From Crocosphaera subtropica ATCC 51142 (GTDB taxonomy: Bacteria > Cyanobacteriota > Cyanobacteriia > Cyanobacteriales > Microcystaceae): 32,000 nt of DNA. Position 1 is the first letter of the stretch, and each line of letters begins with the position of its first letter. The DNA lies in contig NC_010546.1 of the NCBI RefSeq assembly GCF_000017845.1, forward strand, positions 330,001-362,000. The letters run 5' to 3'. Below the pieces are notes generated by a model. It saw only the letters and a list, made by a program, of their open reading frames with translations, made no database searches and was not told the origin of the DNA. Positions 1 to 32,000 of the stretch are shown in pieces. The translations under genes and the position numbers were made by a program.

Positions 1-762
1 CAACCTGTAAAAGTGGCAGTTCTTGCTGATGGTTTTTTTTCATCCCTCAAGGAACTTAATGATCGTATTTTAGCCAGTAAAAGCTTTGTTCCTGATGAAG
101 AAATCACACAAGAAGCTTCTGGTCATGGAACCAGTATTGTAGCCTTGATTGCAGCCATTGCACCAACTGCTCAAATTATTCCTATCAAGGTACTCTCTTC
201 AAAGGGGATCGGACAAGATTCTTGGATTCTTGAAGGTCTTGAATATGCTAGTCAGCAGAAGGCTCAAGTCTTACTGTTGCCTCTTGGTAATTCTTCTTCC
301 GAATCAAGACCTGTTTATGATGCGATGATTGATAGGATTAAACGGAAGAATGTTTTACCCATTGCTTCTACAGGAGTAGACCGTTCTGAAGTTCCCCAGT
401 TTCCAGCAACAATTCCAGGTATGTTTGTTGTGGGAACGATCAACAATCAACAGCAACTTGCTAGTTTTTCTAGCTATGGATCATGGGTTTCCTTGGTGGC
501 ACCAGGTGTAGATATTAAAACCATTGGTAAAGATGATAAAGTTCAAGTGGTGCGCGGTGGCTCCTATTCTTCTGCTATTGTTGCAGGAGTAGCCGCACTG
601 GTTTTCTCGCTTCAACCTGATCTTAGTGTGACTGATGTGGAAACAATTTTGCAACAAAGTGCGGTGACTATCACTACTCACTTACCAGAAAATAACCAAG
701 AATTGAAAATGCGCCGAGTGGATGCTTTAAATGCAGTTATTAAAGCCATATCATCTAGATAG
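1..762 (+). CDS. Subtilisin-like (peptidase S8) serine protease, 5' end outside window
   Basis: The frame is open from base 1; the track ORF 13..762 begins at an internal GTG. Triad-style motifs occur in order: KVAVLADG (Asp), SGHGTSIVALIAA (His), GGSYSSAIVAGVAAL (Ser). Confidence 0.75.
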   Translation, partial: QPVKVAVLADGFFSSLKELNDRILASKSFVPDEEITQEASGHGTSIVALIAAIAPTAQIIPIKVLSSKGIGQDSWILEGLEYASQQKAQVLLLPLGNSSSESRPVYDAMIDRIKRKNVLPIASTGVDRSEVPQFPATIPGMFVVGTINNQQQLASFSSYGSWVSLVAPGVDIKTIGKDDKVQVVRGGSYSSAIVAGVAALVFSLQPDLSVTDVETILQQSAVTITTHLPENNQELKMRRVDALNAVIKAISSR

Positions 763-774
763 CATAATTAAGCA

Positions 775-796
775 GGGATAATTGATCAATTATCCC
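775..796 (+). terminator. Perfect 22-nt palindrome downstream of the protease gene (possible terminator hairpin)
   Basis: GGGATAATTGATCAATTATCCC lies 13 nt after the stop at 762 and is followed by ACGGATTTTAT. The U-tract is weak. Confidence 0.4.
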
Positions 797-1046
797 TACG
801 GATTTTATCAAAATCAACCCTGTTGCCTGTTCAGAAAAGCATTCAGCAGTTCCTTAACGAAACCTGAGTTCGACGGAAGAGAATCTATGGAGAACTGACA
901 ACCAACAAGAAGTCTCAAACCCTGATTCCTTCGTTAAAAAAATTCTAACTCCGTTGCGTAGCACGACGTAGTCGCACTCCGAACTCCTAACACCGAACTC
1001 ACGTTAACGAAGTTCAGACTAAGCCCGAACAGTATGTAAAAATAGT

Positions 1047-1919
1047 TTATTGTATAGACATCACCTTTCGATTTCTTACTAAGAGAGCAAATCCTGCGCT
1101 AGTCACAAACATCACTAAACTATAGATACCTGCAGGAATAGCCATAGTGGGTGAATTTAACAACACACTGGCAATAGTAATCGCTAAAGTGCCGTTTTGA
1201 ATACCTACTTCAACGGTGATAGTTTTGGTACTCTTTTCGTCAAGTTTAGCCATGATACCGATCGCATATCCAAGGAACATGGTCACTAAATTTAAGCTTA
1301 AAGTTACTCCTCCAACCTGTAAAAAAGAAGATAATAACGTAGCACGTTCTTTAAGTAATAAACCAAATATAATTAATCCCAAAAAAGATAAAGATAACCA
1401 TTTAACAATTTTTTCTAGTTTAGCTGCTAATTTGGGTTGATAGTAGTTGAGTAACATCCCTAAAGAAATAGGAAGTAGGATCATAAGAGCAATTTGAGTG
1501 ATGGTTTTTGAGAGAGGCAACTGTAACGCTGTGTCTGTTCCCATAAATGTCTGCATTCCTAAATTAATCACCAGAGGAATGGTCACAATAGTAACAAGAC
1601 TACCGATAGCAGTTAAACTAATAGATAAAGCGACATTACCTCTTACTAAATAACTGATGACATTAGATGTAGCTCCTCCTGGACAAGCAGCTAAAATAAT
1701 TACGCCAACTGCTAACTCTGGGGTTAGAGAGAACACTCCAGCTAACAAAAAACCGACAAGAGGTAAGATAATTAATTGAGCAATTAAGCCCCAAAATACG
1801 CCTTTCGGTTCGATTAAAATGCGCTGAAAATCAGTAATCTTTAAGCCTAAACCCATACCCATCATAATCATAAATAGAGCAAGGGGAAGAAAAACCGCTG
1901 AGAGAAAATTAGACTCCAT
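1047..1919 (-). CDS. Bile acid:sodium symporter (BASS/SBF) family transporter
   Basis: Polytopic membrane protein. LAACPGGATSNVISYL and VEVGIQNGTLA resemble the two conserved SBF-family segments. ATG at 1919 (MESNFL...) is preferred over the track's GTG at 1934. Confidence 0.75.
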   Translation of the reverse strand: MESNFLSAVFLPLALFMIMMGMGLGLKITDFQRILIEPKGVFWGLIAQLIILPLVGFLLAGVFSLTPELAVGVIILAACPGGATSNVISYLVRGNVALSISLTAIGSLVTIVTIPLVINLGMQTFMGTDTALQLPLSKTITQIALMILLPISLGMLLNYYQPKLAAKLEKIVKWLSLSFLGLIIFGLLLKERATLLSSFLQVGGVTLSLNLVTMFLGYAIGIMAKLDEKSTKTITVEVGIQNGTLAITIASVLLNSPTMAIPAGIYSLVMFVTSAGFALLVRNRKVMSIQ

Positions 1920-1993
1920 AGGAACTCCACACACAAAACTTTTAGCTATCTTACAATAGTTTGACGAATATGGTTATTTTTGTATTGCACCTA

Positions 1994-2127
1994 ATACCAA
2001 TTCTCTTTATTAACAATAGAGATTATTAGTTGAGGTAAGCAGAGGGAACAGAGGAGGCAGGGGGAGCAGAGGAGATAAAGGAAAAAGAATATTAATTAAG
2101 TCTCTAGTAACTTTTGAGAATTGGTAT
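1994..2127. repeat. Inverted-repeat-bounded ~134-bp element with a purine-rich CAGAGG-type core
   Basis: ATACCAATTCTC (1994-2005) and its exact reverse complement GAGAATTGGTAT (2116-2127) flank GCAGAGGGAACAGAGGAGGCAGGGGGAGCAGAGGAG. The region is intergenic. Confidence 0.4.
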
Positions 2128-2229
2128 AGTGTTTTTGAAGTGTGTTTTTGTGTTGAGTTTAAACCAGTAACTTCTCTAATATTTACGTTTTTCTATCATT
2201 TCTATTAAGCTAGATAATTGTCTAAATAA

Positions 2230-3426
2230 CTAAGCAATACTGCCCCGTTTTCTAGCTTCTTTGTAAGAGGTTCCCACATTTTGTAAGCCGGCACGAATCA
2301 TTTGTTGTTCGAGTAGCGCAAAAAAACGAATGCGATCGCCTCCTCGGATCACCGCTTGGTTATGGGACTCAGCTAAAGCGACAGGATAGCCAAAACCTTT
2401 ATTGACCTGTGCTAACATAATGCCCAACCCTTGGTTAAATAAGTCTTGATCTTCAGCCACCCAACCAGGAACCTCGATTCTGGCAATTTCTGTTCCCACA
2501 TTAACGTAACAGAAATAGATGCGTTGCGCTTCATCATATAATTCAAGAATACGGGCCGAACTTTGCCATAGGGGACCCCGTTGTCCCGGTTGGAGGTTTT
2601 CTCCCCATAAAGTGGTATCTCGCAAGGGTTCGATGACTTTACAGGGGATTTGTTGCTCCTCTACATCCACACAGTTCATAATGCAGTTCGGCGTGTCAAA
2701 GGTGCAGTTATGGAGGCGTAAAAAGTTGACCCCTTCAACACTTCTAGACGCACTGAGATAGCCCATCAAGGGGATACGAGCCGCCTTTAATTGTTCCCAC
2801 GCCTCTTGAATGGGGACTAAAATTAAATCACGGGCATCATGGGCTAATCCATCTAAAAACCAATAGACTAGGGAACCATCCACCATAGCTAAATTGGGTT
2901 CGTGATGCGCTCCTGGGGGGTTAACCCAACCGCAAGCCATATCTGCTAAACATTGGGCTTCTAAGACACTTCGACGATACCCTAACCATTCTTCGGTTCG
3001 GATACCCCATTGTCTCGAAACATAAAGGTCTTCGGGACGATAATAAACCTCTGGGAGACTATCGAGTAAAGGATGTAAATTTTGTCCATAATGAAGCATG
3101 ACCCGACCAACATTGATTAAATAACAATAAGCAATTTCATGGTGAGAGGGAGCAATTTGTGAGCCGTCGGTGGCAAAGACACTATGACGATGTGGGGGAG
3201 GAACAATTGTAATACGAGTATCTAAGGGTTCAACAGGCATGGCAGCCGAAAAAATGAGGCGATCGCGCCAGGTTTGATAGCGTTCTATTAATGCTTCTTG
3301 TTGGTTTTGCGCTTGTTGTAAGATGGTTTTTGCTAGTTCAAGTCGTTGGGAACTAGCGGTCATTTCTTGTTGAAAATGGTGGCTGATTCCAGGAATTTTT
3401 CCTGCAAGTTTGGCAATATCTAACAT
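2230..3426 (-). CDS. NurA-domain nuclease-like protein
   Basis: 398-aa ORF with acidic motifs FATDGSQI and AMVDGSLVYWF spaced as in NurA-type 5'-3' nuclease domains. No herA is adjacent. Confidence 0.5.
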   Translation of the reverse strand: MLDIAKLAGKIPGISHHFQQEMTASSQRLELAKTILQQAQNQQEALIERYQTWRDRLIFSAAMPVEPLDTRITIVPPPHRHSVFATDGSQIAPSHHEIAYCYLINVGRVMLHYGQNLHPLLDSLPEVYYRPEDLYVSRQWGIRTEEWLGYRRSVLEAQCLADMACGWVNPPGAHHEPNLAMVDGSLVYWFLDGLAHDARDLILVPIQEAWEQLKAARIPLMGYLSASRSVEGVNFLRLHNCTFDTPNCIMNCVDVEEQQIPCKVIEPLRDTTLWGENLQPGQRGPLWQSSARILELYDEAQRIYFCYVNVGTEIARIEVPGWVAEDQDLFNQGLGIMLAQVNKGFGYPVALAESHNQAVIRGGDRIRFFALLEQQMIRAGLQNVGTSYKEARKRGSIA

Positions 3427-3470
3427 GGTTTTGAAAAAAGTAATTATAGACTCAACAAATTATACCTATT

Positions 3471-4163
3471 TCAATGAATAAAAGGAGCAAAAAAATTGAG
3501 TAAAGCATAACGATGGCGAGATTGTATCCAGATTTTACCGTTTCCTTGAAAATGACAAAATAGATTATTTTCTCCTACGGTTCCGATATGTAATCCCGAT
3601 ACGGATAATCCTTCAATGGGTTTAATCTCATAAGTTAAGGTATCTTCAAAAGCCACTAAATAACCTAGGTTGATAATATAGTTTTTGTCAACCGAAATCT
3701 CTTGAATATTTCCACAGTAATTTAACCATAAGTCTCCCATTCCTCCCAGATGTAAAAAGAAAGAATCCTTTTCACTAATTTGTTTAATGACAGGAGATGA
3801 CATAACCCTTAATTGGACATTTTTACTGCAGGCTAAAAAAGAAAAAATTTGCATAATTATTCCAACTTTTTGTTGTAAAGCGTAATGTTGTATACTGCCA
3901 AGAACATCAGGAATCAAATAAATACTACCTGGTAATTTAGGGGCTGTTACCTCATTAATAGTTAAATTAGCATCCAAAGAAAAATGAAGGTCTAAACCTA
4001 ACGAATGAGTTGTAATTTCTTTGCCTATTTTAATCGAATCATCTTTAAGAGTTAGGCTGGCTGATTTAACAAAAACCTTGTCTAATGATTTTAAATTAAT
4101 GGTTAAAGAAGCAGCTTCTGGATTATTATCAATGTGATAATCAAGGGATCGATAAGGATTCAT
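3471..4163 (-). CDS. AIM24 (DUF124/TIGR00266) family protein
   Basis: Signatures LVAFEDTLTYEI and GNGKIWIQS are typical of AIM24-family beta-rich proteins. Its ATG overlaps the upstream paralogue's stop (ATGA at 4160-4163). Confidence 0.6.
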   Translation of the reverse strand: MNPYRSLDYHIDNNPEAASLTINLKSLDKVFVKSASLTLKDDSIKIGKEITTHSLGLDLHFSLDANLTINEVTAPKLPGSIYLIPDVLGSIQHYALQQKVGIIMQIFSFLACSKNVQLRVMSSPVIKQISEKDSFFLHLGGMGDLWLNYCGNIQEISVDKNYIINLGYLVAFEDTLTYEIKPIEGLSVSGLHIGTVGENNLFCHFQGNGKIWIQSRHRYALLNFFAPFIH

Positions 4164-4924
4164 AATATTGTTGACTTAGTGTTTAATTTTTTTGCAATTA
4201 AATGTCCCCAATGTTGAGCTTGATGGGTTTGACAGTATAATTTGCCTTCTCCCGTAACTTTCATGAATAATTGTGGTTTTCGCCACCAGTTACTTAACCC
4301 TTTAGATTGCCCTTGAACAATTTCGTATTTCAAACTATTTTCAAAAGCAACTAAATTATCAATATTGACCCAATAGTCTCCTGCAACATCAATCGTATAA
4401 ATGGCTCCCAATCCATTGAGCAACACTTGACCATTTCCTGTAATACTTAATAAGGTTAAACTCTGATTATTATAGGGCAATTTGATTTCTGGAACTCCAA
4501 AAAACAAACCCATTGTTCCAGTGCAAGCTAAATAAGCAGAGGCAACAACGATTAATTTATAGTTAGTAATGTTATGAATGATAATGTTACCCATCATCGA
4601 CGGAGCTAACCACACCTCATTTTTATCACCCATAGCCCGAAATTCTGTCAAAAAGAGAGATTCTGTAGCCATTGTCCTGTCAATTTGGGCGTTTCCTTTA
4701 GCTACACTGCGACTGCGACGGAAAGAGGTATTTATTGTTAGATTGCCCCGCATTGCCAATAGGGTTCCTGCTTGAGTAATTAAGAGTTCATCCTGTTTTA
4801 GCAAAATACGAGCGATGGAACTTTCTCGCTCGTTTAAAATTTTAACTTTCATGTATTTGAGAAAAAATAGCTGCTGACCCTGTATAGATTTAATTTTAGA
4901 CGGTGGATTTTCATCAGGGAACAT
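4160..4924 (-). CDS. AIM24 (DUF124/TIGR00266) family protein, paralogue 2
   Basis: LVAFENSLKYEI and GEGKLYCQT are paralogous to the downstream gene. The true start may be the internal ATG at 4852 (MKVKILNE...). Confidence 0.6.
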   Translation of the reverse strand: MFPDENPPSKIKSIQGQQLFFLKYMKVKILNERESSIARILLKQDELLITQAGTLLAMRGNLTINTSFRRSRSVAKGNAQIDRTMATESLFLTEFRAMGDKNEVWLAPSMMGNIIIHNITNYKLIVVASAYLACTGTMGLFFGVPEIKLPYNNQSLTLLSITGNGQVLLNGLGAIYTIDVAGDYWVNIDNLVAFENSLKYEIVQGQSKGLSNWWRKPQLFMKVTGEGKLYCQTHQAQHWGHLIAKKLNTKSTIL

Positions 4925-5003
4925 AGACCCAAGAACAAAGCTATAATTAAACGGAAAAAATGATCTAAAGTAGTGTGAATCTTAATCGTGGTGGCAAAAT
5001 GAC

Positions 5004-5384
5004 ATGAACATCTTACACTTAGTCAAATTGATTGGGGGAGTCAGTGTGATTGGACTGGGAACCAGCATGGTATTGACCAACCCTGGACAAAATGATTACG
5101 AAAGTTATGCAACGGACACCCTAACCAGTTATTTAAAACACGAAGTCTGTTCACAAGCTTCTGGAGGGTTAGCAAGTTTTCTAGCCAGCCATTGTAAAAC
5201 CCTCGTTGATACAGGAAAACCTCATATTAAGCGAGTTATCGCTAACAAAACTGTTCGTCAAAATTATTTATTATTTAGTATCTATGAAACAGAATTGCTT
5301 TTGCCTTCTCCGGTTCCTAACTATGAATTTGAGACTATAGGGGCATTTCAGCAATTTTATACCTATCAAGCAGATAAATTTTAG
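5004..5384 (+). CDS. Small N-terminally membrane-anchored conserved cyanobacterial protein (DUF4359-like)
   Basis: 126-aa ORF with one N-terminal TM helix (LIGGVSVIGLGTSMVL), then TNPGQNDYESYA...NYLLFSIYET. The family assignment is from memory only. Confidence 0.45.
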   Translation: MNILHLVKLIGGVSVIGLGTSMVLTNPGQNDYESYATDTLTSYLKHEVCSQASGGLASFLASHCKTLVDTGKPHIKRVIANKTVRQNYLLFSIYETELLLPSPVPNYEFETIGAFQQFYTYQADKF

Positions 5385-5390
5385 TGTCTT

Positions 5391-6206
5391 ATGACTACCC
5401 CCCCTAATGGCCATAGCCCTAGTTTAAATCCCATGGCCCGTTCCTCGGCTACGGAGGTGATTGAAACCTTGATCAATCTGGCGCAAGAGGGAGAAATTGA
5501 TCCTTGGGATGTTCAAGTGATTGAGGTGATTGATCGTTTTTTAAGTGAATTAGGCATCAGCGAATATTCCGATAATATTTACGAACAAGCTACTTTACCC
5601 AAATCCGGCCAAGCCTTTTTATGGGCATCGATGTTAGTTCGTTTTAAGGCTGATTCTTTAGAACGACTCGAAAGGGATGACAGTGCCGAAGAACCTCCTG
5701 ATGACCTAGAAGAAATGACGGAAGAGGCAGAGCGACAGTTCCGTATTTCCGACTTAGAAAAATATCTTCGTCGTCGTAGTGCAGCCCCACCCCCTCGTCA
5801 ACGTCGGGTGACTCTCCAAGAGTTAATTACTCACATCGAAGAAATAGCCGAAGAAATAGAAACAGCAACTCCGTCCCGCCGTCGCAAAGCAACTCCTCGC
5901 CCTCATTCCCAACGAGAAGCCATGAAAATGGTAACTCAATTGGCACACCAGGAAAATTTAACGGAATTAGCTCAACAATTAGAGGTGTTTTTCCAAGAAC
6001 AATGGTCAAACTCTGGCCAAACAGAACGAAAACTTGATCTAGATGAATTATTACAGCGATGGCATCAAGTTAACCCTCCCCAGGAGAACCACAATCAACA
6101 AGATCGAGTCGGGATATTTTGGGCATTATTGTTGCTCTCATCTCAATCAAAAGTCGAATTATCTCAACAGGAATTTTATCAAGACCTGACAATTCAAGTG
6201 CTTTAG
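5391..6206 (+). CDS. scpA: Segregation and condensation protein A (kleisin ScpA)
   Basis: N-terminal IETLINLAQEGEIDPWDVQVIEVIDRFL matches the ScpA N-terminal motif. An acidic/Arg-rich linker and a C-terminal winged-helix-like region follow. Confidence 0.7.
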   Translation: MTTPPNGHSPSLNPMARSSATEVIETLINLAQEGEIDPWDVQVIEVIDRFLSELGISEYSDNIYEQATLPKSGQAFLWASMLVRFKADSLERLERDDSAEEPPDDLEEMTEEAERQFRISDLEKYLRRRSAAPPPRQRRVTLQELITHIEEIAEEIETATPSRRRKATPRPHSQREAMKMVTQLAHQENLTELAQQLEVFFQEQWSNSGQTERKLDLDELLQRWHQVNPPQENHNQQDRVGIFWALLLLSSQSKVELSQQEFYQDLTIQVL

Positions 6207-6352
6207 ATCCTATGAGCTATTGATTAATGGTTAATTGGTCGCTGATCGCTGTTCACTGATTTGAGATTATTATCGGGATTTGGCAAACGTTAATGGTACA
6301 CTAAGCATTGTCACCCTAAACACCTGTGGCGAAGATTGAGGAAATAGTATTC

Positions 6353-7516
6353 ATGAAAGCCATGATTCTGGCCGCTGGGAAAGGAACTCGCGTTCGTCCC
6401 ATTACCCATACCATACCGAAACCTTTGATCCCAATTTTGCAAAAACCTGTGATGGAGTTTTTGCTAGAACTTCTACGAAAGCATGGCTTTGATCAAATCA
6501 TGGTGAATGTTAGCCATCTAGCTGAGGAAATTGAGAGTTATTTCCGTGATGGGCAACGATTCGGAGTACAAATTGCCTACTCCTTTGAAGGAAAAATTGT
6601 GGATGGGGATTTAGTGGGAGAAGCGTTAGGATCGGCCGGAGGTTTACGACGGATTCAAGATTTTAATCCCTTTTTTGACGATACATTTATCGTTTTATGT
6701 GGAGATGCTTTAATTGATTTAGATTTGACCGCAGCAGTTAAATGCCATAAAGAAAAAGGGGCGATCGCCACTATTATTACTAAATCTGTTCCCAAAGAAG
6801 TGGTTTCGAGTTACGGGGTGGTGGTAACGGACGAAGAAGGAAGAATTAAAGCCTTCCAAGAAAAACCCTCTGTAGACGAAGCCCTCAGCACTAAGATTAA
6901 TACAGGGATTTATATCTTTGAACCAGAAATTATTAACTATATTCCCCCCAATCAGAAATATGATATCGGTGGTGAATTATTTCCGAGGTTAGTAGAAAAA
7001 GGTGCGCCATTTTATGCGGTGAACATGGACTTTGAATGGGTAGATATTGGCAAAGTCCCTGATTATTGGCACGCTATTCGTGGGGTACTACAACGAGAAA
7101 TCAAAAATGTGCAAATTCCTGGTATTGAAGTGAAACCAGGGATTTATACAGGGTTAAATGTGGCAGTGAATTGGGATAAGGTTAATATTCAAGGACCGGT
7201 TTATATTGGTGGGATGACTCATATTGAAGATGGGGCAACCATTATCGGACCGAGTATGATTGGCCCGAATTGTTGGATTTGTAGTGGTGCAACGGTTGAT
7301 AATAGCGTAATTTTTGAATATTCCCGTCTTGGTCCTGGGGTGCGTTTAGTGGATAAGTTAGTGTTTGGACGCTATTGTGTCGATAAAACCGGTGCAGCCA
7401 TAGATGTACAAGCTGCGGCCTTGGATTGGTTAATTACGGATTCTCGTCAAAGCTTTCCCCATGAAGATCAAGTGCAGCAAAAAGCGATCGCAGAATTACT
7501 TAATCAAGATCGTTAA
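6353..7516 (+). CDS. NDP-sugar pyrophosphorylase (mannose-1-phosphate guanylyltransferase-like) with C-terminal left-handed beta-helix
   Basis: MKAMILAAGKGTRVRPITHTIPKPLIPI is the nucleotidyltransferase G-loop. ATG at 6353 follows GAGGAA (6338-6343). The track's GTG at 6326 is probably too early. Confidence 0.8.
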   Translation: MKAMILAAGKGTRVRPITHTIPKPLIPILQKPVMEFLLELLRKHGFDQIMVNVSHLAEEIESYFRDGQRFGVQIAYSFEGKIVDGDLVGEALGSAGGLRRIQDFNPFFDDTFIVLCGDALIDLDLTAAVKCHKEKGAIATIITKSVPKEVVSSYGVVVTDEEGRIKAFQEKPSVDEALSTKINTGIYIFEPEIINYIPPNQKYDIGGELFPRLVEKGAPFYAVNMDFEWVDIGKVPDYWHAIRGVLQREIKNVQIPGIEVKPGIYTGLNVAVNWDKVNIQGPVYIGGMTHIEDGATIIGPSMIGPNCWICSGATVDNSVIFEYSRLGPGVRLVDKLVFGRYCVDKTGAAIDVQAAALDWLITDSRQSFPHEDQVQQKAIAELLNQDR

Positions 7517-8754
7517 TTGGTAAAACACTCATTGATCAAACAATGAGCTATTCTTTGGGCAGCCCCTGGTTGTCCTAGTCGTTGTTGACCATTTTTAGCA
7601 ATATTCTGTAGTTGTTTAGGATCATTCATTAATTGCTTTAAGGTCGTTCCGACTTGTTGGGGTGTGTTGACTAAGGTGACAGAACAACCTAAGAGACGGG
7701 TTTGATTTTGGGCAAATTTTTGGGTGAACTGCGGCCCCTCTCCAGGGAAAGTAATGACAGGTTTCCCTAAACCGACAAATTGTTCGGTGGCCGTTCCGGC
7801 CATGGCAATACCGACATGGGCTACTTGTAAACAATCGTGATAAGCTTGTTGGCTAATCATTAACGTAGCGTTGCGGTGAGTAAATAAAATAGATTGAGGA
7901 TCTTGGATGGAAAGAGGATAGGTGCGATCAAGTTCTTTTTGCCAACCTTTGTCGATTAAATCTTCTTGAAACGGGACAGTATTGAAACTAGGGGTAATGG
8001 CTGCTAAAAATAACAGCGATCGCTCCTTAAAAGCTTCTATAACACTGTGAACCCCTTCTAGGATTAATTGCCAGTTATGTTGGGCTTCAGGCATTCTTGA
8101 CCCAGGTAATAAGAGGATAATTAAGGGTTCACTTTCACAGGGAAAGGTAACAGAGGGGTTAACCGAAAACTGATCCATCATGGGGTTGCCTAAATCATAA
8201 ACAGGAAGTGACCATTTTTGCAAAATTTGAGCAGTAAGGTTATCTCTCACAAAAATACCTCGACAAGCCAAACGACGCATTAACCAGCGTTCCCAGGGAA
8301 AATACATCGATCCTAGCCAACGTTCAACCAAGGATGTAGATGTTAGCCACCCTTTTTCATCTCGTAGATAATATTCTGATTTAGCGGTTCCCACAAAGGC
8401 AAATTCTCCCCCACTTAACCAAGCAAACAAGAGAGGAAGAATATCCCCTACGGCTAAGAGTTTGCCCCCCTTTTTTCCCCATTTTCTAATGGTTTGATAT
8501 TGATGATAAGTAAGGCTTAATAACCCCCCATTAAGATCACGCCATAATTGGTTAATATCTTGGTTGAACCCTCCTGATGGCATGGTTTTTACTGTTCCGA
8601 TGATAGGAATATTTGCTTTTTCGTAGGCGTAACCTGTCCCAACTAAAGGTAAGGCGACAATTTTAGAAACGTTAGGAAACTTCTTCAATGCGTCAATAAT
8701 CGACAGGGCAATGACATCTTCTCCATGACCATTACTAATCACTAAAATTTCCAT
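7513..8754 (-). CDS. Lipid-A-disaccharide synthase-related (LpxB-like) glycosyltransferase
   Basis: 413 aa. The N-terminal MEILVISNGHGEDVIA and overall GT-B-like layout resemble the cyanobacterial LpxB-related family. Assignment is by eye. Confidence 0.55.
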   Translation of the reverse strand: MEILVISNGHGEDVIALSIIDALKKFPNVSKIVALPLVGTGYAYEKANIPIIGTVKTMPSGGFNQDINQLWRDLNGGLLSLTYHQYQTIRKWGKKGGKLLAVGDILPLLFAWLSGGEFAFVGTAKSEYYLRDEKGWLTSTSLVERWLGSMYFPWERWLMRRLACRGIFVRDNLTAQILQKWSLPVYDLGNPMMDQFSVNPSVTFPCESEPLIILLLPGSRMPEAQHNWQLILEGVHSVIEAFKERSLLFLAAITPSFNTVPFQEDLIDKGWQKELDRTYPLSIQDPQSILFTHRNATLMISQQAYHDCLQVAHVGIAMAGTATEQFVGLGKPVITFPGEGPQFTQKFAQNQTRLLGCSVTLVNTPQQVGTTLKQLMNDPKQLQNIAKNGQQRLGQPGAAQRIAHCLINECFTN

Positions 8755-8767
8755 GTTGTCAACTCTC

Positions 8768-9460
8768 TTACCTGTTCCCTGTTTCCTGTTCCCTATTCCC
8801 TGTTAAACATTCTATCATCCGAAAATCGTCTATTGTATCAATTTCTAAGGCGGCCATTTCACTCATAACATAGAGAGATATTTTGCCTCCTAGTCGGTTT
8901 TGGGTTTTTTTGAGTACCCACGGTTTAAAGACATAAATTGACCCATTTTCTACATATTGGGGGTTCATATCCTGACGACGGGGACGATGACGATAATCGT
9001 AGTTAATGGACTTAGCTAACCCGTTAAGTTCTTCCCAGAGAAAGCGATGAGATGGGGAAACCGATAAGAGAGAGTCCGCTTGTTGAGCGTTTAATTTTGC
9101 GATCGCTTGATCAATATCGGCACCGGTTCTAATGGGGGAGGTACATTGTAAAAATACCACTAAGTCTGGCTTAATATTTTGCTTTTCTAATGCTGCTATG
9201 GCATGAATTAAAGCTGACTCAGAGGATGCTGTATCATTAGCCAACTCAACTGGGCGATCAATAATTTTTGCGCCGTATTGAGCCGAAACGGTAGCAATTT
9301 CTTGATCATCCGTTGAAACATAAACCTGATCGATCAAACTAGATTCTTGAGCATCTTCGATAGAATGAGCGATTAAGGGTTTTCCTGCTAAGGGACGAAC
9401 ATTTTTACGGGGAACCCCTTTTGACCCCCCACGGGCCGGAATAATGGCGATAATGGTCAT
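8768..9460 (-). CDS. Acylneuraminate (CMP-sugar) cytidylyltransferase family protein
   Basis: MTIIAIIPARGGSKGVPRKNVRPLAGKPLIAHSI is the canonical CMP-NeuAc/CMP-KDO synthetase N-terminus. The C-terminal tail LTGNREQETGNR is encoded by heptamer repeats. Confidence 0.8.
   Translation of the reverse strand: MTIIAIIPARGGSKGVPRKNVRPLAGKPLIAHSIEDAQESSLIDQVYVSTDDQEIATVSAQYGAKIIDRPVELANDTASSESALIHAIAALEKQNIKPDLVVFLQCTSPIRTGADIDQAIAKLNAQQADSLLSVSPSHRFLWEELNGLAKSINYDYRHRPRRQDMNPQYVENGSIYVFKPWVLKKTQNRLGGKISLYVMSEMAALEIDTIDDFRMIECLTGNREQETGNR
8771..8805. repeat. STRR-type heptamer tandem repeat (5 units)
   Basis: CCTGTTC CCTGTTT CCTGTTC CCTATTC CCTGTTA lies immediately after the stop codon position and forms the last ~12 codons of the cytidylyltransferase ORF. 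Confidence 0.85.
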
Positions 9461-9608
9461 TAAACTTTTAAAATAGTTAGGTCGTTTATCTTGATAGACA
9501 TGAGAATATAGAAATTATGTTAAACCAGAAGGGAGCAATTTTGTAGAAAACTTAGCTTATTCTGTGAAATTTTCCATAGTTTATTGTTTATGAAAACTTA
9601 GCTAATTT

Positions 9609-10028
9609 ATGAATTACTATCAACAATCATTGACCATTAAAACGAGAGGAAAAGACTTTCATCGCATTACCCGTGATGTTGAAAATGTCGTTAATCAATC
9701 GGGGATCGAAACGGGATTATGTACCATTTTCGTTAGACATACTTCGGCTTCTTTAATTATTCAAGAAAATGCTGATCCTGATGTTCTTACGGACTTAAGT
9801 CATTTCTTTTCTAAGTTAGTGCCTGAAGATTCTAAACTGTATGTTCATAGCACAGAGGGACCGGACGATATGCCGGCACATATTCGCTCAATGTTAACTA
9901 AAACCTCGGAACAAATTCCCATTTCTCAAGGTCGATTAGTGTTAGGAACGTGGCAAGGTATTTACTTATGGGAACATCGTCAGCGTAGTCATCAACGTCA
10001 AGTGGTTGTTCATATTAATGGGGAATGA
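9609..10028 (+). CDS. YjbQ/UPF0047 family protein (secondary thiamine-phosphate synthase)
   Basis: 139 aa. TRGKDFHRIT...GLCTIFVRHTSASLIIQENADPDV...HIRSMLT...LGTWQGIYLWEHR matches the YjbQ family pattern. Confidence 0.8.
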   Translation: MNYYQQSLTIKTRGKDFHRITRDVENVVNQSGIETGLCTIFVRHTSASLIIQENADPDVLTDLSHFFSKLVPEDSKLYVHSTEGPDDMPAHIRSMLTKTSEQIPISQGRLVLGTWQGIYLWEHRQRSHQRQVVVHINGE

Positions 10029-10049
10029 AGTCAGGAGTCAGGAGTCAGA
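10029..10049. repeat. STRR-type heptamer tandem repeat (3 units)
   Basis: AGTCAGG AGTCAGG AGTCAGA lies directly after the yjbQ-like stop codon (10026-10028). Confidence 0.8.
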
Positions 10050-10150
10050 ATTTTCATTACTGCTAACATCATTATCAATATTTCCTAATTAAAATAGGGA
10101 TTGCTTCGTTGTTATTGCTATCTTTGTTTATTTTTTCTTTGCTTAAAATC

Positions 10151-11434
10151 ATGAAACAAAACTTATTTGATAAAAGTGCTAATTCACTGGTTAAATTTAG
10201 TCGTCGTTGGGGTCGTCAAAGTTGGGTCATTTTCCTAGTTCTATTTGGTATCTATTTAACATTCATTCCTTTTACGTTTCCTTTTTCTGCTCAATCTCGT
10301 AATCAACCAGCAGAAATCAGAGGGGTTTGGTTAACGAATATTGATAGTGAGGTTTTATTCAATTCTCAAACCCTTACAGAAGGCATTAATACCCTTTCTG
10401 AACTAAACTTTAATACCTTATACCCGACAGTGTGGAATTGGGGTTATACGTTATATCCTTCTCAAGTTGCTAAATCTGTAGTCGGTAAAGAGTTAGACCC
10501 CACAGAAGGTTTACAAGGTCGAGATATTCTCAAAGAAATTGTTAAACAAGGACATGATAAAGGTATGTCTGTTATTCCTTGGTTTGAATTTGGTTTTATG
10601 GCACCGGCTGACTCTGAATTGGCAAAACGTCATCAAGATTGGTTAACGAAACGGCAAGATGATAGTACGGTTTGGGTTGAAGGGAATGTTCATGACAGGG
10701 TTTGGTTAAGTCCTTTTAACCCTGAAGTACAAGAATTCCTGACAAATTTATTGGTGGAAATTGTTACAAATTACGACATTGATGGCATTCAAGTTGATGA
10801 TCATTTCGGCATTCCCTTCGACTTTGGTTATGATGATGTTACCGTAGAACTCTATCAACAAGAACATAACGGAAAAATGCCACCCAACACTCCTAGTTAT
10901 TTGAAAATGGGAAGTAATAATTGTTTAGCTCAGGATACAGCTTGGACGGAATGGACAGAATGGAGAAATAATAAAATTACTGAATATATGGGAGAGGTTT
11001 TTGCCGCAGTAAAAGCGGTTAAACCTGATATTATCGTTTCCGTTTCTCCTAACCCTCAAACCTTCTCCAAAAATTGTTTTCTTTTGGATTGGCAAAGTTG
11101 GGAAAGAAAAGGACTGATAGAAGAATTAGTCTTACAAGTTTATCGTCAAAATATGGTGGATTTTGAACGGGAAATTAATCAACCCGAAGTTCGACAAGCT
11201 AAAGCACATATTCCCTTTGCTGTGGGAGTTTTATCTGGTTTAAAAGGTCGTCCGGTTCCCATGCAACGCATCAATGACCAAGTCAAAGCAACCCGTAATC
11301 AAAAGTTTGCGGGTGTCTCTTTCTTTTTCTATGAAAGCCTCTGGAACTTTGGTCCAAAATCATCCAATGAACGTCAATTTATGTTTAAACAAATGTTTCC
11401 CACTACGGTTAGTCGTCCCTTAAGTAAAGGATAG
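10151..11434 (+). CDS. Glycoside hydrolase family 10-like (GHL10/DUF187) protein with N-terminal signal-anchor
   Basis: RGVWLTNIDSEVL, WFEFGF and IDGIQVDDHFG resemble the TIM-barrel GHL10 family. ATG at 10151 is preferred over the track's TTG at 10109. Confidence 0.55.
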   Translation: MKQNLFDKSANSLVKFSRRWGRQSWVIFLVLFGIYLTFIPFTFPFSAQSRNQPAEIRGVWLTNIDSEVLFNSQTLTEGINTLSELNFNTLYPTVWNWGYTLYPSQVAKSVVGKELDPTEGLQGRDILKEIVKQGHDKGMSVIPWFEFGFMAPADSELAKRHQDWLTKRQDDSTVWVEGNVHDRVWLSPFNPEVQEFLTNLLVEIVTNYDIDGIQVDDHFGIPFDFGYDDVTVELYQQEHNGKMPPNTPSYLKMGSNNCLAQDTAWTEWTEWRNNKITEYMGEVFAAVKAVKPDIIVSVSPNPQTFSKNCFLLDWQSWERKGLIEELVLQVYRQNMVDFEREINQPEVRQAKAHIPFAVGVLSGLKGRPVPMQRINDQVKATRNQKFAGVSFFFYESLWNFGPKSSNERQFMFKQMFPTTVSRPLSKG

Positions 11435-11440
11435 TCTCTA

Positions 11441-11463
11441 GGGGTTTAGCAATGCTAAACCCC
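11441..11463 (+). terminator. GC-rich palindromic hairpin after the hydrolase gene
   Basis: GGGGTTTAGCAATGCTAAACCCC (arms of 11 nt, exact complement) starts 7 nt after the stop at 11434. Confidence 0.5.
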
Positions 11464-11637
11464 AGGAAAATTATCAATTTTAACTGAAAGCTATATGAAA
11501 CAATGTATTATATTTGTATTTCTAATGCTCAGAATTAACCAAAAAATAGTAATATTGGATACAAAAACATAGAAAAATGTTCACCATGATCAAAACTCTC
11601 TAAGAATTATTTTCAATAAACAACGCAAGAATGGGGG

Positions 11638-11667
11638 TTGACAAACCATACTACTTTTTTGTATCAT
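11638..11667 (+). promoter_or_regulatory. Near-consensus sigma70-type promoter in a ~590-bp AT-rich intergenic region
   Basis: TTGACA (11638-11643), an 18-nt spacer, then TATCAT (11662-11667). It lies ~360 nt upstream of the prohibitin GTG. Confidence 0.3.
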
Positions 11668-12028
11668 TTCAGAGAAAGTAACGGTAGGATGAGGAATAGT
11701 ATAGGCATATATAGGGTCTATTTTTGATTAGATTTTGTTACTTTAAGACTCATCTAAATTGTAGAAGTGAATAGTCAGGATAATAATATACAAGTCAAAC
11801 TCAGCAATTAATACTTTTATGTTCATCAAAGTTAGGAATAACTAGGTTTTGCTTACTCTAGTTTCTTTGGACCCCTTTTCTCTTGTCTATAGTTAATTTT
11901 TTGGTTTTTGGTGTAATAAGTCAGTCTGAATCATCGGATATGAATAGACAAAACAATATTTTTCCGACTACTGATTGCGGCCAAGAACCGCTAAGATCGA
12001 AACTAGGTAAGATTAAGGAGAAAGATTT

Positions 12029-12874
12029 GTGACTCGCCAATCAACCCCCAGCTTGCAACCCTTAATAGGTGGGATTATTGCTGCATTATTAGTCGTTATT
12101 AGTTTCAATTCATTTGTGGTCATTAACCCTGGACAAGCAGGGGTTTTAAGTATTTTAGGAAAGGCTCAAGATGGCGCATTATTAGAAGGAATTCACTTTA
12201 AACCCCCATTAGTGTCTGCTGTAGATGTTTATGATGTTACCGTCCAAAAGTTTGAAGTTCCGGCACAAAGTGCAACCAAAGATTTGCAAGATTTAAGCGC
12301 AAGTTTTGCTATTAATTTCCGACTTGATCCTGTGCAAGTTGTGACCATTCGACGCACCCAAGGAACCTTACAAAATATTGTTTCTAAAATTGTTGCCCCT
12401 CAAACTCAAGAATCATTTAAAATTGCTGCTGCTAAACGCACTGTAGAACAAGCTATTACCCAAAGAAGTGAACTCAAAGAAGACTTTGACAATGCCCTCA
12501 ATTCTCGCTTAGAAAAATACGGCATCATTGTCCTAGATACCAGTGTTATTGATCTTAACTTCTCTCCCGAATTTGCCAAAGCAGTAGAAGATAAACAGAT
12601 CGCAGAACAAAAAGCACAACGGGCTGTTTATATTGCCCAAGAAGCTGAACAAGAGGCACAAGCTGATATTAACCGCGCCAAAGGTAAAGCAGAGGCACAA
12701 CGGTTATTGGCAGAAACCTTAAAAGCCCAAGGGGGTGAATTGGTGCTACAAAAAGAAGCCATTGAAGCTTGGAAAGAAGGGGGCGCACAAATGCCCAAAG
12801 TGTTAGTCATGGGAGGAGAGAGTAACAGTAGTGTTCCTTTTCTCTTTAATTTCGGAGACTTGGCGACTCAATAA
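12029..12874 (+). CDS. SPFH/band-7 (prohibitin) family protein
   Basis: GTG start preceded by AAGGAG (12015-12020). An N-terminal TM helix is followed by an SPFH core (VVINPGQAGVLSILGK...) and an Ala/Glu/Gln-rich coiled coil (AEQKAQRAVYIAQEAEQEAQA). Confidence 0.85.
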   Translation: MTRQSTPSLQPLIGGIIAALLVVISFNSFVVINPGQAGVLSILGKAQDGALLEGIHFKPPLVSAVDVYDVTVQKFEVPAQSATKDLQDLSASFAINFRLDPVQVVTIRRTQGTLQNIVSKIVAPQTQESFKIAAAKRTVEQAITQRSELKEDFDNALNSRLEKYGIIVLDTSVIDLNFSPEFAKAVEDKQIAEQKAQRAVYIAQEAEQEAQADINRAKGKAEAQRLLAETLKAQGGELVLQKEAIEAWKEGGAQMPKVLVMGGESNSSVPFLFNFGDLATQ

Positions 12875-12884
12875 TTAAATAGCT

Positions 12885-12949
12885 GTAGGGTGGGCAATGA
12901 AAAACCTTACAATGGGTTATTTAGAAAATATTTGAGACATTGCCCACCT
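12885..12949. repeat. MITE-like hairpin element, copy A
   Basis: The arm GTAGGGTGGGCAATG (12885-12899) pairs with CATTGCCCACCT (12938-12949) across a ~38-nt AT-rich loop. A related copy lies at 26096-26158. Confidence 0.55.
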
Positions 12950-12963
12950 CATGTTTATGTAAT

Positions 12964-13623
12964 ATGACCAATTTTGCCATTAATGTTGATAATGTTAGCT
13001 TCAGTTGGCACGAAAATGCACAAGTGCTAAAGTCTTGCTCGTTGGCTGTGCCAGAAGGAGAATTTTGGATGCTGTTGGGGGCCAATGGCAGTGGTAAGTC
13101 GACCCTATTGAGACTGTTGACGAATCTGTTAACCCCCCAAACTGGAACCATTACCATGACTCCCCCAGTGGGCTTTGTCTTCCAAAACCCCGATCGCCAG
13201 TTAGTGATGCCGACAGTCGGGGCTGATATTGCTTTCGGGTTAGTGGAGGAGAAATTGCCCCCCTTAGAGGTGCGTTATCGTGTTAGGGAGGCGTTAACCG
13301 CTGTCAATCTATTAGAATTAGAACGAAGACCCATTTACGCCCTTAGTGGGGGTCAAAAACAGCGTATAGCGATCGCCGGGGCGATCGCTCGTCATTGTTC
13401 CGTTTTGTTATTGGATGAACCGACGGCATTACTCGATGCCGATACACAAATCGAGTTAGTGGAACAAGTACAAAATTTAGTTAAGAGTCGAGGCATTACT
13501 GCTTTATGGGTGACACATCGTTTAGAGGAGTTAAATTACTGTGACGGGGCGTTTTTATTGGAAGGGGGAAAGGTTGTGCAACAGGGTGATCCCCAACTAA
13601 TTAAAAAGAAAATTTCTCATTAG
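12964..13623 (+). CDS. ABC transporter ATP-binding protein (ECF/CbiO-like)
   Basis: Walker A GANGSGKST, signature LSGGQKQRIAIAGAIA, Walker B LLLDEPTALLD and H-loop VTHR are present. ATG at 12964 is preferred; the track's TTG at 12940 lies inside the hairpin element. Confidence 0.85.
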   Translation: MTNFAINVDNVSFSWHENAQVLKSCSLAVPEGEFWMLLGANGSGKSTLLRLLTNLLTPQTGTITMTPPVGFVFQNPDRQLVMPTVGADIAFGLVEEKLPPLEVRYRVREALTAVNLLELERRPIYALSGGQKQRIAIAGAIARHCSVLLLDEPTALLDADTQIELVEQVQNLVKSRGITALWVTHRLEELNYCDGAFLLEGGKVVQQGDPQLIKKKISH

Positions 13624-13636
13624 TTTGATTACTGTC

Positions 13637-13810
13637 TTAATAGTGATATCTTAACTGAGAGAGGAAGATAGCATCATTCTGAACTTTGTAAATAATTCGA
13701 TGTTCGTCATTAATTCTTCTCGACCAATAACCCGATCAATCATATTTTAATGGTTCAGGTTTACCCATTCCTTCAAAGGGCGAACATTTGAAGATTTTCT
13801 TAATAGGAAG
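13637..13810 (-). pseudogene. yoeB: YoeB/Txe-family toxin remnant (N-terminally deleted, in-frame TGA)
   Basis: The minus-strand frame reads ...KKIFKCSPFEGMGKPEPLKYD*SGYWSRRINDEHRIIYKVQNDAIFLSQLRYHY*. Compare E. coli YoeB ...[32 protein letters not shown]...CRYHY. The stop at 13736-13738 replaces the conserved Leu. Confidence 0.7.
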
Positions 13811-13946
13811 AAAAATCAGCTAAAGACATTAAAACAACCGGCTGATCATGATCTCTGGTAATTATAATGGGTTGATGGTTATTACAGACTTTTTCCATTA
13901 TGTCTGGTAAGTTCTCTTTAATTTGTCTATAGTTTACTTGATCCAT
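13800..13946 (-). pseudogene. yefM: YefM/Phd-family antitoxin, C-terminally truncated (48 aa)
   Basis: MDQVNYRQIKENLPDIMEKVCNNHQPIIITRDHDQPVVLMSLADFSSY* aligns with the N-terminal half of E. coli YefM (...ISYSEARQNL...[27 protein letters not shown]...). It is too short to appear in the ORF track. Confidence 0.65.
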
Positions 13947-14011
13947 AATTCAGTTAAATACTAGAATTTTCTATTTCTTACTTATATTACTTTTTCTATG
14001 CGATCGCTTTC

Positions 14012-14039
14012 AACTGATAACTGATAACTGTTAACTTTT
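14012..14039. repeat. STRR-type heptamer tandem repeat (4 units)
   Basis: AACTGAT AACTGAT AACTGTT AACTTTT spans the stop codon of the 14031..14384 ORF. Confidence 0.7.
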
Positions 14040-14384
14040 CGCTTGTTGACTATGATAAAGAAATAGGAAAAGTAACCCCATCGGCGCAATAAATAGAGCC
14101 AAACTCCAACAGAGTAACATAGTAAAGAATTTGATCACCAAGATCAGGAAAGGATTAATGATTAAGCCTTCATTTCCTGTTAAATAATTAATACTACTTC
14201 GGTAAGCGAAGCGTGAATAAGGGTAAAGAAAAGTATTGAAAAAAGAAAAAGCAAAAAGTTCGATAGAATATTCTTCGACGGAAAAAATAAATAAAATTGT
14301 TAGAAATAGACTAAAAATTAGATGGCGAAAATAATAGTCTAAAGAAAGACCACCGAAGGTTTTTCTTAAGATGGGATCAATCAT
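14031..14384 (-). CDS. Hypothetical small integral membrane protein (3-4 TM segments)
   Basis: 117-aa ORF rich in F/L/I with clear hydrophobic segments. No recognisable family motif. Confidence 0.45.
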   Translation of the reverse strand: MIDPILRKTFGGLSLDYYFRHLIFSLFLTILFIFSVEEYSIELFAFSFFNTFLYPYSRFAYRSSINYLTGNEGLIINPFLILVIKFFTMLLCWSLALFIAPMGLLFLFLYHSQQAKS

Positions 14385-14624
14385 TTTTATATTAACTCAG
14401 TAGCTTTTTAATCGGTTATAACAAAGTTATTGGTAACGGGTTATATTCTTAATATTTTTTTTCTTTTCTTTATTCTCTTTATTTTAAACAAGGTGAAAGA
14501 TATGAATTCTAAGCAGAGATTTTATACTCCTAGGTAGCCAAAACCGAGTTAACTTATAATGTTAAGATAAAAAAAGGGGTTAAAGTTCCCTTTTTGATAA
14601 TTATTCAATATATGGGAGCATAAC

Positions 14625-14912
14625 ATGACCCCAGAAGAAAGACTAAGCCAAATTGAGGCATTATTTGAAACAGCGGCTCGTTATACCGTTAGACATGAAG
14701 AGGCGATCAGTCGTAATGAAGAAGCGATCGCACGTCATGAGGAAACCTTAACCCGTTTAGATGAACAAATCATTCAAACGAATTTACGTATGGCTGAATT
14801 AGCGGAAATTGTTCGAGAATTAGGTCAATATCAAAGGGAAAGTTCTCAACGAATTGATCAAATTTGGGAATATTTAATGAGACAAAATGGTAATGGACGA
14901 GGATCTAATTAA
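14625..14912 (+). CDS. Hypothetical coiled-coil protein
   Basis: 95-aa ORF with three tandem 21-nt/7-aa units (RHEEAIS-RNEEAIA-RHEETLT) and a Gly/Asn tail (NGNGRGSN). A hairpin terminator follows. Confidence 0.5.
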   Translation: MTPEERLSQIEALFETAARYTVRHEEAISRNEEAIARHEETLTRLDEQIIQTNLRMAELAEIVRELGQYQRESSQRIDQIWEYLMRQNGNGRGSN

Positions 14913-14935
14913 TATTAAACTTTGATTCAATCATT

Positions 14936-14967
14936 AAAAAGACGGGCGTTAACCCGTCTTTTGTTTT
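14936..14967 (+). terminator. Rho-independent terminator
   Basis: AAAAA-GACGGG-CGTTAA-CCCGTC-TTTTGTTTTG. The A-run upstream makes it potentially bidirectional. The T-tract merges into the outermost CRISPR repeat. Confidence 0.7.
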
Positions 14968-15075
14968 GTTTCAACTAAGTTCTCTTATTAAAAGAGAGTT
15001 AATCAAAAGACTAGAAAAGATAGAGGAGGATCTTTATAAGTTTCCATTCAACTAAGTTCTCTTATAAAAAGAGAG
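14963..15075 (-). CRISPR. CRISPR mini-array 1 (2 repeats, 1 spacer) downstream of cas2
   Basis: Repeat A is 14963-14998 (GTTTTGTTTCAACTAAGTTCTCTTATTAAAAGAGAG) and repeat B is 15040-15075 (GTTTCCATTCAACTAAGTTCTCTTATAAAAAGAGAG); they match at 32/36 positions. The spacer is 41 nt. Minus-strand sense is inferred because the degenerate repeat is distal to cas2 and the sense repeat would end ...GTTGAATGGAAAC. Confidence 0.6.
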
Positions 15076-15119
15076 GGTACTCGCTGTAACCCCTATCCTG
15101 ACTAGAGTCTAGAAGCGGT

Positions 15120-15255
15120 TTGCGAGGGATAGCTTTATTGTAGTCTCAGAACATAAAAAAGACCTCCGTGAAATCGCTGAAATCCGCATCAGATAAGGGT
15201 GCGAGGGTTAGAACAAGATCATCAGGGTTACAGAGATTTTCCTTATCCCTCGCAA
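15120..15255. repeat. 136-bp element with perfect 12-bp terminal inverted repeats inside the putative leader of array 1
   Basis: TTGCGAGGGATA (15120-15131) has its exact reverse complement TATCCCTCGCAA at 15244-15255. A third partial copy GTGCGAGGGTTA is internal, as is the hairpin ATCATCAG...CTGATGAT. Confidence 0.45.
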
Positions 15256-15282
15256 GCTGATGATACAAAAATTAGATCCTCG

Positions 15283-15310
15283 GTAGGGGTTAACGGCCGT
15301 TAACCCCTAC
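15283..15310 (-). terminator. 28-nt perfect GC-rich palindrome (copy 1), likely hairpin terminator after cas2
   Basis: GTAGGGGTTAACGGCCGTTAACCCCTAC (12-bp stem, GGCC loop) lies 29 nt downstream of the cas2 stop. A second copy lies at 28022-28049. Confidence 0.5.
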
Positions 15311-15338
15311 AAAATATTAGGCCACGAAACCAGAACAA

Positions 15339-15698
15339 TTAGACAATGGTAGACGACGGGGGTTTTGTGAGGTCTTTCCCTCCCCAGAGTTCAACTTGTC
15401 CTAATGTATGATCAGAAATAGGATAAAAACGGATGCTATCCTCATCTAAGTTGACTCGTTCCTTCATTCGGGTACATAACTGTTTATATTGCGCTTTAGT
15501 TAAAACACATTCAAACACGGAATATTGAACCCGTTGGCCATAGCCTTCAAGAAGATCAGACACTTTTTTACGACGGCGATCGCATACAATATCATAGGTA
15601 ACAACATAAAACACATCAATTTTTTGTCCTGTGTGTGTGATTGCTTCGGGGGATTTTTGCTGAGAATCAAAGATAAATGTTGATTTTACCCCTCGCAA
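15339..15698 (-). CDS. cas2: CRISPR-associated endoribonuclease Cas2
   Basis: FYVVTYDIVCDRRRKKVSDLLEGYGQRVQYSVFECVL...SIRFYPI is a canonical Cas2 ferredoxin-fold sequence. The track start is TTG at 15698. An in-frame GTG at 15614 would give a typical 91-aa MFYVVTYDI... protein. Confidence 0.9.
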   Translation of the reverse strand: MRGVKSTFIFDSQQKSPEAITHTGQKIDVFYVVTYDIVCDRRRKKVSDLLEGYGQRVQYSVFECVLTKAQYKQLCTRMKERVNLDEDSIRFYPISDHTLGQVELWGGKDLTKPPSSTIV

Positions 15699-15717
15699 TG
15701 ACGAATTGATTGCTAAT

Positions 15718-16710
15718 TTATCGTATTAAATAAGGTTGATAACCGTAAGCAGGGGAATAGACAAATGCTTTATATCGTTTAACCTGCTGCATGAGAAGAT
15801 CCCAACGGGGTTGCTTTTCATCGGGGGTGGTTTGTACAGTTTCCTCCATACGTTGTACAAAATGCTTGAGATACTTTTTTCGTCCCGTATTATTGAGATA
15901 GCAACCGCCATCATGATATTCAAAATCATCGTCAGCGTTCATAATCCGACGATTAACCAGGTATAACACCAAAGAATCCACCATAGGGGCGCGAAACTCC
16001 TCAATTAAGTCAGAAGCTAAAGCGGCATGACGTTCGGAACCCTGATGTAAACAAGCTTGATAGGGATCAAGTCCTTGTAGTTCAATTAATGCTAACAAAT
16101 GATTCCATAACACCTGATAACCAAAACTCAACATCGCATTAACTGGGTTGCCAGGGGGACGACGGGAACGGGCTAGAAAAATAAATTCAGACGGGGTTAA
16201 ACAGTCACCAAAGGCAGAAAAATAAGTGCTTGCGCCGACTCCTTCAAACCCCATTAATCGCTCGATGGTTTCAGCAAGATTGGCCTGTTCAATTAAATAG
16301 TTTAAACTATCAATGGCAAAGAGAAGTTTATCGGATTGTAACCGTCTTTGTTGTCGTTGTAAAATGACGCGACAATTTTTTAGTTTAGCTTTAACCAATT
16401 CTCTTGCGGTTAATAATCGTTGCGAAAAATCTAATTGTTGTTGATAACGAGTAAGATGACGATAACCCCGTTTAAGGGACATAATACGTCCATAACAGTA
16501 ACCCATTCGTGAAAGATAGACAATAGGAATATTGCGCCAAAGACAAGCACGAATCGCTTGGGTAGTCATTTGAGATTTACCAAAAATAAGAACTTGTTCG
16601 ATTAAGGGTAATTGAATTTCTGCTAAAAGTTGTCGTTTTTTCTCCACTTTTAAAGTTTCTTGGTCAAGTTTAACATAACAGCCCTGTTGAGACACATATA
16701 AAGTTTTCAT
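15718..16710 (-). CDS. cas1: CRISPR-associated endonuclease Cas1
   Basis: MKTLYVSQQGCYVKLDQETLKV...LIFGKSQMTTQAIRACL...GFEGVGASTYF...RHAALASDLIEEFRAPMVDSLV carries the Cas1 E/H/D-E catalytic motifs. It is 330 aa. Confidence 0.95.
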   Translation of the reverse strand: MKTLYVSQQGCYVKLDQETLKVEKKRQLLAEIQLPLIEQVLIFGKSQMTTQAIRACLWRNIPIVYLSRMGYCYGRIMSLKRGYRHLTRYQQQLDFSQRLLTARELVKAKLKNCRVILQRQQRRLQSDKLLFAIDSLNYLIEQANLAETIERLMGFEGVGASTYFSAFGDCLTPSEFIFLARSRRPPGNPVNAMLSFGYQVLWNHLLALIELQGLDPYQACLHQGSERHAALASDLIEEFRAPMVDSLVLYLVNRRIMNADDDFEYHDGGCYLNNTGRKKYLKHFVQRMEETVQTTPDEKQPRWDLLMQQVKRYKAFVYSPAYGYQPYLIR

Positions 16711-16994
16711 TCCTTATCAATATTTTTACGTTCAATTTGTTGGGATTGTTGCCAACGGGTCAGATTTCCTGATTGATGAATAATCCGTTTCGGTGGAGGT
16801 GAAAAGGATAACCAAACTATGATAAAATCGCAAATTGAACAGACAATAAAAGTAGAAAATGTGACCAGAAAAGTATTAGTAATAACTGCAGCTAAACCCA
16901 AGGGGGCAATTAATAAAAGAGTAAGGGTAACAATACAATTGATAGCAGATGCTGCTATATTACGCACAAACGCAGCCCTTTTTGAGATATACAT
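16707..16994 (-). CDS. Hypothetical 95-aa two-TM protein, translationally coupled to cas1
   Basis: Its TGA overlaps the cas1 ATG (ATGA at 16707-16710). It has two hydrophobic helices (IAASAINCIVTLTLLLIAPLGLAAVI; TFLVTFSTFIVCSICDFIIVWLSF) and a basic/Gln-rich tail. No family was recognised. Confidence 0.5.
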   Translation of the reverse strand: MYISKRAAFVRNIAASAINCIVTLTLLLIAPLGLAAVITNTFLVTFSTFIVCSICDFIIVWLSFSPPPKRIIHQSGNLTRWQQSQQIERKNIDKE

Positions 16995-17164
16995 AGGAAA
17001 AATACTGTAAAATTCATTGTTTCTAATTTAACAAAAGTATTTAATTGAAGGCTAACAAAAGACAATATTGAGCATAAATTTTTGAAACCCTAGAAATAAG
17101 CTAAATAACAGTTTTTGATGGGGTTTTGGGTATCCTGTATAAAAATAGTCTTTTACTTGACAGT

Positions 17165-18370
17165 ATGAAAAATAAGTTTAAACCTCATCGTTATTCTGAT
17201 TTAGAAAGCTTTGAACGCTTGTTATTATTGATAGCAATCTTGGTAAAATATCCAGGCGTGGGTTATCGTGATCGCAATTTATTAGATACAACAGAAATTC
17301 ATTACAATGCTTTAGAAGAAGTCAAGTTTTATTTACAAAAATTAGCCGATCAGTTAGGGATAGATTTACCTGAAGATTATCCAGCGATCACTACATTACG
17401 CAAAGACTTAGAAACCCTAAAAGATTATCAGATTTTAGAAAAAAGAATGTATCGTTGGGGTTACTATTTAGGGACAGGGGTGATGTCTCCCTTAGAATTA
17501 AAAATTGCTTTAGATGCCTTAGAATCTTTAGCTATCAAACAAGGCGATCCCAGAATTCGGAAAATTACTGAACAATTTAAAAAGCGGTTACGAGGTTTTG
17601 CAGCATTAGAAGATCAGCAACTCTTTTATCCTGTTCGACAACAGCTTAATCATGCCATAAACTACACTGATCCCGACGAAATGATGGAAAAAGGGGTTTA
17701 TCGTCAAACTCTTTTTCATCATATCCATATCTTAGAAACTGCTATTATCGAAGGTCAAATTATCGAAATTTCTAGAAAAAAAGATTTATATGATAATAAA
17801 CGAGTGGGAATCATGAAAGTTTATCCTTTACAACTCATTTATCATAATGTGGCTTGGTATTTACTTCATGAAGATTATAAAAATGAACATTTAGTTATCA
17901 GTCGAGTTAACCGTTTAGGGAATTATTGTAAAATCCTCGAACCATCAGGAAGAGGAATCAATAAACAAAAACAAAGCCTCACGAAAGCTTATCAACTTCT
18001 AGAAAATGGATGGGGATTAAAATTAGGAAATTTAGAAGAACAAAAACAAGAGTTAGCAGGAAAACTAAACTTCGTTAAAGCAAAAGTTCGCTTTTTTTAT
18101 CCCGTCAGTCAGTTTATAGAAGAAGGGGAACGCCGTCATCCCAAACAAAAAATTAAGCGAGGAAAAATTGATCCTCAAACCCATCAACCCCAATATATTG
18201 ATTATTCTGTTGCTTTACCCCTGCGATCGCTAGATGAGTTTTACTTCTGGTTAAACAGTTACGGGGAATATGTGCAAGTGTTGGCCCCGTCTGAGTTGGT
18301 GGAGAGACATCAGCGATCGGCCTTAACATTAGTTTCTCGTTATGGCTGCAATAAAGATAATATCACCTAA
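17165..18370 (+). CDS. WYL-domain transcriptional regulator (CRISPR-associated)
   Basis: The core VYPLQLIYHNVAWYLLHEDYKNEHLVISRVNRL is a WYL-domain signature. The N-terminal segment (SFERLLLLIAILVKYPGVGYRD) is HTH-like. The gene is divergent from the cas1 operon and directly upstream of cas10. ATG at 17165 is preferred over the track's TTG at 17126. Confidence 0.75.
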   Translation: MKNKFKPHRYSDLESFERLLLLIAILVKYPGVGYRDRNLLDTTEIHYNALEEVKFYLQKLADQLGIDLPEDYPAITTLRKDLETLKDYQILEKRMYRWGYYLGTGVMSPLELKIALDALESLAIKQGDPRIRKITEQFKKRLRGFAALEDQQLFYPVRQQLNHAINYTDPDEMMEKGVYRQTLFHHIHILETAIIEGQIIEISRKKDLYDNKRVGIMKVYPLQLIYHNVAWYLLHEDYKNEHLVISRVNRLGNYCKILEPSGRGINKQKQSLTKAYQLLENGWGLKLGNLEEQKQELAGKLNFVKAKVRFFYPVSQFIEEGERRHPKQKIKRGKIDPQTHQPQYIDYSVALPLRSLDEFYFWLNSYGEYVQVLAPSELVERHQRSALTLVSRYGCNKDNIT

Positions 18371-18516
18371 GAAAATTTATATCAGCTTTAAACATTGATT
18401 ATATATAGCTTTCAAGCATCGTCAAAAAAAGTTTATCAATATTGTGATATGTCTTTTTGTTTCTAGGGAAGACTAACTATAGTAAAAACAACCAAGCAAC
18501 CCAGGAAGTTTAATCA

Positions 18517-21500
18517 GTGAGTCATCTGTATCATCCGTATTGGCAAGCAAAAATTTGGGCATTACTGCATGATCCAGCCTTAAAACCCTTATCGGATCGA
18601 TATGGTTTTGCGAGAGAGGGGCAATGGCAGTTATTGCGATGTATGCAAGGATGTAAGTCCCCTAAAGATAACAAAAAGGTGTTAGGAGACTGTGTATTGC
18701 AGGGTAACTGGTTAAACCATGTGGGGTTATGTGATTTAGTCGCTTCGGCCAGCGATCGCAGTACCATCGGCAGACTCGATCCACAATATAGCGCAGTTAC
18801 CTATCAACAGCAAACCGGCTTACAGATCCGTCATTTATTATCAGGAGAACCCCAAAACCTTAAAGTTAATAATAACTGGCAAGAAAACTTAATTACTAAA
18901 CGGAAGAAACTAGAAGCAAAAGAAGCAGAATTTTTAGATAAAATTAGCCAGTGGGAAGATCCAAAAAAAGTTTTTTGGGCGTTATGGAGATGTTATGCTG
19001 AAGTCTTAGAAAAAGAAGAAGCTTTAATACATTTATTACCAGCAGAAACTCGTTTACCGGATGGATCATTGTGGAGTCATGTGAGTATGACTTCTGCATT
19101 AGCTGGAGGGTTAGCCGGGTATTATAAACAAGCTGAAAATTATCCTATTAAAAACCAAAAATTTAATGATTATTCTCGACCGTATTTAGTTAATTTTACC
19201 TTTTCTCCTGTACAAGAATTGATCAAAGCGAGTCGCAAAATGCGAGATTTTTGGGCAGGATCTTGGATTTTACATTATCTTTCTGCTAAGGTTTCTTATG
19301 CGATCGCTAATGAATATGGTCCCGATACTTTACTCTATCCTTGTCTGTATCAACAGCCATTAATTGATAACTGGTTATTAGAAGAATATTCTGATTTCAA
19401 GGAATGGATAGAACCTCATAAACCCGATCAATTATTAACGGCAGGTTTCCCTAATGTTATTATTATGATTTTACCCAATAATCATAAATCTCAACAGGAT
19501 CTAAAAGATAATCCTATTTATGCAGCGACTCAGTTAGCAAAACGTACTTTAAAAGAAGAATGGAAAAAGTTAGGAGATCAAAGTTTAGAATTTTTACAAG
19601 ATAGTAAACAGTGGCAAAATATTAACCCAAATACTTGGGATAAATGGTTAAAGTGTCAATGGCAAACTTATTATACAGCCTTTCCTATTGGTGATCCTGA
19701 GAGTGACTTAACTTGTTCTTTAAGAGTGGGTAAAAATGAAACGGAAGAGCAAAAAAAAGACGCTTTTGAAGCTTGGTGTCATCAACAAAATCAGTTAACC
19801 AACCCGAAAGAATCTTTATTTGAAACCAATGAAGAGAAATTTTTAAAAGCTATCTTTAAACTAACCGATATAGAAACAGAAAAAGAACCACCAAAAACAA
19901 AATATAGTAAGCAACCTAACTTAAATGTAGGATCATGGTGGGCTTATGTTTTTGATCAATTAAGAACCAGTTTAAATGCAGTTAAAAATGCTAGAACTTG
20001 GGAACTTCCCACAGCCTTTACCGTTCGTTCTAGCTTATCAGGAATCGGTTCTGCAGTTCATCCTATTGTCAATGAAGAGAAACCCGATCGCATTTCTGAA
20101 AAAGAAATTAACGAGTTTTGGTCAGAAAAATTCGGTTTATTTGATGGTACTGAAAAACTCAATGCAACGGAAATTGTCAAGCGAGTGTTACATAAATTAT
20201 TACCTGAGATATTGAACTATGAAGAACAAGAAATCAGCTTATATTATCCTGATTTAACCGCCGGAGTCGCCGGTTATTTAAAAAATGCACTATTAAACAA
20301 TCAACAGTCAGAAATTGATTATTATAAACGTTCTTGTCATAAGATTTACAAAGAAATTCAACCGCTTTTAGATAATGATAACCTTAGCCAAAGTTGGGGT
20401 ATTCCTTGGATTAATAATAATAAAGAATTGAAACTGAGTAATACCATTCATCATCCTCGTTTACTCAATGCAGGTTGGTTACTCGAAGATGTAGAAATAT
20501 CCCATGATAGTAATATAGAGTATCGAGAAAAATTAGAAGAATTAAGTACAAAAAGAACAACTATACAACAAGTTATCAATAAATATTATCCTAGTAATAA
20601 TCCTACCAATTGGTATATTTTAGTTGCTGGTGATGGTGATAGTATGAGAGACTGGTTAAGAGGTAGTAAATTAAAAAATTATGGTGAATATTTGCCCGAT
20701 GAATTAAGAGAAAAAATTATTAATGATAGTAATGATGAAATTCCTAAAGAATATAAAGAACCCTTACAAAACTTTCTCGAAGTTAGAAAACGTATGGGAC
20801 CATCAACCCATAGTGCTTTAAGTCGTGCCTTACTTGACTTTTCTAATCAATTAGTTCCTTATTTAACCGAACAAAGATACGCAGGAAGATTAATTTATAG
20901 TGGTGGCGATGATGTTTTAGCTTATACAAATTTATGGGAATGGGACAACTGGTTATGGGATATTCGTCAATGTTTTAAGGGTCAAGAAGATCCCTATAAT
21001 GAGTTTAAAAATGAGGGTGACTATTGGCAATGGAATAAACCAAATAAACCCAAAAATATAGCCCAAAGACCTTTATTTACAATGGGAAAATGTGCTACTA
21101 TTAGCTTTGGAATTGTGATTGCTCATCACTCTATTCCGTTAGCGATCGCTTTAGAAAGTTTATGGGAAGCAGAAGAAGAAGCTAAAGAACATTACACACA
21201 AAAAGATAATAAAGACACTTACAAAGATGCCGTACAAGTTCGAGTTTTGTATGGTAATGGAAACACCTTAAAATCTACATCAAAATTTGATATTTTTAAC
21301 CAGTGGAAACAACTGCTAAAATTAGACTTAGAACCCAGTTTATTTGAACAAGCTGCTACCATTTGGGAACAACATCCTATCCCAGATAAAAGTGCAATTG
21401 AACCCTGGACAAAAGCCTTTTGTAGTCGTCGAGATATAGGAGAAGAATTACAACAAGACTATCAAAAAATATTAACCAGTTTTATTCAAGGATTATGGAT

Positions 21501-21600
21501 AACGACCCCTCAAAATAACTTAGATAAAGAGGTTAAGAACTGGCTAAAACTGGCAGCATTTGTGAAACGAAATCGTAAAATTAGCTTAAACCAGGAGTAA
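18517..21600 (+). CDS. cas10: Type III-B Cas10/Cmr2 large subunit
   Basis: 1027 aa with a GTG start. It has a Cmr2-type N-terminal HD motif WALLHDPALKP (HD at 18568-18573), the first palm motif ILVAGDGDSM, and the cyclase motif YSGGDDVLAY (GGDD at 20902-20913). Confidence 0.95.
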   Translation: MSHLYHPYWQAKIWALLHDPALKPLSDRYGFAREGQWQLLRCMQGCKSPKDNKKVLGDCVLQGNWLNHVGLCDLVASASDRSTIGRLDPQYSAVTYQQQTGLQIRHLLSGEPQNLKVNNNWQENLITKRKKLEAKEAEFLDKISQWEDPKKVFWALWRCYAEVLEKEEALIHLLPAETRLPDGSLWSHVSMTSALAGGLAGYYKQAENYPIKNQKFNDYSRPYLVNFTFSPVQELIKASRKMRDFWAGSWILHYLSAKVSYAIANEYGPDTLLYPCLYQQPLIDNWLLEEYSDFKEWIEPHKPDQLLTAGFPNVIIMILPNNHKSQQDLKDNPIYAATQLAKRTLKEEWKKLGDQSLEFLQDSKQWQNINPNTWDKWLKCQWQTYYTAFPIGDPESDLTCSLRVGKNETEEQKKDAFEAWCHQQNQLTNPKESLFETNEEKFLKAIFKLTDIETEKEPPKTKYSKQPNLNVGSWWAYVFDQLRTSLNAVKNARTWELPTAFTVRSSLSGIGSAVHPIVNEEKPDRISEKEINEFWSEKFGLFDGTEKLNATEIVKRVLHKLLPEILNYEEQEISLYYPDLTAGVAGYLKNALLNNQQSEIDYYKRSCHKIYKEIQPLLDNDNLSQSWGIPWINNNKELKLSNTIHHPRLLNAGWLLEDVEISHDSNIEYREKLEELSTKRTTIQQVINKYYPSNNPTNWYILVAGDGDSMRDWLRGSKLKNYGEYLPDELREKIINDSNDEIPKEYKEPLQNFLEVRKRMGPSTHSALSRALLDFSNQLVPYLTEQRYAGRLIYSGGDDVLAYTNLWEWDNWLWDIRQCFKGQEDPYNEFKNEGDYWQWNKPNKPKNIAQRPLFTMGKCATISFGIVIAHHSIPLAIALESLWEAEEEAKEHYTQKDNKDTYKDAVQVRVLYGNGNTLKSTSKFDIFNQWKQLLKLDLEPSLFEQAATIWEQHPIPDKSAIEPWTKAFCSRRDIGEELQQDYQKILTSFIQGLWITTPQNNLDKEVKNWLKLAAFVKRNRKISLNQE

Positions 21601-21606
21601 CAAACT

Positions 21607-23348
<1,742 letters not shown>

Positions 23349-23350
23349 TT

Positions 23351-24637
23351 ATGGCTAGTATTGTATTATCATTTGTTGGCAATCAAGATCCTGCGTCTGA
23401 AACTACTAATCAAGAAGGATCAATTATTACCTTAATTCGTCATCTTATCAAGCTAAATTCTAAAATAAGAAAAGTTATCTTACTTTATACAGAAGATACA
23501 AAAGATAATGCTATTTTAACTAAAGAATGGCTACAACAAGATGATTTTAAAATTTCAACGAATCAAATTGAACTAATAGCAGTTTCTAGTAATTTATCAG
23601 ATGATCCTGTTGATGTGAAATTAGCAACTCAAGAAGCTAATAAAGGCTTAAAACAAGCAAAAAATTATCGTAAAGATAATGATATTTTTGAGTTTAACTC
23701 ATCTTCTGGTACACCTTCAATGAAAACTGCCTGGGGAATTTTACAAGCTTCTAGTTATGGAATTAATAGTAGACTTTGGCAAGTTAGAAATCCTAAGAAA
23801 ATTCAGCCTTCTCAAGAACTTGTTTTTGAGAATAATGTGAATGTTTTTAAAGATGAATCGAATTTTAGTGTTATTAAAAAACAGTTACAAAATTATAACT
23901 ATAGTGGGGCAATAGAAAGTTTAAACAATAGTGATTTAGATAGTAAAATTTCCCATAATTTAATGGAATATGGTTATTATCGTTTAGCATTTGATTTTCA
24001 ATCCGCTAGAGAAGTTATACAACCTTATCAGGAAGAAATTAGTCAAGAATTAATCAAAAATATTAACGATTTGTATAATGAAAATATCCTAGAATTATTA
24101 CAGGAAGTTTACTATAAAGGAATTATTAAAATTAAAAATAAACAGTATGCTGACTTTTTAGTTTTGTTATTTTCGTTTCAGGAAAACATACTTAAGTTTT
24201 TAGTCAAACAGCAAATTCTTAAAGATACTTCTCAACCGTTACATTGGAAAGTTGCTAAAGAAAAAATCAATTATCAATTACAAAAAGGAGAACTCAATGA
24301 ATATCTAAAAAACTATTCTTATGACGGGCGATCGCTTAAACTAAATGGAGATATTAATCGCATTGTTATGTTAGCTATCTTAGACTATTTTTCTCAGTTG
24401 GATAATCACTTAAGTCAAATAACTTTGCTGCTTAAACAACTAGAAAATTATTGTCAAATTAGAAATGAATTAGTACATGATATTAAAAGAGTTTCTGAAC
24501 TAGAAAATGAAAGCGAAATTATCAAAACTATGCGAGAAATTCTCATTTTAACAAAACCTAATTTTCAAACTGTCAACCCTTTTAATTTACTCAACGAACA
24601 AATCGTTAAACAATTAACACCATTAGTCAGAGGTTAA
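23351..24637 (+). CDS. csx1: CARF-HEPN ribonuclease (Csx1/Csm6 family)
   Basis: The N-terminal Rossmann-like CARF domain carries IVLSFVGNQDP... and NSSSGTPSMKTAW. The C-terminal HEPN Rx4H motif is IRNELVHD (24461-24478). The ATG at 23351 lies 2 nt after the cmr3 stop. The position between cmr3 and cmr4 matches P. furiosus. Confidence 0.8.
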   Translation: MASIVLSFVGNQDPASETTNQEGSIITLIRHLIKLNSKIRKVILLYTEDTKDNAILTKEWLQQDDFKISTNQIELIAVSSNLSDDPVDVKLATQEANKGLKQAKNYRKDNDIFEFNSSSGTPSMKTAWGILQASSYGINSRLWQVRNPKKIQPSQELVFENNVNVFKDESNFSVIKKQLQNYNYSGAIESLNNSDLDSKISHNLMEYGYYRLAFDFQSAREVIQPYQEEISQELIKNINDLYNENILELLQEVYYKGIIKIKNKQYADFLVLLFSFQENILKFLVKQQILKDTSQPLHWKVAKEKINYQLQKGELNEYLKNYSYDGRSLKLNGDINRIVMLAILDYFSQLDNHLSQITLLLKQLENYCQIRNELVHDIKRVSELENESEIIKTMREILILTKPNFQTVNPFNLLNEQIVKQLTPLVRG

Positions 24638-24641
24638 ACCC

Positions 24642-25535
24642 ATGAAAGACTTTCGCTTAAACTATTTATATAGCTTATCTCCTATTCATTGTGGAGGAGA
24701 AGGAGACTTAGGTAATATATTAGAAATTGCCCGTGAAGTCCACACTAATTTTCCTTATATTCCTGGTTCTTCTATTCGGGGAAGTATCAGAAATGAGGTA
24801 GATATTATTAACTCTGATGCTACTAACAAATTGTTTGGAAAAGAACTCGATGATGATGGAAATATGGGCGTTCATCAAGTATGGTTTGGAGATGCAAGAC
24901 TCTTATGGGTTCCTATGAAAACCATGTCTTTTAATGGTAATCAAGACATTTTTACCTGGGTGAGTTGTCATTCTTTAATTCGGGATCATGCTATTATTTC
25001 TAACTTACCTTTTGTTACTTTCCCTAATGAAGCTGTAGGGACAAATGCAGGGACTTATGAAGTAGCTGATGCTCAAATTAAGGTATTAAAAATTACGCCT
25101 GATCAAGAAAAAACCATTACTTTTTTAGGGGAGTTCCCTGACTCTCTTAAAGACTCTGTTAAACCTACTTGGGAAAGTAATCATATTGTACTCCCTGATG
25201 CTGACTTTCAAGTATTAATGGAACATTCCTTATGGACACAGGTAAGAAATAAAATTTCGGATGGTACAAAAGAAGACACTGAAGCAGGTTCTGCTGAAGT
25301 TTTTTGGACAGATGTTTGTATCCCCCGCGATACTATTTTTTACTTACCTTGGGGTTACAGTTTATCTAAAATTGATCCTATTTCTACCGATGAACATAAT
25401 AAATTAATGGAAGTAATTCAAGGATTAATTCAAGTCGGTGGACAAGCAAACGTCGGACGGGGATGGGTACAAAGTTGGGTTAGTCATTCAACTTTTGAAT
25501 TCAACAAACAAGAACAACAACTCACAAATGTTTAA
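24642..25535 (+). CDS. cmr4: Type III-B backbone RAMP Cmr4 (Cas7 family)
   Basis: LYSLSPIHCGGEGDLGNILEIAREVHTNFPYIPGSSIRGSIRNEV aligns with P. furiosus Cmr4 [43 protein letters not shown]. The C-terminal G-rich loop is VGGQANVGRGW. Confidence 0.9.
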   Translation: MKDFRLNYLYSLSPIHCGGEGDLGNILEIAREVHTNFPYIPGSSIRGSIRNEVDIINSDATNKLFGKELDDDGNMGVHQVWFGDARLLWVPMKTMSFNGNQDIFTWVSCHSLIRDHAIISNLPFVTFPNEAVGTNAGTYEVADAQIKVLKITPDQEKTITFLGEFPDSLKDSVKPTWESNHIVLPDADFQVLMEHSLWTQVRNKISDGTKEDTEAGSAEVFWTDVCIPRDTIFYLPWGYSLSKIDPISTDEHNKLMEVIQGLIQVGGQANVGRGWVQSWVSHSTFEFNKQEQQLTNV

Positions 25536-25544
25536 AAACTGATT

Positions 25545-26087
25545 ATGGCTAAAAAAAATAAATTATCACAATTCCCTAGAGGTAAAAAAACAGTGTCTGC
25601 TAATACAAATGTAACTGCTACACCTCCAAAATATAACGCTAACAACACCAAATCAGAATTAAAAATAAGTCAAGCTACTATTACGAATTCAAAAAAAGTG
25701 CAACCTGAACAAATGAGTTTGTTTGCTCATGCGGCCATTCAAGTTTATATTGAAAAGAAAGGCGAAAAGTCTCTAGACAAAGAAGATTTAAACGCCGTTC
25801 TTAGGTTATCTCAACACTTAAGAATATTTGGGTTATTATCTGCTGTTGGTTATATTAATCAAACTAATGAGCAAGAGGGGAAAGTCCGTAAAAGAACAGT
25901 TCCCGTGTGGCATTGTTTACTCGGATATTTAATTGCACCGAGTGAAAATTTAGACACAAAAGATTTGATGGAAAAAGTTATTAATTTAACAAAAAATGAA
26001 CCACAACAATATATGTCAATGTGGCGAAAGTCTTTATTATTAGCACCTCATTGGAATTTTTGGGCAAGGGCTTATTCTAAGGATTAA
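25545..26087 (+). CDS. cmr5: Type III-B small subunit Cmr5 (Cas11) with a Lys/Asn/Thr-rich N-terminal extension
   Basis: The helical core ...LRLSQHLRIFGLLSAVGYI...QQYMSMWRKSLLLAPHWNFWARA parallels Pfu Cmr5 ...APVMILSNGLLQTLAFL...LWATKEAIALLNWMRRFA. The first 56 aa are low complexity. An alternative start is Met57 (25713). Confidence 0.65.
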   Translation: MAKKNKLSQFPRGKKTVSANTNVTATPPKYNANNTKSELKISQATITNSKKVQPEQMSLFAHAAIQVYIEKKGEKSLDKEDLNAVLRLSQHLRIFGLLSAVGYINQTNEQEGKVRKRTVPVWHCLLGYLIAPSENLDTKDLMEKVINLTKNEPQQYMSMWRKSLLLAPHWNFWARAYSKD

Positions 26088-26095
26088 TAAAAACA

Positions 26096-26158
26096 GTAGG
26101 GTAGGCAAAGAAGTCAATTTTATCAATAAACTAGATATTTAAAAATTCTTGCCCACCT
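26096..26158. repeat. MITE-like hairpin element, copy B, in the cmr5/cmr6 intergenic spacer
   Basis: GTAGGGTAGGCAAAG (26096-26110) pairs with CTTGCCCACCT (26148-26158) across an AT-rich loop. Arm sequence and size match copy A at 12885-12949. Confidence 0.5.
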
Positions 26159-26196
26159 TCCAATATTTCTCTCATTATTAAATAATCAATAAAATT

Positions 26197-27990
26197 ATGT
26201 ATACAGGAAATAAACTGATTGAACTGCTAGAAAAACAACAAGAAACTAGATACAAAACCAACTTATTTAGAAAAGGAACTTTTAGGATTCAATGGCGGGC
26301 AAAAGTTGGTTCCTATCCTCATCCTGATGGGGAAACCATGATTTCTGCTGGTGAACCTTGTGGAAATTGGGAAACTTATAAACAGCAACCAAGAAATGAT
26401 AAATTTATTAATAAAAAGGGAAAAGAAGAAACAATTAAAAAACTAGAACAATACTTAAATGAGTTACCAAAATTACCAATTAATGGTTATATTCCTGGTT
26501 CATCTATTCGGGGTTTAGTGAGGGCGTGGGTAAAAAAAGACCCTGATAAACGTTCACGGATGAATGAATTATTAGGGTATCAAGATGACGAAAAAATAAC
26601 CCCTGGAAAAATTGAATTTTTAGATGCTTATCCTGATAAACCCACTCGTTTAACTATAGATATTATTAATCCTCAACAAGAATTCCAAGTATTACATAAT
26701 CAAGAAAAACAAAGTAATCCTTGTCCTCTTTATACATTGGGTGATGGAGATAATAAAATTAAAGTTACTATTGCTATTCGAGGAATTCCCAATAAAGCAA
26801 CAGAAGAAGATGTTAAACAAGTATGGGAATGGGTAGAACAAGCACTACATTTTTATGGTGTGGGAAGTCGTACTGCTTCGGGATATGGGATGATTAAATC
26901 GGAAAATAAACCTAAACCCATTCGTCCTAAAAATGAAATATCAAAAACTTTTAATTTTACTTTATATAGTCAAGGTTGTTATGGTGCAAATCAAAAAAAT
27001 AGAGATGATGTTCAGTTACGTCCGTCTCATTGGAGGGGTTGGTTAAGGTCTTGGGTTTTACGGTTTTTATTAGGAGTGATGTCAAGAAAAAATGCTGAGA
27101 AAATCTTAGGAGACTTACTAGGAAATATTGACGAAAATAGTGGGAAAAGTTACAAAGGCTGTGTCCGTTTAGAACTTGTTAAAAATCAACTTTGGGGAGA
27201 AGTCTCTGAAGATGAACCAGACTTTTATACTTGGAAAGGTCAATTAAAAATTACTGCACCAAAAGATATTTTAAGCAAGATTATTTTACCTATTATTAGG
27301 TTTGCTTGTAGTGTTGGCGGTGTGGGTAGAGGTTGGCGTAGACCTTTACATATTTTTAGTTTTAATAATGGTAATAAAGCGGCAAGAGGATGTTATCTTA
27401 AACTGTCTCATAAAGTTCCAGATAAAAATACTGGAGAAAAAAAGATTCGTTTATATCAATTATCTCCTAATAAACCTGAATTATGGAGTAAAACTTATGA
27501 TCAATGGCTAAAAGCGATTAAGTCTTATTGCGGTGATAAAATAACCATAGATACAACAATTAATCAAAATTTAGAAGCTGAAGTATTTTCTCCTAATACT
27601 TGCGCTATTTATGCAGTTCCCGGCCCTGATCAAAATCCTATTGATGAATCATATCAAACTTGGCAAAATATTCGTGACAATGAAGAAACTCGTGGGGAGG
27701 GAATGACCCTTATTTATCAAAGTAAATATAAGAAAAAAACTGAAGTGGGTGGTGATGCAGGAAATGGTAATGCTTCTTGTTCTTGGGTTAGTATTAGACG
27801 GGTTAATATACCTAATAAAATAGCACAGACTCAATGTCAAGAAATTGTTTGTTTATTTATGGGAGGACAATTAACTAAAATAGATCATACGGATAATCAG
27901 AATAATTTACGTTCTCACTTTTTAAAAGATTTATCTAATATTCCAGATTCAACCTTATTATTTGGTGTTTCTCCAGATAATAATAATTAA
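26197..27990 (+). CDS. cmr6: Cmr6-Cmr1 fusion RAMP protein (two Cas7-like modules in one 597-aa polypeptide)
   Basis: The N-terminal half is Cmr6-like: NGYIPGSSIRGLVRAWV, GKIEFLDAYP and G-loop YGVGSRTASGYGM. A linker SENKPKPIRPKNEISK lies at ~26897-26950. The C-terminal half is Cmr1-like: FNFTLYSQGCYGAN...LRPSHWRGWLRSWVLRFLLG and G-loop SVGGVGRGWRRP. Confidence 0.75.
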   Translation: MYTGNKLIELLEKQQETRYKTNLFRKGTFRIQWRAKVGSYPHPDGETMISAGEPCGNWETYKQQPRNDKFINKKGKEETIKKLEQYLNELPKLPINGYIPGSSIRGLVRAWVKKDPDKRSRMNELLGYQDDEKITPGKIEFLDAYPDKPTRLTIDIINPQQEFQVLHNQEKQSNPCPLYTLGDGDNKIKVTIAIRGIPNKATEEDVKQVWEWVEQALHFYGVGSRTASGYGMIKSENKPKPIRPKNEISKTFNFTLYSQGCYGANQKNRDDVQLRPSHWRGWLRSWVLRFLLGVMSRKNAEKILGDLLGNIDENSGKSYKGCVRLELVKNQLWGEVSEDEPDFYTWKGQLKITAPKDILSKIILPIIRFACSVGGVGRGWRRPLHIFSFNNGNKAARGCYLKLSHKVPDKNTGEKKIRLYQLSPNKPELWSKTYDQWLKAIKSYCGDKITIDTTINQNLEAEVFSPNTCAIYAVPGPDQNPIDESYQTWQNIRDNEETRGEGMTLIYQSKYKKKTEVGGDAGNGNASCSWVSIRRVNIPNKIAQTQCQEIVCLFMGGQLTKIDHTDNQNNLRSHFLKDLSNIPDSTLLFGVSPDNNN

Positions 27991-28021
27991 TTTTCTCTTA
28001 TTCTATTATCTACAGATATTT

Positions 28022-28049
28022 GTAGGGGTTAACGGCCGTTGACCCCTAC
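28022..28049 (+). terminator. 28-nt GC-rich palindrome (copy 2), likely terminator of the cmr operon
   Basis: GTAGGGGTTAACGGCCGTTGACCCCTAC lies 32 nt after the cmr6-cmr1 stop. It matches the copy at 15283-15310 at 27/28 positions. Confidence 0.5.
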
Positions 28050-28056
28050 TTATTCT

Positions 28057-29475
28057 GGTTCTACCGAACTTAGCGTGTAGATTTAACCACTAAAATGCCA
28101 AGTTAGGAAACTTCTAAGTTTAAAATTATCAAAATTTCTAAAACCATAACCTCTTCTTTTAATCAGCTTTAATTTGTTATTAATTCCCTCCACAACACCG
28201 CTATTTGTTCTCTCGTCAAAGTAAGCAATGATTTCTCCCATCCAACGTCTAATGGTTCCGAAGCTTTTAGGATAAACTGTATGAGCCTCTGCACACCAAT
28301 CCGCTAGTTCAAACAGTCCTGATATCCAATCAATATTTTCATCAAAAACCTTTCTAAATTTCTCTTTTAGAAGGTACATCTTTGAAAGAATAGGTACAGT
28401 TTTATAGATTTCTTCTAATTTCTCTTTTTGTTGGTCGCTTAAATCTTCTTCATTTTTAAGTAAAGCATATTTACTCTTATTTAATCCTGAAAGTAATTGT
28501 TTTTTTTCTGGAGAATCCTTTAAAGCAATTGCTTCTCTTTTTGACTTTTTTCTTTGAGCATCTAACTCATCGGTAACTTGCTTCATTACATGGAATCTAT
28601 CAGCCACTATTTCGGCTTGTGGCATTAATTTTTTAGCCACTTTTTTATAAGGTTGCCAAAAGTCTATACTAACTTCAACTATCTGTCTTAAAACCTCTTC
28701 TCCCCAAGCTTCTAGATATTTTGAGACTTCCTCTTCTGTTCGTTTTTCTATCAGTCCTATAATCACTCCTTTATCCAAATCTACTAAAACTACATAATAC
28801 TTTCCTTGTCCTTTAACTACAGCAATCTCATCTATGCCTAATCGTCTTAATTTCTGTGGTTTCTTCTTCCCTAATTCTTGACCTATATCCTTTAGCATCG
28901 TTTCTATCTCTTGTTCACTTACTCCATTTCTTTGTGCTACGTTTTTAATATCGCCATTTAAAACTTCTGCGACAATTTTCTTCTTCAATCTTTCGGTGTA
29001 AGTTCTCTTTTTCTTGATATCTTTCAATTCTTCTGTGAATTTCTTTTGACATTTTTCACATCTCATTTGACGACGATTTATTTTGAGGTAAACATCTTGC
29101 TCTCCCCAAGATAAATCTCTGATAGTTAGTTCATTATTTTGATGTAGTTTTCTAGTGACAGAACCACAGTATATACAAGTTGTTTTTTTATCTACTTTCT
29201 CTAATGACAAAACTATTCCCATTCCCTTGATTAACTGATAATCCATAACAGTAAATCCTTCTAATTGAAGAATATTTGTCATTAAGTTTAGTTGAGAATT
29301 TGACGGCATTAGTGTAACTTAACTTAAAATAGCATTCTTTTTCTAATACCTATTCAACCATCAAATATCCTTAAAAGCAACCCTGACAAAGCTTTTGGCT
29401 ATTATTCTCTTGTCTTTATGCTTTCAAAAACACGTTTTTATTTTTTTAATTTACATGACAAGTTCGGTAGAACCC
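28057..29475 (-). mobile_element. ISL3-family insertion sequence (1419 bp) with 8-bp target-site duplication
   Basis: The terminal inverted repeats are GGTTCTACCGAACTT... (28057-) and ...AAGTTCGGTAGAACC (-29475), with 15 bp perfect and ~26 bp imperfect. The flanking direct repeat CTTATTCT lies at 28049-28056 and 29476-29483. There is a single transposase ORF. Confidence 0.9.
28083..29309 (-). CDS. ISL3 family transposase
   Basis: 408 aa. The N-terminal zinc-finger pairs are CIYCGS...CEKCQKKF. The DDE region is [22 protein letters not shown]...VSIDFWQPY...ADRFHVMK...[23 protein letters not shown]. Confidence 0.9.
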
Positions 29476-29492
29476 TTATTCTTAATTGAAAA

Positions 29493-29527
29493 CCCACTAA
29501 TTTTTAGGTTAGTGGGTGGTTTTTATT
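29493..29527. terminator. Hairpin terminator between the IS and array 2
   Basis: ACCCACTAA-TTTTTAGG-TTAGTGGGT is followed by GGTTTTTATTT, with GAAA upstream. It could stop the cmr transcript (+) or the array transcript (-). Confidence 0.55.
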
Positions 29528-29604
29528 TAAAATAAAAAAGTTCGTAGTTAAAGCTTTAGCTTTAATGATGACTAGCTTTCTCGTTCTAAAGAACTCACTA
29601 CAAA

Positions 29605-29852
29605 CTAACGTTCAACTAAGTTCTCCGTTAAGAGAAAGTAACACACTTGAAGGTGTTGGTGGTTTATACGACAAGTTTCCATTCAACTAGGTTCTCCGTT
29701 AAGAGAAAGCATCACAGCAAATAGCACACGGAATGTATAATGACGTTTCCATTCAACTAGGTTCTCCGTTAAGAGAAAGTTTTTTGTTTTGTTAGTAGCA
29801 ATACTGACTGACAAAAGTTTCCATTCAACTAGGTTCTCCGTTAAGAGAAAGA
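29605..29852 (-). CRISPR. CRISPR array 2 (4 repeats, 3 spacers)
   Basis: The 35-nt repeat GTTTCCATTCAACTAGGTTCTCCGTTAAGAGAAAG occurs at 29676-29710, 29746-29780 and 29818-29852. A degenerate terminal copy lies at 29605-29639. Spacers are 36, 35 and 37 nt. Minus-strand sense is inferred from the degenerate repeat at the left end; the sense form CTTTCTCTTAACGGAGAACCTAGTTGAATGGAAAC ends in a GAAAC-type tag. Confidence 0.9.
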
Positions 29853-29917
29853 GTCCGTCTGAGAGCCTTTACCCAGAGCGGGTTTCGGACTACAAATCCA
29901 CGCACCCCATGTAATCA

Positions 29918-29946
29918 TCATACTACACTCAACAATCTTCGACAAC
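29918..29946 (-). promoter_or_regulatory. Candidate leader promoter for array 2
   Basis: On the minus strand: TTGTCG (29946-29941), a 17-nt spacer, then TATGAT (29923-29918). It lies ~65 nt upstream of the first repeat. Confidence 0.3.
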
Positions 29947-30098
29947 TCGTAACCCTCAAATCCAGGCCAGGTAAAGCATCGACGCAGGTCGACGAAAGAA
30001 TGCGGTTTTTAGCCATTTTCCCTACTGCGTGGATCATTGTTTCTTCCTCCGAACTCCTGTCTCCTATTTGCCCCCATTTATAAGGGGGGTTGGGGGGA

Positions 30099-31442
30099 TT
30101 AAACAAACCCAAAAATCTGAGGACCATTGGCACGAATAGGAAATTGATTCAAATACGCTACCGGATTACTAGGATCAAACGATCGCCCATCAATAAAAGC
30201 GGTGTTCGTTTCCTTTTTCATATTATTACTGGGTAAGGGAATATTTAACGCTTCAGCCACCTCTTCATAGATAGTAATGGGATAGATTTTATCTAATAAT
30301 TTATCTGCTTCTTTCGGATAGTCATAAATGTCTAAATCGTGCCAACGAATCATCTGAGTTAACATCCAGACTGCATGGGAACGCCACGGATAATTTGCGC
30401 AATCATTTTCTCCTAAATAGTCTGCTTCTCTGTGATGAAAAATAGTATAATCGGGTATGAATCGCTGATAATTTTCAGAGGTTTCATAACTATAAGAATA
30501 GTTCCCCATTAAGGTCGATTCAATCAAACTGGTATCGAGGTTTAAATAATCAGGTTGTGCTAAAATAGCAGCAACTTCTGTCTGATTTTCCAAGCGATCG
30601 CAATATTGACAAGCTTCGATAACAGCAGCCATCAACGCCCTTGTTGTGTTGGGATGTTTCTTGGCCCAACCGTCCATCGTAGCTAATATTTTATTAGGAT
30701 GGCCCTGCCAAATATCCCGACTCACATAACTAACAAAACCCGCTTTTTCTAATACTGTTTGTTGATTCCAAGGGGAAGACGCGCTATAACCATCAATCAT
30801 CCCTGCTTGCAATTTATAAATCATTTGAGAAGCAGGAAACTCCACTAATTCTACTTCTGTTTTGGGCATTAAACCGATAGCAGATAACCAATAACGAGTC
30901 AAATAAGTATCAGTCGAAAAAGCAGAATCTACTGCCAAATTAACAGGGGTTTCACGGTTTCGCCAGTAGCGTCTAATATTCTCTTCAAAGTCAGTAAAAT
31001 TGAAATAATCCACCGATGGACGTATTCCTGCGTCCCAAGCTTTTTGAGTTATAGTAATAGCACTACTATTAAGATTTAAGGTCATTAAAGAGATTAATGG
31101 GGCTTCATCTTCTCCTAATTGTGCCAAGATGGGGAAAGCATAAGGCAGTTGTCCTGCGTCCATTGTCCACCCTAGTAACTCTTCTTTGACCTCTTCCCAA
31201 GTTTCAAGTCGTTTTAGGGTAACAGACAAGCCATAACGCTCAAAAAACCCCTTTTCCTGAGCAACAATTAAGGGGGCTGCATCCCCATTCGGCACGTATC
31301 CGAGAATTAGGTTAGACTTTTCTAACGTGCCAAAATTTACATCAGTTTTTTGTTGATTGAAGATATCAACTTTACTACAAGCTGCAACCCCTAAACTTGC
31401 TAACCCTAAACCACTGTATTTAATAAAATTGCGACGTTTCAT
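30099..31442 (-). CDS. ABC transporter periplasmic substrate-binding lipoprotein, NrtA/CmpA (nitrate/bicarbonate/cyanate-type) family
   Basis: It has a Tat-like signal plus lipobox (MKRRNFIKYSGLGLASLGVAAC). LGYVPNGDAAPLIVAQEKGFFERYGLSVTL resembles the NrtA/CmpA N-terminal lobe. Its ~447 aa length is typical of the family. No permease or ATPase gene is adjacent in the window. Confidence 0.75.
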   Translation of the reverse strand: MKRRNFIKYSGLGLASLGVAACSKVDIFNQQKTDVNFGTLEKSNLILGYVPNGDAAPLIVAQEKGFFERYGLSVTLKRLETWEEVKEELLGWTMDAGQLPYAFPILAQLGEDEAPLISLMTLNLNSSAITITQKAWDAGIRPSVDYFNFTDFEENIRRYWRNRETPVNLAVDSAFSTDTYLTRYWLSAIGLMPKTEVELVEFPASQMIYKLQAGMIDGYSASSPWNQQTVLEKAGFVSYVSRDIWQGHPNKILATMDGWAKKHPNTTRALMAAVIEACQYCDRLENQTEVAAILAQPDYLNLDTSLIESTLMGNYSYSYETSENYQRFIPDYTIFHHREADYLGENDCANYPWRSHAVWMLTQMIRWHDLDIYDYPKEADKLLDKIYPITIYEEVAEALNIPLPSNNMKKETNTAFIDGRSFDPSNPVAYLNQFPIRANGPQIFGFV

Positions 31443-31471
31443 AAATAATTTTAACTAATAATTTTGTATTT

Positions 31472-31843
31472 TTAGGGATTAATAAAAGGACTCACATCCT
31501 GCGCCGGACAGTCTGCCAAAGCTGCTAAATTAATCGGTTTTTGTCCAAGACTAGACGGTACATAAGTGTAAGCTAAATCAACCCCTTGGTTATTAATGGA
31601 CACTTGCCAGTAATTTTCATAATCTACAGTTCCCACAGAAATAGATCGAATTGTAACAGGTTGAGGTGTGGTTTCGCCACAGGGTTCGCAAAAAAGATAA
31701 ATTAATTGATTAAGTTTGAGAAACGTTGCTGCTTTTAACGCTTGTTCTTTATCTACATAAGAACATTGATCAGCATAAGCCATCTGGGTTGAAAATGAAA
31801 TGATTGTAATGGCTAAAAGTATGATTTTGAAGAATTTTAACAT
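31472..31843 (-). CDS. Hypothetical secreted protein
   Basis: 123-aa ORF with a signal peptide (MLKFFKIILLAITIISFSTQMAYA) and four Cys residues. No family was recognised. Confidence 0.45.
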   Translation of the reverse strand: MLKFFKIILLAITIISFSTQMAYADQCSYVDKEQALKAATFLKLNQLIYLFCEPCGETTPQPVTIRSISVGTVDYENYWQVSINNQGVDLAYTYVPSSLGQKPINLAALADCPAQDVSPFINP

Positions 31844-31940
31844 AATTAACTCACTAAATTTATTTTTGATTATTTTTTAGGGTGTATAATAATCATAACC
31901 CTTTGCTATAATAAATCAAATAAATTTCTTTAAGCTAATT

Positions 31941-32000
31941 ATGTTAGAGCTAGATGATCTTAATCTTCATATTCAATATATTACCAATGACCTTGGGGAA
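31941..32000 (+). CDS. Start of an ORF running off the window (MLELDDLNLHIQYITNDLGE...), function unknown
   Basis: ATG at 31941 is open to the window end. Only 20 codons are visible. Confidence 0.25.
   Translation, partial: MLELDDLNLHIQYITNDLGE

Follow-up and report, generated by a model that had tools for sequence, protein, structure and literature searches.

How does a type III-B CRISPR-Cas locus mature its crRNAs when it encodes no processing endonuclease of its own? The question is raised by a locus of Crocosphaera subtropica ATCC 51142, contained in a window of 32,000 nt (contig NC_010546.1, positions 330,001 to 362,000; feature positions given below without a prefix are those of the window). 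Two arrays flank cas2, cas1, csx18, a WYL gene, cas10, a Uma2 gene, cmr3, a csm6/csx1 gene, cmr4, cmr5, a cmr6-cmr1 fusion and an ISL3 element. Array 1 (14963-15075, minus strand) consists of two 36-nt repeats, here named type A, and one spacer, its distal repeat (14963-14998) being degenerate. Its putative leader (15076-15338, minus strand) lies between the intact repeat and cas2, and the flank sequence is shared with arrays at 0.81 and 4.90 Mb of the genome. Array 2 (29604-29851, minus strand) has four 35-nt type B repeats, the distal one degenerate, and three spacers, with a terminator-like hairpin (29492-29517) just past its distal end. The array 2 leader (29852-29945, minus strand) is kept at an array at 2.19 Mb and contains a promoter-like TTGTCG, a 17-nt spacer and TATGAT (29945-29917; consensus match only). 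Both arrays lie where an earlier note on this DNA, made from the sequence alone, had placed them, and the genes just outside them are unrelated to CRISPR, as that note had stated, encoding an ABC ATPase, an SPFH protein and an NMT1-like binding protein.

Every open reading frame between the arrays received a family or fold assignment by Pfam, NCBIfam, Foldseek or family profiles, in agreement with the earlier note except for its label of a "2-TM ORF", which we identify as csx18 (16707-16994, minus strand; NF040558, E 1.6e-27), a small adaptation-associated protein. On the same strand are cas2 (15339-15698; PF09827, E 1.3e-24) and cas1 (15718-16710; PF01867, E 1.5e-89). The genes that follow, up to the fusion, are on the plus strand, starting with a WYL/WCX-domain protein, a probable regulator (17126-18370; PF25583 and PF13280), which has counterparts in 53 of 86 related loci. 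It is followed by cas10/cmr2 (18517-21600; TIGR02577, E 5.6e-49) with HD and GGDD motifs, the GGDD columns being invariant in A1, by a Uma2-family PD-(D/E)XK nuclease gene within the effector operon (21607-22155; PF05685, E 1.8e-31) and by cmr3 (22158-23348; PF09700, E 2.5e-59). The next gene (23333-24637) is a CARF accessory of the Csm6/Csx1 family, a family present in 39 of the 86 loci (TIGR02672, E 1.7e-25, below the cut-off), and precedes cmr4 (24642-25535; TIGR02580, E 7.7e-26).

The last two effector genes required more than family searches. The 180-aa product of 25545-26087 (plus strand) matched no Pfam or NCBIfam sequence family above its threshold, but its AlphaFold model (pLDDT 77) retrieved Cmr5 for all of the top 16 Foldseek matches in the PDB; by predicted fold it is a Cmr5 (Cas11), in a long variant. 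A profile built from the family of the 597-aa product of 26197-27990 (plus strand) matched Cmr6 at residues 66-275 (E 3.9e-23) and Cmr1 at 311-428 (E 3.9e-5); TIGR01898 was found in 37 of 37 family members and TIGR01894 in 22 of them. This protein is an N-terminal Cmr6/C-terminal Cmr1 fusion, and such a fusion is the defining feature of type III-Bv (PMC6546367).

The earlier note had claimed that no crRNA-processing endonuclease lies between or beside the arrays. This was confirmed, since Pfam and NCBIfam scans of all open reading frames, six-frame searches and a panel of 28 Cas6 proteins detected no Cas6 family in the window. We also asked whether a cas6 had been deleted by the insertion sequence (28057-29483, minus strand; ISL3 family, NF033550, E 1.3e-95; 39-nt imperfect inverted repeats), which is not part of the CRISPR system. 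This was rejected: apart from the element, the gap between the fusion gene and array 2 amounts to only about 66 plus 113 nt, and relatives free of the element also have no cas6. Family searches and the Cas6 panel found no cas6 in any of the 86 related loci; PF01881 matches in the genomes of these loci were all on other contigs. Canonical Cas6-dependent III-B systems have a cognate cas6 in linkage with their cmr genes or arrays; no such gene was found in the window or the 86 relatives.

The search was then extended to the whole genome (5.46 Mb, 99.99% complete), as the earlier note had proposed, with a cas6 elsewhere whose product cleaves these repeats named as the refuting result. Six-frame searches returned no match to PF01881, PF10040 or TIGR01877 anywhere, a weak hit of the Cas6 panel at C1:1973428 was spurious (25 residues over a tRNA-like translation), and no cas6 was found near a third repeat type at 3.92 Mb. 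The sole cas6 of the genome is Cmx6, in a type I-MYXAN locus (C1:1195087-1195746) 0.85 Mb from the window, so that one half of the refuting result was obtained. Cmx6 might process the type III repeats in trans and leave 8-nt tags: its gene is intact with strong matches to PF09559 and TIGR02807, the type III repeats end in AUGGAAAC, similar to common 8-nt tags, and Cas6 enzymes of Anabaena and Methanosarcina show cross-cleavage (bioRxiv 10.1101/2020.04.14.041012). However, its cognate repeat is identical to types A and B at only 13-14 of 36 positions, which is chance level (shuffle mean 12.7), and folds with its hairpin at the opposite repeat end. Of 50 genomes that carry a locus of this type, 31 are without PF09559, and five match none of six Cas6 families. 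Moreover, the CRISPR3 crRNAs of Synechocystis were unaffected by knock-outs of all three of its cas6 genes (PMC3575380). Given the unrelated cognate repeat, the relatives in genomes with no detectable cas6 and these knock-outs, it is very unlikely that Cmx6 serves the window arrays.

We then analyzed the repeats themselves. The two types belong to one 36-nt family, in which a 5' stem-loop is followed by an A/U-rich, single-stranded tail with UUGAAUGGAAAC at its end. In minus-strand orientation, the type A repeat folds into a stem-loop at nt 2-18 and leaves nt 19-36 unpaired; in the 35-nt type B repeat the stem is displaced by one position. The stems of the two types differ while their last 15 nt are identical. 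The weak hairpin of 5-6 bp described in the earlier note therefore held for both types, and its 17-nt tail for type B, whereas the tail of type A is 18 nt long. Pairing in the stem reaches 91.5% over 46 repeat variants, and 45 double-change cells were counted. This level was not attained by any of 500 shuffles, and stems slid along the repeat gave at most 65%. Support for this hairpin and tail as a real feature of the minus-strand orientation comes from covariation across relatives and not from folding energy alone. The RNase E substrate has been described as having the same arrangement, a stem-loop followed by an unpaired tail (PMC12464536). Aligned in register, the type A repeat and that of Synechocystis CRISPR3 agree at 26 of 36 positions, with compensatory differences in the stem. 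The Synechocystis cut site is surrounded by A23, U25, G27 and A28, which show 90-100% conservation.

The pSYSA CRISPR3 locus of Synechocystis sp. PCC 6803 is the founding type III-Bv system (Scholz 2013, PMC3575380; Bilger 2025, PMC12464536). Its gene order is that of the window, with the array and cas2-cas1-csx18 on one strand and cas10, cmr3, cmr4, cmr5 and the RAMP fusion on the other, and orthologues are shared (Cas1 64% identity, Cas2 61%, Csx18 50%, and over their full length Cas10/Cmr2 48% and Cmr3 49%). Both loci have the Cmr6-Cmr1 fusion and no cas6, both use one 36-nt repeat family in which the 5' stem-loop precedes an unpaired tail that ends GGAAAC, and both hosts encode rne and rnj. 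The Synechocystis system is also the subject of Behler 2018 (Nat Microbiol 3:367). The two systems differ in several respects. CRISPR3 is plasmid-borne and contains an slr7088-type peptidase that the window locus does not have, while the latter is chromosomal and carries WYL, Uma2 and Csm6/Csx1 genes inside or beside its operon. Its Cmr4, Cmr5 and fusion form a second subtype with only 27-31% identity to those of Synechocystis, Cmr5 being 180 aa long as against 131 aa, and its arrays are small, scattered over five sites and of two repeat variants. Orthology of Cas10 and Cmr3, the fusion, the missing cas6 and the repeat stem-loop with its tail were all found in the window, so that the likeness to Cas6-less III-Bv proposed in the earlier note is supported by gene order, orthologous Cas proteins, the fusion and a repeat family with a compensatory stem. 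As judged by this homology, the locus is a type III-Bv relative, a further example of a known Cas6-less kind.

What, then, cuts the precursor? We consider it likely that host RNase E, aided by RNase J, cuts the repeat tail and leaves a 13-14-nt handle without involvement of Cas6, as experiments have demonstrated for Synechocystis; the RNase E cut, its position and the length of the handle are inferred solely by homology to Synechocystis. Both enzymes are encoded in the genome (rne at C1:269144-269962, rnj at C1:288262-289914). Both window arrays and the three remote arrays with the same repeats are probably transcribed from the minus strand. RNase E would bind the repeat stem-loop and cut the tail about 13-14 nt upstream of the repeat 3' end, giving the predicted 5' handle GUUGAAUGGAAAC or AGUUGAAUGGAAAC. 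RNase J and 3' trimming would finish the crRNA, and a Cmr complex of Cas10, Cmr3, Cmr4, Cmr5 and the Cmr6-Cmr1 fusion would load it. The surroundings of the predicted cut differ from those in Synechocystis at -4 and +1 and have no adenine at -3, the position at which cyanobacterial RNase E prefers one (PMC8682795); the proven 13-nt site of Synechocystis also has no adenine there. Since Cmr4, Cmr5 and the fusion are of a different subtype than those of Synechocystis, the complex may differ in how it measures or holds the handle.

A nuclease of the locus itself, either Uma2, the Cmr1 part of the fusion or Csm6/Csx1, might instead mature the crRNAs unrecognised. In favour of this, Cmr1 and Cas6 share an RRM-type fold, Uma2, of PD-(D/E)XK fold, lies within the effector operon of at least 13 related loci, and a 3'-trimming enzyme has yet to be identified in Synechocystis (PMC12464536). 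Against such a nuclease, purified RNase E suffices by itself for the correct cut in Synechocystis (PMC12464536), the profile of the fusion matches Cmr6 and Cmr1 structures, with no Cas6 among the best 60 of 71 matches, and Uma2 is missing from Synechocystis CRISPR3 and from 63 of the 86 loci. Uma2 genes number 67 in this genome, one of them inside the window operon, and their density in operons is near chance. Operon-internal, co-oriented copies follow cas10 in the window and at least eight relatives and cmr4 in four others; however, enrichment in operons was not shown, because 67 genome copies alone predict about 10 operon-internal ones in 86 loci. We therefore regard a maturation nuclease hidden in the locus as highly improbable, and it would be equally surprising if the operon Uma2 were a functional accessory, such as a second III-Bv crRNA-maturation nuclease or an effector, rather than a passenger.

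The lack of a processing enzyme would also be without consequence if the system were decaying and no longer made functional crRNAs. In favour of decay, the two arrays of the window are short, with only 1 and 3 spacers and a degenerate distal repeat each, an active ISL3 element (two further copies in the genome are 100% identical) separates array 2 from the effector operon, and cas10 of the close relative BG0011 is truncated by loss of its 5' end. With arrays this small, activity is not assured. Nevertheless, all eleven cas genes of the window are intact open frames with conserved motifs, and the ISL3 element breaks no gene. The repeat of array 1 recurs identically at C1:809865-810665, in an array of 11 perfect repeats with a conserved leader, and at C1:4904616 (3 repeats); array 2 likewise has a relative, a 2-repeat array with the same leader at C1:2189114. 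We thus consider decay very unlikely, and RNase E-dependent maturation remains our preferred reading.

Other systems help to place the locus. Its best annotated effector match is the III-B locus on pCYAN10605.01 of Cyanobacterium aponinum PCC 10605, known from annotation only (Cas10 55% identity, Cmr4 67%, Cmr5 50%, fusion 56%, Csx1 42%), which shares the long Cmr5, the lack of cas6 and the repeat family. Unlike the window, it has no cas1-cas2-csx18 within 12 kb and has a toxin-antitoxin pair in the operon and a 45-repeat array. Canonical III-B systems (Pyrococcus furiosus, Thermus thermophilus) have the same Cas10, Cmr3, Cmr4, Cmr5, Cmr6 and Cmr1 modules, with Cas6, 8-nt tags and separate Cmr1 and Cmr6, whereas the window has no cognate cas6 and a fused Cmr6-Cmr1. 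Housekeeping RNases also act, as other enzymes on other substrates, in type II (RNase III with tracrRNA) and in Staphylococcus III-A (trimming by PNPase and RNase J2), although in Staphylococcus type III-A the primary crRNA cut is still made by Cas6.

In conclusion, the current picture of CRISPR biology is unchanged by this locus, which places a III-Bv system in a second, well-studied model organism; to our knowledge, only one organism has so far been shown to mature its crRNAs through RNase E. The two repeat variants, with different stems and an identical 15-nt tail, provide a natural test of RNase E recognition. Our results suggest that two interchangeable subtypes of the effector backbone use the same repeat. 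Together with the 86 cas6-free loci and the covarying stem-loop, this suggests that the lack of Cas6 is stably maintained across a large cyanobacterial clade and is no accident of Synechocystis.

The two CRISPR arrays of the window enclose a set of type III-B genes. Array 1 (14963-15075) holds two 36-nt type A repeats and array 2 (29604-29851) four 35-nt type B repeats; between them cas2, cas1, and csx18 lie in that order on the minus strand, and the genes for WYL/WCX, cas10/cmr2, Uma2, cmr3, a Csm6/Csx1-family protein, cmr4, a 180-aa protein, and a 597-aa RAMP protein follow each other on the plus strand, with an ISL3 transposase gene (minus strand) as the last one before array 2. The earlier note had stated that every inter-array ORF can be assigned, and this was true from cas2 to the transposase; its "2-TM ORF" was present as described but had been left unnamed, and is Csx18 (NF040558, E 1.6e-27). 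The 180-aa protein matched no sequence family significantly, but the 16 best PDB matches of its AlphaFold model (24 homologues, pLDDT 77) were Cmr5 structures, and by these modelled matches it is Cmr5. A profile of 37 homologues of the 597-aa protein matched Cmr6 chains at residues 66-275 (E 3.9e-23) and Cmr1 chains at 311-428 (E 3.9e-5), and TIGR01894 (Cmr1) was matched in 22 of the 37; on these profiles the protein is Cmr6 followed by Cmr1, fused. The type III effector genes of the window are the only ones in the genome. No Cas6-like ORF was detected in the locus and the flanks were unrelated to CRISPR, both as previously claimed. A perfect or near-perfect 28-nt palindrome (GTAGGGGTTAACGG plus its complement) occurs at 15283-15310 and 28022-28049, with copies at a dozen or more genome sites.

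The Synechocystis pSYSA CRISPR3 system, the type III-B variant whose defining marks are the fusion of Cmr1 with Cmr6 and the absence of Cas6 (PMC6546367), has the same layout, with the array, cas2, cas1, and csx18 on one strand and cas10, cmr3, cmr4, a small protein, and a 649-aa RAMP protein on the other. Window Cas10 is 48% identical to pSYSA Cmr2 over its full length, and identities are 64% for Cas1, 61% for Cas2, 50% for Csx18, 49% for Cmr3, 31% for Cmr4, and 27% for the fusion. A literature search of incomplete coverage found no published description of this particular locus; systems of this kind have been on record since 2013, and how they work since 2018; a comparative survey may already form part of Behler et al. 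2018.

We searched the whole genome (5.46 Mb, six replicons, rated 99.99% complete, with the window at NC_010546.1:330001-362000) for a cas6 gene elsewhere, on which the locus might have depended according to the earlier note. Six-frame searches gave zero matches to PF01881, PF10040, and TIGR01877, while PF09559 detected a single gene, at NC_010546.1:1195099-1195728, so that one cas6 does exist outside the locus. It is the Cmx6 gene of a complete type I-MYXAN locus (WYL, cas6/cmx6, cas3, cas8a1/cmx1, cas7/devR, cas5/cmx5, a cas4-cas1 fusion, cas2, and then a six-repeat array), and the sole genuine genome-wide match to a panel of 28 Cas6 proteins from three Pfam families; a weak second panel match was rejected as a tRNA-like translation. 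An array of a third repeat type (three repeats, NC_010546.1:3921434-3921595) adjoins a MerR gene and has no cas6 nearby.

The search was extended to related loci, of which a scan of one genome per species yielded 80 with the Cas10 type of the window (every named host is a cyanobacterium, a few being labelled just uncultured bacteria), and to five more that are annotated on plasmids. In these five, no cas6 is annotated within 12-15 kb, and among the 1,753 clustered ORFs of the 86 related loci we found neither a Cas6 family nor a match to the Cas6 panel. Of 50 host genomes, 42 had a match to PF10040, 19 to PF09559, and 17 to PF01881, outside the locus wherever this could be checked. Five of the 50 had no match to these families nor to TIGR01877, PF08798, or PF09618, which is no more than suggestive because several of these assemblies are incomplete. 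Processing of the type III repeats in trans by Cmx6 is therefore unlikely: besides this host distribution, the cognate type I repeat is near shuffle level against types A and B (13-14 of 36 positions alike, shuffled mean 12.7) and has its hairpin near the 3' instead of the 5' end, and knock-outs of all three cas6 genes of Synechocystis are without effect (PMC3575380, PMC12464536, PMC10989914).

The repeats themselves resemble those of CRISPR3. Read on the minus strand, type A aligns in register with the CRISPR3 repeat of PMC3575380 and shares 26 of its 36 positions, and the stem differences are compensatory. The hairpin and single-stranded tail that had been predicted for the inferred sense orientation were seen in the folds of both types: in type A nt 2-18 form a stem-loop and nt 19-36 are unpaired, the layout of the RNase E substrate (PMC12464536), and in type B the stem lies one position further in, with a 17-nt tail. 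The two stems differ and the last 15 nt are identical. Arrays of the related loci contain 46 distinct variants of one repeat family, with a 5' stem that is variable yet paired and almost invariant positions 28-35 (consensus UUGAAUGGAAAC). Stem columns 2-7 pair with 13-18 in 91.5% of cells, with both-side changes in five of the six pairs (45 cells); none of 500 shuffles reached the observed stem score, and with the partner shifted by one to three columns pairing fell to 35-65%.

Three remote arrays without cas genes have repeats of type A or B together with a matching leader, at NC_010546.1:809865-810665 (0.81 Mb, 11 repeats, the largest array of the genome), 2189114-2189198 (2.19 Mb, two repeats), and 4904616-4904715 (4.90 Mb, three repeats). 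Transcription of the window arrays from the minus strand is favoured by the degenerate repeats at their low-coordinate ends, by cas2 adjoining the leader of array 1, and by a promoter-like site (29945-29917) with a terminator-like hairpin (29492-29517). With arrays this small in the window and an IS close by (28057-29483, with two identical copies at other genome sites), the system may have decayed; against this, every gene is intact and nothing is interrupted by the IS.

Gene content across the 86 loci was counted by family: cas10 in 86, cmr3 in 83, cmr4 in 76, the Cmr6-Cmr1 fusion in 72, WYL in 53, cas2 in 51, cas1 in 50, csx1 in 39, and csx18 in 38. A 131-aa Cmr5 (48 loci, including Synechocystis) and a 180-aa Cmr5 (25 loci, including the window and C. 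aponinum) mark two backbone subtypes that do not mix within any locus; identity among fusion proteins is 56-60% inside a subtype and 20-27% across the two, and the repeat family is common to both. That a novel nuclease encoded in the locus matures the crRNA is highly improbable, since Synechocystis manages without one and none of the candidates is conserved throughout the clade.

The nearest relative, Cyanothece sp. BG0011 (L015), matches the window at 90-98% DNA identity over the flank, cas2, cas1, csx18, WYL, cas10, Uma2, and the greater part of cmr3. The BG0011 genes cmr4, cmr5, and cmr6-cmr1 are of the Synechocystis subtype, with about 28% protein identity to the window (window 23334-27990 versus L015:14146-17355), its locus lacks csx1, and its array repeat is identical to the window's. 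Judging from the sequences, it looks as if the effector backbone was swapped by recombination within or just after cmr3. At the syntenic site of array 1, BG0011 has 14 repeats and the window only 2. BG0011 is also without 864 bp (L015:9998-10001, window 18368-19231) holding the cas10 start and first 239 codons with the HD domain, and its WYL frame continues into cas10; about 104 bp between cas1 and cas2 (window 15615-15718), which add 28 codons at the 5' end of the cas2 open frame, are missing as well.

Further protein families occur in these loci. Uma2-family nuclease genes are present in the window (21607-22155) and 23 of the 86 related loci. In at least 13 loci they sit within the effector operon and in its orientation, immediately downstream of cas10 or downstream of cmr4, and they fall into three sequence clusters; as the genome has 67 Uma2 copies, this is near chance density. 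A family of about 514 aa without Pfam match occurs in 29 of the 86 loci (L046:18760-20304 and 28 others) and is absent from the window; in two inspected loci, L046 and that of Nostoc sp. PCC 7524 (L013), it directly follows the fusion gene. Another, of about 414 aa and also without Pfam match, adjoins cas10 in four loci (L083:19579-20823, L031:5372-6607, L071:8391-9719, L074:8685-9956), and its homologues in other genomes lie beside a class of cas6 genes of about 260 aa.

Synechocystis matures these crRNAs with RNase E, which recognises the stem-loop of the repeat and cleaves in the single-stranded tail, so that 5' handles of 13 and 14 nt arise directly; RNase J acts close to the end of the spacer, and the crRNA is shortened to 48 and 42 nt by a 3' exonuclease (PMC3575380, PMC12464536, PMC10989914). 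The Crocosphaera host encodes a single RNase E/G-family protein (671-aa open frame) and a single RNase J. For the window arrays we infer all RNA-cleavage steps by analogy: in register with the Synechocystis site, an RNase E-type cut would fall after UUA in type A or CUA in type B and leave the 5' handles GUUGAAUGGAAAC or AGUUGAAUGGAAAC. Around the 13-nt site, positions -3 to -1, +2, and +3 are the same as in Synechocystis and -4 and +1 differ; the uridine at +2 of the predicted site agrees with the RNase E ruler rule (PMC8682795). Because types A and B share their last 15 nt, both would thereby supply the same handle to a single Cmr complex.
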